Positions 1 to 64,000 of a stretch of 64,000 bases of DNA are shown here, in pieces (positions within the stretch are counted from its first letter, which is position 1; each line of letters begins with the position of its first letter). The stretch covers positions 64,300-128,299 of the forward strand of contig JBDHLB010000002.1 of the NCBI GenBank assembly GCA_039586095.1, read 5' to 3'. A model generated the notes under the pieces. It was not told where the DNA came from and ran no database searches. It saw nothing but the letters and a program-made list of their open reading frames with translations. A program made the translations under genes and the position numbers. Source of the stretch: Gemmatimonadota bacterium (GTDB taxonomy: Bacteria > Gemmatimonadota > Gemmatimonadetes > Palauibacterales > Palauibacteraceae).

Positions 1-654
1 GATGTCATGTCGCTGGGTCTCCATCGGGCGTGGAAGAGGCGGGTGCTTTCTATTGCCCGGATCCAGCCAGGGGATCGCGTGCTGGATCTGGCGGCCGGAA
101 CTGGCGACCTCGCGCTCGCGGCCGGCGAGCTGGCCGCGCCCGAGCTGCCGGACTCCGGCAGGGCGGGCCTTGTGATCGCCGCCGATCTGACACTCGAGAT
201 GATGCGTGTCGGGCGGGGGCGGCCGGGCGGACGCGAGATCCCATGGGTCGGCTGCGACGCGTTACGCCTGCCGTTCCCGGAGGGCACGTTCGATTCCGTA
301 GTGATCGGATACGGACTGCGGAACTTCGCGACTCTGACGGAGAGCCTGGTCGAGATTCGCCGCTGTCTGCGCCCGGGGGGCCGGCTGGTCGCGCTGGACT
401 TCGGCAAGCCACGGTCGAACTCGTTGCGTGGCGCCTACCTCAGGTATCTGGACGTGTCCTCGCGCGTCGTCGGCTGGCTGCTCCATCGTGATGTGGAAGC
501 CTACGTCTACATCCCGGAGTCGCTCAGGAAGTACCCGGGGCAGCGGGGCGTCAGCGAGCTCATGAAGGAGGCCGGATTCGTGCGCTGCGGCTCGACGGAT
601 CTCCTGGCGGGCACGATGGCGATCAACTTCGGCGAGCGCCCTGCGAGACGGTAG
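1..654 (+). CDS. ubiE: Demethylmenaquinone/ubiquinone C-methyltransferase (UbiE/MenG family), 5'-truncated by the window edge
   Basis: The frame is open from nt 1. 'DVMSLGLHRAWKRR' matches the conserved UbiE 'MS.G.HR.WKR' block. SAM motif I 'VLDLAAGTGD' follows. Stop TAG at 652-654. Confidence 0.85.
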   Translation, partial: DVMSLGLHRAWKRRVLSIARIQPGDRVLDLAAGTGDLALAAGELAAPELPDSGRAGLVIAADLTLEMMRVGRGRPGGREIPWVGCDALRLPFPEGTFDSVVIGYGLRNFATLTESLVEIRRCLRPGGRLVALDFGKPRSNSLRGAYLRYLDVSSRVVGWLLHRDVEAYVYIPESLRKYPGQRGVSELMKEAGFVRCGSTDLLAGTMAINFGERPARR

Positions 655-701
655 AGATCTCGGTGATCTCGCCGCGGCGGGCACCCGGTAACGGCAGATA
701 G

Positions 702-727
702 AAAAGCGGCCCCCCGAAGGCGGCCGC
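702..727 (-). terminator. Rho-independent terminator candidate downstream of the AbrB-like gene
   Basis: GC hairpin gcggcc-c-cc[cgaa]gg-c-ggccgc at 706-727. It is preceded on the + strand by AAAA (702-705), which reads as a UUUU tract after the stem on the minus strand. It lies about 70 nt past the stop at 794. Confidence 0.55.
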
Positions 728-793
728 CAAGCCCATGCGGTGGGCAGTCTCGAGTCTATCGCCGGTTCACATCGGCAGCTCTATCTCGGTCGC

Positions 794-985
794 TCAGTCG
801 GTGGCCTCTCCGGACGTCTTCCACATAGTGATCTGTCGTTGACCCGTCTCGCTCTCTTCCAGACGTGCCTTCAGCAAATCACCGTCGGCCAGGCCCAAAT
901 CGTCTCGCATCTCTTGAGGAATCGTGATACGGCCACCGCTGCCGATAGGGATCTTGGAGTAGTATACGACACGGTAGATGGCCAT
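794..985 (-). CDS. AbrB/MazE/SpoVT-family DNA-binding protein (63 aa)
   Basis: ATG at 985 with AAGGAGG 4 nt upstream on the minus strand. 'GGRITIPQEMRDDLGLADGDLL' is the swapped-hairpin AbrB/MazE signature. The 154-aa track ORF is an upstream over-extension. Confidence 0.75.
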   Translation of the reverse strand: MAIYRVVYYSKIPIGSGGRITIPQEMRDDLGLADGDLLKARLEESETGQRQITMWKTSGEATD

Positions 986-1190
986 ATCGCCTCCTTCAGA
1001 GGGTCGTGTTCGCGGGCACGCAAACGTACAGTATAACGAAATTTGGCGACTCTCGTGAGGCATGGCGTCGAAAGTCGGTCCCGGGCGACCGGCAGGCTGC
1101 TTGCGACGCGTCCACCGGGCCACGATCATCCTCTCGATCTGCGTCATCCGAACCCGGCAGCGGCCGATCCTCAGGATCGACACGGTGAGC

Positions 1191-2261
1191 ATGCAATCCC
1201 AGGACTTCCACACGGCGCGTGGAGCGGACCCCGCCATCCGGCTGACGGGCGTCACCAAGCGATTCGGTCACAATGTGGCCGTGCGCGACCTCGATCTCGC
1301 GGTTCCGCAGGGTTCGATCTACGGTCTACTGGGACCCAACGGGGCCGGAAAGACCACCACGATCCGGATCATCCTCGACATCCTGGGAGCCGACGCCGGT
1401 CAGGTGGAGGTCCTGGGATCCTCCAACGTGGAAACCGTCCGCGGCGACATCGGCTATCTGCCCGAAGAGCGCGGACTCTATCAAAAGATGAAGGTGATCG
1501 AGCTGCTCGAGTTCTTCGGGGAGCTCAAGGGGATGGGCCGGAAGGCGGCCCGGCAGGAGGCGGAGCTCGGGCTGGAGCGACTCGGACTGGCCGAGCGGGC
1601 GGGTGAGAAACTCGAGGCGTACTCGAAGGGGATGCAGCAGAAAGTCCAGTTTCTCACCACGATCCTCCATCACCCGAAGCTGCTGATCCTGGACGAGCCG
1701 TTCAGCGGTCTCGACCCCCTCAACGTGGATCTCCTCAAGCAGATCGTGCTCGAACGGCAGCGTGAAGGGGCGACGGTGCTGTTCTCCACCCACATGATCG
1801 AGGACGCCGAGCGTCTGTGTCAGCGCGTTTGCATGATCGCGGGTGCCACGAAGGTTCTGGACGGCACGGTCTCCGAGGTGAAGGCCGCGTCCGGCCGACG
1901 TGAGGTCGCAATCCGCTACGAAGGCAGCGGAGCGTTTCTCGACGCGCCCGGTCTCGTGGAGCGGGTGAGCGACCACGGGCGCTACGTTGAGGTGCGCATG
2001 GCCGACGGGGCCGACGCACAGGAACTCCTCGAGCGGGCCGTGGCGGCTGGCGTACGCATCAACCGGTTCGAACTCATCGAACCGTCGCTGAGGGAGATCT
2101 TCATCGAGAAGGCGACGCGGGCCGGCCTCGGCGCCGAGGCCCGGGAGGAGCCGCCAGCCGAGGATTGGCCGGAGCCCGGGTCGATGGCCGGGGTCCCGGC
2201 GGGCTCCGGTGCCGCGGAGATCGGCACGGGCGGCCCGGGCGCGCCAGGCGCAGGAGGGTGA
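1191..2261 (+). CDS. ABC transporter ATP-binding protein (ABC-2 / NatA-like exporter)
   Basis: Walker A 'GPNGAGKTT', signature 'YSKGMQQKV', Walker B 'LLILDEPFSGLD'. Start taken at ATG 1191 (MQSQDF...); the track ORF starts earlier at 1062. Low-complexity Pro/Gly C-terminal tail. Confidence 0.85.
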   Translation: MQSQDFHTARGADPAIRLTGVTKRFGHNVAVRDLDLAVPQGSIYGLLGPNGAGKTTTIRIILDILGADAGQVEVLGSSNVETVRGDIGYLPEERGLYQKMKVIELLEFFGELKGMGRKAARQEAELGLERLGLAERAGEKLEAYSKGMQQKVQFLTTILHHPKLLILDEPFSGLDPLNVDLLKQIVLERQREGATVLFSTHMIEDAERLCQRVCMIAGATKVLDGTVSEVKAASGRREVAIRYEGSGAFLDAPGLVERVSDHGRYVEVRMADGADAQELLERAVAAGVRINRFELIEPSLREIFIEKATRAGLGAEAREEPPAEDWPEPGSMAGVPAGSGAAEIGTGGPGAPGAGG

Positions 2262-2262
2262 C

Positions 2263-3552
2263 GTGAAGCTCCTGTCCCCGAAAGTGCTGGCGATCGTGAG
2301 GCGCGAATACCTGCAGCGCGTTCGCTCGCGCTGGTTCCTGATCGCGACCTTCGGTGTGCCCGTTCTGCTGATCGGGTTTGGTGCGGTGAGCGGGCTCTTC
2401 ATCGCCGGCGGGGAACGTCAGACCTCCGACCTGACGACCGGCATCGTGGATCGAACCGGCGAGTTGGGCGATCTCGTGGTCGAGGAGCTGCTGCGCGACT
2501 CGCTGCTGGCCACGAATCGGACCGCCCAGGCCGCACTGTCGGACGAATCGCTGCGGGCCGACCTCCTGAACTCCGAGTACGACGTCTACCTGGTGCTACC
2601 CGAAGAGCTGGCCCCCGGGCAGGACGAGATAGCGGAGGTGGACCTGGAGCTCCTCGCTCGCGAGAACGTCAACATCGGGACCCGCCGCAGCATCCGGCAG
2701 GCCGTGAACCGGGCGCTCGTGCGAGCCCGGCTGCTGGCCGCAGGCGTCGTAGGGATCGATCCCGGGGAGCTCCTCGCCGCCGCGTCCGTCGATGTGATCA
2801 ACGTCACCGAGGAGGGGAGCGCACGCTCGCAGGAGGTGTTCGAGGCGATCAGCTTCATCGTCGCGTTCCTCTTCTACATGATCCTCATCTTCTACGGTCA
2901 GATGATCGTCCGCTCGGTCGTCGAAGAGAAGACGACGGACATCGTCGAGATCATGGTCTCGTCCGTACGGCCGTGGGAGCTGATGCTGGGCAAGATCGTC
3001 GGCGTGGGTGCGGTCGGCCTCACTCAGATCGTGATCTGGGCGACGGTGATCGGGGTCGGCATTCTGTACGGGCTGACGGCTGGCGCGGCGGCGCTGGGCG
3101 AGGCAGGGATCGATCTGAGCGAGATCGCGGTCCCGCTTGGGACCGTGCTCGGCGTGCTCGCATTCCTCATCCTCGGCTACCTGCTGTACTCCGGGCTGTT
3201 CGCGGCGGCCGGAGCGACGATCAGCAACGAACAGGATGCGCAGCACGTGATGTGGCCCGTGTTGATCCTGATCATCCTGCCGTTCATCGCGGCACAGGGG
3301 ATCATCGGCAACCCGAACACACCGATGGCGATCGCCCTTTCGCTGGTGCCGTTCTTCAGCCCGCTACTCATGTCGTCGCGCATGATGGTGTCGACGATTC
3401 CCTTGTGGCAGTGGGCCAGCGCGCTCGTCCTGCTCGTCGCGTGCATCGGCGGAGCCGCCTGGGTGGCGGGCCGGATCTATCGGGTGGGGATCCTGATGAA
3501 GGGGAAACGACCCAACCTGCCGGAAGTCGTACGCTGGGTTCGCCACGGGTAG
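2263..3552 (+). CDS. ABC-2 type transporter permease (NatB-like)
   Basis: GTG at 2263 with AGGAGG at 2252-2257, 2 nt after the ATPase stop. One N-terminal TM, a large extracytoplasmic domain, then about 5-6 C-terminal TM helices, as is typical of ABC-2 permeases. Confidence 0.8.
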   Translation: MKLLSPKVLAIVRREYLQRVRSRWFLIATFGVPVLLIGFGAVSGLFIAGGERQTSDLTTGIVDRTGELGDLVVEELLRDSLLATNRTAQAALSDESLRADLLNSEYDVYLVLPEELAPGQDEIAEVDLELLARENVNIGTRRSIRQAVNRALVRARLLAAGVVGIDPGELLAAASVDVINVTEEGSARSQEVFEAISFIVAFLFYMILIFYGQMIVRSVVEEKTTDIVEIMVSSVRPWELMLGKIVGVGAVGLTQIVIWATVIGVGILYGLTAGAAALGEAGIDLSEIAVPLGTVLGVLAFLILGYLLYSGLFAAAGATISNEQDAQHVMWPVLILIILPFIAAQGIIGNPNTPMAIALSLVPFFSPLLMSSRMMVSTIPLWQWASALVLLVACIGGAAWVAGRIYRVGILMKGKRPNLPEVVRWVRHG

Positions 3553-3581
3553 CCGCCGGAGCCGTCGGGATCGTTCGAATT

Positions 3582-4487
3582 GTGGCGGGGATCGCGACGC
3601 TCGTACCGCTCGCGTCGTCGGTTGCCTCGTGCGGCCCGCGGCCTGCGACGGTCGTGCTCGCCGGAACCACATCGACACACGACACGGGGCTCCTGGATTC
3701 ACTGCTCGTCGCGTTCCGCGCCGAGCACCCGGAGTCGCGTGTGCGTGCCATGGCCGTGGGCAGCGGTGAGGCGCTGGAGTTGGGCCGAAGGGGTGACGTG
3801 GACGTGCTGCTCGTGCACGCCCCCGCTGCCGAGCTCCGGTTCGTCGAGACGGGTCATGGGCACGACCGGGTCCCTCTCATGTACAACGATTTCATTCTGC
3901 TGGGCCCGCGCGACGATCCGGCCGGTGTCGCAGATGCCGGCACGGCCGCCGAGGCCCTCGCGGCCATCGCGCGAAATGAGGCGCCCTTCGTGTCGCGGGG
4001 TGACAGCTCGGGGACGCACGCGCGCGAGATGGCGTTGTGGGAGGCGGTCGGGCTGCGGGCCGGAGGCCGGGCGCCGAGCTGGTACATGGAGACCGGGCAA
4101 GGACAGGCCGAGACGGCCTTCATCGCGAGCGAACGCCAGGCCTACGTGCTGATCGATCGCGCGACCTTCACCGTCCTGCGCGATGATCTCGGGCTGGAGA
4201 TGTTGCTCGAAGGGGACCCGGCGCTCTTGAACCTCTACTCGGTGATCGTATCGTCGCGGGCGGCGCACCCGGAGGAGGCCACCCGTCTGGCGGGGTGGCT
4301 CACATCGGAAGCAGGTCGCGCCGTGATTGCCCGTTTCGGGCAGGCCCAATTCGAGCAGCCGTTGTACTGGCCCCTCGTGGTCGGGGAATCTCTACCCTTC
4401 CGTCCCGTCCCCCCTGTACCGGATGGCCCTCCGATCTCAGCCGATACAATCCCGGCCGATGCGGCAGACCGGATGAGCGACGCATGA
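3582..4487 (+). CDS. tupA: Tungstate/molybdate ABC transporter substrate-binding lipoprotein (TupA-like)
   Basis: 'AGTTSTHDTGLLDSL' matches the TupA TTTS..D(S/T)GLLD anion-binding motif. Lipobox 'VASC'. Only GTG 3582 is a standard in-frame start after the upstream stop; ATC 3570 or ATT 3579 are also possible. Pro-rich C-terminal tail. Its stop overlaps the tupB ATG (ATGA). Confidence 0.75.
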   Translation: MAGIATLVPLASSVASCGPRPATVVLAGTTSTHDTGLLDSLLVAFRAEHPESRVRAMAVGSGEALELGRRGDVDVLLVHAPAAELRFVETGHGHDRVPLMYNDFILLGPRDDPAGVADAGTAAEALAAIARNEAPFVSRGDSSGTHAREMALWEAVGLRAGGRAPSWYMETGQGQAETAFIASERQAYVLIDRATFTVLRDDLGLEMLLEGDPALLNLYSVIVSSRAAHPEEATRLAGWLTSEAGRAVIARFGQAQFEQPLYWPLVVGESLPFRPVPPVPDGPPISADTIPADAADRMSDA

Positions 4488-5182
4488 ACCCGTTCGCCGA
4501 AGCGCTCGATCTGATCACGGCGGGTGATCTCTACGTGTGGGAGGTGATCCTGCGTTCGATCCGCATCTCGGGCAGTGCGCTCGCTTTCGCGATGCTGTTC
4601 GGCTTGCCGATCGGAGCGGCGATCGGTCTGTCACGCTTTCGGCTTCGTCGGCCCGTCATCGCGCTCGTCAATACAGGCCTGGCCCTCCCACCGGTCGTGG
4701 TGGGCCTGGCCGTCTTTCTTCTGGTCTCCCGCTCGGGGCCGCTGGGCGGGCTGGAGATTCTCTACTCGCCCGCTGCGATGATCCTGGCCCAAGCTGTCAT
4801 TGCCGGACCGTACATTGCGGCCGTCAGCCTGGCGGCAGCGGATTCCGTTCCGCCGGACGTCCGGCTCCAGGCGCGGGCTCTGGGTGCCGGTCCGTTTCGC
4901 GCCACGCTCCTGCAGCTGCGAGAGGTTCGCACGTCTCTGGTGGCGGCGGTGGCGGCGGGCTTCGGAGCGATCATCAGCGAGGTGGGCGCCGTGATGATCG
5001 TGGGTGGCAACATCCTCGGTGAGACGCGCGTCATGACGACCGCCATCGTGCTGGAGACCCGGCGTGGAAACTTCGGTGTAGCCGTGGCGCTGGGCATCGT
5101 GCTGTTGCTTGTCGCGCTCTACGTGAACCTGCTTCTCCTACTTCTGGGCCGCTGGTCGATGCGGCGCCCGCCGACATCGTGA
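4484..5182 (+). CDS. tupB: Tungstate/molybdate ABC transporter permease (TupB-like)
   Basis: ATG 4484 overlaps the upstream stop. About 5-6 TM helices, plus a binding-protein-dependent permease loop 'LQARALGAGPFRATLLQLREVR'. Confidence 0.8.
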   Translation: MNPFAEALDLITAGDLYVWEVILRSIRISGSALAFAMLFGLPIGAAIGLSRFRLRRPVIALVNTGLALPPVVVGLAVFLLVSRSGPLGGLEILYSPAAMILAQAVIAGPYIAAVSLAAADSVPPDVRLQARALGAGPFRATLLQLREVRTSLVAAVAAGFGAIISEVGAVMIVGGNILGETRVMTTAIVLETRRGNFGVAVALGIVLLLVALYVNLLLLLLGRWSMRRPPTS

Positions 5183-6276
5183 CCGACGAACGCGAGATCC
5201 TGGTCGCCAAGGGCATCCGGGTCCGGTACGACGACCGCCTCGTCCTGGACGTGGAGCGGCTGGCCCTGCGGACGGGAGAGATGCTCGCCGTGCTCGGGCC
5301 GAACGCAGCGGGCAAATCCACGCTCATGCGGGTGCTGGCGATGCTCGAAAAGCCGACAGCCGGGCACTCGCGATTCAAGGGTCGCGCGGGGCGGGCCGCC
5401 GCGCGAGCGCTGCGCAAGTCCTCGGCGGCCGTGTTTCAGAAGCCGCATTTCTGGAGCGACACGGTCGCCTATAACGTCGGACTCGGCCTCCGAATGCGCG
5501 GGAGCTCGGCACGCGAGGTGAGCGAGCACGTGGAGCGCATCTGCGGCCTGATGGGCATCGGCGATCTGCTCGATCGAGACGTCGCCACGCTATCCGGAGG
5601 GCAAGCCCAGCGGGTCGCGCTCGCCAGGGCGCTGGTTCTGAAACCCGACATCCTCTTCCTGGACGAGCCCACGGCGAACCTGGACTCTGTCTCGCGGGGA
5701 GAGATTCGAGAGGACATCGAGCGGATCGCACGGCAAAGGGCGGGCTCCGTCCTTCTCATCACCCACGACCGGGCCGAGGCGTTTTCGCTGGCCGATCGAG
5801 TGGCCGTGCTCGTGGGTGGCAGGCTGGTTCAGGTCGGCACCCCCACCGAACTGTACGAGAACCCGGCGGACTCGTACATCGCCCGCGTCACCGGCGCCGA
5901 GCTCACACTCAAGGGCCACGTGTTGCGGCTCGAGGACAGCACACTCGTGGTCGACGTGGGCGGAATCGAGCTTCGAACCGTCGGCTCCGCGGGTGAGGGC
6001 AGCCAGGTGAAGATCGCCTACCGTCCCGAAGATCTCGTTCTCGCGGCGGCCGAAGAGTCGAGCGTCCACCTCAGCACGCGCAACTTCTTCTTCGCTACGG
6101 TGACGGAAGTACGAGCCCTCGGCGGCTTGTACCGCATCCGCCTGAAAGGGCCCGGCGGCGCGGACATGGCGGCTGTGGTGACGCGTAGCGCCGCGGATGA
6201 GCTCCGTCTGCAGGCGGAGGGCCGGGTATCGGTGCGCGTGAAGGCCACCGCGCTGCACGCCTTCCCCGCGGGCTGA
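5179..6276 (+). CDS. tupC: ABC transporter ATP-binding protein with C-terminal TOBE-like domain (TupC-like)
   Basis: GTG 5179 overlaps the tupB stop (GTGA). Walker A 'GPNAAGKST', signature 'LSGGQAQRV', Walker B 'ILFLDEPTANLD'. The ~130-aa beta-rich C-terminus is typical of TOBE/MOP domains. Confidence 0.8.
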   Translation: MTDEREILVAKGIRVRYDDRLVLDVERLALRTGEMLAVLGPNAAGKSTLMRVLAMLEKPTAGHSRFKGRAGRAAARALRKSSAAVFQKPHFWSDTVAYNVGLGLRMRGSSAREVSEHVERICGLMGIGDLLDRDVATLSGGQAQRVALARALVLKPDILFLDEPTANLDSVSRGEIREDIERIARQRAGSVLLITHDRAEAFSLADRVAVLVGGRLVQVGTPTELYENPADSYIARVTGAELTLKGHVLRLEDSTLVVDVGGIELRTVGSAGEGSQVKIAYRPEDLVLAAAEESSVHLSTRNFFFATVTEVRALGGLYRIRLKGPGGADMAAVVTRSAADELRLQAEGRVSVRVKATALHAFPAG

Positions 6277-6455
6277 AGCTTCTCAAAGCCGGCTTGTACC
6301 GGTCGCTTTACGGCGGCGCTTTACGTTCTCCGACGGCATGCCGCGCTCCCCCCGGGCCGCGAGAAGCTCCCCCCCTCTAGTAGTTCGTCGGGAGAGCACG
6401 CCCGACGGCAGCTGTCCTCACGGCGTATCGAGCGATCGCACGGTGCGAGACTTTC

Positions 6456-7559
6456 TCATTCGGCGGGACCCGATCCGAACAGCTCGCGCACTCGCTTCTC
6501 TCGAAAGTCGAAGATCGCCTCGAGTTGCCGTCGGACGATCAACGAGTGGGCCACCGCACCGAGTGGGCCGAGCGGCATCGAGTAGTCCACGCGATCCGAG
6601 ATCTCCACTCCGTCTGCCAGCTGCCGGAACGAGTGCAGGTGGTACCACGTGCGATAGGGCCCTTTCATCATTTCATCCGCGAAGCATACGCCGGGCTCGT
6701 AGCGGGCAATCACCGACTCCCAGCGCATCGGCAGGCCCTGCCAGCGGATCGTGTAGCGGATCCGCGTTCCTTCACGAACCTTGGCGTCAGTGGCGTCCCG
6801 AACCTGAAAATTGAGCCACGGAGGCGTGATCTCAGCCAGGTTGCGCGGGTCCTCGAAGAAGGGGAATACGTCGTCCAGCGTCCCCGGCACCGTTTGCCGT
6901 CGTTCCAGAACGTATTGGCTCATATTCCTCCCGCTGATTCCTCCAGCTGATTCCCACACATACCACGGCTTCTCATCGACCGCGGAGGGCACCTGGTGGC
7001 AGCGGCGGCACCGCGCCTCGTAGCTCTCGCCACCGCCGACCTGGATCGTCGGCCCTTCCGCCATGGCCGGCTTTCCATCGACCAGCCGCTGATTTCGGGT
7101 GGCCAGATCGCCACAGACGACACAGATGGCATGCAGCTTGTCGATGCGCTCGGCGATCGCGAGCAGCTCGCCGAGCGGCCCGAAGGGCCGGCCCCGGAAG
7201 TCCATGTCCGTGCCGGCCAGGATCACCCGAACGCCACGATCGGCCAGTGCGTTCGCGACATCCACCACGCCCCGGTCGAGGAACTGTACCTCGTCGATCG
7301 CGACTACCTCCGCCTCGGGCCGTACCCTCTCGGCGATCTCCGTCGATGAAGACACGGGAATCGCCTTTACCGAGGAGCCGTCGTGCGAGCTGATTTCCTG
7401 GATCCCACCGTACCGATCGTCCAGGTGCGATTTGAAGACCTGGACGTTCTTGCGGGCGATGATGGCGCGGCGCACGCGGCGCATCAGCTCTTCGGACTTG
7501 CCGCTGAACATCACGCCGCAGACGACTTCGATCCAGCCTTCGCGTCCTTCTGTCAGCAC
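6456..7559 (-). CDS. tdk: Thymidine kinase fused in frame to a COG4276-type SRPBCC ligand-binding domain
   Basis: Tdk part (7559-6924): P-loop 'GVMFSGKSEE', 'AIDEVQF', and zinc knuckles 'CVVCG' and 'CRRCH'. There is no stop after CRRCH. The frame continues through a 23-aa linker into 'MSQYVLERRQTVPG...PPWLNF...GPYRTWYHLHSF' (6923-6456), a standalone-type SRPBCC sequence. GTG 7559 is chosen as the start, giving 'MLTEGREGWIEVVCG'. Confidence 0.8.
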   Translation of the reverse strand: MLTEGREGWIEVVCGVMFSGKSEELMRRVRRAIIARKNVQVFKSHLDDRYGGIQEISSHDGSSVKAIPVSSSTEIAERVRPEAEVVAIDEVQFLDRGVVDVANALADRGVRVILAGTDMDFRGRPFGPLGELLAIAERIDKLHAICVVCGDLATRNQRLVDGKPAMAEGPTIQVGGGESYEARCRRCHQVPSAVDEKPWYVWESAGGISGRNMSQYVLERRQTVPGTLDDVFPFFEDPRNLAEITPPWLNFQVRDATDAKVREGTRIRYTIRWQGLPMRWESVIARYEPGVCFADEMMKGPYRTWYHLHSFRQLADGVEISDRVDYSMPLGPLGAVAHSLIVRRQLEAIFDFREKRVRELFGSGPAE

Positions 7560-7579
7560 GCTGCCAGTCAGTAGCTCGG

Positions 7580-7831
7580 TCAGTCGAGAGGTGCGGCGCC
7601 GTCGAGTAGATCGACGAGCTCCGCGTCGGTCAGACGGGCCAGGTCGCGGTGCGCCTCCGCCACGTCCCGGCTTTCGTGGCCGACCCAGCGCGGCCGTTCG
7701 AACGGGTCGTTGAGGCACACGAAGCTGATACACGCCGCCTTCACCGTGTCGGGCTGACCCCCCGTCACGTAGGCCTCCCATTCGATGAGATTCTTATCGA
7801 GGAATTTTCGGGAGAGGTGGTTCTTCGTCAT
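7580..7831 (-). CDS. Small hypothetical protein (83 aa), paralog of the upstream 98-aa gene
   Basis: Complete ORF 20 nt upstream of tdk, with high GC3. It shares 'WEA...QP...F...L(N/D)...R(P/D)(R/Q)...L..L.D.EL..LL' with 7842-8138. Confidence 0.6.
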   Translation of the reverse strand: MTKNHLSRKFLDKNLIEWEAYVTGGQPDTVKAACISFVCLNDPFERPRWVGHESRDVAEAHRDLARLTDAELVDLLDGAAPLD

Positions 7832-7841
7832 GGCCGTCCCA

Positions 7842-8138
7842 TCACATCTTCACGGACCGGGAGAGGAGCTCCCGGAGGTCGTCTTCACGCAGTTGATTCA
7901 ACGCTTCCTTGGGAACTTTCGAGGTACCGGGCCTCGCCAGCGTGTAGCGCTGTGGATCGCGGGCGTTGTCCAGGTTGCGGAAAAACACCATAAGTCGCGG
8001 CGACTGTGGCTGCGTGCCCGAGTGGAGGGCCAGTTCGGCTTCCCAACGCCGACCTGCCTCGCTGGTGAACGTCGTGCGCGCGCTGTCGGCCCGTCCGTCC
8101 ATCCGGAAGATCAGCTTCTTCCACATCTTCCAGTCCAT
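7842..8138 (-). CDS. Small hypothetical protein (98 aa), paralog of 7580-7831
   Basis: Complete ORF 10 nt upstream of the 83-aa gene. It is collinear in sequence with that gene (RWEAEL / EWEAYV; LREDDLRELL / LTDAELVDLL). Confidence 0.6.
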   Translation of the reverse strand: MDWKMWKKLIFRMDGRADSARTTFTSEAGRRWEAELALHSGTQPQSPRLMVFFRNLDNARDPQRYTLARPGTSKVPKEALNQLREDDLRELLSRSVKM

Positions 8139-8649
8139 ATGTGGCTCTCCGGGTGCCTGTTCTTACCCTCGGGTTGGCGGCCTCGGCGGCCTCAGGTCGA
8201 TCGCGTTTCCCGCTTCCTGAGACCGTGATCCACGCCGCCGTGGACGTCATCTTCGGGCTGCCCTCAAACCCCTTCGCGTAGCGTGATCAAGCTAGAAGGA
8301 GGCGAGGCCGATTGACAACCGCCAAAGAGGCCGCGGTCGGCCTCCTCGTCGCCACGGCAGCGCTCGTGACGCTGGCACCCCCCGGTACGAGCGTAACGGC
8401 GCAGGTCGTTCCCGGTCGCGATGACTCGCCGCGCGTAGCACCTCTGGCTGCACAGCAGCATGAAGTTCGTCTACGGCCTTTATCACTGCCTGTCGGACAT
8501 CGGTGCCTCAGGCGATCCCGTCTGTGGGCCTGCCCACGGGCAGACTCGCGAAGAAAGCGAATGCGAGGCTCCACCGTTGTGGCTGACCATTACCAGGCCT
8601 AGACTCACAATGGGGCGCGCCACTGCCTCAGGTAGTAAGAGGAGAGATC

Positions 8650-8943
8650 ATGCCTGCCTACGTAACTCTGTACAAACTCACCGATCAAGGCATCAAGAAC
8701 ATCCGTGACGCACCCGCTCGTATCGAGCAAGCGTTGGCCACCTGGGAGAAGCTGGGTGGTCGTACGATCGCCTTTTTCGCCACGGAGGGGGAGTACGACT
8801 ACGTGGCGATATCCGATGCGCCGGACGAGCAACTTGGAGTGGCGTTCAACCTCATGTTGGGTGAGATGGGCAACGTCAGGTCTACCACCATGAGGGCGTA
8901 CTCGACTGAAGAGTTGGCGAATATCATCGCGAAGATGCCATAG
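8650..8943 (+). CDS. GYD domain-containing protein
   Basis: 'MPAYVTLYKLTDQGIKNIRD...GEYDYVAI' is the GYD family signature. SD 'AAGAGGAG' lies upstream of ATG 8650. Confidence 0.85.
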   Translation: MPAYVTLYKLTDQGIKNIRDAPARIEQALATWEKLGGRTIAFFATEGEYDYVAISDAPDEQLGVAFNLMLGEMGNVRSTTMRAYSTEELANIIAKMP

Positions 8944-9037
8944 GAAACACCTGTTCTGGAGTGCTGGCGCGCCCGTTTACAGGTGAGCGTTTAGGTACTG
9001 TCCCCGGCTCGCTCTGTGTCGGACGCGGCGATCTACG

Positions 9038-10198
9038 CTAGCCGCCTCCCAGCGCACACTCGTTCTTGCCGACTTCCAGCTCCTGCGCCTCCTTCTCGTC
9101 AACCGGGAACAGACCGATGTTTACACCTTTGATCTTTCGGTATGCTTCCGGAAAGGACGCTCCGCGGGCGGCGACCCAACGCGTGAAGGCATCGCAGTCG
9201 GCGAAGCATAGCGCCTCGTTCTCGCCCAGAAGCTTCCCGAAGCGGTCTCCCACCACACGGCCGTCGCGGCGTTCGCTGTCCGTCCCGTAGTGGGCCGGAT
9301 AGACTGTCACCTCGGGCGACCACGCGCCCTTCACCGCTTCCAGACTCTCCCACAGTTGGACCGTCCATTCGGCCGTCTTCCCAGCCAGGTCCGGTCGCCC
9401 GACGGAAGCGACGAAGATGAAATCGCCGGTGAGTGCTACGGCGTCATCGATCTCGTACGTCAGACTGCCTTCGGTGTGGCCCGGCGTGTGACGAGCGCGC
9501 ACCATGCAGCGTCCGAGCTCGATCGTGTCGCCGTCCTCCAGCGGGCGAAATTCGATGCGGCCCGGTGTGCCGTCATACGGATAGAACGCGTCGGCCGCGT
9601 TGAGGTAGTACGGCACGCCGTGGGTGCGGCTGATCCCTGGGGCACCGCTGATGTAGTCGGCGTGCACGTGGGTATCGGCCACACCGATGAGGCGGGCACC
9701 TGCCCCTTCGACCGCTTCCAGATACGCGCCCGGATGGCGGGGCGGATCAACGATCAGCGCCTCGCCGTCGCTCACGAGGACGTAGCCGAGCGCGCCCTTC
9801 CCGATGCGGTCGAACTGGACGAAGCGGTCGAGCGAGGGCGGTGGCTCAAGCTCGCGGGGAAGTGTCAGATTCATCCACGAGACCATACCCCCGGCCAGAG
9901 AGGCGGCACGGCAGCCGAGCCGGTTCAGGTGCTGGGCCAGCACCTTGCTGTCGTTTCCGTGCCCGCACACCACGGTGACAGGCGTGTTCGGATCGATGCC
10001 CGTGCCCTCCAGATCTGCGTGCTTGGCGAGCACGGAACCCCGCACGTTGATGAAGAAGTCGGCCGGGACGAGATCGATTCGCCCGGTTCCGACCCGCATC
10101 GGGGCTCGGACGTCCACCACCTGCATGGCCTCGCCCGCCTCGAGGGCCTGAGCAAGCCGCAGCGGGGATATCTCCGGGACGTTCACGCCGTTCGACAT
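9038..10198 (-). CDS. Rhodanese domain / MBL-fold metallo-hydrolase fusion (persulfide dioxygenase-like)
   Basis: The N-terminal rhodanese has the active-site loop 'VVCGHGNDS'. The MBL domain follows, with 'DTHVHADYISG' (HxHxDY) and downstream 'RHTPGHTEGS'. Confidence 0.8.
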   Translation of the reverse strand: MSNGVNVPEISPLRLAQALEAGEAMQVVDVRAPMRVGTGRIDLVPADFFINVRGSVLAKHADLEGTGIDPNTPVTVVCGHGNDSKVLAQHLNRLGCRAASLAGGMVSWMNLTLPRELEPPPSLDRFVQFDRIGKGALGYVLVSDGEALIVDPPRHPGAYLEAVEGAGARLIGVADTHVHADYISGAPGISRTHGVPYYLNAADAFYPYDGTPGRIEFRPLEDGDTIELGRCMVRARHTPGHTEGSLTYEIDDAVALTGDFIFVASVGRPDLAGKTAEWTVQLWESLEAVKGAWSPEVTVYPAHYGTDSERRDGRVVGDRFGKLLGENEALCFADCDAFTRWVAARGASFPEAYRKIKGVNIGLFPVDEKEAQELEVGKNECALGGG

Positions 10199-10414
10199 GT
10201 CCGGCCTCCTCGCGTGCCTTTCGGCACTGTTCCCTGGGGTTGATGCGGCGTGAAACTACGCGCTCCGGGAACACGTCGGGAGCAGTAGGGTCGAGAGCTC
10301 GGTGGAAGCGTCTTTCGAGCGCTCCGGATTCGGAAACGCTCGATAGGCTGCATAAGTGCGGACAACGATTCGCCGAACTCCGGGCGTCCAACACCTGAGA
10401 GCCGAGACACAGGA

Positions 10415-12883
10415 GTGGCTATGACGGTGCGCGCGGGGGCGCGCCGCTGGCTGGGACGGGTGCGCCGTGTTCGTTGGCGGAGCGTCCTCGCCTTCTGCGC
10501 GATGTTGGCCGTGCTGGCGGTTGGTCTCATCGGTCTCGAGGCCGTCGCCGTCGCGCGTCTTGAAGACGACGCGATCTCGGTTCCCAGTCGCATCTACGCT
10601 CGTGCTCCCATCCTGCAGCGCGGCATGCGTCCCGATCGAGAGGCGATCGAGGCCCACCTCCTGGAGCTCGGGTACACGGAGGCTGGCCGACGCTCTGTCG
10701 ACGTCGGCGAATTCTATCTCGGCCAGAGGCTGTGGATCATCGGTCGGCGCGCCTTCCGCCACGGAAACCGGGTCGAGCCGGCCGGGACGGTCGTCGTCCG
10801 CATGGGCCTGGGCGGAGACATTGGCAGAGTGGAAGATGAGGCTGGCGCGTCCCTGCGCTACGCTACGCTAGAGCCCATCCTGATCGGGCATCTGGCCGCC
10901 GGCGGGAAGGTGAGACGGGACCGAATACCTGTGGGCGTCGAGCACGTGCCCGATGACCTCGTGAACGCCGTACTCACGATCGAGGACCGCCGCTTTTACG
11001 CGCACAACGGGCTCGACCCAAGACGTATCGCCGGCGCGGCGCTCGCCAACCTTCGGGCCGGCCGCATCGTGCAGGGTGGCAGCACGATCACGCAGCAGCT
11101 GGCCCGGAGCCTCTTTCTTAGTCGAGAGCGTACGTTCCTGCGCAAGGCCCGCGAAGCGGCGATCGCGCTCGTGCTGGAACGTCGATACGACAAGGACGAG
11201 ATTCTCGCCGCGTATCTGAACGAGGTATACCTGGGACAGGACGGCGCCTTCGGCATTCACGGCGTGGGATCGGCTGCACGTCACTTCTTTGGCAAGGACG
11301 TCGGCGAGCTCGACCTCGCCGAGTCGGCTCTGCTCGCCGGACTAATCCAGGCTCCGAGCCTCTACTCACCCCTCCGCCAGCCTGCGGCGGCGATCGCACG
11401 ACGCGACTTCGTGCTTGACCGGATGCTGGAGCACGGCCGCATCACGGAGGGGCAAAGAGACGAGGCAAGTGGACGCCAGCTGGCGCTCCGTCAGCCCCGA
11501 CGCACCCCAAGAGGCGTCCGCTATTTCACCGACTACCTGATGGCGAGCCTCGAGGCCGATCTCGGTGAGGAGGCGATCGATAAAGGCGGCATGGCCGTGC
11601 TCACCTCGCTGGATCTAGGCCTGCAACGAGCAGCCGAGCGGGCCGTCGAGGCCGGCCTGGTTCAGTTGGAGGCGCAATACGCGGATCTTCGGCGAGAGTC
11701 GCCCGCCACTCCCCTCCAGGCGGCGCTGTTGGCGATCGACCCGCGGACCGGAGAGATCCTCGCCATGGTCGGGGGCAGAGACTACGGGACATCGCAGTTC
11801 AACCGCACGGTCCAGGCGCGTCGCCAACCGGGTAGTGCGTTCAAGCCGGTGGTTGCGCTGGCAGCTCTGGCCGACGGAGGCCACGAGCCCGGGTTCACGC
11901 TCGCGTCGGTACTCGAGAACGACCGCCTGGAGGTGGAGACCCGGCAAGGGCCCTGGCGGCCGGTCAACTATGACGGCGAGTTCGGAAGGCCTGTCACGCT
12001 GCGGGAGGCGCTGGAACAGTCGCTCAACGTGCCGTTCGCCAGGCTGGGTCTGGCGGTCGGCCCGGAGCGGATCGTCGAGACAGCTCGGAGCCTCGGCGTG
12101 GACAGCCCGCTCATGCCCGTCCCCAGCCTCGCCCTGGGGGCCTCGGAGGTGACACTGTTCGAGTTGACGCGAGCGTATGGCTTGCTGGCCGCGCAAGGCT
12201 TCCGAGCCGACCCACTGCCGTTCTATGGCGCGCTAGGACCCGACGGCTCCGTGCTCCACCGGGCCGACGCTTCGGGTCAGCAGATCTACGACCCGGCCGA
12301 AGCGTACCTGGTGACCTCCGCCCTCCGCGGTGCGGTCGATTGGGGGACGGGCCGCAGCCTGCGCGCACTCGGTTTCGCCGGTGACGTCGCCGCCAAGTCG
12401 GGCACGACGAACGGCTACCGCGATGGTTGGTTCGTCGGTTACACACCGGCGCTCGCCGTTGGTGTGTGGGTCGGCTTCGACGATGGGGCGAGCCTCGGTC
12501 TTCCAGGGGCCAGGGTGGCGCTGCCGATCTTCGCGCGTTTTCTGCAGGCGGCGGTCGGTCGCACCGGGTCTCTCGGGCCTCAGGGTGGCTACGAATTCGT
12601 CGTCCCAGACGGCCTCGAGACAGTCGAGGTCGATCCGGAATCCGGACTCCGAACCGGCCCGGGCTGCCGTGGAGAGCCGGAGCTGTTCCTGGAAGGGACC
12701 GCGCCACGCGAGAGTTGCTCTCCGTGGGGCACCTGGCTGGTGGAGGCGGGGCGTCTCTTCGATGCAGAGCGTCCCTGGCCGCGTGACCTGGACGAGCTGC
12801 GACGCGAGGTACGACGCGCGATGGAGCGTGAGGTCCGGATCGAGTCGGAGCAGCCGGCGGTCCGGCGCTCGAGGGAGTACTGA
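10415..12883 (+). CDS. Class A penicillin-binding protein (bifunctional transglycosylase/transpeptidase, PBP1A-like)
   Basis: N-terminal TM anchor. GT51 motif 'EDRRFYAHNGLD'. Transpeptidase motifs SxxK 'GSAFKP', SxN 'SLN' and K(T/S)G 'KSGTTN'. Confidence 0.9.
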   Translation: MAMTVRAGARRWLGRVRRVRWRSVLAFCAMLAVLAVGLIGLEAVAVARLEDDAISVPSRIYARAPILQRGMRPDREAIEAHLLELGYTEAGRRSVDVGEFYLGQRLWIIGRRAFRHGNRVEPAGTVVVRMGLGGDIGRVEDEAGASLRYATLEPILIGHLAAGGKVRRDRIPVGVEHVPDDLVNAVLTIEDRRFYAHNGLDPRRIAGAALANLRAGRIVQGGSTITQQLARSLFLSRERTFLRKAREAAIALVLERRYDKDEILAAYLNEVYLGQDGAFGIHGVGSAARHFFGKDVGELDLAESALLAGLIQAPSLYSPLRQPAAAIARRDFVLDRMLEHGRITEGQRDEASGRQLALRQPRRTPRGVRYFTDYLMASLEADLGEEAIDKGGMAVLTSLDLGLQRAAERAVEAGLVQLEAQYADLRRESPATPLQAALLAIDPRTGEILAMVGGRDYGTSQFNRTVQARRQPGSAFKPVVALAALADGGHEPGFTLASVLENDRLEVETRQGPWRPVNYDGEFGRPVTLREALEQSLNVPFARLGLAVGPERIVETARSLGVDSPLMPVPSLALGASEVTLFELTRAYGLLAAQGFRADPLPFYGALGPDGSVLHRADASGQQIYDPAEAYLVTSALRGAVDWGTGRSLRALGFAGDVAAKSGTTNGYRDGWFVGYTPALAVGVWVGFDDGASLGLPGARVALPIFARFLQAAVGRTGSLGPQGGYEFVVPDGLETVEVDPESGLRTGPGCRGEPELFLEGTAPRESCSPWGTWLVEAGRLFDAERPWPRDLDELRREVRRAMEREVRIESEQPAVRRSREY

Positions 12884-12959
12884 TACGAAGCTCTGGACCG
12901 TCGGAGCTCAATACCCGCAGAGCTCAGAAACGCCGTAGCTCGTGGCGTGGAACGACTGG

Positions 12960-13547
12960 TTAGTTGTCCCCATCCGCAGACACGGCAAGGAGCCGCCGCA
13001 CCGCTCGCTTGAGACCGGGTGAAGCGAAGTAGCCCACAACCTTGTACCGAATCACACCGTCTCGATCTACGATGAACGTGGTCGGGATTTTCTCCACTCC
13101 TCCGAACGCCCACCGCGTGGCAGGGTCGGCCAGGGCGACCGGGAAGGTCAGCTCGCGCTTCTCCACATAGCTGCGTACTACCTCCTCGCCCTCTGCGTCG
13201 GTGGACAGGCCGAGGACGATGAGCCCCTCGCCCGCGTACCGATCGTGCAGCGATTGCAGGGCCGGCATCTCGACCCGGCAGGGCAGACACCAGGTCGCCC
13301 AGAAATTGAGCACGACCACCCGACCCCGAAGCACGGCCGGGTCGATCGAGCGGCCATCCAGGGTTACGACCTCAATCGGCGGGCTCGCTCCCAAGTCTTC
13401 CGGCAAGCCGGCCCACGCCCTGGCCTGAGGCCATAGCTGAAGCCCGACAAATACGAGCAGAGCCGCCAAAGCGACCCACTCGATCCAGCGGATCGCGCGC
13501 TGGAGGGTGGATGGCAGTGTGCGGCTTTCTCGAACGAAGTCCTTCAT
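12960..13547 (-). CDS. TlpA-family thiol:disulfide oxidoreductase (membrane-anchored thioredoxin-like)
   Basis: ATG 13547 (MKDFV...), one TM helix, and the thioredoxin fold motif 'FWATWCLPC'. The track ORF is over-extended upstream. Confidence 0.85.
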   Translation of the reverse strand: MKDFVRESRTLPSTLQRAIRWIEWVALAALLVFVGLQLWPQARAWAGLPEDLGASPPIEVVTLDGRSIDPAVLRGRVVVLNFWATWCLPCRVEMPALQSLHDRYAGEGLIVLGLSTDAEGEEVVRSYVEKRELTFPVALADPATRWAFGGVEKIPTTFIVDRDGVIRYKVVGYFASPGLKRAVRRLLAVSADGDN

Positions 13548-13723
13548 GCGGTGCACTCTTCTGATCGCCGCGTGCCCTGGCAAGCTCTTGCCGTCGATAC
13601 AGGTTCCCGGCCACTGTCTCTTCTCGAGCTCTGTCCGTGCACAGGCGCGAGAACAGAGGCGTTCTGTCTCACAGGGCACGGTCTCCCGAGAAGGAGATTG
13701 CCTGATGCTGGAGGCCCAGGACA

Positions 13724-14119
13724 ATGGCTGACGATCGCCCCTCACCCGGTACGATCGCGTGGATCGACCTTACCGTCCCCGATGCGGAAACGGTCCGCGA
13801 TTTCTACGAGCAGGTGACCGGCTGGAGGAGCGAGCCAGTCGACATGGGCGAGTACTCGGACTACAACATGCTCCCCCCTGGAGGCGAACCCGTTGCCGGG
13901 GTTTGCCACGCTCGCGGCGCGAACGAGACGATACCACCCGTGTGGATGATCTACATCGTCGTCGCCGACCTGGACCGCGCCCTGCGGCGCTGTCTCGAGC
14001 TGGGGGGCGAGGTCGTCGTCCCCATCCGGCGTGGAGAGAGCTGGGGAGGGATGTGCGTGATCCGCGATCCCGCGGGCGCCATGGCCGCGCTGTACGCTCC
14101 GGCACCGCCGCCTGTGTAG
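13724..14119 (+). CDS. VOC (glyoxalase/bleomycin-resistance/dioxygenase) family protein
   Basis: 131 aa. 'IAWIDLTVPDAETVRDFYEQVTGW' and the C-terminal 'GGMCVIRDPAGA' are typical of the VOC beta-alpha-beta-beta-beta modules. Confidence 0.8.
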   Translation: MADDRPSPGTIAWIDLTVPDAETVRDFYEQVTGWRSEPVDMGEYSDYNMLPPGGEPVAGVCHARGANETIPPVWMIYIVVADLDRALRRCLELGGEVVVPIRRGESWGGMCVIRDPAGAMAALYAPAPPPV

Positions 14120-14255
14120 CAGGCCCGAGCGGGTAGCCTGGAGCTTATCGGGTTCGTTGATGACTGGGCTGGTTTCCGTACTCGCGTGGATGCTCTCAGG
14201 CATCGCGTACGAAGTCCGGCGCATCGGGTGCCGCATCGTCTGAAATGTCGCCCCG

Positions 14256-15749
14256 GTGAGCACTCCGCGCGAAGCGCCGGGCCCGGTGCTGCCGGATCCG
14301 GCCGTGGTACCGCCCACACCCGGCGACCGGCCCCCCGCGCCCGGCGACAGGCCTCCCTCGGCGGAGCGAGCCGGTTTCTGGGCGTCGGTCCGCGAAGCCC
14401 TCCGGGGATCCGAGCAGGATTTCACCACCGGAAATCTGAATCGGGCCGTCGGCCTCCTGGCCGTCCCCATGGTGCTCGAGATGGCGGGCGAGTCGGTGTT
14501 CGCCGTCGTCGATGCCCTGTTCGTCGGGCGGTTGGGTGCGGAGGCGTTGGCCGCCGTGGGGCTCACCGAAGTGGTGCTGGAGATCATCTACGCCGTGGCG
14601 ATCGGCCTCAGCATGTCCACGACGGCGATGGTGGCCCGGCGGATCGGCGAGAAGAACGACCGGGCGGCCGCGCTCACCGCCGTGCAGGCCATCGCCGTCG
14701 GCATCGGCTTCTCGATCGTGTTCGGGGTGGCGGGTTTCATCTGGGCACCCGACCTCCTCCGGATCATGGGGGCCAGCCCGGAGACCATCGAGACGGGCAC
14801 CACCTACACACGGATCATGTACGGTACGATGGTCGTGATCCTCCTCCTGTTCCTCAACAACGCCATCTACCGGGGAGCGGGCGATGCGGCGATGGCGATG
14901 CGCTCCGTGTGGCTCGCCAACGCGATCAACATCGTCCTGGACCCCTGCTTCATATTCGGGCTCGGGCCGTTCCCGGAACTGGGCCTCACGGGCGCAGCCG
15001 TCGCCACCTCGATCGGACGGGGCACCGGCGTGCTGTATCAGTTCTATCACATGTCCCGCGGTCGACGTCTTCAGGTGCGTCGAGCGGATGTACGGATCGA
15101 TGGAGGCGTGATCCGGCGGCTGCTCAGGGTCTCAGCCGGCGGCGTGGGGCAGATGCTGATCGGACACACCAGCTACGTGGCACTGGTTCGTATCCTGGCC
15201 ACCTTCGGAAGCATGGTGCTGGCCGGCTACGTACTGGCCGTCCGGGTGGTCATCTTCGTCATCCTGCCCTCGTGGGGCCTCGCGAACGCGGCGGCGACGC
15301 TGGTGGGCCAGAACCTCGGCGCAGGTAAGCCGGATCGCGCGGAACGGGCGGTCTGGGTGACGGGCCTGTGGAACATGGGGTTCATGGCCGTGGTCACCGT
15401 GATCTTCGTGATCTTCGCCGAGGCCATCATGACGCCGTTCACGGCCGACCCGGAGACGCATGCGATGGGATCGGCCGCAGTCCGCATCATCAGCTACGGC
15501 TACATCTTCTACGCCTGGGGGATGGTGATGCTGCAGGCGTTCAACGGCGCGGGTGATACGGCGACCCCCACCAAGGTCAACTTCTTCGTCTTCTGGCTGA
15601 TCCAGATTCCGCTCGCGTGGTGGTTGGCCACGGGAACGTCGCTGGGTCCGCTCGGCGTGTTCTGGGCGGTCGCGATCGTGGAGACGCTAGCCGCGTTCGT
15701 GGGCGTGGCTCTGTTTCGCCGTGGGAAGTGGAAGGAGCGGGAGGTGTAG
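14256..15749 (+). CDS. MATE family efflux transporter
   Basis: GTG start. 12 predicted TM helices. 'LAVPMVLEMAGESVFAVVDALFVGRLG' and 'MAMRSVWLANAINIVLDPCFIFG' are characteristic MATE blocks. The Pro-rich N-terminal extension has a duplicated PGDRPP(A/S) unit. Confidence 0.85.
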   Translation: MSTPREAPGPVLPDPAVVPPTPGDRPPAPGDRPPSAERAGFWASVREALRGSEQDFTTGNLNRAVGLLAVPMVLEMAGESVFAVVDALFVGRLGAEALAAVGLTEVVLEIIYAVAIGLSMSTTAMVARRIGEKNDRAAALTAVQAIAVGIGFSIVFGVAGFIWAPDLLRIMGASPETIETGTTYTRIMYGTMVVILLLFLNNAIYRGAGDAAMAMRSVWLANAINIVLDPCFIFGLGPFPELGLTGAAVATSIGRGTGVLYQFYHMSRGRRLQVRRADVRIDGGVIRRLLRVSAGGVGQMLIGHTSYVALVRILATFGSMVLAGYVLAVRVVIFVILPSWGLANAAATLVGQNLGAGKPDRAERAVWVTGLWNMGFMAVVTVIFVIFAEAIMTPFTADPETHAMGSAAVRIISYGYIFYAWGMVMLQAFNGAGDTATPTKVNFFVFWLIQIPLAWWLATGTSLGPLGVFWAVAIVETLAAFVGVALFRRGKWKEREV

Positions 15750-15911
15750 CCGGGTTCTTTCCGACATGCGCCTCGAAGTCGCGGATGGTAGCATAAGAAT
15801 CAGCCGCGACGTGTTCCAGCCGATGGCACGCCACGACGTGGCGTCTGCCACCTACCCCCAGACGACCCTTGGCAGGCGCAGGCACCTTCATCGGTGAGAG
15901 GGCGAAGGTCA

Positions 15912-16496
15912 ATGAAACGCCTCTCCATGCTGCTACTCGCTGCTGTGTCCGCGATCCTGGTTTCCAAGGAGCTGCTCGCTCAGCAGGACTCCCTGCCCAC
16001 CATCACCAACACCAGCCGCGAAGGCGTTGCACTTCGGCTGGTTCCCGGCCTCGCTTACACAAGCGCGACGTTCGGTGACGACAACCCGCAATCGGAGGGA
16101 GTCTTCGGCATCACCTTCGGAGGCCAGGCCCTGGCTCCTGTCTCGCGCATCGTCGCGTTGAGCCTGGAGGCGATCTTCCAGTTTTACGAGATCCAGAGCG
16201 CACACTTGAACGAGAGACTCCAGAGCTGGTACGTGATGGGTGGTGTCGAGTTTTCAATCGGGAAGGCCTATCTACGGCCCAATGTTGGCGCGGCGTTTCG
16301 CCTGTGGGCGGGTGGAGGGAGCGGCACGAGTACGGCGCCTGCCCTCGGCATCGCGATCGGCTTCGAGCAGATGTTCGGCAGATCGTTTCACGTGTCCCCG
16401 GAAGTCATCGTTCGCGTGGCGTACGAGCACGGTGCCTCTACAGTTCTGATCGGATCACAAGTTCCAGTCGGTTTGCGTCTGACTGGCGGTGGTTGA
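15912..16496 (+). CDS. Outer-membrane beta-barrel protein (signal peptide, OmpW/opacity-like)
   Basis: 'MKRLSMLLLAAVSAILVSKELLAQ' is a signal peptide. It is followed by an alternating hydrophobic beta-strand pattern with Gly/aromatic girdle residues. Confidence 0.65.
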   Translation: MKRLSMLLLAAVSAILVSKELLAQQDSLPTITNTSREGVALRLVPGLAYTSATFGDDNPQSEGVFGITFGGQALAPVSRIVALSLEAIFQFYEIQSAHLNERLQSWYVMGGVEFSIGKAYLRPNVGAAFRLWAGGGSGTSTAPALGIAIGFEQMFGRSFHVSPEVIVRVAYEHGASTVLIGSQVPVGLRLTGGG

Positions 16497-16513
16497 GCGC
16501 CTATGCGGAGCGG

Positions 16514-18064
16514 CTACCTGCCCACCTGCCGCGCCGTCTTGCGCCGATACTCGCGACCGATCCGGTATGCGATCACCAGCCACAAGAGGACCAGTGCGAC
16601 GTTGAACAGCGCGAACTGACCCGCACCGAACGCCAGGAAGGTCGTGCCGACGAACACGGCCACGGCCGACAGCACGTCGCCCGCCCGGTGGAAGAACGTG
16701 TCGATCGCCTGCTTCGCCTTGTACTTCTCCTCCCTCGTCGTGGGGAGGAAGAGCATGTTCCTGACCGTGTTCTGGAGCGAGTAGTCCGTCGAGTTCTCGG
16801 CCGTCTTCGCCCACCGGACGAGAGCCAAGACCGGATAGAAAGCCAGTAGCGCGTAGGCCCCAAGTGCGATCACCGGCAGGATCAGCACGGCAGTTCGCAC
16901 ACCGAAGTACTTCACGATGCGCGATACGAGAAATAGCTGGATGATGAGGCCCGCCACGTTCACCACGCCGAAGAACGACGCATAGAAGCCACCGATCCAC
17001 TCGGTCTCTGTCACTCCTACCGCTTCTCCCGAGGCGATCGCCTCGGCGGCCGCGTCCGATACGACGCTGCCCAGGATGTACTCGCCGGTCGTGTTTACCC
17101 AGTTCGTGATCAGGATGAGAAATGCGATGAGGAGCAGATATCGCGTGCGGAATACAAGCTCGAACGCGCCTCGACCACGGGCGTCGGGCGAAAGGGTCCA
17201 CGTCTTGCTCAGCTCATCGGCCACGCTCTCGCTGTCGCCGGGCAGCTCGGGCTTCGGCCGGCCGGGGCCCTGCCGCCCTTCCGCGGCGCCGTCTGTCGTG
17301 CTCTGTTCCCGCTGGGCCCGGCGCTCGGCCTCGCTCTGCAGCTCGTATTCCTGGATCGCCTTCAGGAGGTCCTCGCGCGTGAACGCGCCCGATGCGGACA
17401 GCTCGGCCGTGCTCAGAGCGTTGGGAATGTCGGTCTCCGTGCGGGTTCGCTCCCGGCGGTCCAGGTAGTTGGTGGCTACCAGGCTGACGAGCAGGACGCC
17501 CCCGGCGAGGAGCATGAGCTGATAGACGCCCAGCGGACCGATCAGGGCGCCCGCGATCACCGCCCCCAGCACGGCGCCCGCCGACGCACCGAAGCCCACG
17601 ATCGGAAACAGGCGCTCGCCCTCCTCCTTCGTGTAGACGTCGTTCGCGAACGACCAGAACTGGGCCGGGACCATCAGGTTGAAGATCCCCAGCCACAGGA
17701 AGAACACGATGCCGAGCGGGACGTCGAGCTGCGCCAGGAAGTAGAACACGACCAGGCAGGCGATGAAGAAGAACGTGACGGAGTTGATCAGCCGCCGGCG
17801 GGGCACGCGATCGGTCAGCCACCCGTAGAGCTTGACCGCGCCGATCAACAGGATCGCCTGGCCCGCCGACATGTAGGCCTTCAGCTCGGGAGACCCCTCG
17901 CCCAGGATGAGGCCCTCTCGAACCGGCTTCAGCGTGTAGTAGGCCGTCAGGATGAGGAAGATGTTGAGAGCCAGAAGGACGGCGGTCCAACCCTCGCCCG
18001 CACGCACCTCGGTAAAGAGCCGAAGAAGCCGGTCGAGCGGTGACGGACGCCGCGTGCCGTTCAC
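16514..18064 (-). CDS. TLC/Npt-family (ATP:ADP antiporter-like) MFS-type nucleotide transporter homolog
   Basis: GTG 18064 with GGAGAGG upstream. 'FLILTAYYTLKPVREGLIL...LKAYMSAGQAILLIGAVKLYGWLTDRVPRRRLI' resembles the N-terminal blocks of Npt1/Tlc transporters. About 12 TM helices, with a ~100-aa charged central loop. Confidence 0.65.
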   Translation of the reverse strand: MNGTRRPSPLDRLLRLFTEVRAGEGWTAVLLALNIFLILTAYYTLKPVREGLILGEGSPELKAYMSAGQAILLIGAVKLYGWLTDRVPRRRLINSVTFFFIACLVVFYFLAQLDVPLGIVFFLWLGIFNLMVPAQFWSFANDVYTKEEGERLFPIVGFGASAGAVLGAVIAGALIGPLGVYQLMLLAGGVLLVSLVATNYLDRRERTRTETDIPNALSTAELSASGAFTREDLLKAIQEYELQSEAERRAQREQSTTDGAAEGRQGPGRPKPELPGDSESVADELSKTWTLSPDARGRGAFELVFRTRYLLLIAFLILITNWVNTTGEYILGSVVSDAAAEAIASGEAVGVTETEWIGGFYASFFGVVNVAGLIIQLFLVSRIVKYFGVRTAVLILPVIALGAYALLAFYPVLALVRWAKTAENSTDYSLQNTVRNMLFLPTTREEKYKAKQAIDTFFHRAGDVLSAVAVFVGTTFLAFGAGQFALFNVALVLLWLVIAYRIGREYRRKTARQVGR

Positions 18065-18090
18065 GGCTCGCCTCTCCAGTACCCCATGCT

Positions 18091-18126
18091 AGATCCCATT
18101 CGAGATCCCTCCCGAGATCCTATACG
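18091..18126. repeat. Three tandem 12-bp direct repeats, AGATCCnnnnCG
   Basis: agatcccattcg / agatccctcccg / agatcctatacg. 8 of 12 positions are invariant. The array lies 27-62 nt upstream of the transporter start (18064) in the divergent region shared with the CBS gene. Confidence 0.9.
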
Positions 18127-18284
18127 AGCGCGGCGTCCGTCACGAAGTTGGGGTTGGGGAGCGCGGTCTGCCATACCTCCCAGTGTCCGTCACACCAGTG
18201 CTCGTTGCCGTCAGCCATCCGGTCTCTCGCCGAATCATCGCACACAAGCTGCGCGCGCCCGCGTGAGCCCATAAGATACTCCGC

Positions 18285-18740
18285 ATGAGAAAGGTTCCCG
18301 CAACAGAGTTCATGACCCGTGATCCGGTTACAGCACGGCCAGACTGGACGCTCCCAGAACTGGTCGAGCAGCTGATCGAGCTGGGGGTCCGCGGACTCAC
18401 GGTCACGGATGACGACGGCAACGTAGTGGGGCTCGTCACCGAGACGGACCTCTTCCTCAAGGACAAGGGCGTTCCTTTTTCGCTGGAGAAGGTCCCGACC
18501 CTGCTGGGAGCCGTGGTGGATTTGGAGGACACGGATTACTTCCAGCCCTACCACGAGATTCAGGTGTCCGAGGTGATGACGCGGGACGTCGTGACCGTGG
18601 ACGAGTCGGCCACCTTCGAGCAGATCGCTCTCCTCATGCTCCGCAAGAAGGTCACGCTCGTGCCGGTGCTCTCGGACGGGAAGCTGGTGGGCGAGGTGCG
18701 GCGCTTCCACATCCTCAAGCTCATTTACTGCAACAGCTGA
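18285..18740 (+). CDS. CBS domain pair protein
   Basis: Two CBS motifs ('FMTRDPVTARPDWTLPEL...VVGLVTETDL' and 'VMTRDVVTVDESATFEQI...LVGEVRRFHILK'). Confidence 0.85.
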   Translation: MRKVPATEFMTRDPVTARPDWTLPELVEQLIELGVRGLTVTDDDGNVVGLVTETDLFLKDKGVPFSLEKVPTLLGAVVDLEDTDYFQPYHEIQVSEVMTRDVVTVDESATFEQIALLMLRKKVTLVPVLSDGKLVGEVRRFHILKLIYCNS

Positions 18741-18825
18741 GGGCCTAGCAGCAACTCCGGCTCACCCGTGAGCGAAACGATCGTGTGCCGGCCGTTCAGG
18801 CTCGCCGCTCCGATGGGCAGCGCCC

Positions 18826-21800
18826 CTACCTCTCTACCGGACCCAGGTACTCGTCCAGCCAGGCCAGGGTCTCCTTGATGAACTCGCTCCGGGGCGGGAT
18901 GTGGTCGGTGTCGTAGAGGATGATCTGCTTGTGCTCGGCCGGCGTTCCCAGCAGATCGAACATGGGCTTGATGCCCGCATCGATCCGCACATCGTACTTC
19001 CCGTTCAGCATGAGCGTGGGTTTCCTGACCCGCGTCACGTAGTTGAGCGGGTGCACCTCGGGCCTTCCGAGGTCGAGTAGAGCCCCTGCCAGCAAAACGT
19101 TGGTGACGATGCGCTCCTCCACCGCCGGAATGATCGCTCCAAGTGCGCCGCCCATACTCATTCCGTAGTAGGCGATCTTCTCGCTGTCGATGTCCTCGCG
19201 CGTCTCGAGATAATCCAGGCTTCTTCGGAAATCCCTGACGACCTGGATCGTGAATTCGGAATACTGGTGGGACCTACTCTGCGGCGGCGGAGCCGGCATT
19301 CCGGGAACCTGCCGCTCGAATGTTCCCTTATAGACCGGATAGAGCACCGCGCGCCCGTTCGTCAGCAGGTAGGAGAGGAACATGGGGAACTCGTAGTAGT
19401 TCTCCAGACCCTCGCTCGACGCCGTGAAGGTAGAAGCACTCCCGGGGAAGTAGACGACCGTCTGGAAGGGAGGCGGCGTGTTGGTCGGAAGGAACAGGTG
19501 GGCTATGACCCGCTCACCGCCATAGGCAGCGTCGAAGGTGATCTTCTCCCGGATCCACCCTCCCGGGCCCTCCTCCCTGGACTCCACTCGAGCGTTGAGC
19601 GGTGTCTCGTCGTAGGAGAATTGCTCGCTGTAGATCTGGAAGATGTCATCGGAAACCGGCTGTTGCGCCCGAAGATCGGTGGGTGGACCGAGAGGCAGGA
19701 ACGCGAACGCGGCTTCGGGCACCGTCTCGGGATCCCGATAGACGGCCAGCCTGAAACCGTTGTTGGCCGAACGATCCATGGGTGGCGCCTGACGATTGAC
19801 GTTGAAGTCGTAGGTGTTGCCGTCCCACGCGCCGCCTCTGATAAGTCTTCCCTGCGGGGTCTCGTTCCAGCACCACTCCCGCACGTTGCCGGCCATGTCG
19901 TGCGCCCCATAGGCGGTGATGCCGCGGAGGCTACCGACCGGAACGGGCCCCTGGCCTCCGAAGTTGGCGAAGGGGGCAAAGACGGCGAAGCCTCCGAGCT
20001 GTGGCCACATGATCATCGGGGTGAAGCCGCCGCTCGCCGCATGCCAGTGGATGCCAGTAGGCAAGGTAGCGCCCGCATACTCCGCATACGCCGCCGCCTC
20101 GTACCAGCTCACTCCCGAGACCGGGTACTCCTCCCGGCCTGCGGGATAGTCTCCTCCCATCCAGCTGGAGGGGCCGGGCTGGCCCGACGGATCGACGAAC
20201 TCCCGCATAGCCCAGTCCCAGCTGATCTCCTCTCCGTCCTTTACGAAGGGGTGCCGCCAGTACTCCCGGTTCCTGTACCCACCCGCGTCGACGAAGCGCT
20301 TGTATTCCCGGTTCGTGACTTCGTACTTACCGATGAAGAAGTCATCCAGGGTGCCGCTGGGCGTGTCCGTGCTCTCGACCCGCACCATTCCAAGTGGAAC
20401 GCCGCCCTCCCGATCCAGCGTGCGAACGAGCTCGTACGGGACGAGGCCGACCCCGATTCCCTGTCTCGTCTGAACGGTAGGATCGAAGGCCCAGGTGGCG
20501 GCTGCTGCATGGACCGTCTCGTGCCTGTCCAGCTCGATCTTCCATCGGAAAATCCCCACGGGCACGCGCGCGCCCTCGAGGGGCGAGTCACCCAGGTAGG
20601 TCCACTCGGCATCAGGGTCCGCGAACTCCTTCATGTAGACGCGGGCGCCGGGCGGTGTCGTCCGCACGTTCATGTCCATGGCGACGCGGGAAAACACGTC
20701 GGCCAGCGCGGGGTCGTCCCCGAGGACGGCTTCGGCTTGCTCAGCGAGGCGATAGGGCGGTACGAGGTTGCGCCAGGTGTCGTTCTCCGCGATCAGCCGC
20801 TCGATCTCCGGGAGGGCCACCTCGCGCGCCCACGCTACCTCGGCGCGATGCTGGAAGAACCAGACGGTGGACGCTGCAACCGCTACGACAGCCAGCCCGG
20901 TCGCGATGGCCACCCGTGGCTGACGGAGGCGACGTACGAGCGATCGAATGTTGAAAACGCCGGCCGCCTCGGCGCGGAGGACTTCGGAGTATTTCCGGAG
21001 GTCCTCCACGATCTCCTCCGCCGAGGCGTAGCGGTCCGCGGGGTCCTTCTTCAGCGCCCGATCCACCACACGCTGGAGGGCGCCAGGAACGGGCGGTTCG
21101 CGGCGCGGGATGGGTCTCGGGTCCTCGTTCAGGATGTTGTAGATGACCGCAAGGTCGTTGGCGCCGACAAACGGCATCTCTCCGGTGAGCAGTTCGTAGA
21201 ACACGACTCCGGCTGACCACAGGTCGGATCGATGATCGACCTGCGCCCCGGACGCCTGTTCGGGCGACATGAAGCCGACCGTGCCGAGCGTCGTCTGCGT
21301 CTTGGTCAGCGACTCTCCGCCGTGGAGCTTGGCCAGTCCGAAATCCATGATCTTCGCCTGGCCCTTGTCCGTGATCATGATGTTGCTGCTCTTGATGTCA
21401 CGGTGGATGATGCCCTTGCCGTGGGCTTCGCCCAGCCCTCTGGCCACCTGCTCCATGAGTGCCGCGACCTCTTCGGTCGCCAGTGGCTCACGCTTGACCC
21501 TCTGCCGGAGCGTCTCCCCTTCGACATACTCCATCGCGATGAAGGGCAGGCCTTCATCCTCTGCCACCTCGTGAATGACGCAGATATTCGGGTGGGAGAG
21601 GGCCGCGGCGGCCTGTGCCTCGATGAGGAAGCGCGATCTGAGTTCGTCCAATGCAGCCAGGTGAGGAGGCAGGAACTTGAGGGCCACCCAGCGCTTGAGC
21701 TGCGTGTCACGGGCCTTGTAGACGACGCCCATCCCCCCGCGGCCGAGCTCCCGGGCAATCTCGTACTTTCCGCCGATCAAGCGATCGGTCGCCGCGAAAT

Positions 21801-21954
21801 CGGGTGTGTCGTCGAGTGGCTGATCTGCTGGGGGATCACTCTCGTGTTCAACCAGGCCCTCGTCACCGGCATGCTCGCCATGGAGAGGTGCCGAGCACTG
21901 GCCACAATACTTCGAATCGGTCGCGTTCTCGGAATGGCAGCGAGGACATTTCAT
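18826..21954 (-). CDS. Multidomain Ser/Thr protein kinase: Zn-ribbon, STK, TM, FGE-sulfatase (SUMF1) and alpha/beta-hydrolase
   Basis: ATG 21954 gives 'MKCPRCHSEN..YCGQC' (zinc ribbon). The kinase has 'HRDIKSSNIM', 'DFG' and 'SPEQ'. The TM helix is 'IATGLAVVAVAASTVWFF'. FGE-sulfatase blocks are 'FFIGKYEVTNREY', 'PVSGVSWYEAAAYAEYAG' and 'AGNVREWCWN...RGGAW'. The C-terminal hydrolase has the nucleophile elbow 'GMSMGG' and 'DTDH'. The track ORF (to 22545) is an N-terminal over-extension; ATG 22008 is an alternative start. Confidence 0.85.
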   Translation of the reverse strand: MKCPRCHSENATDSKYCGQCSAPLHGEHAGDEGLVEHESDPPADQPLDDTPDFAATDRLIGGKYEIARELGRGGMGVVYKARDTQLKRWVALKFLPPHLAALDELRSRFLIEAQAAAALSHPNICVIHEVAEDEGLPFIAMEYVEGETLRQRVKREPLATEEVAALMEQVARGLGEAHGKGIIHRDIKSSNIMITDKGQAKIMDFGLAKLHGGESLTKTQTTLGTVGFMSPEQASGAQVDHRSDLWSAGVVFYELLTGEMPFVGANDLAVIYNILNEDPRPIPRREPPVPGALQRVVDRALKKDPADRYASAEEIVEDLRKYSEVLRAEAAGVFNIRSLVRRLRQPRVAIATGLAVVAVAASTVWFFQHRAEVAWAREVALPEIERLIAENDTWRNLVPPYRLAEQAEAVLGDDPALADVFSRVAMDMNVRTTPPGARVYMKEFADPDAEWTYLGDSPLEGARVPVGIFRWKIELDRHETVHAAAATWAFDPTVQTRQGIGVGLVPYELVRTLDREGGVPLGMVRVESTDTPSGTLDDFFIGKYEVTNREYKRFVDAGGYRNREYWRHPFVKDGEEISWDWAMREFVDPSGQPGPSSWMGGDYPAGREEYPVSGVSWYEAAAYAEYAGATLPTGIHWHAASGGFTPMIMWPQLGGFAVFAPFANFGGQGPVPVGSLRGITAYGAHDMAGNVREWCWNETPQGRLIRGGAWDGNTYDFNVNRQAPPMDRSANNGFRLAVYRDPETVPEAAFAFLPLGPPTDLRAQQPVSDDIFQIYSEQFSYDETPLNARVESREEGPGGWIREKITFDAAYGGERVIAHLFLPTNTPPPFQTVVYFPGSASTFTASSEGLENYYEFPMFLSYLLTNGRAVLYPVYKGTFERQVPGMPAPPPQSRSHQYSEFTIQVVRDFRRSLDYLETREDIDSEKIAYYGMSMGGALGAIIPAVEERIVTNVLLAGALLDLGRPEVHPLNYVTRVRKPTLMLNGKYDVRIDAGIKPMFDLLGTPAEHKQIILYDTDHIPPRSEFIKETLAWLDEYLGPVER

Positions 21955-22344
21955 GAGGCTTCGATCCTTGATCGCACATGAATGCCGCACAGGAGACGAC
22001 TTCGGCATGAGAATAAAGCCTTCCCAAAGCCATTGGTAGATCGCCCGGCGCGACCCCCCGGTTGTGGTACAGCGTCCGGTCGGACGTTGCCGTCTCGCCA
22101 CACAACCCCCTCCGCGTACCACGGCGAGACACTCGTCGCCGATTCGTGGCAAAGGCGTGACACCGACTGTTTCTCCAGTAAACAAGCGGCATTCCGGGGA
22201 TGAGTTCGTCCGGAAACTGGCGAGAGGTCCGTGCGGGCGTATTTTTTGAACCTTCCACCGCTCGCTCCGGGGCCCATCGCCACACAGCGGGGCGTGGGGA
22301 ATGGGCGAAAAGTGATCCGCAAACTGCGGAAGATGCCGTAAAAT

Positions 22345-24069
22345 ATGGAGATAGGGGATCTGGTGGCGCGGGACCTCAAGGGAGACACCGAAAGAGGACC
22401 GAACGGCCGCCAGGACGGGGATTTTCCCGGCGTGTACGTCGCCGATGAGGAGGGCTCCGAGCCGGTGGTGCCCAGGGGAATGGGCCGATGGCATTATTCT
22501 CCCAGCACCGGCCAGATGTCCCGCGTCCGAGAGCTGCTCGAGCAAGGGAACATCTCGCTAATCCTGCCCACCGAGGTGTTTGTCCACTTCTACCCCGCCA
22601 GCCCCGAGCAGGTGATCAACGCCGCCTACGCCGCAGGCTTCAACGAGCTGTACTTCGAGACCCTGGGCGACGAGCTCGTCGCCATGGAGTACCTGCGACA
22701 GTGGCGTGAAAACACCGACAAGAAGACCTGGATTCGATCGACCAGCCCGCTGCTCGTCGAGTACTGCCGCTGGCGCCATCCGGAGCTGCTCGCCTATCTG
22801 GCGCCGATCGTGACTCCGCCAGTCGCCCTTGCCCGCTACCTGAAACGACAGTTGGGCGACGACAGGAGAATCGTGTACGCCGGACTCGACTTCCCGGCCA
22901 CCAACGGACATGAAGAGTTCGCTTCGCACATCTCCTTTCCGGAGCTGCAGCACCTGTTCGAGGAGCGCAGAGCGAGTCCCGGAGAGCAACCCATTCTTCT
23001 GCGGGTGATGCCGCCGGACCTCAGGCGATATCTGGCGGCACCCGGCGGCCTTCCTCTTCCCATGCTGGATCAGGAGAGGGCCTCCTCCCGCACGTTCCGG
23101 AAGTTGCGCGGGCTCCACACCCTGGAGGGACTCGCGGAGCTGGTGCAAACACCGGAAGGTCAGCAGCTGGGCTTCATCGACGTACTACCGTTCGATGGGC
23201 TGCTGGATCACCCCGCGCTGGGTGATCCGAACCGGCTGTACTGGCGCCGCAGCCTGCTTCAGCTGGCCGAGCCGGCACGTTCGGAGCGGCCGATCATCTC
23301 GGTGCCGGACGACATTGATCTTTCGACCTCGTTCCCGCCACGGGAATCCACCCTGCCGGAGGACGAGATCCAGGAGGTCGTGCGGGCCCTGGAGGAAGTC
23401 GGGACCACCCACGACGGCGGTGTGTGGAAGACGGATCCGCTGGGCTACGCGCGCTATCTGTCACTCACCGAATCGATCATGCGCTCGCGGCCCGAGCTAG
23501 CCGTCGGACTGTTCCACATGAGCCGCAACTACTCCCGTGCCGTGCGGGACGCGACCCACGATGCGCTCACCGACCTGTACAGCTATCGAGCGCTCGTGGA
23601 GCGTGTGCGGGAGGAGATGGGTCAGGCGAATCGTGCTGGATCCTCGATCGCCATGTTGTTCGTCGATCTCGACGACTTCAAAGAGATTAACGATAGGTAT
23701 GGGCATCCGACGGGGAACGAGATCCTGAAGGGTGTGGCGAGCGTTTTGCAGCAGAGCATGCGTAGCACGGACATCGCCGGTCGGTTCGGAGGCGACGAGT
23801 TCGTCGTGCTGCTCGTCGATTCGGACGAGAACGGCGCCGTGCGGGTCGCGGAACAGATTCGCGAAGGTGTAGCCGGCACCTTCGTGGAGATCCCCGGCGG
23901 AAAGGTCGGTACCACGGTGAGCATCGGTGTGGCATTTCATGACGCGGCGACGCGCGCACTCACCTCGAGCGACGAACTGTTCGCGGAAGCCGATGCCTCG
24001 CTGTACATTGCCAAGGCCCAGGGGGGCAACCGTGTCCATCCAGCGGTGAGGGAAGGGACTCCTCAATGA
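22345..24069 (+). CDS. Diguanylate-cyclase-type GGDEF protein with N-terminal cysteine-less [FeFe]-hydrogenase-like (Fe_hyd_lg_C-like) domain
   Basis: C-terminal GGDEF: 'LFVDLDDFKEINDRYGHPTGNEIL', I-site 'RSTD' and 'GGDEF' (23788-23802). The N-terminal ~290 aa is collinear with hydrogenase H-domain blocks but lacks all H-cluster cysteines (see findings). The start is uncertain: ATG 22345, 22480 or 22516. A TAAAAT -10-like box at 22336-22341 would favour the downstream starts. Confidence 0.8.
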   Translation: MEIGDLVARDLKGDTERGPNGRQDGDFPGVYVADEEGSEPVVPRGMGRWHYSPSTGQMSRVRELLEQGNISLILPTEVFVHFYPASPEQVINAAYAAGFNELYFETLGDELVAMEYLRQWRENTDKKTWIRSTSPLLVEYCRWRHPELLAYLAPIVTPPVALARYLKRQLGDDRRIVYAGLDFPATNGHEEFASHISFPELQHLFEERRASPGEQPILLRVMPPDLRRYLAAPGGLPLPMLDQERASSRTFRKLRGLHTLEGLAELVQTPEGQQLGFIDVLPFDGLLDHPALGDPNRLYWRRSLLQLAEPARSERPIISVPDDIDLSTSFPPRESTLPEDEIQEVVRALEEVGTTHDGGVWKTDPLGYARYLSLTESIMRSRPELAVGLFHMSRNYSRAVRDATHDALTDLYSYRALVERVREEMGQANRAGSSIAMLFVDLDDFKEINDRYGHPTGNEILKGVASVLQQSMRSTDIAGRFGGDEFVVLLVDSDENGAVRVAEQIREGVAGTFVEIPGGKVGTTVSIGVAFHDAATRALTSSDELFAEADASLYIAKAQGGNRVHPAVREGTPQ

Positions 24070-24791
24070 GGGAAGAGTCTAGGGAGGTGGAGGTCAGGGG
24101 GATGGACCCCTGGGGTCTGCGTCGTGTCGAGCAGCTCCTCCAAACCGTCGAAGGTGTCAATTCGCTCAAGCTCGTCCCAGACGAGCGTGGCGGGATTGAC
24201 GAAATCCACGTCCTCAGCAGCTCGAGTCTCGGGGCGAAGCAAATCGTTCGGAACATCGAGTCTGCCCTTCTCGCCCAATTCGGGCTTCAGGTAGACCACC
24301 GCAAGATCTCCATTGCCCAGGTCAAGGATCAGGGCATCCCGCTGGCCGAGGTCGTCGCGCAGGCGGAAGAGGCCCTAGGGGCCCCGCCAGCGCCGCGGCG
24401 TCTGGTCATCGAGGGATTCCAACTCGAACGCCATGCCGGCGAAAGCGTGGTGTGCCGGGTCGAGCTGCGATCGGGAGAGAACACCTACGAAGGAGAGGCG
24501 ACCGGGCCGGATTACGCGCGCTCCCGCCTCGAGATCGCGGGTCAGGCGGTACTCAACGCCCTCAGCAAGGTAGCCGATGGAAAAGCCTCCTTCGCGATCG
24601 AGGGCGTGACGCAGATCGAGTTGTTCAACCGGGATCTCGTGATCGCGATGGTGCAGGCGTTCGCGGGTCGCCGGCCGATCAACCTGCCCGGCATCGCAGA
24701 GATCCGGGACTCGATCGAGGAGAGCGTGGTCTACGCCTGCTTGAACGCCGCCAATCGATGGATCGGTAACCTCCCCGAGCCCGGGGAGTAA
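24066..24791 (+). CDS. Hypothetical protein (241 aa), translationally coupled to the GGDEF gene
   Basis: ATG 24066 overlaps the GGDEF stop (ATGA). High GC3. No motif I can name. It reads as two alpha/beta halves ('GVNSLKLVPDERGGIDEIHVL...KQIVRNIESAL' and 'VCRVELRSGENTYEGEATGPDYARSRLEIAGQAVLNAL'). Confidence 0.7.
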   Translation: MREESREVEVRGMDPWGLRRVEQLLQTVEGVNSLKLVPDERGGIDEIHVLSSSSLGAKQIVRNIESALLAQFGLQVDHRKISIAQVKDQGIPLAEVVAQAEEALGAPPAPRRLVIEGFQLERHAGESVVCRVELRSGENTYEGEATGPDYARSRLEIAGQAVLNALSKVADGKASFAIEGVTQIELFNRDLVIAMVQAFAGRRPINLPGIAEIRDSIEESVVYACLNAANRWIGNLPEPGE

Positions 24792-24986
24792 CTCGCAAAC
24801 TTGCGGACGACCGGCCGAGCGTGTCCATTGGCACGTTCGGCATACTATAGGGATTTGGCAGGAGCTGGAGAAAAAGGCCCCCAGGTTCGTAAAGCCTTAC
24901 CCGAGTTGAGCTGAGAGAACCTCCGAGCGGAGACAGGCGCATCCATAGCGGAACGGATGCGACTTCGTGTAGAAAGGAGGTCGACT

Positions 24987-25034
24987 ATGTGGGCTCTGGC
25001 TGTCGCGCTTTTAGCAGGCACACTTAAGTGGTAA
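24987..25034 (+). CDS. 15-codon hydrophobic mini-ORF / uORF (MWALAVALLAGTLKW) ahead of the HD-GYP gene
   Basis: Near-perfect SD AAAGGAGG (24973-24980), a 6-nt spacer, ATG 24987 and TAA 25032-25034. It ends 24 nt before the HD-GYP ATG, which has no obvious SD of its own. Confidence 0.35.
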   Translation: MWALAVALLAGTLKW

Positions 25035-25058
25035 CGGCGCGGACTTGGGGGCTTTCCT

Positions 25059-26378
25059 ATGCTGCAAGATCACCGCTTGCGAGCGTTCCTTATCTTTGTA
25101 GTCGGGGCCGCTAGCGCTTCGCTGCCAGCTTCGTTTTGGCTGTACCCGCCGCCCATCACGCCTGATTGGCTGCTCGCGTTCGTAACCCTCTTAGCCCTCG
25201 CGATCGTAGGGGCAATCCTAGCTCTCAAGATTACCGAGGGAGGCAGTACAACTTCCATGGAGTTCGTGCCTCAACTCGGCGCGATCCCATTGCTTGGGCC
25301 AGCGGGCGCGATCACGCTAACTCTTGTAACGCAGTTCTTCACCGAATTCCTGTTACTCAAGAAACCGACACAGAAGGCGATCTTTAATACAGCTCAGGTA
25401 GTCCTCTCCGTAATGCTCGCGAGCTCTCTGTATATAGCTTTCGGGGCCCGACCTAGTCTTGAGGCGCTCTCTGTCGCAGGCACTTTCCCACCATTTCTTG
25501 TCGCGGTTGTTGGTTACTTTTCGGTAAATACTGTTTCCGTTTCTTATGTGATTTCGCTCGTCGAGAAGCGGCCTTTCCGTGAGGTCTGGCAGCGTACTGC
25601 AGGGAGCATCATTGTCTTCGATTTGGCCATTAGTCCACTGGCGTATCTCGTTGCATACCTCTACGTGCAGTGGGGCGCTGCTGCGCTGCTGGCAGCGATT
25701 ATCCCAATCATTGCTCTACGCTATACCTATGGCGTCAACATTGAGCTTCAGCAGCTGAACCAAGACTTGCTTCGTGTCTTGATTAAGACTCTCGAAGCAA
25801 GGGACAAGTACACATCGGGTCATTCGTTGCGAGTTGCCGAACGGTCCAAGAGAATTGCTCAAGCGCTTCAACTTCGACTTTCTGATGTCCGGATTATCGA
25901 GACTGCCGCACTCTTACATGATATTGGAAAGATTGACCTTGCTTACGGAGACATCCTTCGGCAGTCTGGCCCCCTCAGCCCTACGCAACGCGAGTTGATC
26001 CGCTCACATCCGCAGAAGGGCGTTGATATTATCGGAGGCGTTCGCGCCCTTGACCCAGAGGTCTTGAGGTGTGTCCGACACCATCACGAATGGTACGATG
26101 GCTCCGGCTATCCATCAGGAATTGCCGGTGCCGACATCCCGTTGGGCGCTCGAATCATCATGGTGAGCGATTCAATAGATGCGATGTTGACGGATCGACC
26201 TTATCGCTCCGCCCTTAGCGTCGAGCAAGTTCGGCAGGAAATCATTCGTAATACATCAACGCAGTTTGACCCGTTGATCGTCGAAATCGTGATGGAGGAA
26301 GGGATTCTGGAGGAAGCGCAGTCTGCTTTTGAGCGTACCGTGTATGTTCATGGTCGCCCAGCCGTGGCTCTCGATTAG
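25059..26378 (+). CDS. Membrane-anchored HD-GYP domain cyclic-dinucleotide phosphodiesterase
   Basis: About 7 N-terminal TM helices, followed by 'GHSLRVAE', 'LLHDIGK' and 'HHEWYDGSGYP' (HHExxDGxGYP), i.e. an intact HD-GYP catalytic set. Confidence 0.9.
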   Translation: MLQDHRLRAFLIFVVGAASASLPASFWLYPPPITPDWLLAFVTLLALAIVGAILALKITEGGSTTSMEFVPQLGAIPLLGPAGAITLTLVTQFFTEFLLLKKPTQKAIFNTAQVVLSVMLASSLYIAFGARPSLEALSVAGTFPPFLVAVVGYFSVNTVSVSYVISLVEKRPFREVWQRTAGSIIVFDLAISPLAYLVAYLYVQWGAAALLAAIIPIIALRYTYGVNIELQQLNQDLLRVLIKTLEARDKYTSGHSLRVAERSKRIAQALQLRLSDVRIIETAALLHDIGKIDLAYGDILRQSGPLSPTQRELIRSHPQKGVDIIGGVRALDPEVLRCVRHHHEWYDGSGYPSGIAGADIPLGARIIMVSDSIDAMLTDRPYRSALSVEQVRQEIIRNTSTQFDPLIVEIVMEEGILEEAQSAFERTVYVHGRPAVALD

Positions 26379-26386
26379 AGTAAAAG

Positions 26387-29300
26387 CTAAGACTGCGCGT
26401 GTAGGCTGGTATCTCTGCACCAGCGCGACGCACAACGAACGAACCAACCGAGACCTATTGCTCTGAGTTGACGTTTGAGCGTTTGAGTGTTTTCACCGCT
26501 GATTTGATCGGCAACACCCCGACTACCGAAGACGCGTACCAAGCTCTCGTGCAGCCACAGGAGTTTTAGATAGCCAATCAAGTCCCGGGGCTGCTCTTCC
26601 AGAGCCGCATCTTTTAGTTGACGAACGGCGGCTTCGTTGTTGCGCAGGATCTTCTGAACTGCTGCAAGAAACCACTCAGCCTTGAATCTCTCTTGGACAC
26701 CGACTGTGCCAAGCTGCATCAATCCGTCGACGCGTTCCCACAGCGATTCGGCCTCGCTCCAGCGACCCAATTGAAGAGCCACAAGTCCCCGGGTGGAATA
26801 CACTTCGATCGCCGACGACTCTAATGAATTCCGGTCGCACATGGCAACCGCTCTCGTGAGTCGTTCCTCGGCCTCGCGTAAGCGTCCCTGATAGAAGTAT
26901 CCAGTTGCCAGGTTGAGCAAAGGCGTCAGCGCTAGGTGCGTCCCCGCGGAAAGGGAATCGTCGAGTCTCATACACTCGTAGCAGTACGTCTCTACTCGCT
27001 TCCAGTCTCCCCTTTCCAATGCCAAGCAAGCTAAGTTGTTCGAAAAGTGAGCCTGAAACAGCAGATCCTCTGACTGGGCTGCTCTCTCGAGCCCCCTTGA
27101 GAGAACAGTATCAGCAGTACCCCAATCCGCCTGACGAATGTGTATCATCGACCGGGCCAAGAGGATAGACAGGTGTGAGCGAGTGGAGCATTCCGCTGCC
27201 GTTTCGGCGACAGAATCCAGCATCACCTCGGCTGAAGTCAGCGACTGGGCAAACAAATTGTGAATAGCAAGCGTATAGGCAGCTTGAACAATCGACTCCG
27301 GCTCAGCTAACTGCCTCTCGGCACTCCGCAGGATCAAGGTGTTCAGTCTTTGGCTCGTCGTCAGAGCAGTCTCTCGGTCCTCTGTGAGCACGCTCAGTTT
27401 GAGGCGGAGCGACAGAATCCTCAGCAGATGGGTGTTGGTCGCCGAGCCACCGCCGGAGTTTTCAATCCCCGACTCCGCGCGTACGAGGGTGTCTTCGGCT
27501 GCTAACCAGTCACAACACTCAATCTGTCCGCTCGCCAAAAGGATTTGAAGTTCGTAGTGATTATCGAGAACCTGATCCACATCCCTGTCAAGAAGCTCTT
27601 CCAGGACGTTGCACAGTTCTTGGTACTTACCCAGCCGCTCGTATGCTTTGGCCGCGAGCAACAAGGCATCGACTGTCTCGGTTCTCGTATGCGCAGTCGA
27701 TGTCGCTACCCTAGCTAGCTTGGCGGCTCTTTCGTTCTCAAGGCGATCAAGTGCCTTGGCACACGCTCGCATAGCAGTCTCGTATGCGTGACCATAGTTA
27801 CGCGATCGCTCATAGTGTCGCGCAACGACGAGCATGTCGACTCCGGATTGGTGCTGTGCCAAATGTTCTGCTGCGCTGAAATGCAGGGCGGCCCTACGAA
27901 GCTCTCCAATCCGTGCATACACAAACTCGCGCAGAATCGGATGCTGGTACGAACATTTTGCCGCGTCGCCCCTCAGGATTGAACGCTTCTCTAGCTTGCT
28001 GGCGGCGTACATAGACTCGGTTCCGGTGAGACCAGCTACCTGTCCAGCTAAGTACAATTGGGCAGAACCATCTAGCACACTTGAAGCCTCCAGGAGCCTG
28101 ACTTCAGTACCCGAGAGAGATTCAACGCGCGTCGCAAGACTGTTTCGGAGTCTGTCTGTCAAATAGTCGGAAGGCCGCTCAGGCTCCTCACGCCGATTTG
28201 CCACGGCACGATTCATTTCAAGAGCAAAGAATGGGTTGCCTCCGCACAATTGTGCGATGGCCTCGCGGTGATCATTTGCCAATCGACCGTTGGAAGCGGC
28301 ATTCAAAAGATCCCTGACCTCCCCAGGCGCCAATGCACCTACATCAGCAATGTGAGCATTAGCGCAGACAGCGACATCGTCTAGCAGGCGGCGCAGTGCG
28401 GATCCGACATCTCGCGAAGTGTCATAGGCGAGAATGACGATCAGGGGTCGAGATTCCATCCGATCAAGGACGTAGCTAAGCAAAGCCGCCGAATCCAAGT
28501 CAAGCCACTGGATGTCATCAAGGATCAGACAGATCGGGCCATGTACGAAAGTCTGGTTGAGAACGGCCATCATCGCGTCCCTGATCTCCGTTAGGTCTGG
28601 AGATGGAGGTTTGGCCTGACTTGTGTAGTTCTCTGGCTCAGGACCGGGATATGGACTGAGTAGTTTAGATAGGGCTGTAAGGCGAGTTGATGAGGGACTG
28701 GAAGGCACTCCGAAAGCTTCAAGAATTGCTCCGAGCGGTCGGTGCATATCCGTAGCGCGACATCGACCTCTCAGGACCTTGTAACCATTTGAGACGGCGA
28801 GACTCTGCGCCTCTTCGCACAAGCGCGTTTTGCCAATACCGGTTTCGCCACGAAGGAGGAGAACGGTCGAACCTACGTTATGTGCTGCGGCAAGCAAGCG
28901 TCTGAGAATAGAGAGTTCGCGCCGCCTGCCACACAGCGTTGTAGTTGGCACGCCGGTTGAGCCCGACTCGATCGCAACTCGGCTAGCAGACTCTATCCGA
29001 TTCCTCAAAGCAAGCAACTCGCGCGACGGTGGGACCCCCAACTCTCTTCGAATCATAGAGGCTGTATCATCGAATTGCTGAAGCGCTGATCGTGGATCAC
29101 CTCCTAGCCAGAGTGCCTGCATGAGGTGCAAGTGTGCATCTTGGTCCAGGGGATCCAGCGTGACCAGCTTTGCTGCCGAAACGCACATTTCCGCCCAGGC
29201 TCCAGCTTGTTCACACGCCCGCACGTACTTTCGCAACGCGTTGACGGCAAGCAGCTTGTAGTGGGCTCTCTGCTGTTCAAGCCATTCTTCGAATTCTCTC

Positions 29301-29686
29301 GTCCCTGTGTCATCTAAGTCTTCCGCGAACTCTCCACGGTAGAGCGCCACGGCCTCGCTCTGGTTGTCTTCTCGTAGCAGGTCTTCAAAATGGGCAGCTT
29401 CGTAATCGATACCGCTCGCATTGACTGTAAGCCAGCCAGAGCGCGTAGTAATCCTCAGGTCCGACACGCGCTTTCGTATATCGTATAGAGCTTGACTTAG
29501 GGAGTGCCTAGATCGCTCGCGCTTACCGACCCAAAGGAGCTTTGCTAACTGGCGTCGGGACATAGCCCGATCGGAGTTGGCAACCAGATAGAGCAGCAGA
29601 GCGAGGTGCTTCCGCGACCGCAGTCTCGCCTCAATGCCGCCGGACAAAGTGATCTTGGTCTGGCCAAAACAGCGAAGTGTCAACAT
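26387..29686 (-). CDS. SARP/AfsR-like regulator: OmpR-type wHTH, BTAD, STAND/AAA ATPase and TPR-like repeats (1099 aa)
   Basis: The N-terminus 'MLTLRCFGQTKITLSGG...RKHLALLLYLV...LAKLLW' is a SARP winged helix. 'ALYRGEFAEDL...EWLEQQR' is the BTAD. Walker A 'GETGIGKT' and Walker B 'ICLILDDIQWLD'. The long helical-repeat C-terminus follows. It is convergent with HD-GYP across an 8-nt gap. Confidence 0.85.
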   Translation of the reverse strand: MLTLRCFGQTKITLSGGIEARLRSRKHLALLLYLVANSDRAMSRRQLAKLLWVGKRERSRHSLSQALYDIRKRVSDLRITTRSGWLTVNASGIDYEAAHFEDLLREDNQSEAVALYRGEFAEDLDDTGTREFEEWLEQQRAHYKLLAVNALRKYVRACEQAGAWAEMCVSAAKLVTLDPLDQDAHLHLMQALWLGGDPRSALQQFDDTASMIRRELGVPPSRELLALRNRIESASRVAIESGSTGVPTTTLCGRRRELSILRRLLAAAHNVGSTVLLLRGETGIGKTRLCEEAQSLAVSNGYKVLRGRCRATDMHRPLGAILEAFGVPSSPSSTRLTALSKLLSPYPGPEPENYTSQAKPPSPDLTEIRDAMMAVLNQTFVHGPICLILDDIQWLDLDSAALLSYVLDRMESRPLIVILAYDTSRDVGSALRRLLDDVAVCANAHIADVGALAPGEVRDLLNAASNGRLANDHREAIAQLCGGNPFFALEMNRAVANRREEPERPSDYLTDRLRNSLATRVESLSGTEVRLLEASSVLDGSAQLYLAGQVAGLTGTESMYAASKLEKRSILRGDAAKCSYQHPILREFVYARIGELRRAALHFSAAEHLAQHQSGVDMLVVARHYERSRNYGHAYETAMRACAKALDRLENERAAKLARVATSTAHTRTETVDALLLAAKAYERLGKYQELCNVLEELLDRDVDQVLDNHYELQILLASGQIECCDWLAAEDTLVRAESGIENSGGGSATNTHLLRILSLRLKLSVLTEDRETALTTSQRLNTLILRSAERQLAEPESIVQAAYTLAIHNLFAQSLTSAEVMLDSVAETAAECSTRSHLSILLARSMIHIRQADWGTADTVLSRGLERAAQSEDLLFQAHFSNNLACLALERGDWKRVETYCYECMRLDDSLSAGTHLALTPLLNLATGYFYQGRLREAEERLTRAVAMCDRNSLESSAIEVYSTRGLVALQLGRWSEAESLWERVDGLMQLGTVGVQERFKAEWFLAAVQKILRNNEAAVRQLKDAALEEQPRDLIGYLKLLWLHESLVRVFGSRGVADQISGENTQTLKRQLRAIGLGWFVRCASRWCRDTSLHAQS

Positions 29687-29759
29687 GGCGTATCCGCTGG
29701 CTCAGAATGTTTCCCTTTGTATAAGTTGGCGCCTGGTATCAACGTCCCCTCAACGCTAC

Positions 29760-30083
29760 CTACTCCACCTCCTTCTCTAGCCGGCGGGCGCTGATCTGAA
29801 AGTGCGAGGCGTGCCAGGCGGGCTTTCCGTGCTCGAGCAGGATGGCTTGCGGCGACTGATGCGCGATCTCGAGGTGGTCTGCAACGGCGTTCGACAGGTC
29901 GCGATCGGCCACTACGTCGATTAGATAGACCGGAACGTCAGGCACCTGCTCGGCAAACTTCTCGACCTCACGCAATGTGCGGAGCGAGATCCCGCAGCGG
30001 GGACTGTGCTTGTACAACACGGCACGGGGCTGCTCTAAAGCGGCCTTGAGATCTTCGTCGGTGTGCACGGGTTCGATCGGCAC
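29760..30083 (-). CDS. ytxJ: YtxJ-type (DUF2847) monothiol thioredoxin-like protein, bacillithiol-system associated
   Basis: 107 aa. GTG 30083 with AGGAGG 8 nt upstream. 'VLYKHSPRCGIS' matches the YtxJ 'KHS.RC.IS' redox motif. Confidence 0.75.
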   Translation of the reverse strand: MPIEPVHTDEDLKAALEQPRAVLYKHSPRCGISLRTLREVEKFAEQVPDVPVYLIDVVADRDLSNAVADHLEIAHQSPQAILLEHGKPAWHASHFQISARRLEKEVE

Positions 30084-30130
30084 CCGCTCATCCTCCTCGT
30101 GCTCTCATTCACCGCACGTGGCGACTAGCC

Positions 30131-30571
30131 TCACACGTGAGTCGGCGCCACTTCGATCTGCTCGGACAGCTCTGGGGGAAGCGGGGCGGCAGTCCACTCC
30201 TCACAGCCATGCGCGCGCGTCGCGTACACCACCTTCATCTCCCCGCGGGCCACTGTTGTGCGTGCGTCCCCGTCGCATTTGCAGAAAACAACCTCGTAGC
30301 GGATCGCCTTGGAAGTCTTCTCACGTACCGTGAGAGACACCACGAACTGATCCCCGTAGCGGAGCGGCTGAAGGTACTCGCACCCGGCCGACACGCGCGG
30401 CATGCCCAGGACTCCGTCGGCGCTCCTCTCGAAGGCCATCGACCCCAACGACCGATAGAACGCGTGTTCCGCCTCCTCCATGTATCGGAAGAACGCGGAG
30501 AAGTGCGCCACACCCGCCGTGTCGGTGTCGGCGAACTCGACTCGTCGTGAGAAGCTAAACTCGTAGGGCAT
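30131..30571 (-). CDS. Acyl-CoA thioesterase, 4HBT/YbgC hotdog family
   Basis: 'FSRRVEFADTDTAGVAHFSAFFRYMEEAEHAFYRSLG' is the YbgC/4HBT N-terminal catalytic-Asp block. Confidence 0.85.
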   Translation of the reverse strand: MPYEFSFSRRVEFADTDTAGVAHFSAFFRYMEEAEHAFYRSLGSMAFERSADGVLGMPRVSAGCEYLQPLRYGDQFVVSLTVREKTSKAIRYEVVFCKCDGDARTTVARGEMKVVYATRAHGCEEWTAAPLPPELSEQIEVAPTHV

Positions 30572-30673
30572 AGGCGGTTCGTCGTCTTAAGGCTCGTTCC
30601 ACGACCGCCTAACATGTGTAGCGCAAGCGATCCGAAGGCAATGCCTGTAGCTGGCCCGTCTGCCGCTCGATAG

Positions 30674-30760
30674 GTGCACAGACCGAAGGTCTTCGGCGAG
30701 ACCTACAGGCGGTACTGCGAGCGGGTGCCGCGCTACCTGGAACGGCGTAAGCGGGTGTGA
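30674..30760 (+). pseudogene. Possible C-terminal relic of an ICMT/PEMT-type membrane methyltransferase
   Basis: The 28-codon frame 'VHRPKVFGETYRRYCERVPRYLERRKRV*' resembles the family C-terminus '...FG(D/E).Y..Y...VPR..P'. An in-frame stop lies immediately upstream, and no intact N-terminal part exists. Confidence 0.25.
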
Positions 30761-30824
30761 TGGGCCCTGCGATCACCAGGCGTCGGAGCGACCAACCTTC
30801 ATCGTAGGTCGGACCTGTCCGAGT

Positions 30825-31328
30825 TCAGCCCCCATCCGGCACGCCGCCATCCAGCGCGACCCGCCACTCCCCGTCGGCCGTCAGCCGCCAGATCGTCACA
30901 TAGCGGCCCTGGCTCACGGCCGTCGTATCTCCGGTCTTGGGGCGCGCCGTGTAGCGACCTGTCGTGAAGCCCAGGTCTCCGCTTCCCGCGATCTCGCCGT
31001 AGTCGGGCTCCCATGTCAGGTTCGTGACCTCGAGCATCGGGCCCATCAACTCGAGAATCGTCGCTCCCCCACGGACCAACTGACCGGGAACCAGCATTCC
31101 GCCATCCTCCGCGAACCACTCAGCCCAAGCGACGGCCCCGTTGGCGGCCACATCGTCGTTAAAGGCGCGGTCCGCTGCGAACAGGTCTTCCACTGTGGCG
31201 GCCGCCTCGGGCGCTGCACCTTCCGCGGCCGCGGTGGCCAGCGACTCTGTCTCGCCCATGGATCCTGTCTCCCCCGGCACGCCACACGCCGCCAGTAGCC
31301 AGATGCCGATCAAAAGCGTTCTTTTCAT
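30825..31328 (-). CDS. Lipoprotein with SnoaL-like/DUF4440 (NTF2-fold) domain
   Basis: ATG 31328. Signal peptide plus lipobox 'LLAACG'. The C-terminal 'GRYVTIWRLTADGEWRVALD' is typical of DUF4440/NTF2-like proteins. Confidence 0.75.
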   Translation of the reverse strand: MKRTLLIGIWLLAACGVPGETGSMGETESLATAAAEGAAPEAAATVEDLFAADRAFNDDVAANGAVAWAEWFAEDGGMLVPGQLVRGGATILELMGPMLEVTNLTWEPDYGEIAGSGDLGFTTGRYTARPKTGDTTAVSQGRYVTIWRLTADGEWRVALDGGVPDGG

Positions 31329-31355
31329 AGTGTCCCCCCGACACACGAGCTTAGA

Positions 31356-31928
31356 ATGATGAATGACCCGACAGACCCCCAGGTGTTGGATTTCAATGTA
31401 GCGGCCGCGGGTGAGGCACGACGCTCGAGCTGGCCGGACGTCATCGGAATCATCGGCATCATCCTGAGCGTCATTATCTTCGTCGACAAGCTGGACGATC
31501 TGATGACCCTCACGTGGACGGAAGAGCAGTGGAGCAGACTCCTCGGGACTCCGCTCGCTGAAACCATCGTCCGGTCGTTGCCTCCGGTGGGGTGGCGCCT
31601 CGTCTCGAGCGTGGCGCAGATGGCGCTCGCCGTACTCCTCCTCAGCGGATCCCTCGCCCTCCGACGCCGTCGCCGCGCCGGGATTTCCAGGTGCCGAACC
31701 TGGGCGATGCTGGCGATCGCCTGGGTCGCGGTGGAGATCGGGTGGGCGATCTGGTGGCTCTCCCGCTACCCGGAAGGCCTCATTGGAATCCCGGCTGCCA
31801 CGTGGCAGGGATTCGCCGCGTTCGGCATCGCGGTGGCGCTGGTCCTCCTGCTCGCCTTCCCCGTCTTCCTGCTGATCTGGTTCTCCCGAGGCGAAGTGCG
31901 GGCGGAGTACGAGGGCTGGCCCGGCTGA
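31356..31928 (+). CDS. Hypothetical membrane protein (4 TM)
   Basis: 190-aa ORF with four hydrophobic helices. No recognisable motif. Confidence 0.6.
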   Translation: MMNDPTDPQVLDFNVAAAGEARRSSWPDVIGIIGIILSVIIFVDKLDDLMTLTWTEEQWSRLLGTPLAETIVRSLPPVGWRLVSSVAQMALAVLLLSGSLALRRRRRAGISRCRTWAMLAIAWVAVEIGWAIWWLSRYPEGLIGIPAATWQGFAAFGIAVALVLLLAFPVFLLIWFSRGEVRAEYEGWPG

Positions 31929-32027
31929 GGCTGTGGCTGTTGGTCAGTCGGCTGAAGCAGGTGCTGGCGGGCGGCGGGTGACGGACGGCGGGTGTCGCCA
32001 AGACTCCGCGCGTGATGTCCGCGGCGG

Positions 32028-32267
32028 TCAGTAGGAGACGCTTCTCCAGTCCAGCACGCGGACCAGGTTGGAGAAGTCATCGGTCCACGTGGCGTGTAAA
32101 GGCTGCTCGGTGATTGTCTCCCAGCTCGGGTCGGCGAGCAGAGGCCCGAGTGAGGCGGAGTCTCGCGCCAGAATCACCCAATCCGACTCGTATAAAAGAT
32201 CGACATCCTCGATCGAGCCGTCGTCCGCGGAAGGGGAAGCCCCGGACGTGCCACAACAGCCCGGCAT
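32028..32267 (-). CDS. Small hypothetical protein (79 aa), possibly a truncated remnant
   Basis: ORF starting 15 nt after the epimerase stop, with GC3-rich codons. It ends '...HATWTDDFSNLVRVLDW', which looks like a C-terminal tail of a larger enzyme rather than a complete domain. Confidence 0.4.
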   Translation of the reverse strand: MPGCCGTSGASPSADDGSIEDVDLLYESDWVILARDSASLGPLLADPSWETITEQPLHATWTDDFSNLVRVLDWRSVSY

Positions 32268-32282
32268 GCAGGCGCGTGCCGC

Positions 32283-33191
32283 CTAGTGTCGTGACGAGAG
32301 CAGCTCCCGGTACGCTTCGTCGGCGTGATCCGGGAACGACTTCAGCTCGGGCTTCCAGCCCAGCTCCGCCGAGTGGACGGCGATCAGCCGCTGATCCATG
32401 CACAGGGCATCGGCTACGGGGCCCAGCTCCTCGCGCGCGTTCTCGAGCGCCAGGCTTCGCGTCACGCCACCCGCTCCTGCGGCCTCGCTAGCCGCAGCCG
32501 CCGCATCCACGACACGCACCGGATGTCCGTCCACCCCGTGGTAGATGCCGTTGGCCGACTCTTCCACGATCAGACGGTACAAACGAGCCAGGTCGCGACG
32601 ATGCACCATCGACCAGTGGTTCTGGCCCTCTCCTATGTAGGCCGCTGCACCCTCCTCCTCGGCCGAGGTGAAGAGCATGGCGGTAAGCGACCCCGAGCCG
32701 CCGTAGACGAGCCCCGGTCGCACTACGGCGGCGGAAAGTCGGGAGCCGTTCGCCTCCAGCACCCGGTTCTCATGCTTCACGCGCCAGGCCACGAGCTCGG
32801 GCGGATCGTCGGCCGCAGCGTCCTCCGCTGCCGGCTCATCCCCCGTGTTCCCGAGCACCCAGCAGCCGCTCGTGTAGACCAGGCGCCGGGCCACCCCCGT
32901 CTTGCTGGCCTTGAGGAAGGTGGCGATGGCCGTGGCGTCCGTCTCGACCGCATCGTCAGCCGCCGCGTAGTCGAACGCGCAATGAACGAGCGCGTCGTGC
33001 CCGGACGCCTCCTCCTCGTAGCTCGCTGGGTCGGCCAGATCGCCTTCCACCGACTCGGCCCCCAGACGCCGTGCGATCGCGGCCTTCTCCGACGAGCGGA
33101 TGAGCGCCGTGACCTGATGGCCGGCGCTCACCAGCTCCCGTACGACCGCGCCTCCGATGAAGCCGGTTCCACCTGTGATAAAGACGCGCAT
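32283..33191 (-). CDS. NAD-dependent epimerase/dehydratase (atypical SDR) family protein
   Basis: 'MRVFITGGTGFIGGAVVREL' is a Rossmann motif (TGxxGxxG). The ATG overlaps the M16 stop by 1 nt. Confidence 0.85.
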   Translation of the reverse strand: MRVFITGGTGFIGGAVVRELVSAGHQVTALIRSSEKAAIARRLGAESVEGDLADPASYEEEASGHDALVHCAFDYAAADDAVETDATAIATFLKASKTGVARRLVYTSGCWVLGNTGDEPAAEDAAADDPPELVAWRVKHENRVLEANGSRLSAAVVRPGLVYGGSGSLTAMLFTSAEEEGAAAYIGEGQNHWSMVHRRDLARLYRLIVEESANGIYHGVDGHPVRVVDAAAAASEAAGAGGVTRSLALENAREELGPVADALCMDQRLIAVHSAELGWKPELKSFPDHADEAYRELLSSRH

Positions 33192-36010
33192 CAGGTCGCC
33201 TCTTTCGCTCCCGCGAAGTCGCCCGCGCGGATGATTACCCAGCGGGCCGGGTCCACCCAGCGCCGCATGGCCTCGTTCACCGCCTCCGGTGTGAGATTGG
33301 AGATCGCCGCCTCGATCTCTGCGGTGAACTCCATCGTGCGATCCAGGAACAGATTGTCCGCCAGCTGTCTCGCCAGCGTGTTGTCGGAACTCCGCTGGTT
33401 CTGCACGCGGTCCAGGTAGCCCGTAATCGCGGCCTCGACCTCTTCGGCCGTGAAGCCCGTCTCGAGCATCTTCCTGATCTCGTCATTGAACGCCTCCACC
33501 ACCCGGTCGGCGTTTTCGGGCGCGTAGATGGCGAACGCGAGCAGCACGCCCCGTTCGTCGAGCGAGTTCACCTGGAAGCGCGAGCCCACGCCGTAGGACA
33601 GGCCCTCCTCCTGCCGAATCCGCGTGGCGAGACGGCTGTTCAGGAAGCCGCCACCCAGCATGTAGTTGCCGAGCACCAGCGCGGGATAGTCGGGATGGTC
33701 ATCCCGCATCTCCATGGGCAGCCCGGCGATCATGAAGGCGTTCGCCTTGTCGGGCGTCTCGATGTCCATCTCGAGCGGCTCGACGTCGCGGAAGGGCCGG
33801 TCGAAGCGAACGTATGCCTCATCGCTCGTCCAGTCGCCGAAGATCTCCTCCACCAGCGGCCGGATCTCCGCAGGGTCGAAGTCGCCGACCACCGCCATTG
33901 TGCCGCCCTGAGCGCCGTAGAACGAGCCGTAGAAGGCACTCGCTTCCTCGACCGTGACGGTCTTCAGGTTCTCGGCCGCCTCGGCGAGCGTCGGCGTGTA
34001 CTCGGGGTGGCCCTCGGGCCATGGGTTCAGGTGTCGGCCGAACTCCACGCTCGCCTTGGCCGTGGGCTCGGACATCTGACTCTCGAGCTGCGCCAGCCGT
34101 TCCTCGCGCACCAGCTCGAACTCGTCGGCGTCGAACACGGGGTCCCTCATCACCTTGCCCAGCAGGCGCATCAGCTCGGGCAGGTTCTCGCGAACGGTCT
34201 GAATGGTGACCTGGGCCGACGTCGCCCCGCCGCTGGAGTTTATCTGTGCCTTGAGGCGGGCGAACTCGTCCCGGATCTGCTCGCGGGTCATGGTGCTCGT
34301 TCCACGGCCCAGCATCTCGGCGGCGAGCTCGGCGGCCGTCTGCGTGCCCATCAGCGCCTCTTCGGTGCCGAAACGAAGCTGGGCGGTCATGACGACCGTC
34401 TCGCCCCGGTTTTCCTTGGGCAGGAAGGCGACCTCGAACCCGTTGGACAGTTCGAACCGCTCGGTGCGCGCGTCGACGTTGGCCGGGGTCGGGTCGAACG
34501 TCTCGCCGGCGGCCACTGCCTCGCCACCCGTGTAATCGGCAACCAGCGTGGCGACATCCGGGGTAGGTGGAATCTCCGCGCGGAGCGGCTCTTCTTCCGT
34601 GGGAATGAAGAACCCGAGCGTCCGGTTGGACGGCTTCAGATACGCCTCGGCGACGCGGGCCACGTCGGCCGGCGTCACTTCCTTCAGCCGGTCTCGGTGC
34701 AGGAAGAAGAGTCGCCAGTCGCCCATCGACGCCCACTCACTGACGCCCAGCGCGATCCGCTGCGTGTTGCGGAACTGGAGATCGATGTTGCTGAGGAACT
34801 GCGTGCGGGCCCGCTCCACCTCTTCTTCCGTCGGCGGGTTCGCGATCAGGTCGTCGATCGTTGCCAGCATCGTCTCGGTCGCCCCGTCGAGCGAATCCTC
34901 GAGACGAACCTGCGCGAACGCCATCAGCCCGCCCGGCTCCCTCAACTGGAACGAGAAGGCAGCGGTGCTGGCGGCCAGTCCGGGCTCGACCAGGGCCTTG
35001 TACAGGCGACCCGAGGGCTCGTTGCCCAGCACGTGAGTGAGGATTTGAACGGCCGGGTAGTCCTCGTGCGAGCCCGCCGGCACGTGATAGACGGCCATCG
35101 CGAGCTGGACATCGCCCACCCGACGAAGAGTGACCGTGCGCTCGCCATCCTGGGCTGGCTCGGCCGTATAGGTGGGCCACAGCTTCATGGTCCCGGTGCG
35201 CTCGGGACGCGGAATCACCCCGAACTTCTCCGCGATCAGCTCGAGCGCTCGCGCCTCGTCGAACCGGCCGGCCACCATCAGAATCGCGTTATCCGGCTGA
35301 TAGTACTTCCGGTAAAAGGCCTGCAGCCGCTCGATCGGCACGTTCTCGATGTCCGCCCGTGCGCCGATCGTCGAGTTCCCATAGTTGTGCCACTGGAACG
35401 CCGTCGATTGAACGCGCTTCTGAAGCACGCGGAATGGGCTGTTCTCGCCCGACTCCCACTCGTTGCGGACCACGGTCATCTCGGAGTCGAGGTCCTCCTT
35501 CGCGATGAAGGAGTTCACCATGCGATCCGCTTCGAGATCGAGCGCCCACTCCAGGTTCTCATCGGTAGCAGGGAAGGTCTCGAAGTAGTTCGTGCGATCG
35601 AACCAGGTGGTCCCGTTGGGGAGGGCGCCACGCTCCGTCAGTTCCTGAGGGATGTTCGGGTGGTTCGGCGTGCCCTTGAACACGAGGTGTTCGAGAAGGT
35701 GTGCCATCCCGGTCTCGCCGTACGATTCGTGCCGCGAGCCGACCAGGTACGTGATGTTGACCGTGATCCGCTGCCGGCTCTGGTCCGGGAAGAGCAGCAC
35801 CCGGAGTCCGTTGTCGAGCGTGTACTCGGTGATCCCCTCGACCGTCACACCCTGCGTGATCCCCGCTGGAAGCGCCTGGGTCGCCTGCGCCTCCTGGGCG
35901 TGAACCGTCGTCGGCATGGCGGCGGTCGCGACGATCGCCGCCATCGCCGCCGCCGTTATGGTGGCCATCAGGGCCGGGTGACTCCGACCCATCGTGTCCG
36001 ATCGCATCAT
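33191..36010 (-). CDS. M16 (pitrilysin/insulinase) family zinc peptidase, double-length, secreted
   Basis: ATG 36010 or 36007 (MMRSD...). Signal peptide '...AAMPTTVHAQE'. Inverted zinc motif 'HLLEHLVFKGT' (HxxEH). About 939 aa, spanning two M16/M16_C pairs. Confidence 0.85.
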   Translation of the reverse strand: MMRSDTMGRSHPALMATITAAAMAAIVATAAMPTTVHAQEAQATQALPAGITQGVTVEGITEYTLDNGLRVLLFPDQSRQRITVNITYLVGSRHESYGETGMAHLLEHLVFKGTPNHPNIPQELTERGALPNGTTWFDRTNYFETFPATDENLEWALDLEADRMVNSFIAKEDLDSEMTVVRNEWESGENSPFRVLQKRVQSTAFQWHNYGNSTIGARADIENVPIERLQAFYRKYYQPDNAILMVAGRFDEARALELIAEKFGVIPRPERTGTMKLWPTYTAEPAQDGERTVTLRRVGDVQLAMAVYHVPAGSHEDYPAVQILTHVLGNEPSGRLYKALVEPGLAASTAAFSFQLREPGGLMAFAQVRLEDSLDGATETMLATIDDLIANPPTEEEVERARTQFLSNIDLQFRNTQRIALGVSEWASMGDWRLFFLHRDRLKEVTPADVARVAEAYLKPSNRTLGFFIPTEEEPLRAEIPPTPDVATLVADYTGGEAVAAGETFDPTPANVDARTERFELSNGFEVAFLPKENRGETVVMTAQLRFGTEEALMGTQTAAELAAEMLGRGTSTMTREQIRDEFARLKAQINSSGGATSAQVTIQTVRENLPELMRLLGKVMRDPVFDADEFELVREERLAQLESQMSEPTAKASVEFGRHLNPWPEGHPEYTPTLAEAAENLKTVTVEEASAFYGSFYGAQGGTMAVVGDFDPAEIRPLVEEIFGDWTSDEAYVRFDRPFRDVEPLEMDIETPDKANAFMIAGLPMEMRDDHPDYPALVLGNYMLGGGFLNSRLATRIRQEEGLSYGVGSRFQVNSLDERGVLLAFAIYAPENADRVVEAFNDEIRKMLETGFTAEEVEAAITGYLDRVQNQRSSDNTLARQLADNLFLDRTMEFTAEIEAAISNLTPEAVNEAMRRWVDPARWVIIRAGDFAGAKEAT

Positions 36011-36241
36011 TCTCGCTTCCTGTCTGTTATGGCTCTCTCGCGAGGTCTTCTCAGAGGTTCTCTCCGGGAGTGGCGGCCGTCGGCCGGACGCCCGCCAAAA
36101 CCTGAGGAGGCGCGGGCCGGGACAGTTGGCCTGCGCCGGAGTTCTAATTGTATCGAAACCGCGCGGGGGGGGCGAGGTTCCGCGATGCGATTCCACTCGT
36201 CCGAGGCCTCGAGAACACTCAGCCGAAAGCGTACGATCCGC

Positions 36242-36643
36242 TCAGCGTAACACTTCCACAGTTGCGCTGTGTCCGGGGACGGTTGCCAGGGCGGAGTCGA
36301 GGGTGAGGAGCGGGGCTTCGAGCGCCTCGGCAAGAGCGAGGTAGGCCGCATCGTAGGCGCTCGCGTTGTGCCGCAGCTCCCAGATGCGGGGAAGCAGCAG
36401 CTGGTGCGAATAGCGTTCGAGAGGCATACGCGCGAGGTCCTCGACAGCCTGGCGGCCTCGGGGTGCAGACACCTCGCCGAATCGTCTGTACCGGCGGAGC
36501 ACCTGCGCCACTTCGACGTCCAGCAGGTGCGGGGCGTGCATCGTCTGCTCGACAGCGAAACACCGGTCGGCGATCGCGCTCGCCGATTCGACATCGGTCT
36601 TCAGCAACAACTCCACGATCGCCGACGCGTCGACGACAATCAC
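36242..36643 (-). CDS. vapC: VapC PIN-domain toxin (module 1)
   Basis: GTG 36643 overlaps the vapB stop (GTGA). PIN acidic residues in 'VIVVDASA', 'LDVEV', 'AYDAAY' and 'LLTLD'. Confidence 0.8.
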   Translation of the reverse strand: MIVVDASAIVELLLKTDVESASAIADRCFAVEQTMHAPHLLDVEVAQVLRRYRRFGEVSAPRGRQAVEDLARMPLERYSHQLLLPRIWELRHNASAYDAAYLALAEALEAPLLTLDSALATVPGHSATVEVLR

Positions 36644-36879
36644 GCTTCGTCTCGTGCCTCGCGCTCGGCGCGGACCGCTTCTGCCGGTGGCTCGGAGACC
36701 TCCACGGTAGCTCGTTCGCCGAGCCTGGCCCGCATCTCCTCCGGTGTGGCTCGCTCGGCCGCGCGGCCGATGATGCCAAGGAGATACTCCGACAGCGACT
36801 GGCCGGCGAGGGCAGCCCGAGCCTTCAGCTGCCGATGCAGGGTGTCGGGTACGTTGCGAACCTGAATCATACGTCCCAT
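36640..36879 (-). CDS. vapB: VapB/FitA-like ribbon-helix-helix antitoxin (module 1)
   Basis: 'MIQVRNVPDTLHRQLKARAALAGQSLSEYLL' is the FitA/Arc-type RHH pattern. It sits directly upstream of the PIN gene. Confidence 0.8.
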   Translation of the reverse strand: MGRMIQVRNVPDTLHRQLKARAALAGQSLSEYLLGIIGRAAERATPEEMRARLGERATVEVSEPPAEAVRAEREARDEA

Positions 36880-36886
36880 GTTCTAT

Positions 36887-36914
36887 ACATGCGTACATGC
36901 ATTATGCATGTCAA
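36887..36914 (-). promoter_or_regulatory. Promoter/operator candidate of vapBC module 1
   Basis: On the minus strand, TTGACA (36914-36909) lies 29 nt before the ATG, with no SD. A 7-bp-arm palindrome acatgca-tta-tgcatgt (36895-36911) and a direct repeat acatgc (36887-36892 and 36895-36900) overlap it. Confidence 0.45.
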
Positions 36915-36996
36915 GCCAGCGGCAGGACTTCCCCATCGAAGAGGCCGTCGCCGCTCGGGTGATGCAGGATGGGGGAAGGGATCAACCGCAGCTCAC

Positions 36997-37563
36997 CTAC
37001 GGGGTCTGCACGCCGTCCTCATCCTCCAGCTTCGTGAGCTTCAGGGTGCCGCGGAGGTTCCGATCGAACGTCTGTTCTTCGCTGGAGCGCTTCACGCACA
37101 TCCGCGCGCCCGTGGAGGGGTTCGTCGCGTAGCGGATGCACTCTCCCGGCACGATGCGGGTGTCGGTGATCTGCCAGGAGGCGTAGCCCTCGAGCCCGCT
37201 GACATCACGACGGACCACGAGATTCAGGCCCCGGCACGTCAGCGTGAGGCGATTGCCGCGCAGACGCGCTCTGGCTCCACCCTTCAGCTCTCTGCCTTCG
37301 TAGACCCGCGTGCACCGGTTCCCGCTGCCCGGCGAGAACATGAATCGGACCGAGTACTCGTCGAGGCTGTGAAGCACGAGATATCCCTCGACCTGCTGTC
37401 CCTCCGAGATCGCATCGAACGAATACCGTCCGACGTACTCGCTCCACTCGGGGAGAGACGTGGACGAGGCACCCGAGCTCGCACAGCCTGCAGTCGCCAA
37501 GAGAGACAGACCGGCGAGGAAGCAGCGGAGGAGGAGCGGGCGCGAGGGAATCTGTCGGAACAT
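36997..37563 (-). CDS. Hypothetical lipoprotein (188 aa)
   Basis: ATG 37563. Signal peptide with lipobox 'LATAGC'. Beta-rich mature part containing four Cys. Confidence 0.65.
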   Translation of the reverse strand: MFRQIPSRPLLLRCFLAGLSLLATAGCASSGASSTSLPEWSEYVGRYSFDAISEGQQVEGYLVLHSLDEYSVRFMFSPGSGNRCTRVYEGRELKGGARARLRGNRLTLTCRGLNLVVRRDVSGLEGYASWQITDTRIVPGECIRYATNPSTGARMCVKRSSEEQTFDRNLRGTLKLTKLEDEDGVQTP

Positions 37564-37693
37564 GGCGTACACCTTGGACGGCGAGGCTGACGAATACAGA
37601 GGGGCCGCACAATTTCCCACGGCACTGTAGCTACACGATCGGTATACCTCGTATGGGGAGAATAGATCGGGGATGCCAGAAGGAGCGGCCCGC

Positions 37694-38335
37694 TTAGGCG
37701 GCCTCCGGCACCCCCATCTCCGGCTCGAAGCGCTCCCGATCCCGGTACACGATCGCAGCCGTCGCGAACACGCCAACCACCAGCATTCCGATGTCCTCGA
37801 GGATACCCCACGAGATCGGCACCACACCCATGAGCGACCACAGCAGCGGGATCGCGAGCACGTACTTCGGGACCCGGCTGGTCGTCAGGAGCAGCAGGCC
37901 CATCGTGAACGCGCACGTTGGGCAGGGAACGAGGCCGAAGGGAAACGACTGTGGCCAGCGGTGTCCGATCGCATAGCCGAAGAGGGGATACCCCACCAGC
38001 GCGTACAAGAGGATGACGAGGCCCGCGACGCCGTAGAAGCCGCGCGTCCACCCGAAGGAGAGCTTGGGCCGCAGCAAGCCGGCATCCACGAACAGGACAG
38101 CCTGAATCACGAAGAGGGCCCCGAACGCGGGGCGGCCCCAGAAGGCGACGTTGAACACGACGCCGACCCACAGCCAGAAGATGGCCAGGATTCCCGCCAC
38201 GAGCTTCGACGAGTGTGCCGTGGGCCGGAAGACAAGCCAGATGGCGGCAAGGCCCAACACGTACGCGACGCCGTGCAGTGGCCACAGGGCGAGGTTGTAG
38301 GCCTCGAGAATCGTCACGAACTCCTGGTAGGTCAT
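37694..38335 (-). CDS. DUF6064-like integral membrane protein
   Basis: 'EFVTILEAYNLALWPLH' and 'LVPCPTCAFTMGLLLL' resemble the DUF6064 family pattern as I remember it. About 6 TM helices. Confidence 0.7.
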   Translation of the reverse strand: MTYQEFVTILEAYNLALWPLHGVAYVLGLAAIWLVFRPTAHSSKLVAGILAIFWLWVGVVFNVAFWGRPAFGALFVIQAVLFVDAGLLRPKLSFGWTRGFYGVAGLVILLYALVGYPLFGYAIGHRWPQSFPFGLVPCPTCAFTMGLLLLTTSRVPKYVLAIPLLWSLMGVVPISWGILEDIGMLVVGVFATAAIVYRDRERFEPEMGVPEAA

Positions 38336-38627
38336 CGGACTCCCTCACAGCTCATGACGTGGATGGAATGACGGGTCCGGACAGAGCCAAGTTAGGGCAT
38401 CTCGGGGAATCGAACAGGCGGCCCGGCTTTCCGATAATATGATTCTCATATCGGCCCGCATGATCTGTGGCTGGCTGCGAGCTGTCTTGCGAGAGGACTG
38501 GCCCTGGTGACTTCGAATGAAAGGGGATTCGATCGCGTACCAGGCCTCGAGCTCGAGGTGTGGAGCGACTGATGCGTTGGCGCCGCGTGCGGCAGCCAGG
38601 AAGCCGAGAGGTGCGACGAAGATGCAT

Positions 38628-38659
38628 GAAGGGGCGGCCCGAAATGGAGCCGCCCCTTC
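38628..38659 (-). terminator. Strong GC hairpin, terminator candidate after the TolB-like gene
   Basis: Perfect 11-bp stem gaaggggcggc / gccgccccttc with a 10-nt loop, ~100 nt downstream of the stop at 38763. The downstream U-tract is only weak (UUCAUGCAUCUUC). Confidence 0.4.
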
Positions 38660-38762
38660 GTGTAGAGGCTGACTGTCGCGCTGATAAGTCGGCCTCACGG
38701 TGCGGGCGCCACGCGGCCACCCGCAGCGTTACATGACTCGGTCGCCCGAAGCGCTCGCCCGC

Positions 38763-40661
38763 CTAGGGCGTTACCGCCGTTACGCGCGCAGCGCTCGGCA
38801 GACCTTCGATCTTCCAGATCTCGCCTTCCCAGTCTCCGCCTCGGAACGCCACCCGCGTCCCATCGGGGCTGAGCTGCAGGCCGCTGAATCCCAAACGCTC
38901 GGGTGCGCCGGTGACGGCGACTGGCGTGCCACCGGTTGCCGCGATCTTCCACAGCTTCGACGCGTTCATGTCTGCGTTCCAGGTCTGGAAGAGCAGGTGA
39001 TCGCCGTCGGGCGTCCAGGCGACGCTGTTGATCTCGACCCCGATTGGAGGTGTCCCGAGGTACAACTCTCGGACCTCACCTCCGGCCGCAGGCAGCACGG
39101 CCAGGGTGGTTTCGCGCGTCTCGAACTTCCTCGTACCGAGCGCCAGCATCGATCCATCCGGCGAGACACGCATCTCGAGCTGGCCTTCGATCTGGCCGAT
39201 CTCCGCCTCCGTGCCGTCCTTCAGGTTCCGCGCGACGATCGTGTAGGGACCCTGTCGATAGGGGTCGGTCTCCTCGGCACCCTCTTCCTTGTCCGGCCGC
39301 CAGGTGTAGAAGAGCGTCTTCCCATCGGCCGAAAGAGTGAACCAGCGCGGCCCACGGCCGTGCATCTCCTCGTCGAGCAGAATGGGCTCGACCTTGCCGG
39401 TTTCGAGGTCGACGCGGAACACGCCACCCTCGTCGTCGGCAGCGTCGGTCTCACGCCCCGTCATGACCAGGAAGCGGCCATCGGCCGACCAAGCCAGGTG
39501 GCGACTCACGTATTCGAGCGGCTTGTCGAGCACGCGAACTTCCTCGCCGGTGGTGGACCGAATCACCAGCTCATCATTGGCCGCCGTCTGACCTCGTCGC
39601 CGCCCGTACGCGAGGTATTTGCCGTCGGTCGACCACAGCTGGGCCATGCTCTGACCGAGGCCAGGGTCCTCGACCGGAGCGGGCGGACTCGTGATCCGGT
39701 TGGCCACGAGGTCGATGCCAGCCGTTTGCACCTGCGGCATCTTCGTGGTCACGCCGAACAGGAACGCGTCGCGCGCGAAGCCCAAGGGCTCCGCGTAAGG
39801 CACGCCTCCTTTGAGGAGCACGGGCTCACCGGCAGGAAGTCCCTCCGCTACCGGCATCATCCACATCCCCTCCGTGAGGCCCCGGTCGCTGTGGAACAGA
39901 ATGCCGCGGCCGTCAGGCATCCAATCCATCAACCGGTCGGCACCGGCTCCTTTCACCATGGGGACCGGCTCTCCCCCGTCCACCGCCATGACCAGGATGT
40001 CACGCTTCTCCGGCTTCATCCGGGGAGCCGGGTCGAAGGCGACATACCGGCCGTCCGGTGACAGCTTCGCGGAGGAGGCGTAGACGCGGCCTGTCGTATC
40101 CCACTCGGTAATCACCTGCACCGAGCCGTCTTCGACGTCCACGAATCCGATCTCGACCAGATCCTCCTCTCGCCACAACATGGCGAGGAGACGACCGTCC
40201 TCCGTCCAATCCTGAAGCATGGCGTAGAACTCTGAGCCAGGACCGGGGAGGATCGTACGCACGTTCGACCCGTCGATGTTCATTGCGCGGATCTCGTAGC
40301 CGGGCACGTCCTCGTTCCACCACGTGTAGGCGATCTGCGCGCCGTCGGGCGAGAACACGGACGTCTCGGCCCACTCCACTCTGTCGAGCCAGGTGCCCTT
40401 GTCGGTCAGCCTCTTCAGCGTCCCGCTCTCCAGGTCGATGACGGCCAGATCGCCGGTGATCCAATCGATCTCCGACACATAGCGGCCGTCGGGCGAAGCG
40501 TGGGTGGCCCAAAAGTCGGGCTCCTCCCCCTCCCAGACTTTGGTCAGGACCACATCGGGCGTCGTCTCCTGGGCGAGGACGTCGCGCGCGCCGATCGCCA
40601 CACAGAAGGCGAAGAGTGGAAGGAACCACAGCGATCGTAGGTTGCGTCCAAGGCTCTTCAT
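38763..40661 (-). CDS. Secreted TolB-like WD40/PD40 beta-propeller repeat protein
   Basis: ATG 40661 with GGAGGTG upstream. Signal peptide. Repeated PD40 motifs 'SPDGRYVS', 'SPDGAQIAY', 'SPDGRYVAF', 'SADGRFLV', 'SADGKTLFY', 'SPDGSMLAL', 'TPDGDHLLF' and 'SPDGTRVAF'. Confidence 0.85.
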   Translation of the reverse strand: MKSLGRNLRSLWFLPLFAFCVAIGARDVLAQETTPDVVLTKVWEGEEPDFWATHASPDGRYVSEIDWITGDLAVIDLESGTLKRLTDKGTWLDRVEWAETSVFSPDGAQIAYTWWNEDVPGYEIRAMNIDGSNVRTILPGPGSEFYAMLQDWTEDGRLLAMLWREEDLVEIGFVDVEDGSVQVITEWDTTGRVYASSAKLSPDGRYVAFDPAPRMKPEKRDILVMAVDGGEPVPMVKGAGADRLMDWMPDGRGILFHSDRGLTEGMWMMPVAEGLPAGEPVLLKGGVPYAEPLGFARDAFLFGVTTKMPQVQTAGIDLVANRITSPPAPVEDPGLGQSMAQLWSTDGKYLAYGRRRGQTAANDELVIRSTTGEEVRVLDKPLEYVSRHLAWSADGRFLVMTGRETDAADDEGGVFRVDLETGKVEPILLDEEMHGRGPRWFTLSADGKTLFYTWRPDKEEGAEETDPYRQGPYTIVARNLKDGTEAEIGQIEGQLEMRVSPDGSMLALGTRKFETRETTLAVLPAAGGEVRELYLGTPPIGVEINSVAWTPDGDHLLFQTWNADMNASKLWKIAATGGTPVAVTGAPERLGFSGLQLSPDGTRVAFRGGDWEGEIWKIEGLPSAARVTAVTP

Positions 40662-41036
40662 CTCTGCACCTCCGTTGCCTTGGCTGCGGCCGAGATGCCG
40701 TCGGAGCGTCCCCATGTAACCCACACGATCGATGCGATCGATGGACTCGAGGGTCTCGAAAGGGTTCGAGGATCCTCGACGCGCCCCAGGCGACCGAGTT
40801 GCTCGAAGACATCCGGCCTGGGCTAGGACGAGAAGGGAACAGCTCCGTCGGCGCTCAGCACATCTGTCCGGAGGGGCGGCCCGCGCGAAAGGCCGCGCAC
40901 GGCGGAGGCAGAAGCTGCGGAGACGTCACGGCTGCTCGTAAATGCCTCCTCGCATCCAACCCACATTGTAACGTCTGAAAACGCTCCTGTCTGTAGGGAA
41001 AACTCCCTCATTCGTGTGGAGAGATCCCGTACAAGC

Positions 41037-41067
41037 AAAACAAAAGGGTAGGCGGGCGCCCCGGCCT
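41037..41067 (-). terminator. Rho-independent terminator candidate after the OMP gene
   Basis: Hairpin aggc-ggg[cgc]ccc-(g)-gcct at 41050-41067. On the minus strand it is followed by CCCUUUUGUUUUGC (complement of 41036-41049). Confidence 0.55.
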
Positions 41068-41149
41068 GAGTTGTCGAACTGCGGCTTGTACGCAGGCGGT
41101 TCGCCCGCAGCGACTGATCGCCGCGAGCGGCTCAGATGCCGGCGACACC

Positions 41150-41764
41150 TCAGAAGTGGTAGCCGAGCGCCACGGAGGCGCGGTAGTAGAACGTCACGGG
41201 CGAGCTGTCGTCGTAGGCGACGACGCGGAACTCCGGACGGACGGAGACCCGGGGGCTCGCGAAGAGGAAGAGCCCGACACCCACGTTCCCCATCACCGTG
41301 TCTTCGCCCGATTCGCCTGTCAGATCGAGCGGCTCGCCGGACAGATCGATCCGGTCCGTGCTGGACTGGAGCAAGCCGACTCCGCCGATCAGGTACGGCT
41401 GGACCCTCGAGCGGGAGAAACGGATGAGGACGTTCCCTGAGAAGTAAGCGGCGGTCCCTTCGATCCGTACACCGCTGTCGAAGTCACGCGAGTGTGCACC
41501 GCCGTCCACGCCGACCTCGAAGCCCAACACAGACGTCGGAAATACCGCGACAGCGCCGCCGAAGCTCAGGCCGTTCCCGTTGAAGCTCTCGTCGCTCCAG
41601 AAGCCCCCGAGGCCCAGACCGCCGTGCACGCTGACCGTGCGTCCGTACTCCTGGGCATCCAGCGAGACGGGGAGGGAGGTGAGCGCGAGGAGGCTAGCGA
41701 CGACGGCTGTAGATCTCAAAGCGCCAAACGCTCGCCGATCCTCCAGGCATAACCTGATTCGCAT
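41150..41764 (-). CDS. Outer-membrane beta-barrel protein (OmpA-like TM / porin family 8-strand type)
   Basis: ATG 41764. Signal peptide '...SLPVSLDAQE'. Alternating beta-strand pattern. C-terminal 'LGYHF', i.e. a terminal Phe as in OMPs. Confidence 0.75.
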   Translation of the reverse strand: MRIRLCLEDRRAFGALRSTAVVASLLALTSLPVSLDAQEYGRTVSVHGGLGLGGFWSDESFNGNGLSFGGAVAVFPTSVLGFEVGVDGGAHSRDFDSGVRIEGTAAYFSGNVLIRFSRSRVQPYLIGGVGLLQSSTDRIDLSGEPLDLTGESGEDTVMGNVGVGLFLFASPRVSVRPEFRVVAYDDSSPVTFYYRASVALGYHF

Positions 41765-41865
41765 TGTGATTCCCCCGGCGTTCCCTCCGTAGAAACATAC
41801 GTCCGGCACGTCCGGTTCGGGTCTCTTGGGCAGCTGCTTCGGTCCGAGCCCCGGTTGATTCCACG

Positions 41866-41894
41866 TTGACATATTTCTGTATTATCAATATGTG
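41866..41894 (+). promoter_or_regulatory. Sigma70-like promoter of vapBC module 2 (probably leaderless)
   Basis: TTGACA (41866-41871), a 17-nt spacer, TATGTG (41889-41894), then 7 nt to ATG 41902, with no SD. Inverted repeat acatat/atatgt and direct repeat tttctg lie within it. It is the only AT-rich patch locally. Confidence 0.5.
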
Positions 41895-41901
41895 TTTCTG
41901 C

Positions 41902-42141
41902 ATGAGGACCACGCTCAATCTCGATGACGATCTCATGCGGGCAGTGAAAGAGCTGGCGGCGAAGAGCGGACGGACCCTCACGTCTATCGTCGAGTTGGCG
42001 CTGCGTGAGCTGCTGCACCGGGAGAAAGAACCGGAGCGGCCGTTCCGGTTCGAGTGGACCGTGTTGCCGGGCGGCGCTCAGCCAGGAGTGGACCTTACCG
42101 ACCGGGACGCGCTGATCGACCGCATGGAGGGGCGATCATGA
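41902..42141 (+). CDS. vapB: VapB-family antitoxin (DUF2191-like, module 2)
   Basis: 'MRTTLNLDDDLMRAVKELAAKSGRTLTSIVELALRELL' is the typical VapB/DUF2191 N-terminus. Its stop overlaps the vapC ATG (ATGA). Confidence 0.8.
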   Translation: MRTTLNLDDDLMRAVKELAAKSGRTLTSIVELALRELLHREKEPERPFRFEWTVLPGGAQPGVDLTDRDALIDRMEGRS

Positions 42142-42578
42142 TCGCGGTCGACACAAACGTGCTGGTTTACGCACACCGCGCGGGACTGCTTGGACACGAG
42201 CCGGCACTGGCCTGGCTCGGTCACCTCGCGACGGGAAGGGTCCCATGGGGTATTCCCGTCTTCTGCCTGGGCGAGTTTGTCCGTGTGACGACCCATCCCC
42301 GGATTCTCGCCCCGCCATCGACCCTGGAAGAGTCCCTCGCAGCTCTCACTGCGCTGCTGAGCAGCCCGACGGTGCGCGTCTTGAATCCGGGGCCCCGCTA
42401 TCCACAGCTTCTCGAGGAGTCGCTCCGGGTGGCCGATGCTCGCGGAAACCTCGCATTCGACGCGCAGATCGCGGCCGTCTGCCTCGAACAAGGCGCTTCG
42501 CGGCTTCTCACGCTGGACCGCGACTTCACGCGGTTTCCCGACCTCCAGATCGTGAGCCCGGATCAGCCGTCGCACTGA
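42138..42578 (+). CDS. vapC: VapC PIN-domain toxin (module 2)
   Basis: PIN acidic residues in 'MIAVDTNVLVYA', 'CLGEFVRV', 'AFDAQIAA' and 'LLTLDRDF'. Confidence 0.8.
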   Translation: MIAVDTNVLVYAHRAGLLGHEPALAWLGHLATGRVPWGIPVFCLGEFVRVTTHPRILAPPSTLEESLAALTALLSSPTVRVLNPGPRYPQLLEESLRVADARGNLAFDAQIAAVCLEQGASRLLTLDRDFTRFPDLQIVSPDQPSH

Positions 42579-42584
42579 GGACCT

Positions 42585-42618
42585 CTCGAGCCAGCGCGTG
42601 CCTCGAGCCAGCGCGTGC
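42585..42618. repeat. Perfect 17-bp tandem duplication (ctcgagccagcgcgtgc x2)
   Basis: 42585-42601 and 42602-42618 are identical. The pair lies in the 49-nt convergent gap between the vapC stop and the stop of the small minus-strand ORF. Confidence 0.95.
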
Positions 42619-42627
42619 GCGGCATCT

Positions 42628-42795
42628 TCACTCTTTGCACCAGAGCGCAGCGTCGGCCGCGGGGTGATCCTCCCGGTCGAAGCCGATCGCCTCGGACCAG
42701 TCCTCGGTGCGATAGTAGAACAAGGGATCCTCTCTTCGAGGATCCATGTCCAGCATGTAGCCGTCGGGCCAGCCCTTGAGTACCGCCAAGACCGT
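42628..42795 (-). CDS. Coding-like 55-codon frame directly continuing the upstream gene past its TGA; either a small independent ORF or a read-through/pseudogene extension
   Basis: 'TVLAVLKGWPDGYMLDMDPRREDPLFYYRTEDWSEAIGFDREDHPAADAALWCKE*' is in frame with 42796-43497 and strongly GC3-biased. Candidate own starts are TTG 42789 (GGGGG 9 nt upstream) and ATG 42756. Confidence 0.35.
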   Translation of the reverse strand, partial: TVLAVLKGWPDGYMLDMDPRREDPLFYYRTEDWSEAIGFDREDHPAADAALWCKE

Positions 42796-43497
42796 TCACC
42801 CCCGCGCCGGGAAATTCGGATCGAGAATCGTCCGCAGTAGGCCGTTGCGGAACTCCGCACCCGGTGCGAAGAGACTGCCCATCGTGTAGAGACGGTGCCG
42901 GCGTGTGGTACGCACTTCGTCCAGGGCCACGGTCCCGTCTTCCCAGATGACCCGCGTGCGGACGGTGTCGCCTCGCACCGTGTATCGAATCTTGTCTCCC
43001 GAGCGCAGCGGGGCGGAACGCAGGAAAGCGAACATCTGATCCGTGTCTTCGGTCAGGGCTTCCGCTTCCTCCTCGGTCAGCAGGTCCTCACCGACCATCA
43101 CCTCGAGCGCGTCGTCTCGGCCACCCGTGAACTGCCGGTGCGATACCGAGCGAAGAAACAGCATGCTCACGTCGGCTGAGGGAGTGCGGAGATACGCGTC
43201 CGCGATCGAATCCTCCAGCGCCGGCGCTCCGGGCCCCGAATCGACGTCGTGGTAGGCCGCGACCAGACGATCGACCTCTCGACCCACTTCGTCCGCGACG
43301 GTCACATCGAGCTGAATCACGTCGACCTTGAGGAACGTCCGCTCGTGCTTGTACTGGATGCGGGCGAAGGGAGAGGGGGCTTCCTGCACGTCTCGCGCAC
43401 GCTCCACAGCCGGTGCGGGGTGCGGCGCCAGGAGCTGGGGCACGACGAAGGGGAGAAGCACCCCGATCAGCCAAGAACGTCTCATCTGTCCAGCCAT
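42796..43497 (-). CDS. Hypothetical secreted protein (233 aa)
   Basis: ATG 43497 (or 43485). N-terminal signal-like 'MRRSWLIGVLLPFVVPQLLA'. No recognisable motif. The track ORF is over-extended upstream. Confidence 0.6.
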   Translation of the reverse strand: MAGQMRRSWLIGVLLPFVVPQLLAPHPAPAVERARDVQEAPSPFARIQYKHERTFLKVDVIQLDVTVADEVGREVDRLVAAYHDVDSGPGAPALEDSIADAYLRTPSADVSMLFLRSVSHRQFTGGRDDALEVMVGEDLLTEEEAEALTEDTDQMFAFLRSAPLRSGDKIRYTVRGDTVRTRVIWEDGTVALDEVRTTRRHRLYTMGSLFAPGAEFRNGLLRTILDPNFPARG

Positions 43498-43563
43498 CGA
43501 CCTCGCAAGCTTGGTGGAACGGACGGGCCGGTAATCTACCGTCTGGCCGATCCCCTCGCCGCC

Positions 43564-43614
43564 GGGCTGGAGCCTGCCGCGGGGCGGGCTGGAGCCTGTC
43601 GCAGGGCTTGAGCC
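43564..43614. repeat. Tandem 22-bp direct repeats (2.5 copies) in the divergent promoter region
   Basis: gggctggagcctgccgcggggc (43564-43585) and gggctggagcctgtcgcagggc (43586-43607) differ at 2 positions. A partial third copy gggcttgagcc follows. A second 11-bp tandem pair, gggctccgg(aa/ga), lies at 43714-43735. Confidence 0.9.
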
Positions 43615-43759
43615 GGATGTCGAACCGCTGTCGTAAAATCGGTGAGAAGGTGCGTCCGCGTTCGGCGTGCTTCGGGCTGGCGAGCGGACGGCCTCTGATG
43701 CGATTGTTACAGAGGGCTCCGGAAGGGCTCCGGGAGCGCCCCGGGCAGCAAGGTGTTCG

Positions 43760-44677
43760 ATGAGTGCGACGGTCGGCGCGACTGAGCGACTGGAACACAT
43801 CCGACGAGCGTTGGCGCCGCGTTACGCGGTCCACGGGGAGTTGGGCCGCGGCCGGATGTCCACCGTCTACCTGGCCCACGATCACCGACACGAGCGAGCC
43901 GTAGCGATCAAAGTCCTCCGGCCCGACCTGGCCGCTACGTTAGCCGGTGAGCGCTTCGCTCGAGAGATCCTGATCTCCGCTCACCTCCATCACCCGCATA
44001 TCCTCACGCTGCTGGACTCGGGCGTGAAGCGGGGCTTGTTCTACTTCGTGCTTCCCTTCGTGGAGGGAGAGAGTCTGGACGATTGTCTGGCTCGGACCGG
44101 ACCCCTTTCGGTCGAGGAGGCGGTCCAGCTCGCGGGCGAGGTGGCCGATGGGCTCGACTACGCGCACCGGCACGGCGTCATCCACCGGGACATCAAGCCC
44201 AGTAACATCCTGCTGTCGGAGGGGCACGCGATGATCGGCGACTTTGGCGTCGCCCGTGCGTTGAGCACGGCGTCCGTGTCCCCCCCGACCCCGGTCGGTC
44301 AGATCATTGGCACCCTCAGCTATCTGAGCCCGGAGCAGGCGACCGGCGTACGTGCGGATGCTCGGACCGACGTGTACAGCCTCGGTTGTGTCCTGTACGA
44401 AATGCTGGCTGGAGCCCCCCCCTACCCCGGCTCGTCGCCACAGGAGGTCCTGTCTGGCCATCTGACGCGGCCCGTGCCGTCGGTCCGCCAGGCGCGGCCC
44501 GAGGTGGCACCTGCCCTCGATCGGGTCATCAAGCGGGCGATGGCCAAGCATCCCGTCGAGCGATTCGAGACAGCAGAGACGTTCCGGCAAGCGCTGAAGG
44601 CCCCCGAGAAGCAGCCGAACTTCCGTCTCCCTCGCTGGCCGTCTATCAGAAGCCGGTTTCCGGGCTGGCGTCGGTAG
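43760..44677 (+). CDS. Ser/Thr protein kinase, catalytic domain only (305 aa)
   Basis: 'GRGRMSTVYLA', 'AIKVL', 'HRDIKPSNILL', 'DFGVAR' and 'SPEQA'. No TM helix or sensor domain follows. Confidence 0.85.
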   Translation: MSATVGATERLEHIRRALAPRYAVHGELGRGRMSTVYLAHDHRHERAVAIKVLRPDLAATLAGERFAREILISAHLHHPHILTLLDSGVKRGLFYFVLPFVEGESLDDCLARTGPLSVEEAVQLAGEVADGLDYAHRHGVIHRDIKPSNILLSEGHAMIGDFGVARALSTASVSPPTPVGQIIGTLSYLSPEQATGVRADARTDVYSLGCVLYEMLAGAPPYPGSSPQEVLSGHLTRPVPSVRQARPEVAPALDRVIKRAMAKHPVERFETAETFRQALKAPEKQPNFRLPRWPSIRSRFPGWRR

Positions 44678-44741
44678 CACGGGCTGGAGCGGCGCGCCAG
44701 AGACTTCTCACGAGAAACAGGTTTGAGTGCGGCGCTCCGCC

Positions 44742-47048
44742 CTACTGCGCCTGCAGCTCGGCCAGTTTGGCGCGTGCTTCGACGGCCGGCCGGAACGCGC
44801 GATCGGCGTCCGCCCACGTGTCGAGAGCGCTTTCGAGGTACGTGACGGCGGCCTCTCGGTTGCCTTGGGCCTCTGCCACGAGCGCCAGCTCGTAGAGCGA
44901 CTTCGGGTCGGCAGGCCGGGTCAGAAGGGCGCGGTGCAGCGCGTCGGCGGCGTCGCTCAGGTTTTCCAGTTTCCGGTGGCAGCGCCCGAGATCGCGGTAG
45001 CGGTTTATCTGCCGCGGGGCCTGGGCCAGCGCCTCGTGGTAATGCGTAAGCGCGGTCTCGCAGTCATCCCGGAGCTCGGCGACCCTGCCCCGGGTCATCT
45101 CGATGACGGTCCGCAGGTCGCCCACCCCCAGTGCCTCGTAGGCCTGTTCCATGTCTGGAAGCGTTCCCCCAAGCCCGTCCGCATCTCCCGCGATGTCGTG
45201 CACGCTCGCCTCGGTACGTGCGACGATCAAGTTGTACGGGGCCGGGATCTGCGCACGGGCCGCTGCGAGAGAGTCGAGGGCGACATCGGATCGGCCGATC
45301 AGTGCATAGAGATCGAGGCCTCGCTGATTTCGGACCATGAGGAGCAATGGCGGCGATGTGAGCGCGGACGCGGCGAGTTCGCGACGGCGCTGCTGCAGCG
45401 CCTCTCGGATCCGGCCTCTCCACTCGTAATATTGACCCCAGGACTGGTGCAGCTCGGTCTGTTGAGCCGGAGTGCGTGCGGCCGCGAGCGTCGATTCGAA
45501 GGTCGACTCCGCCTCCTCGAACTTGGCCTCGTCCGCCAGCAGGATGGCCTTCTGAGTGAGAGCGGCGACGTTCTCCGGATCGATCAAGAGCGCCTGCTCC
45601 AGCTCGGTCCTCGATGCATCGCGATTGCCCATCAGCCGGTGCAGTTCGACGAGAGCCAGGCGCGACTCGGATTCCTCGGGATGCAGTTCGACGTGCCGGG
45701 CGTAGGCGTTCAGGGCCTCATCGAACCGACCGGCCCGCTCTTCCAGCTGGCCGATTCTTTGGAGCAGGATGGTCCTGGCGGGATCCAACTCCAGCGCCCG
45801 GCGGTAGCTGGCCAGCGCGTCGTCGATGCGGCCCGCGAGGCTCGCGTACAGGGCTCGCACGATGTGGGCGTCGATCTCCTCCGGGTAAAGCTCCGCGCGC
45901 ATCTCGGCGACGGCGACCGCCTTATCGATGTTCTGATCGACGGAATAATGGTATTCGGCTCTTATCTTGAACCTGTCACGCTCGGCCAGGCGGTAATCGT
46001 GCTCGAGGCCCGCGGCGAGCACCTGCTGCGCCTCGGGTACCCGGCCCGCCAGCAGGTACGCGTTGTAAAGAAGGAACTGGGCGTAGGCGAAGGTGGGGTC
46101 TTCAGCCACGGCTTGCTCGAGCAACGGCGTCGCACTCACCCAGTCCTCGTGTACCAGAGCCTCCACGAACGCCTGCGTGAAACTCTGGTACGCGCCGTCC
46201 GATTCGGTCAGCCTCTCCCGAATCGGCAGATCGACCACGCCTTCGAGATCGGTCTCGGGGATGCCGAGATCGATCCGCAAGACAGGGGTGAGCTCATCGA
46301 TCAGCGCGAGCGGATCGGCCCCAGCGACGGCGTGCTCCGCGACCAGTCGACCGGTGCGCGCGTCACGCAATGAGACCGACAGTGCCGTCGAATCTCCCGC
46401 TCCCTCGATACGCCCGTCGATAATGTGCCCGAGGTTGTACTTGTTCGCGATCTGCTGCTTGAGAGTCAGCGGGACATCCGTCCCCTCCGCGAGCCCGGCC
46501 TCCCGTAGCTCCTGGCCGAAAGCCTGCGGAGCGTACCAAACCGTCAGGAACGGGTCCTGGCTCAGGTCTATGGCGAGCGCGGTCGACGCGCCGTATTGCA
46601 ACCAGTCGAGAGATTCGTCGCCCGACTCGTTGTCCAGGAAGAAGAGCGCGACCTGGCGGCGGTACGCGGCCTTCGGGACCTGGCGCTCTACCGTGTTGCC
46701 CTCTTCATCTTCGACCACGACGGTCGTCGTGACGGCCCCCAGCGGCTTGCCCGAGAAGGCCGTCACGAGCACGACGGCCGCCAGCATCAGATTCGTCGGC
46801 ACGAAGGCTTTCTCCACACGCGACCAGCTGTCTCGTCCGGGCGCGCCGTGGTTGTACGCGACCAGGGCGATGCTGGGAAGCATCAGCAGGAGCAGTGCGC
46901 CGGTGAAATCGACCAGATGACCGGACAGCGCATAGCGCTCGGCAAGGAAATCGGTGAACTCGAGGAGGCCCCACGAGATCGCCAGGTAACCGCCCACGAT
47001 CTGCGGGAAGCGGCGTCTCATCAGCTCACGAAACGAAAACCGACTCAT
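44742..47048 (-). CDS. Membrane-anchored TPR-repeat protein with TolB-N-like juxtamembrane domain (768 aa)
   Basis: ATG 47048, 2 nt after the upstream stop. Three N-terminal TM helices, a ~200-aa alpha/beta domain, then multiple TPR-like repeats ('ALELDPARTILLQRIGQLEERAGRFDEALNAY' and others). Confidence 0.75.
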   Translation of the reverse strand: MSRFSFRELMRRRFPQIVGGYLAISWGLLEFTDFLAERYALSGHLVDFTGALLLLMLPSIALVAYNHGAPGRDSWSRVEKAFVPTNLMLAAVVLVTAFSGKPLGAVTTTVVVEDEEGNTVERQVPKAAYRRQVALFFLDNESGDESLDWLQYGASTALAIDLSQDPFLTVWYAPQAFGQELREAGLAEGTDVPLTLKQQIANKYNLGHIIDGRIEGAGDSTALSVSLRDARTGRLVAEHAVAGADPLALIDELTPVLRIDLGIPETDLEGVVDLPIRERLTESDGAYQSFTQAFVEALVHEDWVSATPLLEQAVAEDPTFAYAQFLLYNAYLLAGRVPEAQQVLAAGLEHDYRLAERDRFKIRAEYHYSVDQNIDKAVAVAEMRAELYPEEIDAHIVRALYASLAGRIDDALASYRRALELDPARTILLQRIGQLEERAGRFDEALNAYARHVELHPEESESRLALVELHRLMGNRDASRTELEQALLIDPENVAALTQKAILLADEAKFEEAESTFESTLAAARTPAQQTELHQSWGQYYEWRGRIREALQQRRRELAASALTSPPLLLMVRNQRGLDLYALIGRSDVALDSLAAARAQIPAPYNLIVARTEASVHDIAGDADGLGGTLPDMEQAYEALGVGDLRTVIEMTRGRVAELRDDCETALTHYHEALAQAPRQINRYRDLGRCHRKLENLSDAADALHRALLTRPADPKSLYELALVAEAQGNREAAVTYLESALDTWADADRAFRPAVEARAKLAELQAQ

Positions 47049-47050
47049 GC

Positions 47051-47830
47051 TTACCTCTCGCGCAACGCGCTCAGAATGGGTCGCCCGAAAGCGATCAGGC
47101 TTGCCCACGCTGTGAGCACGCCGGGCGCGAACAACGACGCGAACAGGACTGCCTCCCCGGCGTGCGATGCCTCCTGTGACACGAAGTACGCACCGGCCGG
47201 GACGAACAACAGGCAACACAGCGCGACCCACAGCAAGCCGGCCGTCTTCTGGTACGCCAGCAACAGCACGCCGAGCACGAGGCCGGCCAGAAGCACGGCG
47301 GGAATCGCAATGTGCCAGGCGATCCGTGCCTCGTAAGCGGTCACGAACGGGTACAGCGCCAGGGCGGCGGCGATATTGCAGATGATCGTCCAGCGGAGCA
47401 GTGACATGCGGCGTCCGCGCCAGTCGAGATCCTTGATCCGTCCTTCGAAGCGTTCGAACATCGCTCGCCCCGGCAGGCTCACGAGCAGCAACAGCGAGGC
47501 GACGAGCGCGATCGTCGGCCGTGTGGTCGACGCGCCGTACGTCTCGCCGAAGGTGAGCGCGACCGACCAGGGAAGCACGGCGATTCCAGTCGCGATCGCC
47601 ACCCAGCGTCCCCACGGCCGATCGAGCACGAGGCCCGCGATCGTGACGCCCAGCGGAAGCAGGAGCCAGCGCACGGCCGAGACGAGCTGGCGATCGGGTC
47701 CCACCGGCCCGAGCGGGTTCGACGTGATGATCAGTCCGCCCAACGCCGACAGAGCCAGAATGGCGATCGTCTTTCTCACTCCGACCATTTTGTAGACCTC
47801 GTGGCCTGGTCTGCCATCCAGCCTCCCCAT
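47051..47830 (-). CDS. Hypothetical polytopic membrane protein (about 6-7 TM)
   Basis: 259-aa ORF (alternative start 47788), hydrophobic throughout. No motif recognised. Confidence 0.6.
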   Translation of the reverse strand: MGRLDGRPGHEVYKMVGVRKTIAILALSALGGLIITSNPLGPVGPDRQLVSAVRWLLLPLGVTIAGLVLDRPWGRWVAIATGIAVLPWSVALTFGETYGASTTRPTIALVASLLLLVSLPGRAMFERFEGRIKDLDWRGRRMSLLRWTIICNIAAALALYPFVTAYEARIAWHIAIPAVLLAGLVLGVLLLAYQKTAGLLWVALCCLLFVPAGAYFVSQEASHAGEAVLFASLFAPGVLTAWASLIAFGRPILSALRER

Positions 47831-47874
47831 CGCTCGCCGCGTGCGAAGGTCGCTCGTCGGCTCGCTGTACCCCG

Positions 47875-48069
47875 CTAAAGCTCTACTTCTCCGCTCCTGC
47901 CGCCGTCTTTGCGGATGGCCTTCGCCACTTTGGGCAGAACCTCACGCAGGGCATCCAGCGAAGGGAAACGGAGCAGGACCTCCTCGAACCCACCGTTCTT
48001 CCCTGTCTGGCGACGGATGGTCACCGCCACCTTGTCGTTCTCATCCAGCTCCCAGGAATACGTGCTCAT
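47875..48069 (-). CDS. Small hypothetical protein (64 aa)
   Basis: ATG 48069, giving 'MSTYSWELDENDKVAVTIRRQTGKNGGFEEVLLRFPSLDALREVLPKVAKAIRKDG...'. It is first in the three-gene minus-strand string. The track ORF is over-extended. Confidence 0.5.
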   Translation of the reverse strand: MSTYSWELDENDKVAVTIRRQTGKNGGFEEVLLRFPSLDALREVLPKVAKAIRKDGGRSGEVEL

Positions 48070-48234
48070 GTTTAGCCGGATGAGGACGTGCGAAGGGACT
48101 GAGGAAGTAGGCAGGATCGAGGCGGAGCAGTGAGGCGGTGGCGAGTGCGCACGCTGGAAATGCGGCGCCCGCTGTGACAAACGAGGTCTGATCCGATTCC
48201 AGGCCCGGTGGGCAGCACGTGACGCGATACCACG

Positions 48235-49578
48235 TCAGTTGTCTCCTCGCATGTCGATCGGCAGGGGTGTCGACGGTGTGCTGCCCGCCAGCACGAGAAT
48301 GGCGTCGAACGCCCATATCGACCGCGCAAGACGATCGGGCACGTCATCCAGTCGTCCGGCCGACAGTAGAGGTCGCAGTGGTCGCATATCAAACAGCGTC
48401 CACTTCGTCTCATCCGTCGCCGTCATCAGCGGGGCAGCCCACTCGGAGTTGGCCGCGTCGACCGGCACGTTCATCCACTCGAAGACCTGCGGGTTGATCA
48501 CGGCGTGCTCGGTGCCCGGTCCGCCCACCACCATCAGATGGAAGGAGCGCTTGCCGATCGCGGTCGCAATCTCGGCGGCGAGGTTTCCGAGGTCGAACAC
48601 ATCGGTGTGCGTCCGACCGCGCATCATGTGGTTCCCGCCGAAGCGTAACATGACGCGCTCGGGCTCGTCCTCCTCCCAGGCCACCTGGGAAAAGTGGTCC
48701 ATGAAGACCTTCTTGTTCAGCTCCGCGCGCCTCAGGTTCGACTCGTAGGTGCGACCCGTCATAAACAGCTCGTTGATCTTCACGGTTTCGTACAGCGTGT
48801 GGAGGATGCGGTCCGCCTCCGAGCCAGGACTCGGTGCGAACGCCTCCCGGAGCGCGACGAACACCGAGTCCGGACCGCTGAACATCAGACTGGCACCCGG
48901 ATTCCTCGTCTCCAGCGCCTCGGCGAAACGGGCATCGGACAGCTCGAGCGCCCGATCGACCGATGCCTGTGCCTCCTCGCTCGGCGCCAGCTCCCGCAGG
49001 CGACGAAGCGCGAACCGATCCCCGACGATGTCGTAATCGAGCCCCCACAGGACAGCCGGCTCGCTGGCGGCCGACTCCACGACCTCGACCAGCATCTGCG
49101 CTTCCTGCTGCAGGTTAAAGAACAGGCCGCCGGGAGGGTGGAGGTTGAAGAACACGACCATCGACTCCAGCGCGAAGTCGTGCCTCGCCAGACCGTCGAG
49201 GGTGTCGGCCAAAGCGTGCCCCACCTCGATCGCCAGGTGCCGATACCCGGCGGGTTGCAGGGCAAGAAACAGAGCCGTCGTGATGAACGGGACCTGGGCG
49301 ATCCCGTGCTCCTCGCCGATCAGGAAGAAGATCGATTCCTCGCCCTCGCGGAGGAGAAGCTCCCCGCCGGGCCCTCCCAGGGTCAGATCGTCGTTCAGCC
49401 ACATCGTGCTGCGGTGCTCGCGGAGGGCCTGGGCGAGCGGATCTTCGGCTGTGCTCGCTGGCTGTGGTTCGGCGACGGCTGGCGGTCGGGATCCAGCAGC
49501 TTCCTGGGCGTGCGCCGTTGAGAGATCCGCGGCGGAAGCCGAGACAGCCAGCAGGGCGGCGGTGGTCATTCGTCGCAT
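48235..49578 (-). CDS. Secreted hypothetical protein, tentatively ChaN/erythromycin-esterase/Tiki-like superfamily
   Basis: ATG 49578 with GAGGTG 4 nt upstream. Signal peptide '...LSTAHAQE'. 'FFLIGEEHGIAQVP' and 'RFGGNHMMRG' resemble the GE.H / H motifs of that superfamily. This assignment is weak. Confidence 0.55.
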   Translation of the reverse strand: MRRMTTAALLAVSASAADLSTAHAQEAAGSRPPAVAEPQPASTAEDPLAQALREHRSTMWLNDDLTLGGPGGELLLREGEESIFFLIGEEHGIAQVPFITTALFLALQPAGYRHLAIEVGHALADTLDGLARHDFALESMVVFFNLHPPGGLFFNLQQEAQMLVEVVESAASEPAVLWGLDYDIVGDRFALRRLRELAPSEEAQASVDRALELSDARFAEALETRNPGASLMFSGPDSVFVALREAFAPSPGSEADRILHTLYETVKINELFMTGRTYESNLRRAELNKKVFMDHFSQVAWEEDEPERVMLRFGGNHMMRGRTHTDVFDLGNLAAEIATAIGKRSFHLMVVGGPGTEHAVINPQVFEWMNVPVDAANSEWAAPLMTATDETKWTLFDMRPLRPLLSAGRLDDVPDRLARSIWAFDAILVLAGSTPSTPLPIDMRGDN

Positions 49579-49701
49579 GTGGCACCTCGTCGTCACTACC
49601 GGGGTCAGCAGAATGGAGCGCGAAGCAGCGGCACGGCTCGAGCGATCAGGCTCTGGCCGGGTTCTGGCTCTCGTGGACCGATCAGGCTCTGGCTCGGGCG
49701 G

Positions 49702-50259
49702 TCAGCTGTTCGATCGGAAGAGCTGGGATCGGATTTTCCAGTCGCCGCCGTCCTTCTCGTAAACCGTCATGAAAAGACCCCGCTCCGTGCCCGCGTACAC
49801 CCCGCCCGTGTTCTTTAGGCGACGCTCGAAGCGGCCCAGCACGAAGGCCATCATGTCATCGACCTCGAAATCGAGGATGTCGACGGAGAGCCTCTCAGTG
49901 TTCGCGACCAGCTCTCCCAGATAAGCCTCGATCTCGTCACCGGTCCTGGCGAGGGAGCCTCCGCCGGGAGGGGCGGGAGGGGAGAGTACAGCGTCCTCCG
50001 TGTACAGGTCTCTGAGCGCACCCATGTCGCCGTCTGCCCACGCGCCTTCCCACTCTTCGATCGCTTCTGTGATTCCGGCGAGCGCATAACTGCGATACTC
50101 CGCCAAGCGGCGGTCGAAGCGGGCCTGGTTATCGCGGTGGCTGCCCCCCGGGATGTACTGGCCGGCCAGCGGCACCGTCCCGGCGGCGAACAGGCCGACG
50201 AGGGCGGACAGGATCTTCACTCTATAGTGCCACATGAATCGTCTCGTATTCCGCTTCAT
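49702..50259 (-). CDS. SnoaL-like/DUF4440 (NTF2-fold) protein with signal/anchor
   Basis: 'LRDLYTEDAVLSPP...' and 'RGLFMTVYEKDGGDWKIRSQLF' are typical NTF2-like patterns. The N-terminus is hydrophobic. Confidence 0.7.
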   Translation of the reverse strand: MKRNTRRFMWHYRVKILSALVGLFAAGTVPLAGQYIPGGSHRDNQARFDRRLAEYRSYALAGITEAIEEWEGAWADGDMGALRDLYTEDAVLSPPAPPGGGSLARTGDEIEAYLGELVANTERLSVDILDFEVDDMMAFVLGRFERRLKNTGGVYAGTERGLFMTVYEKDGGDWKIRSQLFRSNS

Positions 50260-50293
50260 TTCGTGCCGTGACAGGTCGAATCCGACCGGGTCC

Positions 50294-52459
50294 TCACGGC
50301 ATCTCGACGTCCTCGTCCCAGATGTGACGGCCGAACCATCCCCAATTATGCCACATCGCCGCCAGACGTTCCTTGGGGCGGGTGATGCCGTGGCCGAAGT
50401 CCTTGTACACGATGAGCTTCGTTTCGACCCCGACGTCCTGTAGCCCCTGATACAGCTCGTACGCGTTGGGGATCGGCACCCGCGCGTCGTTCTCGCCGTG
50501 CTGAATCAGGGTCGGCGTCTGCGCATCGTTGATGTAGGTCATGGGTGACGTCTTGGCGTAGACGTCTGGGTCCTCCCACGGCGTGGCGCCCAGATAGTGC
50601 CTCGTGAAGGGGTGGATATCGGTGTTCACGTAGTAGGTCATCCAGTTCGAGATGCCCGCCCCGACCGAGATCGCCTTGTAGTTGTCGCTGGTGGTGGTCA
50701 GAAAGGCCGAGATGTATCCCCCCTGACTCCACCCCATCGCCCCCAGGCTGTCCGGATGCGCGATCCCCTGATCGATCAGGTGCTGCACGCCGGACTCCAC
50801 ATCCCAGGCGTCCCCCACGCCAAGGTTGCGGTAGTTGAGAGCACGGAAATCCTGCCCGTAGCCGATCGAGCCCCGGTAGTTGGGCTGGAACACCACCGCC
50901 CCCTTCGCCAGCCACTGGCTGACCGGGTAGACGTACGACTCCACCAGGACGGGCCAGTCGATTCCCGACGGACCGCCGTGGATGATCACCAGGGTCGGGT
51001 ATGCGCGATTCGGATCGTAGCCCTCCGGCAGAAACAGCACGCCTTCGACCTCCGTCCCGTCCTCGCTCGTCCACTGGACGACCTCGCGCGTCCCGAGCGG
51101 CCACTCGCTTACCTGACCGGTCATGTCGGTCACGCGCTCCGGAGCCCACGCCGCGCTCTCGCTCCGGTAGATCTCCGTGAGCGTGGTGGGCGTGGCCGCC
51201 GTGAAGGCCACGTGGCGGCCATCGGGCGTGTAGTCGAACGAGAAGAGATTCCGCGGCGTGTCGGCGATCAGGGTGTATTCGCCGGTCTCCAGGTCGAGCT
51301 CGTACAGATTTGTGTGGGTTCGCTCCCAGCAGCCGACCCTGACTCCCATCGGTGTCCACTCGCCCCCGCCGCAGTTGCGGTCGGCGCTCCTCGGAAGCTC
51401 CCGGATCTCTCCGCTGGCAGGGCTCACCAGAGCGGCCTGATCGTTGATGAAGTAGCGGGAGTCCTCGTTCGCCGTGCGGAACAGGATCCACTCGCCGTCC
51501 GGCGACCACATGGGACCCCCATCGAACGCGGGCCGCTCGACGAGCGAGGTGATCTCTCCGGTCTCGACATCGAGCAGAGAGAGATCGCTCTTGGCGAAGG
51601 AGGGAATCGCCGGATCCGGACGGTGGTCGAAGGCGATCGACCTGCCGTCGGGAGACCACGCGACGGTCCCGACCGTGAACTCCTCACCGCCAGTCAGCCG
51701 GCGGAAGGCGGACGGCTCGTCCTTGTCACCCTCGTTGTCCGCTTCACCCCTGTCTCCTTCATCGCCATCTTCCGCGGGCAGAGTCGCTTCTCCATCGCTG
51801 TCGAGCGCCCGCCTCACGTCGAGCAGCCACAGATGCGTCATGCGGTGCTCGGCGTCCTCGACCTCCCAAGCGCCGTATTCCTCTTCCCGCTCCTTGTCTT
51901 CTTCCGACTGCGGCTCGGTGATCGTCACCGCGATAAGGCTCCCGTCCGGCGACCAGTCGTAGCCGCGGACGCCTCGCTCCGAGGCCGTGAGCGGGATCGC
52001 TTCTCCCCCGTCGGGACGGATCACGAACAACTGCTGGTCGTCGCCCCGGTCGGCCAGGAAGGAGATCCACCTTCCATCCGGCGACCACTCCACGTCGAAG
52101 CTGCTGCCCTCGGCGGTACGTGTGAGCTGGAACGGTTCACCGCCCTCGCGTGCCAGCCAGATCTCGGTGTCCCAGCGGTTCGCCGCCCAGTCAGCCTGTG
52201 AAACGGTGTAGGCGATGGTCGAGCCATCCGGCGAGATCCTCGGGGAGCCCGCACTCTTCAGGCCGAGCACGTCGCGGAAGGACGGGGCGCCGGGCACCAC
52301 TACCTCCGGATCCGCATCGGCCCCACCTCGGGTCTCTCCCGCATGGGCTTCCTGGGCATGTGCGGTGTGTGCCGATCCCGGAACGCCGGCGCCAAACAGA
52401 AGGATCGCTGCAAAGCCGGTCGCGGAGAGGTGGATTCCTTTCGACTCTTTGCTCATCAC
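50294..52459 (-). CDS. S9 family serine peptidase (prolyl oligopeptidase/DPP-type) with N-terminal beta-propeller
   Basis: Signal peptide. PD40-like repeats ('SPDGSTIAY', 'SPDGRWISF', 'SPDGSLIAV', 'SPDGRSIAF', 'SPDGEWILF', 'TPDGRHVAF'). Catalytic 'GWSQGGY', then 'ENDARVP' and 'FGHGI'. Start at GTG 52459 or ATG 52456. Confidence 0.9.
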   Translation of the reverse strand: MMSKESKGIHLSATGFAAILLFGAGVPGSAHTAHAQEAHAGETRGGADADPEVVVPGAPSFRDVLGLKSAGSPRISPDGSTIAYTVSQADWAANRWDTEIWLAREGGEPFQLTRTAEGSSFDVEWSPDGRWISFLADRGDDQQLFVIRPDGGEAIPLTASERGVRGYDWSPDGSLIAVTITEPQSEEDKEREEEYGAWEVEDAEHRMTHLWLLDVRRALDSDGEATLPAEDGDEGDRGEADNEGDKDEPSAFRRLTGGEEFTVGTVAWSPDGRSIAFDHRPDPAIPSFAKSDLSLLDVETGEITSLVERPAFDGGPMWSPDGEWILFRTANEDSRYFINDQAALVSPASGEIRELPRSADRNCGGGEWTPMGVRVGCWERTHTNLYELDLETGEYTLIADTPRNLFSFDYTPDGRHVAFTAATPTTLTEIYRSESAAWAPERVTDMTGQVSEWPLGTREVVQWTSEDGTEVEGVLFLPEGYDPNRAYPTLVIIHGGPSGIDWPVLVESYVYPVSQWLAKGAVVFQPNYRGSIGYGQDFRALNYRNLGVGDAWDVESGVQHLIDQGIAHPDSLGAMGWSQGGYISAFLTTTSDNYKAISVGAGISNWMTYYVNTDIHPFTRHYLGATPWEDPDVYAKTSPMTYINDAQTPTLIQHGENDARVPIPNAYELYQGLQDVGVETKLIVYKDFGHGITRPKERLAAMWHNWGWFGRHIWDEDVEMP

Positions 52460-52675
52460 GTGCGCCTCACCGTGGGGGTTCAGGATGAGTCAAGATGCGG
52501 ACGGTCATGAGCCTCCGACAGATCTTCGGGAGAGGCGATCGGGCGTCCCGGCGACCTTCTGGCGACGCTTATCTGGTGGCCGCCGTCCGCGCCCGATCGG
52601 GCGCGTCGATGATGAAGGTCTCCTCGATCGGTTGACCGAATACGTCGGCGATGCGGAAAGCGAGCGGCGCGACTG

Positions 52676-52709
52676 AAAAAACCGGGCGGCCACGATCGTG
52701 ACCGCCCGG
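52676..52709 (-). terminator. Canonical rho-independent terminator after the tricorn gene
   Basis: Stem ccgggcgg (52682-52689) / ccgcccgg (52702-52709), with an inner cac/gtg pairing. It is preceded on the + strand by AAAAAA (52676-52681), i.e. a U6 tract on the minus strand, 53 nt past the stop at 52762. Confidence 0.8.
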
Positions 52710-52761
52710 CGATTGTTGGAACGGCTCGTGCTGCTCGGGAAGCCGCTCCGCGCGGCCTGTC

Positions 52762-55700
52762 CTAGCGGCCGCCGTCTCCCGCCACCCTGCGCTCCGCGCT
52801 CGGGCGCGGCGCCGGCGTCGGCAGGTTCTGCTCGATCAACCGCAGCGTCTCCTCGATCGCTCGTTCGAGCTGCGTGTCCACGCCGCGGGCGAGCTGCCCG
52901 GGGTCTTCGGCCACTGGAATGTCGGGTGCCACGCCGACCCCTTCCTCGAACCACTCTCCATCGGTGCTGTACATCCGGAAGGTCGGAACGGTGGCCACGC
53001 CGCCGTCGACCAGACCCGGAGCACCGCTGATTCCGATCAGGCCGCCCCACGTGCGGGCGCCGATCAGCGGGCCGACCCCTGCCTCGCGGAAGTAGTACGG
53101 GAAGGCATCACCCCCGGAGCCGCTCCAGCCGTTGATCAGCATCACCTTCGGACCGCGGTGCGCGATCGGGGGCCACTGCTGCTGGTCTCCGAACCGTGCC
53201 GCCCAGTAGCTGAGCAGCGGACGGTTCAAGAGCTCGATGAACCGGTCCGGGATCTGGCCGCCGCTGTTCCAGCGCTCGTCGATGATCAGCCCGTCCTTGG
53301 TGAACTGGGCGGCGAACTGCCGGACCAGTTCGTTCTGGGCGTCGATGCCCGTGCTACGCACGTAGACGTAGCCGACACGCCCGTCGGTCGCTTCCTCGAC
53401 CCGCTTCCGGTTCGCCTCGATCCACTCCAGGTGCCGGAGCCGGTTCTCGCTTCCCAGGGGCTCCACGAGAACCTGGCGCGCCCCCTCCATGCTCGGACTG
53501 CTGTTCACCGTAAGCATGACCGGGTTGTCGACCAGGCCCTGGAAGGCGGCCCACGGGTCCTTTGACGTGTCGACCGGGACGCCGTTCACGGCCAGGACGT
53601 AATCGCCCTCGTTCACATCCACACCGGGCTGCCGCAGCGGCGACCGCACCTCGGCGTCCCACGGGGCCCCATCCACGATATGGGCGATACGATACGCCCC
53701 GTTCTCGAGCGACCAGTCAACACCGAGCATGCCAACTCGTCGGGTCGGCGCCGATTCCTGGTCGCCACCGCCTCGATAGGCGTGGGACGCGTTCAGCTCG
53801 GCGATCAGCTCGCCGATCACGAAGTTCAAATCCCAGCGCGTCACGGCGTCGGCGATCAGGGGACCGTACTGCTCGCGCATCGCGTCCCAATCGACCCCGT
53901 GCATGCCCTCGTCGTAGAAGAAGTCGCGCTCGAACCGCCACACGTCGGCGAACATCTGCCGCCACTCGGCGCGCGGATCGACCGTCACCTCCATGTCGCC
54001 GGTTCGCAACGGTTTCTCGAACTTCTGGTCCGGCTTCACATCGATGATCGCCAGCTGTCCGTTGGCGCGAACCAGCATCTTCTTGCCGTCGTGCGTGAGC
54101 GCGTAGTTGTTGGCGTCGCCGATGATCGTCTTGGTCTCGCGCTCCTCGAGGTCGTAGTAACGGATCGGCGCCTCGTCGTCGCCCGAGCCGGAGCGCGGAG
54201 CGTCATGGAAGATCACCTTGCCCGACACGGCGGAGAGCGCGCCGACGTTCCCCGGCTCGGGCGGCAGGATCACCGCCCGCTGCTCGAACCCGGCCAGCAC
54301 GATCTCGACCGCCGCCTCTTCCTCCTCCTGACCGTTGTCGTCGTCGCCGTTCTCTCCGTCCCCGCTTCCGTTCTCTTCCTCCGCGTCCTCCATGTCGTTG
54401 CGTGGGGCCAGCGGCGAGGGAACGTCGGGTCGGAGCGCCACTGCGGCGATGCGCGTCGCGTTCGGATAGCTCCAGCTGTTGTCGAAATCGCTGTAGACAG
54501 GGCTCAATTCGCGGTTGGTATAGAAGAAGAGATACTTGCCGTCCGGGTCGAAGACGGGCTGGAAGTCGGTGTAGTAACCGGAGGTCGCCTGAGTGAGCTG
54601 GCTGGCCTCGGTATCGTACAGAAAGACGGCCGAGTTCCGGTTGACCAGGGGGCGCGCGAAGGTGAGCCAGCGGCCGTCGGATGACCAGTTGAGCCGGTTG
54701 CCGAGCAGCGCACCGTGGTTCATCCACACCGGGCTCTGGTCAATCTGCGTGAGCTGGCCGCTCTCGATGTTCAGGACGCGCAGCTGCCCTAACTCGTCCC
54801 AGAACGCCAGCTTTTCGCTGTCCGGCGACCAGGAGGCCGCGTACCGGAAGCCGGCGCCCAACGAGGTGAGCTTGCGCGCCGCCCCCGACCCGTCGGTCGG
54901 CCGGACGTACAGCTCGTATTCGCCCGAGGCGTCGCTCCAGTACGCGATGTGCTTCGCATCGGGTGACCAGGTCGGATAGCGCTCGGCCACCCCGGACGTG
55001 TTCGTGACGTTCATCACGGGCCCGTGCTCGGCCGGCAGCGTGAAGATGTCACCCCGTGCTTCCAGCACGGCTCGCTTTCCGGTGGGCGACACGTGCCCCG
55101 AGAAGATCAGATCGGCAACCGTCTCCGTGCGCGGCTTGAGGGTCGCGAGATCGGTCACCACGCCGACGTCGACCTCGCGTGTGCTCTCGTCCGCCAGGTC
55201 CATCAGGTAGAGCCGTCCGCCGGCCTGAAACACGAGATCGGTCGGCCCGATGGCCGGAAAGGCGATGTCGAAGTCGGTGAACTGGGTGACCTGGCGCAGC
55301 GAGCCGTCGCCGCGCTCGTACGCCCAGATGTTGTGGCGTTGGGCGGGTCCGCGATCCGACAGGAAGTAGATCGTGTCGCCGTGCCACATCGGCTGGGCGT
55401 CGTTCGCGTCATTGTTCGTGATGTTGACCGCCGTCGAGTCGGTCAGGTCGAACACCCACACCTCGGGCGCCCACCCGCCGCGGTAGCGCTTCCACGTGCG
55501 GAAGTCGCGGGACTTGGGCGTGTAGGCCAGCAGATTTCCATCGTCCGACAGGGTGCCGAACTCGCCGTAAGGGATCGGCAGCTTCGACGGCAGACCACCC
55601 GTCGCCGGTACCTGGAAGAACTGGCTGTACCGCTGTCGGCCGCTCTCCCGGCTGGACGCGAACAGCAGGTGCTCTCCGTCCGGATGCCAGTCCAGGAAAC

Positions 55701-56031
55701 GGTCTCCCATGGGATGGTGCGTCACCCGGGTCGGCTCGCCGCCCATCGCGGGGACGACGTACACGTCCGTGTTACCGTCGTAATTGCCGCTGAATGCGAT
55801 CCGGGAGCCGTCCGGCGAGAATCGCGGGAACGACTCCTCGCCACGTGGCGAGCTCAGACGAAGAGCCGTGCCCCCTTCCTTGGGGACGACCCAGATATCA
55901 CCGGCGTACACGAACGTGAAGTGTGTCGCCGAAACATCCGGGTAGCGAAACATGCGGGCGTCCACCTGCGCGGCCGCCGAGACGGCGGGCAGGCACAGCC
56001 CGGCTGCGAGCACGAATGCACGAATCCTCAT
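52762..56031 (-). CDS. Tricorn protease homolog (S41 family, beta-propellers, PDZ and C-terminal catalytic domain)
   Basis: ATG 56031 with GGAGG upstream. 'MFRYPDVSATHFTFVYAGDIWVVPKEGG.A.RL' is the hallmark tricorn N-terminus. 1089 aa. The C-terminal 'GWSGSGGD' is a Ser nucleophile region. Confidence 0.9.
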   Translation of the reverse strand: MRIRAFVLAAGLCLPAVSAAAQVDARMFRYPDVSATHFTFVYAGDIWVVPKEGGTALRLSSPRGEESFPRFSPDGSRIAFSGNYDGNTDVYVVPAMGGEPTRVTHHPMGDRFLDWHPDGEHLLFASSRESGRQRYSQFFQVPATGGLPSKLPIPYGEFGTLSDDGNLLAYTPKSRDFRTWKRYRGGWAPEVWVFDLTDSTAVNITNNDANDAQPMWHGDTIYFLSDRGPAQRHNIWAYERGDGSLRQVTQFTDFDIAFPAIGPTDLVFQAGGRLYLMDLADESTREVDVGVVTDLATLKPRTETVADLIFSGHVSPTGKRAVLEARGDIFTLPAEHGPVMNVTNTSGVAERYPTWSPDAKHIAYWSDASGEYELYVRPTDGSGAARKLTSLGAGFRYAASWSPDSEKLAFWDELGQLRVLNIESGQLTQIDQSPVWMNHGALLGNRLNWSSDGRWLTFARPLVNRNSAVFLYDTEASQLTQATSGYYTDFQPVFDPDGKYLFFYTNRELSPVYSDFDNSWSYPNATRIAAVALRPDVPSPLAPRNDMEDAEEENGSGDGENGDDDNGQEEEEAAVEIVLAGFEQRAVILPPEPGNVGALSAVSGKVIFHDAPRSGSGDDEAPIRYYDLEERETKTIIGDANNYALTHDGKKMLVRANGQLAIIDVKPDQKFEKPLRTGDMEVTVDPRAEWRQMFADVWRFERDFFYDEGMHGVDWDAMREQYGPLIADAVTRWDLNFVIGELIAELNASHAYRGGGDQESAPTRRVGMLGVDWSLENGAYRIAHIVDGAPWDAEVRSPLRQPGVDVNEGDYVLAVNGVPVDTSKDPWAAFQGLVDNPVMLTVNSSPSMEGARQVLVEPLGSENRLRHLEWIEANRKRVEEATDGRVGYVYVRSTGIDAQNELVRQFAAQFTKDGLIIDERWNSGGQIPDRFIELLNRPLLSYWAARFGDQQQWPPIAHRGPKVMLINGWSGSGGDAFPYYFREAGVGPLIGARTWGGLIGISGAPGLVDGGVATVPTFRMYSTDGEWFEEGVGVAPDIPVAEDPGQLARGVDTQLERAIEETLRLIEQNLPTPAPRPSAERRVAGDGGR

Positions 56032-56141
56032 CGGGTATCCTCCGAGTGTCTGCTTGGTGTGACCTTCCTGATAACGGCTTTTGATGCGGCGCTTCGAGGT
56101 ACTCCCTTACGGAACTTCCTTCACCGGAGTGTCGTCGCGCG

Positions 56142-57398
56142 CTACATGTTGTCCACCACGGCGCGACCGAACTCGCTCGTCTTGAGCAGCGTGGCGCCTT
56201 CCATGAGGCGCTCGAAGTCGTAGGTGACTCTCTTCTCCGAGATCGTCTTCTCCAGTCCCTGAACGATGAGGTCCGCCGCTTCGGTCCATCCCATGTGACG
56301 GAGCATCATCTCGCCCGACAGCACGAGCGAGCCGGGGTTCACCTTGTCCTGCCCCGCGTACTTGGGGGCCGTGCCGTGCGTGGCCTCGAAGATGGCGTGT
56401 CCGGAGTCGAAGTTGATGTTGGCGCCGGGGGCGATCCCGATTCCGCCCACCTGCGCGGCGAGGGCATCGGAGATGTAGTCGCCGTTCAGGTTCATGGTCG
56501 CGATCACGTCGTATTCGGCCGGTCGGGTCAGGATCTGCTGCAGGAAGGCGTCGGCGATGACGTCCTTGATCAGGATGCCGTCATCGGTTTCGCACCACGG
56601 ACCGCCGCCGACCTCCTTGGCTCCGAACTCCTCCTTCGCGAGCTCGTAGCCCCAGTCCCGGAAGCCACCCTCGGTGAACTTCATGATGTTGCCCTTGTGG
56701 ACGAGCGTGACGCTCTTGAAGCCGCGCTCGCGGGCGTTGTTGATGGCGGCCCGCACCAGGCGCTTCGTGCCCTCCTCCGAAATCGGCTTCACGCCGATCG
56801 AGGCGGTCGCCGGGAAGCGGATCGTGGTCACCCCCATTTCCTCGCGGAGGAAGTCGATGATCTTCCTCACTTCCTCCGTGCCCTCCTGCCACTCGATGCC
56901 CGCATAGATGTCTTCCGTGTTCTCCCGGAAGATCACCATGTCCACCAGCTCCGGCTCTTTCACCGGTGAGGGCGTGCCCGCGTAGTAGCGGACCGGTCGC
57001 ACGCAGGCGAACAGGTCGAGCTTCTGGCGGAGCGTCACGTTGAGCGACCGGAAGCCACCGCCCACGGGCGTGGTGAGCGGGCCCTTGATGGCCACCAGGT
57101 GGTGTCGAATGGCGGTCAGCGTGTCGGCGGGCAGCCAGTCGTCGAACGTGTGGAACGCCTTCTCGCCGGCGAACACCTCGAACCACACGATGCGCCGATC
57201 GCCGCCGTACGCCTTCTCGACGGCTCCGTCGAAGACGTGCTTGGCGGCGGCCCAGATGTCGGGCCCGGTGCCGTCGCCTTCGATGAAGGGGATGATCGGC
57301 TGGCTCGGGACGTTCAGGCGACCGTCTTCCAGAGTGATCAGTTCTCCCTCGCTCGGGGGAGTGAGGTTGTCGTATGCAGGGCTCGTTGCTGTCTTCAT
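56142..57398 (-). CDS. icd: NADP-dependent isocitrate dehydrogenase (homodimeric type)
   Basis: 418 aa. '[14 protein letters not shown]', '[20 protein letters not shown]' and '[25 protein letters not shown]' are canonical Icd blocks. Confidence 0.95.
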
Positions 57399-57578
57399 GA
57401 CTCTCTTCGCGGGTTCTCTGCCTCGCGTGTGGCGCGCTTCGTGCGCTTCACGTTCGCGTTGTTCTTCGGCCGCACGTTACTCTGTACGCGCGCCGGGGAT
57501 CGGATGTCGGGTGAACCACATCCACGAACGTACGCGCAGGCAGCGGTCCCGTCGACGGAGAACCGAGTCTTCTCTAGC

Positions 57579-59735
57579 ATGCGCCTGAACAACCGACTTG
57601 CACGGTCCCTGGTGAGCGTCGCGGCGCTCCTGGCGGCGGCCCTCCTAACCCTCGCTCATTTCCACGTCACCGGCCGGGGTCCCGAGTACGTCGGGCCGCT
57701 GCGTCTCCTCGATGTTCTGTTCGACCTGGCCCTGGCGCTGGTGATCGTCGGCGTCGGTACCGCGCTCGGACGACTGCTTATCAACCGTCTGTTCCCCAGG
57801 TCGGAGCTGGATTCCACCGAGTCGCTTCTGTTCGGTGTGGCGCTGGGACTCGGCACGCTGGCAACGGCGTATCTCTGCCTCGGTGTTCTCAGCCTGTTGG
57901 ACACGTGGGCGCTCACAGCGTTGCTCGCCGTGACGGCCGCCTTCTCGTGGCGGGAGCTGCGATCGCTGCCGGGGCTGTTGCGGGAAGTCGTCGACTTCGT
58001 GCGGACGAACGGAGGCGGTCTCCCGGTCGAGGCGCTCAGGAGGGTCGTGTTCGCCGTCGTCGTGCTCTTCCTGTTCGTTCAGGCCGGGGCGCCGCCGGTC
58101 GACTGGGACGCGCTGATGTACCACCTGCAGGTGCCCACCCAGTTCCTGGAGCAGGGGCGGATCTTCGTGCCCCAGGACAACCTGCACGTCGCCTTCGTCG
58201 GGCTCGTGCACATGCTCTACCTCCCGATGCTGGCTCTCGAGAGCCAGGCGGGCCCGGCATTCTTCAGCGCCGTGCTGGCGCTCCTGCTGGGCCTGGCCGT
58301 GTTTCGGTTCTGCGTGCGCTTCTTCGGCTCGACGGGCGGCACGTCCGGCCAGGCGGAGGGCTTCGCGGGGGCGGTCGGCTCGATCGGCATGGCCACCATC
58401 TGGGGCACGGGCTCGGTGCTGCTGGTCGCGATTACGCCTCGAGTCGACGTGACCCTTACCCTGTATCTGTTTCTGGCCCACTACACGCTGATCCGTGCGC
58501 TGACCGACGCCGACACCCGGAGAGCCAGCCTGTATCTGTCGGTCGTCCTCTTGGGACTTTCGTTCGGGGTGAAATATCAGGCCGTGCCTTACGCGCTGGC
58601 CCTGATACCGCTCGGCGTTTGGAGCGCCGTGAAGGCGGGAGGAGGGTTGCACAGGGAGTCGGTCGGAGTGCCAGGCACGTTGCGACTGCTGGGCGGCCTT
58701 GCGCTGGCCGGCGTCCTCGTTGCCGCCCCATGGCTGCTCATGAAGCTGCTTCTGCTCGGCTCGCCCGTGTACCCGTTCCTGGCAGACCGACTGCTCGAGC
58801 CCTGGTTGGCCTCGATCTACGGGACGGCGACCGTCCCCGAGACCGTGAACCCGGAGATCTGGCGTGCGCTCGGCTCCGTGCGCTCGCCGTTCAATCTGGT
58901 GGACGTGTTCCTCGCGCCCGAACGACTGACGGTGGAAAGCGAGGGCTCGTTCTACCACGCGAGCCCGCTCTTCCTTCTCCTGCTCTTCTGGCCGCTCGTG
59001 TGGCGACAGAGGATTCTCGCGTACCTCGGCCTGCCCGCGCTCGCCTACGCGCTCATCCTCATCCTCCCCTTCAGCACCACGAATCTCCGGTACCTGATCC
59101 CGTTGGCCGCGCCGCTCACCATCGTCGGCTCGTTCATCCTGGTCCGGGGATGCGATTGGCTGCTGCCCTCGCGTGCCGCCCGGCTCGTCGCGGTTGTGCT
59201 GGCCGCCCTCGTCCTGATCCCCAGCGTCCGGGCCGGCTACGCCACGCTCATGGGGACCCGCAGCCTGGGCTACGTGGCGGGGAGCACTTCGACGACGGAG
59301 TACATGATCTCACACTACGACCCCGGCGTGCGGATCTACGGCTCCCTGGTCGAGTTTCTGGACGAGTCGGCCCCTCCCGACGCGACAATGCTCATGCTGT
59401 TCGAGGCCCGTGGCTACCATCTGCGCACCGGGGTCATTCAGGACAATCGGCTCACCAACTGGCCCCTGATCGTCCCCTACCTGTCCGACCCGAACTGCCT
59501 GGGCGCAGTGGGGGCGACCCACATGATCCTCGCGACCGGCTCCCTCAGCTACTACGTGTCGCGTGGGCTGGATCCGGAGGTGATGGACCTCGACCTGTTG
59601 CAGGGCTTCGTGAGTCGCTGCTTGCAGCCGATCTACGAAGGGCCGGGTTTCGCTGTGTTCGAGTCAGTCCGCACGCCACGCGTGAGCCACGAGTCCGATG
59701 CCACGGCGCGTGTCGAGGAAGCGTCGCTGAATTAA
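57579..59735 (+). CDS. Large polytopic membrane protein, GT-C (ArnT/PMT_2-like) glycosyltransferase candidate (718 aa)
   Basis: ATG 57579 (MRLNNRLARS...). At least 12 TM helices. Acidic first-loop motif 'PPVDWDALMYH'. Soluble C-terminal ~150 aa. The track ORF (from 57099) is an antisense-of-icd over-extension. Confidence 0.6.
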   Translation: MRLNNRLARSLVSVAALLAAALLTLAHFHVTGRGPEYVGPLRLLDVLFDLALALVIVGVGTALGRLLINRLFPRSELDSTESLLFGVALGLGTLATAYLCLGVLSLLDTWALTALLAVTAAFSWRELRSLPGLLREVVDFVRTNGGGLPVEALRRVVFAVVVLFLFVQAGAPPVDWDALMYHLQVPTQFLEQGRIFVPQDNLHVAFVGLVHMLYLPMLALESQAGPAFFSAVLALLLGLAVFRFCVRFFGSTGGTSGQAEGFAGAVGSIGMATIWGTGSVLLVAITPRVDVTLTLYLFLAHYTLIRALTDADTRRASLYLSVVLLGLSFGVKYQAVPYALALIPLGVWSAVKAGGGLHRESVGVPGTLRLLGGLALAGVLVAAPWLLMKLLLLGSPVYPFLADRLLEPWLASIYGTATVPETVNPEIWRALGSVRSPFNLVDVFLAPERLTVESEGSFYHASPLFLLLLFWPLVWRQRILAYLGLPALAYALILILPFSTTNLRYLIPLAAPLTIVGSFILVRGCDWLLPSRAARLVAVVLAALVLIPSVRAGYATLMGTRSLGYVAGSTSTTEYMISHYDPGVRIYGSLVEFLDESAPPDATMLMLFEARGYHLRTGVIQDNRLTNWPLIVPYLSDPNCLGAVGATHMILATGSLSYYVSRGLDPEVMDLDLLQGFVSRCLQPIYEGPGFAVFESVRTPRVSHESDATARVEEASLN

Positions 59736-60395
59736 ACGGAAGGGCATGGAGGCCATCCACGTTGCCCATCCGAAGGCGGCGGGAGGCTGCAGGGCCCTCC
59801 CGCTGGCGGCGGTCCGCTCGGCCAGCGAGTCGCCCGTGGTCTGCCGGCGTGCGATCGAATGGCGCAGCCACTCCAGCATGTTGCCCAAGGGATAACCGTA
59901 GCTCCATACGCGTGGCTCGGTGTAGCCGGCATCGTACAGCAGCTTCGAGAGCTCATCGGGCTCATATCGGCGGTAATGACCGGCCCTCTCGTCCCAGGGC
60001 CCGAAGCGATCGCGGAAAGCGGGCACGCTGAGAATCAGTGACCGGCCAGGGGCTAGGTGCTCCCGCCATTGTCGGAGTGCACCCCGGTCGTCTTCGATGT
60101 GCTCCAACACCTCGAAAACGCAGATGAGATCGAAGGACATGTTCTTCTGAAGGACCGACGTATCGCCGCATGTCACGGTCCCGCCGAAGCGCTCCAGCCG
60201 GCGCTTGGCCCTTTCCCACGAGATGGCATCTTGCTCGAGCCCCAGATAACGAAACCGGCTGGCCAGACGCGTTCCCATCGATCCCTCACCCACACCTATC
60301 TCGAGGACCGTCTCCACGCTGTCCAGGCTATCGAGCAGCGGACTGACAATGTCGTAGCGCAGCCAGGCCGTAAGCGTCATCGGTGGATAACTCAT
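59664..60395 (-). CDS. Class I SAM-dependent methyltransferase
   Basis: ATG 60395 overlaps the GT4 stop (ATGA). Motif I 'VLEIGVGEGSMG' and motif post-II 'FDLICVFEVLEHI'. The 3' end overlaps the convergent GT-C gene by 72 nt. Confidence 0.8.
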   Translation of the reverse strand: MSYPPMTLTAWLRYDIVSPLLDSLDSVETVLEIGVGEGSMGTRLASRFRYLGLEQDAISWERAKRRLERFGGTVTCGDTSVLQKNMSFDLICVFEVLEHIEDDRGALRQWREHLAPGRSLILSVPAFRDRFGPWDERAGHYRRYEPDELSKLLYDAGYTEPRVWSYGYPLGNMLEWLRHSIARRQTTGDSLAERTAASGRALQPPAAFGWATWMASMPFRLIQRRFLDTRRGIGLVAHAWRAD

Positions 60396-61603
60396 GGCGT
60401 CGGCTCGGCTGAGACGCGCTTGTAGAGCGACAGGTGGTCCCGAGCACATGCTTCGGTCGTCAGGCCTTCGCTCTTCACGAAATCTCGGGCTCGCTGGCCC
60501 ATCGTGCGGCGCAGCTCAGCGTCTTGGTGCAGTCGCTCGAGCCTTTCCGCGAGTGCCACAGCATCGCGCGAGGGAAAAAGAAACCCCGTCTCGCCATCCC
60601 GGACGAGCTCTCGAGGTCCCGGAATGTCGCTGACCACAGCGGGAACACCCTGAGCCATCGCCTCGAGGATCACCAGACCGCGACCTTCATGGATCGACGG
60701 CAGCACCACAACGTCACTGGCCTTCAGCCAAGCCGCGACCTGGGCCGGAGGCACCGTGCCCGCGAACGTCACATTGCGAGAGCGAGAACGTCCCACCCGC
60801 TCTCGCAGGGCCTTCTCGCTTGGACCGCCTCCGACCAGAGCGGTAGCGATGGAGTGGCCGGCACGGTCGAGCGCCTGGTGGGCATCGAGCAACGTGTCGA
60901 CCGACTTCGAGGGAATGAGCCGGCCGACAAAGACCACGCGGAGTCCAGGGTGCTCACGAAATGCCATATACTCGTCGCCGGTCGGTATGGCCAACCCTTC
61001 AGACGTGGCCGTAAGATCAACGCCCATGGGGATAAGCCGGATCTGCTCCCCGGGGACGGAGATCGCCTCGAGCAGTCGGGCCTGCCCTTGACTGACCGCG
61101 ACCACAGCTCGGGCGACGCGGCAGACCCGGCGGCTCAGCCAGCGAAGCGGCGGGACGCGCCGGGCAAGCGCAAGATCGGTCCCGTGTGTAGTGACGACCA
61201 GCGGTAGACCATGGCGTCGAGCCGCAATCGCCCCGGCGAGCCCGGCGGGATAGACCCAGTGAGCGTGAACGAGATCAGCGTCCTCCGCGAGCTTGACCGC
61301 TTTGCGGGACAGAGCGCCCACCAGCGTCGGGACCTGCGCCGCCAGCCACGGACGTCGCCTCAGATTGGGCATGATTCCCGCGAAGCCGGCCGCCAGCGAC
61401 TGGCCAGACCGAACCCAGTACTGTGCGCGATGAATCTCGACCCCATCTCGCGTCTCTGTTTCCGCGGCATTCGCGGCGCCGGGTGCAAGCACCGTAACAC
61501 TCTCACCAGCCCGTGCGATCGCCCTTGCCAGCTGGTGGATAAAGAAACCGCGGGCGTCGTCCTCAGTCGCTGGATAGGCGGAGGTGATGAACAATACTCT
61601 CAT
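60392..61603 (-). CDS. Glycosyltransferase family 4 (GT-B, RfaG-like)
   Basis: 'MRVLFITSAYPATEDDARGFFI' N-terminus, and the C-terminal 'LPSIHEGRGLVILEAMAQGVPAVVSDIPGPRELV' (E-x7-E region). Confidence 0.85.
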   Translation of the reverse strand: MRVLFITSAYPATEDDARGFFIHQLARAIARAGESVTVLAPGAANAAETETRDGVEIHRAQYWVRSGQSLAAGFAGIMPNLRRRPWLAAQVPTLVGALSRKAVKLAEDADLVHAHWVYPAGLAGAIAARRHGLPLVVTTHGTDLALARRVPPLRWLSRRVCRVARAVVAVSQGQARLLEAISVPGEQIRLIPMGVDLTATSEGLAIPTGDEYMAFREHPGLRVVFVGRLIPSKSVDTLLDAHQALDRAGHSIATALVGGGPSEKALRERVGRSRSRNVTFAGTVPPAQVAAWLKASDVVVLPSIHEGRGLVILEAMAQGVPAVVSDIPGPRELVRDGETGFLFPSRDAVALAERLERLHQDAELRRTMGQRARDFVKSEGLTTEACARDHLSLYKRVSAEPTP

Positions 61604-61641
61604 CGGTCACTTTCACGTGGGCTGACGGGTGGGAAGCCTGT

Positions 61642-62598
61642 ATGAACCTGAAGCCGAAACTGATCTTCCTCCTCAAGCTCGCCTTCTGGGCAGCCCTGAT
61701 CTACTTCTGCATCGCATTTCTGATTCCCAAGTGGAGGGAACTCCGTCTCACCGAGCGACTGACGGCCCTTCACCCGGGCTGGCTCCTGGCTGCTGGGCTC
61801 GGTTTTCTCGCGCATTACCTGTACCACTTCTCCCTGTGGGCACTTCTGATTCGCCGGCTGGGCTCGCGATCGCCGCTGAAGCTGCTCTTTCGCGCATATT
61901 CGCTTTCGCTCCTTCCCAAGTACATACCGGGAAAAGTCGCGGCTGCCGGTGTCAGGGCCCGTCTTGCGCTCCAGGCCGATGTGGCTGGAACCGATGTGTC
62001 GGCTTCGCTGATATGGGAGACGCTCTTCATCGTGGGAAGCGCGGCGCTTCTTGGCCTTTTGGGACTGTTTGGCAACTCTCTCGAGCCTCTTCATGAGGCG
62101 GCACGCTTGCTCGTGCTCGCGCTCGTGATTGGCTGCACCGGATTCGTGACTCTGGCTGTCGCCGGTATACTCGACCGGCGGTGGACTCGATGGATCGGCC
62201 TCCCCCAACTGAGGCGCCAGCCGCGGTGGATACTGGGTTTTCTATTGCTCTACGGCGCCACATGGCTGACATACGGTGTCGGTCACTTCCTGCTTGCCAA
62301 CGCGGTCATGCCACTGCCGCCCGTCATGTTTCTCCCCCTCAGTGTGGCCCTGGCGGTTTCGTGGAGCGTCGGCTTCGTAAGCTTCATCGCCCCCGCCGGG
62401 CTCGGGGTGCGGGAAGGAGTTCTGTACCTTTTCGTCGTGCCGGTTTTGGGCCCCGGGCAAGCACTCCTGTTCGTGACCCTCAGCCGTGTGATCGCGTTCG
62501 CGGTCGAAGCGCTGCTTACGTTCGTGTGGGCCACTATATGGCTCTTGGACCGCGCAGGTGGAGCGAGGGCGAAGAGCCCTGAAGACCACGACGCCTGA
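61642..62598 (+). CDS. Lysylphosphatidylglycerol-synthase-TM-like (UPF0104, flippase-like) membrane protein
   Basis: 8 TM helices. 'FRAYSLSLLPKYIPGKVAAAGVRARL' and 'IAPAGLGVREGVLY' match the conserved LPG_synthase_TM blocks. Confidence 0.75.
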   Translation: MNLKPKLIFLLKLAFWAALIYFCIAFLIPKWRELRLTERLTALHPGWLLAAGLGFLAHYLYHFSLWALLIRRLGSRSPLKLLFRAYSLSLLPKYIPGKVAAAGVRARLALQADVAGTDVSASLIWETLFIVGSAALLGLLGLFGNSLEPLHEAARLLVLALVIGCTGFVTLAVAGILDRRWTRWIGLPQLRRQPRWILGFLLLYGATWLTYGVGHFLLANAVMPLPPVMFLPLSVALAVSWSVGFVSFIAPAGLGVREGVLYLFVVPVLGPGQALLFVTLSRVIAFAVEALLTFVWATIWLLDRAGGARAKSPEDHDA

Positions 62599-62645
62599 AC
62601 CGCTCCCGCTTGAGCGCGCGACCTCATAGGGTGCACGTTTCTCGT

Positions 62646-63134
62646 ATGGTTCGAAGAGCATTCACCGTCGATGAGGCCAACGCGCTGCTCCCGCACGTGC
62701 GTCGGGTTCTCGAGCGATTGCGGGAGACCGTCTCGCAGGCGGCGGGTCATCGTGACAAGCTCGCCGTGCTCGACGCACTGTGGAGCGAGGAAGTGCGGCA
62801 GGAAAAGAACCCGGACCATGAAGAGTTTGTCGCCCTTCGCGAAGCGCTCGAGCAGGGCGCCGCCGACGTCGAGAGCCTTATCCAGCGCGGGCTCGCGGAG
62901 CGCGGCATCCGCTTCCCGGTCGGCGGACTTCGGAACGGGCTCGTCGACTTTCCAACCACTCTGGACGGACGCTGGATCTATCTCTGCTGGCAGTACGGGG
63001 AAGCGGAGGTCCGGTTCTGGCATGAAGTCGATGGCGGGTATCGGGGTCGGCGTCCGATCACCGCCGAGATCCGTAAACGGCTGGCCCGACCCGACGACCC
63101 CATACGCCACGACCACTCCGCGCTCGACTTCTGA
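62646..63134 (+). CDS. DUF2203 domain-containing protein
   Basis: ATG 62646. 'RAFTVDEANALLPHVRRVLERL' and 'GLVDFPTTLDGRWIYLCWQYGEAEVRFWH' are DUF2203 hallmarks. Confidence 0.75.
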   Translation: MVRRAFTVDEANALLPHVRRVLERLRETVSQAAGHRDKLAVLDALWSEEVRQEKNPDHEEFVALREALEQGAADVESLIQRGLAERGIRFPVGGLRNGLVDFPTTLDGRWIYLCWQYGEAEVRFWHEVDGGYRGRRPITAEIRKRLARPDDPIRHDHSALDF

Positions 63135-63208
63135 GGTAAACGCTCGCCTCGTTCTCCGAGTCTCCTTTACAGAGCGCCACCAGACGGGACCCCCTGGGGA
63201 AGCGCCCT

Positions 63209-63895
63209 TTGAACGCGCGTGACCGACGACACGACCGGGCCGGCGGCGATAACCCATCACGCGGGGAGGATCCCGCTGTGGGGCAGGATCCGGCCTTCGG
63301 GGAGGAGACAGATGACGTCCTCGCCAAACTGGTGCGGGATGCCCGTGATGGGGACGAGCGATCGTTCGGCCGGCTCGCGGAGCGCGTCCGCGCCCGTGTG
63401 TATCGTTGGGCGCTGGCCGTTACGGGCGATCCCGACGAGGCGGAGGACGTCACGCAAGAAGTCCTTCTGCGCCTCCACCGCCACCTGTCGGGCTTCGAGG
63501 GACGGAGTCCGTTCGCGGCGTGGCTCTATCGGATCACCGTCAACGCGGCCTCTTCGGCGCGCAACCGGGCGCGCCGGCGCGCCGCGGCGTCAGAGGCCGG
63601 AGCAGCACCGGCACGACAGGCCGTGGACCTGCAAAATTCGTCGGCCGAGATCCTCGACGAGAGGTTGGACGCCGGTCGTGTGGCCGAGCTCGTCCGGGTC
63701 TACCTCGAGCGACTTCCCGCTCGACAGCGCCAGGTGTTCGACCTGGTGGATCTGCAGGGTCATGCGCCACGTGAGGTTGCCGAGATGATGCAAATGAACC
63801 GGAACACGGTTCGGGCTCACCTCTTCAAGGCCCGCCGGACGATTCGGGGGCACATCCTCCGGCACCATCCGGAGCGCATGGAGGACTTGGCGTGA
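63209..63895 (+). CDS. ECF-type RNA polymerase sigma-70 factor
   Basis: Region 2 'FGRLAERVRARVYRWALAVTGDPDEAEDVTQEVLLRLHRHL...WLYRITVN'. Region 4 'LPARQRQVFDLVDLQGHAPREVAEMMQMNRNTVRAHLFKARRTIR'. The start is uncertain (TTG 63209, or a downstream GTG). Confidence 0.85.
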   Translation: MNARDRRHDRAGGDNPSRGEDPAVGQDPAFGEETDDVLAKLVRDARDGDERSFGRLAERVRARVYRWALAVTGDPDEAEDVTQEVLLRLHRHLSGFEGRSPFAAWLYRITVNAASSARNRARRRAAASEAGAAPARQAVDLQNSSAEILDERLDAGRVAELVRVYLERLPARQRQVFDLVDLQGHAPREVAEMMQMNRNTVRAHLFKARRTIRGHILRHHPERMEDLA

Positions 63896-64000
63896 TGATC
63901 GACGGTTACGACGGCGTCGAACGAACGGAGTGCAGAGCGGCCCGGGAGCAGCTTCTCGAGGCCGACGTCGACGCGCTCGTGGGTGTTGGCGACAGTCCGC
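63895..64000 (+). CDS. Putative anti-sigma factor, 3'-truncated by the window edge
   Basis: ATG 63895 overlaps the sigma-factor stop (TGATG). 'MIDGYDGVERTECRAAREQLLEADVD...' sits in the position typical of a cognate anti-sigma gene. Only 35 codons are visible. Confidence 0.4.
   Translation, partial: MIDGYDGVERTECRAAREQLLEADVDALVGVGDSP

Follow-up and report, generated by a model that had tools for sequence, protein, structure and literature searches.

MASE9-containing HD-GYP proteins occur widely, yet little is understood of them. Only one has been studied, HdgA (vnz24090) of Streptomyces venezuelae; it is membrane-bound, belongs to the least expressed c-di-GMP enzymes and gave no phenotype (PMC6205966; bioRxiv 10.1101/2021.11.05.467447). 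These two reports describe no leader, micro-ORF or partner gene for HdgA or for TM1467, which has the same architecture.

Leader ORFs that gate translation are known from ermC/ermB, cat/cmlA, secM-secA and mifM-yidC2. In these systems a short ORF with a strong Shine–Dalgarno (SD) sequence lies in or near a helix that sequesters the ribosome-binding site of the next gene, whether that site opens depends on where along the leader ORF the ribosome stands, and a conserved C-terminal peptide motif adjoins the stop codon. In the hut and trp operons of Bacillus, the regulators HutP and TRAP are encoded directly 5′ of a leader with repeated short motifs, and have a small-molecule-binding oligomeric fold with no enzymatic output domain. 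Among GGDEF enzymes, the Hypr group (GacA, GacB, Bd0367) shows a natural swap of the Asp that faces the Watson–Crick edge of the base, with Ser or Thr at 348 (GacA numbering), and retains the I-site. We describe a Gemmatimonadota locus that resembles each of these systems in part.

Gene content and conservation of the locus

Within the window, the 64 000-nucleotide stretch of DNA analysed here, ORF and domain calls recovered five genes in the order given by a sequence-only reading, which had joined them into one composite cyclic-dinucleotide system (Table 1). Synteny bears that proposal out for the last four genes and not for the first. The latter, previously labelled a sensor kinase, encodes a Zn-ribbon, a Hanks Pkinase domain (E 6e-52), an FGE-sulfatase domain and a DLH-like hydrolase domain; HisKA and HATPase_c were not found in its 1042 residues with Pfam or NCBIfam, and it is a Ser/Thr rather than a histidine kinase. 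Its ATG is at position 21954, not 21955. Synteny with the other genes was seen only in a same-genus genome (L022), the kinase gene being missing beside them at all other loci, and we therefore regard it as a neighbour that lies outside the module.

Table 1. Features of the locus, with positions in the window.
Feature	Position	Strand	Basis
Hanks-type Ser/Thr kinase, 1042 aa	18826..21954	-	Pfam and NCBIfam matches
GGDEF cyclase with cysteine-poor [FeFe]-hydrogenase H-domain-like N-terminal region, 574 aa	22345..24069	+	Pfam, alignments
241-aa two-domain protein	24066..24791	+	ORF call, Foldseek, cross-phylum loci
P1 5′ strand (long-range helix)	24867..24896, core 24875-24890 AGGCCCCCAGGTTCGT	+	RNAduplex, MFE fold, covariation
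Box 1 GAGCTGAGAGAA, anti-SD CCTCC (24920-24924) and box 2 GAGCGGAG (24925-24932)	24908..24932	+	Alignments, RNAalifold
P3 hairpin CGCATCC/GGATGCG with conserved loop ATAGCGGAAC (box 3)	24938..24961	+	Compensatory changes
SD AAAGGAGG (GGAGG 24976-24980) and micro-ORF (24987-25034, 15 codons, MWALAVALLAGTLKW then stop)	24973..25034	+	ORF call, alignments
P1 3′ strand, including GGGGG 25047-25051	25036..25057	+	RNAduplex, MFE fold, covariation, shuffles
MASE9 membrane sensor and HD-GYP phosphodiesterase	25059..26378	+	Pfam, NCBIfam, motif alignment
Large SARP-STAND regulator, 1099 aa (wHTH/BTAD, AAA_16, TPR)	26387..29686	-	Pfam, NCBIfam

The four remaining genes sit side by side in a fixed order across many genera from two families, while the genes that flank them vary from locus to locus. 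The order is kept in seven loci from other genera, in the sister family (locus L079), and in all 38 genome-contig loci as far as the contigs reach. Against a conserved cassette, one same-genus genome bin (G001) has no assembled HD-GYP and SARP orthologues; its contig stops within the micro-ORF. Because the leader DNA is so conserved, metagenome assemblies often break there. On balance, we think that the four genes form an old, vertically inherited Gemmatimonadota cassette and not a foreign chimera.

The conservation of a smaller unit extends further. The 241-aa homologue, the leader and MASE9-HD-GYP occur together in seven of seven distant cross-phylum loci, and in Bacillota and other lineages the same leader and MASE9-HD-GYP follow the homologue, in neighbourhoods that hold no cyclase. 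The homologue therefore tracks the HD-GYP gene across phyla and not the cyclase, which does not support its earlier reading as a partner or receptor specific to the cyclase. The deep core, common to Bacillota, is probably a regulatory protein of ∼210–250 aa, a structured leader of ∼190 nt with a micro-ORF, and MASE9-HD-GYP; in this Gemmatimonadota order, the cyclase would seem to have been added upstream of that core and the SARP-STAND regulator downstream.

The two downstream genes encode what the sequence-only reading had said. A MASE9 match (PF20972; 29.8 bits against a gathering cut-off of 24.3) covers residues 67–222, N-terminal to an HD-GYP domain (HD_5, E 5e-30) whose complete motif set, LLHDIGK, HHEWYDGSGYP and DRPYR, aligns to PmGH (4mcw) and V-cGAP3 (5z7c), as expected for a membrane HD-GYP phosphodiesterase. 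Convergent with this gene, and 8 bp from it, the STAND/TPR transcription regulator has BTAD (E 5.5e-18), AAA_16 (E 1e-20) and TPR matches, intact Walker A and B motifs (GETGIGKT and LILDD), and an OmpR-type wHTH that at 24.6 bits falls just below the 26.2 cut-off. The same wHTH, BTAD, P-loop STAND NTPase and TPR arrangement is found in AfsR-type large SARP regulators. The present protein differs in that its host belongs to the Gemmatimonadota and not the Actinomycetota, it scores only weakly with the AfsR model (25.6 bits; cut-off 1430), and the Ser/Thr kinase gene adjoining it here is not conserved with it.

A structured leader precedes the HD-GYP gene

The sequence-only reading had noted a uORF ahead of the HD-GYP gene. 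It is indeed there, 15 codons behind a SD sequence, but that reading overlooked the structured leader around it, which tells us more than any other part of the locus. In the long-range helix P1, the 3′ strand begins 1 nt past the micro-ORF stop codon and takes up all 22 nt ahead of the HD-GYP ATG, pairing with a segment ∼170 nt upstream. In 31 leader sequences, 83.5% of cells pair under the consensus structure, compared with 37–54% when the partner strand is slid, and 15 pairs vary in both partners. The covariation score of 0.233 was reached by none of 500 shuffles (0.162 ± 0.010). RNAduplex energies for P1 averaged −36.5 kcal/mol for cognate strands and −26.5 kcal/mol for non-cognate ones; against dinucleotide shuffles, z was −3.4 to −5.7 in GC-rich loci, whereas in AT-rich Bacillota leaders P1 was no better than shuffles (z −0.1 to −1.3). 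The window leader folds with an MFE of −90 kcal/mol (z −3.6), and P3 shows compensatory changes (GC16/AU15, UA15/CG14, CG16/GC3/UA3).

The anti-SD is paired with the micro-ORF SD in all 31 sequences by RNAalifold, and the two change together between phyla. Neither this helix nor the three AGCGRA boxes vary inside family f1, so a pairing or binding role for the anti-SD and the boxes rests on by-eye comparison across clades; the sister family f2 has no CCUCC at the corresponding place.

Searched for as an exact pattern, the core motif of the leader turns up in 8 of 401 Gemmatimonadota genomes, one copy in each. A covariance model (R1) finds the leader in 26 of 61 genomes of the order, with one match in each except for one genome with two. 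Wherever coordinates are comparable (about a dozen genomes) the leader adjoins the 241-aa gene, which lies directly 5′ of it at every locus read that reaches upstream, one inverted relative being placed from coordinates only. Searches against Rfam 15 left the leader unmatched at E ≤ 5 for the window, and at E ≤ 10 for Phosphitispora (Bacillota) and one metagenomic homologue. Judged by its sequence, this leader, with its three AGCGRA boxes, covarying hairpin, anti-SD and micro-ORF, is an undescribed RNA, absent from Rfam.

The micro-ORF and a likely gate on translation

Selection on the micro-ORF is visible at its C-terminus, G-[TK]-[LVI]-[RKD]-W-stop, which is conserved with synonymous codon variation. 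Among 32 sequences, Gly is at −6 in 31, through four synonymous codons, the final residue is Trp in 28, and all three stop codons are in use. The tail unit is sometimes found in tandem (GGTVRW three times, TGKILW twice), and Bacillota leaders encode a related peptide, ..LAGG..aromatic-stop. We know of no arrest peptide that matches G-T-L/V-R/K-W-stop.

We believe that gated translation of the HD-GYP phosphodiesterase is the likely mechanism. The ATG of the 241-aa gene overlaps the TGA of the cyclase gene (ATGA), as the sequence-only reading had it in calling the two genes translationally coupled, and their products would be co-translated. The HD-GYP gene is on the same strand and no recognisable terminator was seen between it and the 241-aa gene; its synthesis would then be gated post-transcriptionally. 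Because the micro-ORF is enclosed by P1 and stops 1 nt short of the 3′ strand, a ribosome finishing it would have to unzip P1, exposing the ribosome-binding region of the HD-GYP gene. The SD of the micro-ORF may itself be masked by the anti-SD, which is set between two AGCGRA boxes, and a factor that binds the three boxes would then set the switch. We tentatively place the 241-aa protein, whose gene is directly 5′ of the leader, as the best candidate for this factor.

This arrangement would differ from ermC-type leaders in that the helix spans a long range (∼170 nt) and takes in the complete ORF as well as the three boxes, P3 and the anti-SD of the leader ORF, and in that the gated gene encodes a c-di-GMP phosphodiesterase; any stalling on this leader is putative. 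Several observations fit gated translation less well. In some clades the HD-GYP start codon is 15–40 nt past P1 and may carry its own SD, and both the missing CCUCC in f2 and the behaviour of P1 in AT-rich Bacillota leaders count against it, as does the structural resemblance of the 241-aa N-terminal domain, described below.

Alternatively, the micro-ORF could encode a functional membrane micropeptide that partners MASE9, as MgrB does PhoQ, with P1 merely coupling translation. We lean against this but take it as a serious possibility, and one that is compatible with gated translation. The peptide is selected at the amino-acid level and always accompanies MASE9, and the Bacillota versions (24–33 aa) have a Lys-rich N-terminus and a hydrophobic stretch of 15–17 residues besides LAGG; conservation across phyla thus fits a membrane micropeptide as well as it fits a regulatory leader peptide. 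The Gemmatimonadota versions, however, are 14–21 aa long, too short for a membrane span, and the conserved part is the C-terminal motif, whose tandem copies better fit a signal in the ribosomal tunnel or at termination.

The cyclase and the identity of the messenger

The cyclase matches GGDEF (PF00990, E 3e-39) and, in its N-terminal region, Fe_hyd_lg_C-like (E 6e-9). The earlier description of a hydrogenase-like sensor domain therefore stands as regards the H-domain-like match, but not as a working cofactor sensor. The region holds a single Cys, and the H-cluster motifs TSCCP, MPCxxK and CxxGCxxG are absent, with IRSTSPLLVEY and LAPIVTP there instead; they are absent from all family members, Fe–S-bearing orthologues included. 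Orthologues in the sister family have two ferredoxin-type 4Fe–4S motifs and a C-terminal 4-Cys motif (PF04060), whereas the clade of the window has lost the Fe–S cysteines (1–3 Cys compared with 11–18 in Fe–S-bearing orthologues). Putative sensory [FeFe]-hydrogenase-like domains (group C/D, HydS-type) are likewise H-domain-like folds fused to a signalling output; unlike them, the cyclase family has STSP for TSCCP and no MPCxxK, and the window clade additionally lacks the Fe–S cysteines. Residues 1–55 are unconserved beyond the genus, so the true start may be downstream.

In the GGDEF domain, the active-site motif RFGGDEF, the Mg-binding DLDDFK (PleD D327 equivalent), and the equivalents of the guanine-binding PleD Asn335 (EIND) and the phosphate-binding Lys442 (IAK) are all present. 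The altered base-specificity residue claimed previously is real: alignment to DosC, which has Asp, and to 6d9m, which has Ser, places Asn (GHPTGN) at the position of PleD D344, and Asn replaces the guanine-reading Asp in each of 81 family members. At the position of Arg446, also phosphate-binding in PleD, there is Gly (AKAQGGNR), with an Arg two residues on; Gly is found in 64 of 85 members, the position being placed by motif and not by structure. The RxxD I-site five residues ahead of GGDEF is intact (RSTDIAGRFGGDEF), and is kept in 87 of 90 members.

Both the I-site of the cyclase, which is of the c-di-GMP type, and the HD-GYP catalytic and guanine-recognition motifs point to c-di-GMP as the most likely messenger, although the invariant Asn leaves room for another. 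One might suppose that an Asn-type GGDEF domain makes 3′3′-cGAMP, c-di-AMP or some other dinucleotide as a Hypr-like variant, or that it is a non-catalytic receptor domain. Consistent with this, the four other intact GGDEF domains of the genome have Asp where this family has Asn, D344 is reported to be essential for GGDEF activity (PMC7288161), and the Gly at R446 is frequent. Moreover, the best PDB match, the Geobacter GGDEF structure 6d9m, has Ser as do Hypr enzymes, and the family motif is GGDEF and never GGEEF in the 87 members in which the regular expression matched, as in Ser/Thr Hypr enzymes, which always have GGDEF and never GGEEF (eLife 2019, PMC6456294). Nevertheless, we consider this rather unlikely. 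The I-site is retained, and Asn remains able to act as both donor and acceptor towards guanine. The RPYR of the neighbouring HD-GYP domain follows the Rxx(K/R) rule for guanine recognition (bioRxiv 10.1101/600031), and is not the RxxQ/N of cGAMP-specific PmxA. In contrast to Hypr systems, no RxxQ-type HD-GYP lies alongside, and an Rfam search of the window found no cGAMP riboswitch.

The 241-aa protein and possible recognition of the leader

The 241-aa protein matches no Pfam or NCBIfam family. By structure comparison its N-terminal domain is ferredoxin-like, with the metal-binding C-terminal domains of CDF transporters as best matches, and its C-terminal half, which contains a GPD-type motif, is a (βββα)×2 regulatory domain of the LeuA/citramalate synthase type (Foldseek: 3fig, E 3.6e-6; 3f6g, TM 0.63 on target). 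Sequence similarity of the PF08502 type is marginal, with 4 of 30 family members matching at a best E of 0.0027. The fold is that of the allosteric domain of LeuA and citramalate synthase (PF08502), but here it is not joined to a synthase.

In gene position, in facing a leader with repeated short motifs, and in having a small-molecule-binding type of fold without an enzymatic output domain, the protein resembles HutP and TRAP. It shares neither sequence nor fold with them, it is a candidate RNA-binding protein, and control would be exerted on translation and not on termination. A fuller proposal would make it the first member of a family of translational regulators that bind RNA under the control of a ligand (ferredoxin-like plus LeuA-type sensor), with the triple AGCGRA-box leader as operator, which together with the Trp-tailed micro-ORF sets the level of MASE9-HD-GYP in at least two phyla, the Gemmatimonadota ligand being the product of the Asn-type cyclase and maybe not c-di-GMP; we offer this as speculation that would have to overcome long odds.

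It is similarly improbable that the leader is a true, protein-free riboswitch, its boxes and P3 loop folding into an aptamer that senses a small molecule such as the dinucleotide of the neighbouring cyclase, and the 241-aa protein acting on the enzymes. c-di-GMP riboswitches are common in front of phosphodiesterase genes, and the leader does show invariant unpaired nucleotides around covarying helices, once per genome with one exception. However, it matches no Rfam family even at relaxed thresholds (E ≤ 5–10), controls a single gene class and always has the same regulatory protein gene directly 5′, and a hexamer repeated three times is more typical of binding by an oligomeric protein than of an aptamer.

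Base composition and origin

GC content is 0.51–0.57 across ∼25 000–29 700, compared with 0.62–0.68 in the flanks, with sharp steps at ∼24 800 and ∼29 750. The HD-GYP and SARP genes are the two lowest-GC ORFs among the 3482 long ORFs of the genome, and the HD-GYP gene has low GC3 and 23% rare codons. The low-GC segment of the sequence-only reading is thus real and extreme; its foreign origin is not borne out. HD-GYP orthologues from eight other genera match the window gene in their low GC and GC3 (GC 0.48–0.57) despite proteins only 50–66% identical, the HD-GYP gene in other genera being equally low in GC and the SARP gene somewhat lower. Because low GC recurs in this way, a recent arrival of the two genes beside a resident cyclase operon, forming a chimeric circuit, is unsupported: the composition, the rare codons and the absence of both genes from G001 would suit it, but that absence reflects a contig merely ending inside the micro-ORF, no mobility gene, integrase, transposase, tRNA or flanking repeat was found at the locus or in its flanks, and with an order conserved in two families and a unit of 241-aa gene, leader and HD-GYP that crosses phyla we regard it as largely refuted and very improbable.

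Implications

The rare-codon extreme of the HD-GYP gene, kept across genera and shared by the SARP gene in this genome, is an unexplained hint of regulation. Assembly breaks at the leader can conceal the module from surveys based on metagenome-assembled genomes. The Asn found in every member of the cyclase family amounts to a natural experiment on the specificity residue of GGDEF domains, and extends the question raised by the Ser/Thr of Hypr enzymes, while the Fe–S-bearing and Fe–S-less orthologues present a sensor domain shedding its cofactor as the cassette stays. For the wider MASE9-HD-GYP family, a conserved leader with its micro-ORF, together with a partner protein of its own, would provide a testable reason for near-silence of the kind seen with HdgA, and may point to the missing input.

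Gene content and order of the locus

The source of the window is a Gemmatimonadota MAG of 3.3 Mb and 86% completeness. ORF and domain searches recovered all five ORFs named in the sequence-only reading, in the order given there (see table). The first of them, labelled a sensor kinase, proved to be a Hanks-type Ser/Thr kinase and no histidine kinase. Because it adjoins the module only in a same-genus genome, we left it out of the system to which it had been assigned. The remaining genes passed the synteny test proposed with that reading. Cyclase, 241-aa gene, HD-GYP and convergent SARP-STAND follow one another in this order in seven loci that represent other genera of the family, with different surrounding genes, and in 38 further loci from a species-representative genome collection as far as each contig reaches. 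In the sister family the order is the same: locus L079 carries all four genes, and at L077 and L078 the contig stops inside the HD-GYP gene. The sole exception seen was L018, a locus of the complete sister-family genome G028, where an Fe-S-bearing cyclase and the 241-aa gene have no leader, HD-GYP or SARP beside them and are followed by a 984-aa coiled-coil ORF and unknown ORFs.

The same-genus bin G001 contains no HD-GYP or SARP orthologues, and its contig (G001:C10) stops inside the micro-ORF. Eight of the 38 further contigs (those of loci L040, L041, L047, L052, L054, L062, L063 and L066) end at most about 250 nt from the leader core, in several cases within the micro-ORF. We infer that assembly graphs branch at the leader, a stretch nearly identical among co-occurring relatives, and that contigs break there, so that the HD-GYP/SARP half often falls on another contig or outside the bin.

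Features of the locus in window coordinates
Feature	Position	Strand	Remarks
Hanks-type Ser/Thr kinase, 1042 aa	18826-21954	-	N-terminal zinc ribbon, FGE-sulfatase domain, dienelactone-hydrolase-like domain
GGDEF protein (cyclase)	22345-24069	+	partial Fe_hyd_lg_C match
241-aa protein gene	24066-24791	+	ATG overlaps cyclase TGA
7-bp hairpin	24771-24788		CTCCCCG / CGGGGAG
P1 5' strand	24867-24896	+	long-range helix; first element of leader
Box 1		+	GAGCTGAGAGAA; between P1 5' strand and CCTCC
CCTCC	24920-24924	+	between box 1 and box 2
Box 2		+	GAGCGGAG; between CCTCC and P3
P3 hairpin	24938-24961	+	loop ATAGCGGAAC is third AGCGG box; followed by AAAGGAGG and micro-ORF
Micro-ORF, 15-codon	24987-25034	+	MWALAVALLAGTLKW; preceded by strong AAAGGAGG
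P1 3' strand	25036-25057	+	one nt past micro-ORF stop
MASE9 + HD-GYP protein	25059-26378	+	
SARP-STAND	26387-29686	-	wHTH/BTAD + AAA_16 + TPR; Walker A and B motifs intact
BrxC-type monothiol bacilliredoxin	29760-30083	-	ends 73 nt upstream of SARP start codon

The locus is flanked by genes for the BrxC-type bacilliredoxin, a thioesterase and an MFS/TLC-like transporter. As the bacilliredoxin gene lies on the same strand as SARP and only 73 nt away, the two may be co-transcribed; this neighbour of SARP is not conserved in relatives. A scan from the 241-aa gene to HD-GYP returned no terminator and no convincing promoter, with counts not above those of shuffled sequences. The G+C-rich hairpin of the table lies in the 3'-terminal codons of the 241-aa gene, just ahead of the TAA stop, and no T-run comes after it. 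A search of three intergenic regions for SARP-type direct repeats gave nothing beyond one weak 9-nt pair.

Low G+C content of the HD-GYP and SARP genes

HD-GYP and SARP had been read as a foreign low-GC segment. The drop in G+C is real: at 0.536 and 0.554 (genome mean 0.664, sd 0.021) they rank lowest and second-lowest among the 3482 long ORFs of the genome. The deficit sits at third codon positions, with GC3 of 0.57 and 0.58 against 0.78-0.80 in neighbouring genes, and rare codons make up 23% of each gene against 6-8% in the neighbours. A recent foreign arrival did not stand, as the HD-GYP orthologues of eight other genera are equally low (GC 0.48-0.57, GC3 0.43-0.66). The cyclase and 241-aa genes adjacent to those orthologues have a GC of about 0.65 and a GC3 of 0.72-0.92. 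SARP orthologues likewise fall under their surroundings, less strongly, and the locus is free of tRNA, integrase and transposase genes and of flanking repeats. Because the bias is shared by HD-GYP orthologues whose proteins are only 50-66% identical, low G+C is a maintained property of these genes rather than the mark of a recent import. Rare-tRNA gating, silencer binding or avoidance of mRNA structure might account for the bias.

A covarying leader RNA encloses a micro-ORF

In alignments, no other DNA of the locus is as conserved as the stretch that separates the 241-aa gene from HD-GYP. Duplex prediction and MFE folding agree that the P1 3' strand pairs over all 22 nt before the HD-GYP ATG. 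Among 31 distinct leader sequences, 83.5% of the cells pair, compared with 37-54% when the partner is slid, and both partners have changed in 15 pairs, of which 12 belong to P1. None of 500 shuffles (0.162 +/- 0.010) reached the covariation score of 0.233. In P3, the swaps across these sequences are G-C in 16 and A-U in 15, and U-A in 15 and C-G in 14. Cognate P1 strands have a mean duplex energy of -36.5 kcal/mol, compared with -26.5 kcal/mol for strands taken from other loci. Covariation shows a long-range helix that occludes the HD-GYP initiation region and encloses a translated micro-ORF. RNAalifold pairs CCUCC with the GGAGG of the micro-ORF in 31/31 sequences, a prediction only, since these bases never vary. 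CCUCC is absent from the sister family (f2), and the anti-SD, which holds for the window's family (f1) and, by eye, for Bacillota, therefore is not a universal feature of the leader.

The exact leader motif occurs once per genome in eight of the 401 Gemmatimonadota genomes searched. Of 61 genomes from the order, 26, drawn from both families, match a covariance model of the leader (R1), each of them once except for one genome with two matches. In G012, the genome of another relative, coordinates alone place the leader RNA on the other strand, about 2 kb away from the 241-aa gene.

The micro-ORF itself is under amino-acid selection. Gly stands at position -6 in 31 of 32 sequences, by way of four synonymous codons; four codons are in use for Thr; and the peptide ends in Trp in 28 of 32. 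All three stop codons are found. Lengths range from 14 to 31 codons, and the C-terminal unit is tandemly duplicated in some lineages (GGTVRW three times, TGKILW twice), these being L059 (in G006) and L044/L058/L064 (the G020 clade). The peptide of locus L083 ends PPP-stop instead. Such selection might equally act on a functional membrane micropeptide that serves MASE9, a reading that we hold to be possible though tentative.

Cyclase and phosphodiesterase

The cyclase retains GGDEF and an RxxD I-site (RSTDIAGRFGGDEF). The alteration suspected at its base-specificity residue is indeed present: Asn (GHPTGN) occupies the position of PleD D344, where Asp contacts the guanine base (PMC7288161). In an alignment to solved structures this Asn falls on the Asp of DosC and on the Ser of the best PDB match, 6d9m, in which a Geobacter GGDEF is joined to T4 lysozyme. 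It is found in 81/81 family members with a readable motif, and the remaining four intact GGDEF domains of the genome have Asp. All members of the family have GGDEF and none has GGEEF, a rule also reported for the Hypr enzymes (PMC6456294), which carry Ser/Thr where this family has Asn. In the literature covered, which did not include Hallberg et al. (2016, PNAS), Asn at this residue was not mentioned. At the position of PleD Arg446 (residue about 560, AKAQGGNR), Gly is present in 64 of 85 Asn-type family members and Arg in 21. As Arg446 of PleD is a phosphate contact, Gly here would add to Asn as another deviation from the canonical active site.

The hydrogenase-like sensor domain attributed to this protein was confirmed in descent, though not as a working cofactor sensor. 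Homology ties the N-terminal region to the hydrogenase H-domain, yet H-cluster cysteine motifs were found in no family member. Orthologues at 36-49% identity have 11-18 Cys, with two clusters of ferredoxin type plus a 4-Cys motif at the C-terminus, against 1-3 Cys in the clade of the window; in this genome the domain is a cofactor-less relic.

HD-GYP has canonical motifs (the HD dyad, HHEWYDGSGYP and RPYR). MASE9-HD-GYP is a described architecture, and its sole studied member, HdgA, is weakly expressed and gave no phenotype (PMC6205966; bioRxiv 10.1101/2021.11.05.467447). A product of the Asn cyclase other than c-di-GMP is in our view rather unlikely. Both active-site substitutions could be read in its favour. 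The RPYR of the phosphodiesterase speaks against it: an alignment sets this motif opposite RPYK in PmGH, a c-di-GMP enzyme, and opposite RPYR in V-cGAP3, and the cGAMP-specific PmxA, unlike the window enzyme, has RxxQ there (bioRxiv 10.1101/600031). Between genera, SARP-STAND proteins are 28-33% identical and the other three module proteins 50-66%, as expected if SARP-STAND is a fast-evolving sensor arm.

The 241-aa protein and its distant homologues

The 241-aa protein matches no Pfam or NCBIfam family. It is highly conserved, with a full-length orthologue in 28 of 41 related genomes, and a profile search returned 2643 cluster representatives, 137 of them below 1e-30. Run against PDB, the sequence profile gave only chance-level matches, to archaeal RNA polymerase A'' (E about 1). 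An AlphaFold model built with 30 homologues has two domains (mean pLDDT 83). Residues 18-85 form an alpha-beta-beta-alpha-beta unit nearest to the C-terminal domains of CDF metal transporters (CzcD TM 0.72, E 0.06). Residues 114-233 form a (beta-beta-beta-alpha)x2 unit that Foldseek matches (E 3.6e-6; TM 0.6 on target) to regulatory domains of the LeuA and citramalate synthase enzymes, domains that bind leucine and isoleucine. Since PADLOC returned no defence-system match for SARP, the 241-aa protein or the cyclase, a defence role for the STAND protein was dropped; the Ser/Thr kinase matched generic kinase models only.

Homologues at 30-36% identity occur in Bacillota, among them Phosphitispora sp. 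TUW77 and several MAGs. In 7/7 distant loci the homologue lies 330-450 nt upstream of a MASE9-HD-GYP gene with no cyclase beside it, and one of the seven has a convergent SARP-STAND. The 241-aa protein had been proposed as the partner of the cyclase; these loci indicate instead that its conserved partner is the phosphodiesterase unit. In the Bacillota loci L080, L081, L085, L086 and L088 the unit is bounded by hpf, which encodes the ribosome hibernation factor, and by secA, and runs from the 241-aa homologue through the leader and MASE9-HD-GYP, sometimes with a second HD-GYP, to a DUF5317 membrane protein. Further upstream are a cold-shock gene and flagellar fliS.

The leaders of the distant loci, from Bacillota and others, have no detectable overall sequence similarity to that of the window (R1 scores of 11-22 bits), yet they appear to repeat its design. 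They have a long-range helix whose strands are unrelated in sequence and nevertheless complementary (GGACCGACAG/CTGTCGGTC; GGACCGACTT/AAGTCGGTCC; GGGCCGGCAC/GTGCCGGCCC; GGATCGGCGG..CAGCGC/GCGCTGCCGCCGATCC), three (G/U)AGCGRA boxes with the third in a hairpin loop, an SD, and a micro-ORF for a hydrophobic peptide with endings such as ..LAGGAGFKY, ..LAGGGKYNW and ..LAGGANWRV. By eye, the tract between boxes 1 and 2 varies with the SD, AACC(C) with GGG(G)UU in the distant leaders and CCUCC with GGAGG in the family of the window. Across phyla P1 was judged against dinucleotide shuffles, a matrix of cognate and non-cognate duplexes being confounded by segment length and G+C; it stood out in GC-rich loci (z -3.4 to -5.7) and was not significant in the AT-rich Bacillota leaders.

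Proposed control of phosphodiesterase translation

The explanation that we favour, with rather more confidence than doubt, is an old, vertically inherited cassette in which translation of the micro-ORF would open P1 and thereby license translation of HD-GYP, the same leader-ORF logic as in the erm, cat, secM and mifM leaders. Where present, the anti-SD would gate the micro-ORF's own SD. By analogy with HutP and TRAP, the three AGCGRA boxes are a speculative candidate for the binding site of the 241-aa protein, with a ligand on its LeuA-type domain. Covariance-model matches adjoin the 241-aa gene wherever coordinates are comparable, and Rfam 15 gave no match in the window leader or in two distant homologous leaders (one from Bacillota); that so structured a leader acts as a riboswitch without any protein seems to us improbable. 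These alternatives, a riboswitch, a micropeptide or a product other than c-di-GMP, are not all exclusive of gated translation. The net effect of such gating would be to restrict synthesis of the breaker to a condition sensed through the leader; the maker and the 241-aa protein, on the same strand, would be produced constitutively.

Follow-up and report, generated by a model that had tools for sequence, protein, structure and literature searches.

A Gemmatimonadota signalling protein that joins a cysteine-depleted hydrogenase-like sensor to a GGDEF domain with Asn at the base-recognition position

We describe a Gemmatimonadota-specific signalling enzyme of two parts, a sensor and a cyclase, encoded at positions 22345-24069 of the window (the whole 64,000-nucleotide stretch of DNA that was analysed). 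Its architecture and the descent of its sensor from a group C/D-type 'sensory' [FeFe]-hydrogenase are almost certain, and the hydrogenase-like domain is very probably free of any cofactor. The cyclase carries Asn at the position of PleD Asp344. The evidence on altered nucleotide selectivity is mixed, and we regard relaxed selectivity of the cyclase as evenly balanced at best.

Architecture of the protein

The gene and its parts are located as follows.

22345-24069, plus strand: cyclase gene, hydrogenase-relic sensor and GGDEF domain, 574 aa
22345-22515, plus strand: N-terminal 57 aa, predicted to be disordered (AlphaFold2 pLDDT below 50 for aa 1-54), without Cys
22516-23334, plus strand: cysteine-free [FeFe]-hydrogenase H-domain-like fold, aa 58-330 (Pfam PF02906, profile against PDB, AlphaFold2, Foldseek)
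22735-22749, plus strand: L1 relic, RSTSP for TSCCP (alignments)
22882-22896, plus strand: L2-region relic, GLDFP for MPCxxK (alignment approximate)
23185-23214, plus strand: L3 relic, LPFDGLLDHP for xxCPxGCxxGG (second aligned stretch with 7qv7_D)
23425-23520, plus strand: relic of the C-terminal [4Fe-4S] motif (Cx2Cx4Cx16C, PF04060; alignment columns ~425-460)
23551-24033, plus strand: GGDEF domain, aa 403-563 (Pfam E=3e-39, TIGR00254, column statistics)
23581-23586, plus strand: Ser413-Tyr414 for the canonical Asn-Arg of LTGLxNR (alignments, PMC6456294)
23716-23718, plus strand: Asn458 (AAC) at the base-recognition position of PleD Asp344 and GacA Ser348 (alignments)
23761-23772, plus strand: I-site RSTD (RxxD), conserved across the family
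23788-23802, plus strand: GGDEF active-site motif

The preliminary description had placed the reading frame, the Asn codon, the GGDEF motif and the I-site at these same positions, and all of them were correct. The start codon is uncertain, and an alternative start, Met58, lies at 22516. A protein identical to the product is present in public collections (P0001), and all sources annotate it as a diguanylate cyclase.

The N-terminal module is homologous to the H-domain of [FeFe]-hydrogenases

Pfam detected Fe_hyd_lg_C (PF02906) at aa 85-173 with 36.4 bits against a curated cut-off of 22.1, a partial match confined to positions 25-116 of the 245 in the profile. For P0114, a relative that has kept its cysteines, the match to the same profile spanned positions 24-242 and reached 65.8 bits. 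When the N-terminal region was searched against PDB as a single sequence, no significant match was obtained and a family profile was needed. The profile of the family N-terminal domain retrieved nine [FeFe]-hydrogenase sequences with E values of 1e-5 to 5e-4 and no other significant match. The domain modelled alone with AlphaFold2 (aa 58-334) reached a pLDDT of 94.8 and a pTM of 0.92, and all 50 of the 50 Foldseek matches listed for this model were [FeFe]-hydrogenases (best E 5.7e-10, TM 0.60-0.70 on the query); the fold search with the full-length model gave GGDEF structures only. The resemblance to Fe_hyd_lg_C that had been noticed by eye is thus a homology that goes far beyond chance, and profile, transitive homology and fold search likewise support the reading of the region as an H-domain without its cofactor.

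When we compared the gene with an 87%-identical orthologue (L157), the dN/dS values were 0.15 for the H-like domain, 0.05 for the linker and 0.08 for the GGDEF domain. By this measure, the H-like domain is under purifying selection despite the loss of every cluster.

Loss of the cluster ligands and its gradation across the family

The 574-aa protein contains a single Cys in total, and none lies in RSTSP, GLDFP or LPFDGL. The alignments place RSTSP opposite TSCCP and LPFDGL opposite (M)xCPxGC, so that the proposed replacement of the H-cluster cysteines holds well for L1 and L3; it is less certain for L2, where the Cys of the Cys-retaining relatives lies 2 residues upstream of the HMM-aligned position, and GLDFP itself has neither Cys nor Lys. 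The protein lacks every one of the four cysteines with which L1, L2 and L3 hold the [4Fe-4S]H cubane in hydrogenases. The L2 Lys, the proton-relay Cys of L1 and the GGGQ of L3 are missing both from this protein and from its Cys-retaining relatives. Those relatives have no L2 Lys, and their L3 motif reads CxxC instead of CxxxC, which makes a [2Fe] subcluster unlikely in them as well.

The other two cluster sites have decayed too. The N-terminal 57 aa occupy, in the alignment, the position of the 2x[4Fe-4S] ferredoxin domain of the relatives, and in the Cx2Cx4Cx16C relic all four cysteines are replaced. The latter region is predicted to be helical and to lead into the linker to the GGDEF domain (AlphaFold2 helices 365-381 and 383-402).

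The family is large, with relatives in 476 species genomes, and the best 80 are almost all from Gemmatimonadota. Across its clades the Cys losses are graded, and Fer4 and PF04060 domains are kept in relatives. In some relatives the four cysteines of the H-site are retained, and so are the two ferredoxin clusters at the N-terminus and Cx2Cx4Cx16C at the C-terminus. The alignment shows N-terminal CxxCxxCxxxC motifs in clades B, D and E only, and clade D relatives carry RSTCP at L1, GVC(L/I/V) in the L2 region and LPC(E/D)GCLDHP at L3. The N-terminal 2x[4Fe-4S] motifs and Cx2Cx4Cx16C are found in relatives P0029-P0086 and P0103-P0120, PF04060 itself is matched in P0114 and P0030, and both elements are absent from the protein of the window.

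Groups C and D of [FeFe]-hydrogenases are putative sensory enzymes (TmHydS, TamHydS; M2f/M2e) built in the order 2x[4Fe-4S] ferredoxin, H-domain, C-terminal four-Cys [4Fe-4S] motif (PF04060) and signalling output (PMC13104023), and the Fe-S-bearing members of the present family have the same domain order. Compared with these hydrogenases, the protein of the window has kept the H-domain fold but has lost the Fe-S ligands of all three modules; the output of the family is GGDEF instead of PAS or none, and the family resides in Gemmatimonadota, whereas the HydS proteins were studied in anaerobic Firmicutes and Thermotogae. Judged from these sequence features, the protein is a derivative of the group C/D sensory hydrogenase architecture and not a member of it. 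Our literature searches found no hydrogenase-like domain fused to GGDEF.

Recruitment of an H-domain fold to another role after the loss of hydrogenase chemistry has a precedent in the eukaryotic Nar1/NARF/IOP1 proteins, which have kept cysteine-ligated [4Fe-4S] clusters. The protein described here differs from Nar1/NARF in that it retains no cluster and is fused to a cyclase.

We also considered that the H-like domain might still hold a metal or redox cofactor, coordinated by residues other than cysteine such as His289, Asp279 or other Glu/Asp residues, and act as a redox, H2 or O2 sensor. This would fit the polar residues that are invariant in clades with and without Cys, namely Asp279 and His289-Pro290 beside the L3 relic, Arg131-Ser132-Thr133 at L1, and Glu88 and Gln89. 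Further invariant polar residues are Asn92, Asp109, Glu110, Arg227, Arg228, Arg255 and Arg301. The residues that replace the cluster ligands, however, vary among the Cys-less clades (S/H/N/D at L1, F/Y/T/S at L3) and are often bulky hydrophobics, which fits a filled-in cavity rather than a new set of ligands. Moreover, the protein has just its single Cys, and the Lys of the 2Fe site is missing even where the cysteines are retained. We therefore find such a cofactor improbable and favor a cofactor-free domain.

The GGDEF domain is intact except at the selectivity positions

The GGDEF domain is matched by Pfam PF00990 (E=3e-39) and TIGR00254 (1.4e-45). It had been taken to be intact, and this is borne out by the presence of the catalytic residues Asp441, Lys446, Asn449, the GGDEF motif and Lys557; according to the column statistics these residues and Glu485 are intact and invariant in the family, apart from one clade with GGDEL. 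As all catalytic residues are in place, the protein should be an active cyclic-dinucleotide synthase. A dead GGDEF domain, serving as a receptor for nucleotides or cyclic dinucleotides or as a scaffold, would be in keeping with the GGDEL clade, with two non-canonical substrate-contacting positions and with the equivalent of PleD R446, which is Gly in 91% of the family. On the other side, the GGDEF motif and the metal-binding Asp441, together with Lys446, Asn449, Glu485 and Lys557, are invariant, the domain has a dN/dS of 0.08, 11% of background GGDEFs likewise have Gly at the R446 position, and degenerate receptors usually lose the GGDEF motif itself. A dead domain is thus very improbable.

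The presence of Asn at the PleD Asp344 position was confirmed in two ways. In the alignment with 6d9m, Asn458 lies opposite Ser348, the selectivity residue of the Geobacter Hypr GGDEF, and ungapped numbering from Asp441 (PleD D327) and Asn449 (PleD N335) also assigns Asn458 to PleD D344. The same Asn is found in 112 of 112 family proteins and at 78 of 78 species loci, that is, it is conserved 100% across 40-65% sequence divergence. The features pointed out in the preliminary description are therefore real, but they are invariant signatures of a phylum-wide family, whose Fe-S-bearing members disclose its origin, and not traits of one protein.

A second Hypr selectivity determinant, which that description did not mention, is replaced as well. 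The cross-dimer Arg (the position of Idiomarina R537 and PleD R300) is Tyr414 here, opposite Tyr304 of Hypr GacA at the cross-dimer base-stacking position, and Tyr or Phe occurs in all family members that are readable there. This Arg is 94% conserved and acts as a guanine-favouring cation-pi stacker, and Hypr enzymes carry Tyr, Ser, Ala or Gln in its place (PMC6456294). Since both GTP-selectivity residues are replaced, the product may differ from plain c-di-GMP. Among solved structures the top match of the GGDEF domain is Hypr GacA (6d9m, 115 bits), by a small margin over DosC (110 bits). The RxxD I-site, which is of the c-di-GMP type, is kept across the family and is also retained by GacA.

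In comparison with the canonical diguanylate cyclases PleD, WspR and DosC, the domain has the same fold, GGDEF motif, metal and phosphate ligands and RxxD I-site, but Asp344 is changed to Asn, the Asn-Arg of LTGLxNR to Ser/Thr-Tyr/Phe, and R446 to Gly. With the Hypr GGDEFs (GacA GSU1658/Gmet_1914, Bd0367 and GacB) it shares a non-Asp selectivity position, a cross-dimer Tyr, a GGDEF rather than GGEEF motif and a retained I-site (motif criteria in PMC6456294); it differs from them in having Asn instead of Ser/Thr at the selectivity position and a hydrogenase relic instead of REC or GAF as the input domain. Only Ser and Thr have been validated experimentally at the selectivity position, and our literature searches found no biochemistry for any Asn-type GGDEF and no Asn at the PleD-D344 position.

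Asn-type GGDEF domains outside the family

It had been conceded that the Asn would carry little meaning if it were common among ordinary diguanylate cyclases, but it proved to be rare. Among about 113 GGDEF domains sampled without bias from metagenomes, about 100 carried Asp, 11 Ser and 1 Asn, and the 243 GGDEF domains of the closest representatives comprised 240 with Asp and 3 with Asn, a frequency of about 1% outside the family. Asp was also found in all of the roughly 12 real GGDEFs in a scan of viral contigs for RFGGDEF. Multi-GGDEF proteins made up most of what the GGDEF domain retrieved from a representative library, and we used these matches as a background set. Column statistics on background GGDEFs gave Asp at the PleD-344 position in 96% and Arg at the cross-dimer position in 89%.

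All 16 of the 16 Asn-type GGDEFs found outside the family are without the cross-dimer Arg and carry Y, F, H, A or Q instead. These 16 do not form one tight clade, which suggests that the two positions co-evolved repeatedly. We also considered a single ancient Asn clade that includes the family and rejected it, as Asp-type domains score equally high against the family HMM, and a recurrent change is favoured. In the unbiased sample Arg or Lys occupied the cross-dimer position in 85 of 90 Asp-type domains, and about 6% of the Asp-type domains had neither; loss of this Arg by itself does not imply changed specificity.

These frequencies bear on the simplest alternative, an ordinary diguanylate cyclase in which the carbonyl oxygen of Asn458 would hydrogen-bond guanine and c-di-GMP would be the only product, perhaps with a lower affinity. 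The Asn/Tyr pair would then be a neutral or affinity-tuning idiosyncrasy, the neighbouring HD-GYP protein would degrade c-di-GMP, and the account of the hydrogenase-relic sensor would be unchanged. The canonical I-site and catalytic residues, the diguanylate cyclase annotation in all sources and the existence of Asp-type GGDEFs without the cross-dimer Arg all accord with it. It is opposed by the role of Asp344, which has been described as indispensable to the activity of GGDEF domains and as conserved among strict c-di-GMP producers (PMC7288161; PMC9140294), and by the occurrence of Asn at about 1% elsewhere against 100% in the family. In addition, Asn together with the guanine-favouring Arg occurs in 0 of the 16 independent cases, which is hard to square with neutrality. 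We consider an ordinary cyclase a substantial possibility, although on balance we lean away from it.

Neighbouring genes

The genes downstream of the cyclase are as follows.

24066-24791, plus strand: conserved partner gene, 241 aa, not assignable to a known family; start and cyclase stop overlap (ATGA)
25059-26378, plus strand: MASE9-HD-GYP, predicted membrane phosphodiesterase (Pfam, synteny)
26079-26114: HHExxDGxGYP motif of the HD-GYP protein
26196-26207: canonical RPYR (RxxR) motif of the HD-GYP protein
26387-29686, minus strand: BTAD/AAA_16/TPR regulator, convergent

The 241-aa partner lies directly downstream of the cyclase in 71 related loci. Neither Pfam nor NCBIfam nor the PDB sequences yielded a match to it, profile search included. 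It has more than 6000 relatives; among 120 listed, no organism label falls outside Gemmatimonadota, and almost every name is 'hypothetical protein'. The BTAD/AAA_16/TPR gene is kept in 3 of 4 related contigs examined (L002, L003 and L006; L005 ends before this position), and it is uncertain whether it is part of the system. A scan of the window and of the regions flanking 84 related loci turned up no further GGDEF gene. The window contained no riboswitch or any other Rfam family, and a promoter and terminator scan gave nothing exceeding the shuffled expectation.

The HD-GYP gene speaks in favor of an ordinary cyclase. RPYR is present in the neighbouring HD-GYP at 32 of 32 related loci, and the Rxx(Q/N) borne by cGAMP-specific HD-GYPs is absent, while Rxx[K/R] has been tied to c-di-GMP preference by Wright et al. 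(bioRxiv 10.1101/600031). The canonical RPYR suggests that c-di-GMP is one of the physiological substrates, if not the only one. Likewise, in contrast to the Hypr systems, the window yielded no cGAMP riboswitch and the linked HD-GYP carries RxxR rather than Rxx(Q/N). Altered selectivity is thus favoured by the replaced cross-dimer Arg, by the co-variation of Asn with Arg loss in every lineage found and by GacA as the nearest solved GGDEF, and it is disfavoured by the conserved neighbouring HD-GYP that keeps the guanine-reading Rxx(K/R).

Proposed explanation

The ancestral input module ran from a 2x[4Fe-4S] ferredoxin domain through the H-domain to the C-terminal [4Fe-4S] motif, and the cysteines were lost at all three cluster sites in the clade of the window, where the H-domain very probably persists as a cofactor-free fold. 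Sensing of H2 or redox state through iron-sulfur chemistry would then be gone. The H-like domain may instead serve as a scaffold and relay a signal to the GGDEF dimer by way of the helical remnant of the C-terminal cluster domain, and the signal itself would most likely come from the co-transcribed 241-aa partner or from a small ligand, a step that is conjectural.

The cyclase may be an 'Asn-type' Hypr-like enzyme. Through its flippable carboxamide, Asn could recognise guanine and adenine alike at the N1/C6 edge; purine selectivity would then be relaxed and the products would be c-di-GMP along with 3',3'-cGAMP and/or c-di-AMP. In the NKxD motif of GTPases, an exchange of Asp for Asn shifts the enzymes to XTP. 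The adjoining MASE9-HD-GYP protein is proposed to degrade the product of the cyclase, which would make the locus a self-contained local module. Taken as a whole, this account of a hydrogenase-derived cofactor-free sensor, a relaxed-selectivity cyclase and a local cassette is tentative, and we place it just short of evenly balanced.

A bolder version would treat the Asn-type GGDEFs with Arg loss as a second, unrecognised class of purine-promiscuous or adenine-accepting enzymes of several origins. In Gemmatimonadota these would be driven by a fossil sensory hydrogenase with the 241-aa partner and a dedicated HD-GYP protein, forming a phylum-wide pathway for cGAMP, c-di-AMP or another signal that is not c-di-GMP. 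We consider this version unlikely.

The family offers a natural series of decay in a metalloenzyme sensor, from four clusters through three to none, in which fold and signalling output persist. This series bears on how signals are passed on by group C/D 'sensory' hydrogenases and on whether this requires their Fe-S clusters. Asn at PleD-344 together with a non-Arg cross-dimer residue provides a testable signature for a possible new GGDEF specificity class, beside the Ser/Thr (Hypr) variants that are so far the only characterised departures from Asp. The three genes form a conserved cassette, whose middle gene represents a functionally uncharacterised family of more than 6000 proteins. If Asn-type enzymes do accept ATP, cyclic-dinucleotide signalling in Gemmatimonadota and several other lineages would have been mis-annotated as c-di-GMP.

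Gene and domain organization

The ORF at 22345-24069 (+) is open, its 574-aa product is the protein quoted in the preliminary description, and the coordinates of Asn458, RSTD and GGDEF given there were all confirmed. The GGDEF domain, which had been regarded as intact, is complete by Pfam and contains all catalytic residues.

Features of the cyclase and the genes downstream
23716-23718 (+): Asn458 codon AAC, coordinates checked
23761-23772 (+): RSTD, coordinates checked
23788-23802 (+): GGDEF motif, coordinates checked
aa 403-563 (+): full GGDEF domain, Pfam E=3e-39
aa 85-173 (+): Fe_hyd_lg_C domain, Pfam 36.4 bits vs curated cut-off 22.1
24066-24791 (+): 241-aa ORF, start overlapping the cyclase stop (ATGA), translationally coupled
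25059-26378 (+): MASE9-HD-GYP membrane protein, next after the 241-aa ORF
26387-29686 (-): BTAD/AAA_16/TPR (SARP-like) regulator, convergent to the HD-GYP gene

In 71 related loci, among them those of the Cys-retaining clade described below, the gene directly downstream of the cyclase is a relative of the 241-aa ORF in the same orientation. The protein has no match in Pfam, NCBIfam or PDB sequences, profile search included, and has >6000 relatives; all organism labels among the 120 listed are Gemmatimonadota, and almost every one is named 'hypothetical protein'. Visual inspection of the 241-aa sequence suggests two repeats in its C-terminal two-thirds, ending in G-x-A-x-G...A-A-x-A-V-L-x-A-L helices. 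The MASE9-HD-GYP gene is conserved in about 30 of about 35 loci with sufficient flank, and the BTAD/AAA_16/TPR regulator may be part of the cyclase module. Regulators of this type (about 1000-1130 aa) were also seen in three of four related contigs examined (L002:10110-13157, L003:10110-13499 and L006:10171-13461), the fourth contig ending short of the position. Upstream, a long ORF (18826-22545, -) diverges from the cyclase gene, and by eye it opens with a zinc-ribbon-like stretch and continues with a Ser/Thr protein kinase domain and a formylglycine-generating-enzyme-like region, with a prolyl-oligopeptidase/S9-like hydrolase region at the C-terminus. Read from the listed TTG start it overlaps the cyclase ORF, but the true start is probably downstream, near MKCPRCHSEN. 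Several relatives carry two small ORFs of 78 and 99 aa just upstream of the cyclase (L003:5024-5568, L004:5024-5568, L006:4965-5506, minus strand), neither of which matched Pfam; these are absent from the window, where the kinase gene is found instead.

The N-terminal domain is a hydrogenase fold without cluster ligands

The Fe_hyd_lg_C match in the window's protein spans only profile positions 25-116 of 245, and three approaches were therefore used to test the remainder of the domain. Searching for homologues of aa 58-404 gave 598 relatives, one of which (P0114, 42% identical across 94% of the query) matches Fe_hyd_lg_C at positions 24-242 of 245 with 65.8 bits. When A2, a profile of the family's N-terminal domain, was searched against all PDB sequences, all nine significant matches were [FeFe]-hydrogenases (E 1e-5 to 5e-4), and a weaker second stretch aligned the region of the H-cluster motif L3, with GFvDilpf-eGal opposite FVEVMTCpEGCI. 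An AlphaFold2 model of aa 58-334, built with 63 sequences as input, had a pLDDT of 94.8 and a pTM of 0.92, and in a Foldseek search of the PDB all 50 listed matches of this model were [FeFe]-hydrogenases, with E-values down to 5.7e-10 and TM-scores of 0.60-0.70 on the query. The hydrogenase-like domain is thus real, and the H-domain homology first proposed by eye is supported by Pfam above the cut-off, by the profile search and by the predicted structure.

The cysteine replacements at L1 (RSTSP where TSCCP is expected) and L3 (LPFDGL where xCPxGC is expected) were as previously described, while the alignment at L2 proved less exact. The whole 574-aa protein contains a single cysteine. Residues 361-392 (WKTDPLGYARYLSLTESIMRSRPELAVGLFHM), predicted to be helical, align to WDCGACGHxxCxxFAEAxxRxRATLxxCPYY.

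Loss of clusters across the family

Relatives are encoded in 476 species-representative genomes, the nearest being 87% identical, and the best 80 of these carry Gemmatimonadota or Gemmatimonadales labels, except for three 'uncultured bacterium' and one 'Myxococcaceae' MAG. One clade (P0103, P0105-P0107, P0110-P0114) retains cysteines and reads RSTCP, GVC and LPC(E/D)GC, with four cysteines at or near the [4Fe-4S]H ligand positions. Two CxxCxxCxxxC ferredoxin motifs are present at the N-terminus in most of its members, and every member carries a C-terminal Cx2Cx4Cx16C motif (Pfam PF04060) after the H-domain and before GGDEF. The same three-part layout of ferredoxin, H-domain and C-terminal cluster has been described as what unites the putative sensory [FeFe]-hydrogenases of groups C and D (PMC13104023). 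Other clades have lost the H-site cysteines but keep the ferredoxin clusters and, in most, the C-terminal clusters, and in the window's clade (P0001-P0028) none of the three cluster sites remains. In a further clade (P0087, P0091-P0093, P0095-P0098, P0100, P0101, P0108) the three sites are largely lost, with scattered cysteines remaining; here, and also in L201 and L209, GGDEL replaces GGDEF and the N-terminal ferredoxin region is half-decayed.

Even in the Cys-retaining clade the L2 lysine is missing and CxxC stands where CxxxC is expected, so that no member of the family is likely to hold a [2Fe] subcluster. The ligand replacements differ among the Cys-less clades (S/H/N/D at L1, F/Y/T/S at L3), which favours a cavity that has been filled over a new metal site. 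Other positions, about 29-42 depending on the sequence set used, are invariant across every clade, and comparison with the 87% orthologue gave dN/dS values of 0.15 (hydrogenase-like domain), 0.05 (linker) and 0.08 (GGDEF). Together with the variable ligand replacements, these values point to a maintained, cofactor-free pseudo-hydrogenase and not a decaying remnant. Because the cluster ligands were tested and found absent, the window's protein counts neither as a hydrogenase nor as one of the group C/D sensory hydrogenases; it derives from their architecture. Fe-S redox chemistry would no longer serve as the signal input, and the scaffold more likely relays binding of the 241-aa partner protein encoded in the conserved cassette, or of a ligand, to the GGDEF dimer via the helical linker. 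A helical relic of the C-terminal cluster domain leads into the GGDEF domain.

Asn at the guanine-recognition position and loss of the cross-dimer Arg

Asn at the PleD-D344 position was found in all 112 family proteins containing the motif and in 78 of 78 species loci, so that Asn458 is a family-wide feature and not peculiar to the window's gene. For background, we collected 120 exact matches to a back-translated RFGGDEF pattern, which excludes the D344 position, from public metagenomes; about 113 real GGDEF domains gave about 100 Asp, 11 Ser, 1 Gly and 1 Asn, the last in an unrelated membrane cyclase. A second background of 243 domains from the 148 closest cluster representatives, drawn from 1.84 billion proteins, gave 240 Asp and 3 Asn, one of which is a family member. 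Asn thus occurs at about 1% in both backgrounds, so that it is not common among ordinary diguanylate cyclases, the finding that by the preliminary description would have refuted its proposal. Ser, in the motif GH[LVCM]xGSxA[LI], was present in the metagenome contigs L054, L062, L064, L093, L104, L114, L119, L123, L145, L146 and L150. This Hypr-like signature makes up about 9% (11/~113) of the metagenome sample, which is small and limited to RFGGDEF matches; the literature frequency is 0.17% (PMC9140294).

When 101 family and 81 background GGDEF domains were compared column by column, LTGLxNR, whose Asn and Arg are 93% and 89% conserved in the background, had Ser/Thr-Tyr/Phe in place of this Asn-Arg pair in the family, the PleD R446 equivalent was Gly in 91% of the family, and the Lys/Arg preceding the ADxAxY motif was Ala. 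The replaced Arg is the cross-dimer residue, 94% conserved, which stacks on the guanine of the opposite active site; cGAMP-producing Hypr enzymes have Tyr, Ser, Ala or Gln there, and the Y304R mutation of GacA shifts the product towards c-di-GMP (PMC6456294). The top PDB match of the window's GGDEF domain is the Geobacter Hypr GGDEF 6d9m (115 bits), with Tyr414 opposite Tyr304 and Asn458 opposite Ser348. Asn458 and Tyr414 make up a non-canonical pair for base reading.

The cross-dimer Arg is also missing from all 16 Asn-type domains found outside the family (P0189, P0269, P0270, P0287, P0305, P0327, P0329, P0332, P0333, P0340, P0356, P0357, P0374, P0377, P0121 and L050:898-1893), which carry Tyr, Phe, His, Ala or Gln. 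These have GAF, REC, HAMP, histidine kinase or membrane inputs and both GGDEF and GGEEF motifs, and they do not form a single clade with the Gemmatimonadota family; hence the pairing of Asn with a non-Arg residue appears to have arisen repeatedly. In the unbiased metagenome sample, 85 of 90 Asp-type domains have Arg or Lys at this position, and the Arg is absent from all 10 readable Ser-type domains.

Possible products of the cyclase

The carboxamide of Asn458 could pair with guanine (N1-H to O, NH2 to O6) or, when flipped, with adenine (NH2 to N1, N6-H to O). The 'glutamine switch' of cyclic-nucleotide phosphodiesterases follows the same carboxamide-flip logic. Rxx(Q/N) of cGAMP HD-GYPs (bioRxiv 10.1101/600031) follows it too, and Tyr is able to stack on either purine (PMC6456294). 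On grounds of chemistry and analogy, we favour relaxed purine selectivity, with c-di-GMP made together with cGAMP and/or c-di-AMP, a reading with nearly even chances of being correct. That the GGDEF domain is instead a dead receptor is unlikely, since its catalytic residues are invariant.

The motif of the linked HD-GYP provided an independent check on the product. In cGAMP-specific HD-GYPs, Rxx(Q/N) takes the place of the Rxx(K/R) of c-di-GMP enzymes, and PmxA Q518R becomes a c-di-GMP enzyme (Wright et al., bioRxiv 10.1101/600031). RPYR, the canonical guanine-reading form, is present in the window's HD-GYP and in 32 of 32 orthologues, and this motif is the main evidence against an exotic product. 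Because the linked phosphodiesterase is of the RxxR type, the leading alternative to relaxed selectivity is a c-di-GMP synthase that is strict but atypical, with a substantial but less than even probability. A riboswitch search across the window detected none.

The window's protein lacks two defining features of strict diguanylate cyclases, and of the three sequence features that mark Hypr enzymes it has two, the Ser/Thr being absent. Existing database labels for the family are 'diguanylate cyclase' with PF02906 and PF00990, and our literature search found no paper on a fusion of GGDEF with a hydrogenase-like domain, on a bacterial H-domain lacking cysteines, or on Asn at the GGDEF position equivalent to PleD-D344. 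A possible new product specificity, the most exciting part of the finding, is contradicted in part by the linked phosphodiesterase. The evolutionary series of cluster loss and the Asn/non-Arg covariation are both solid and can be tested directly.
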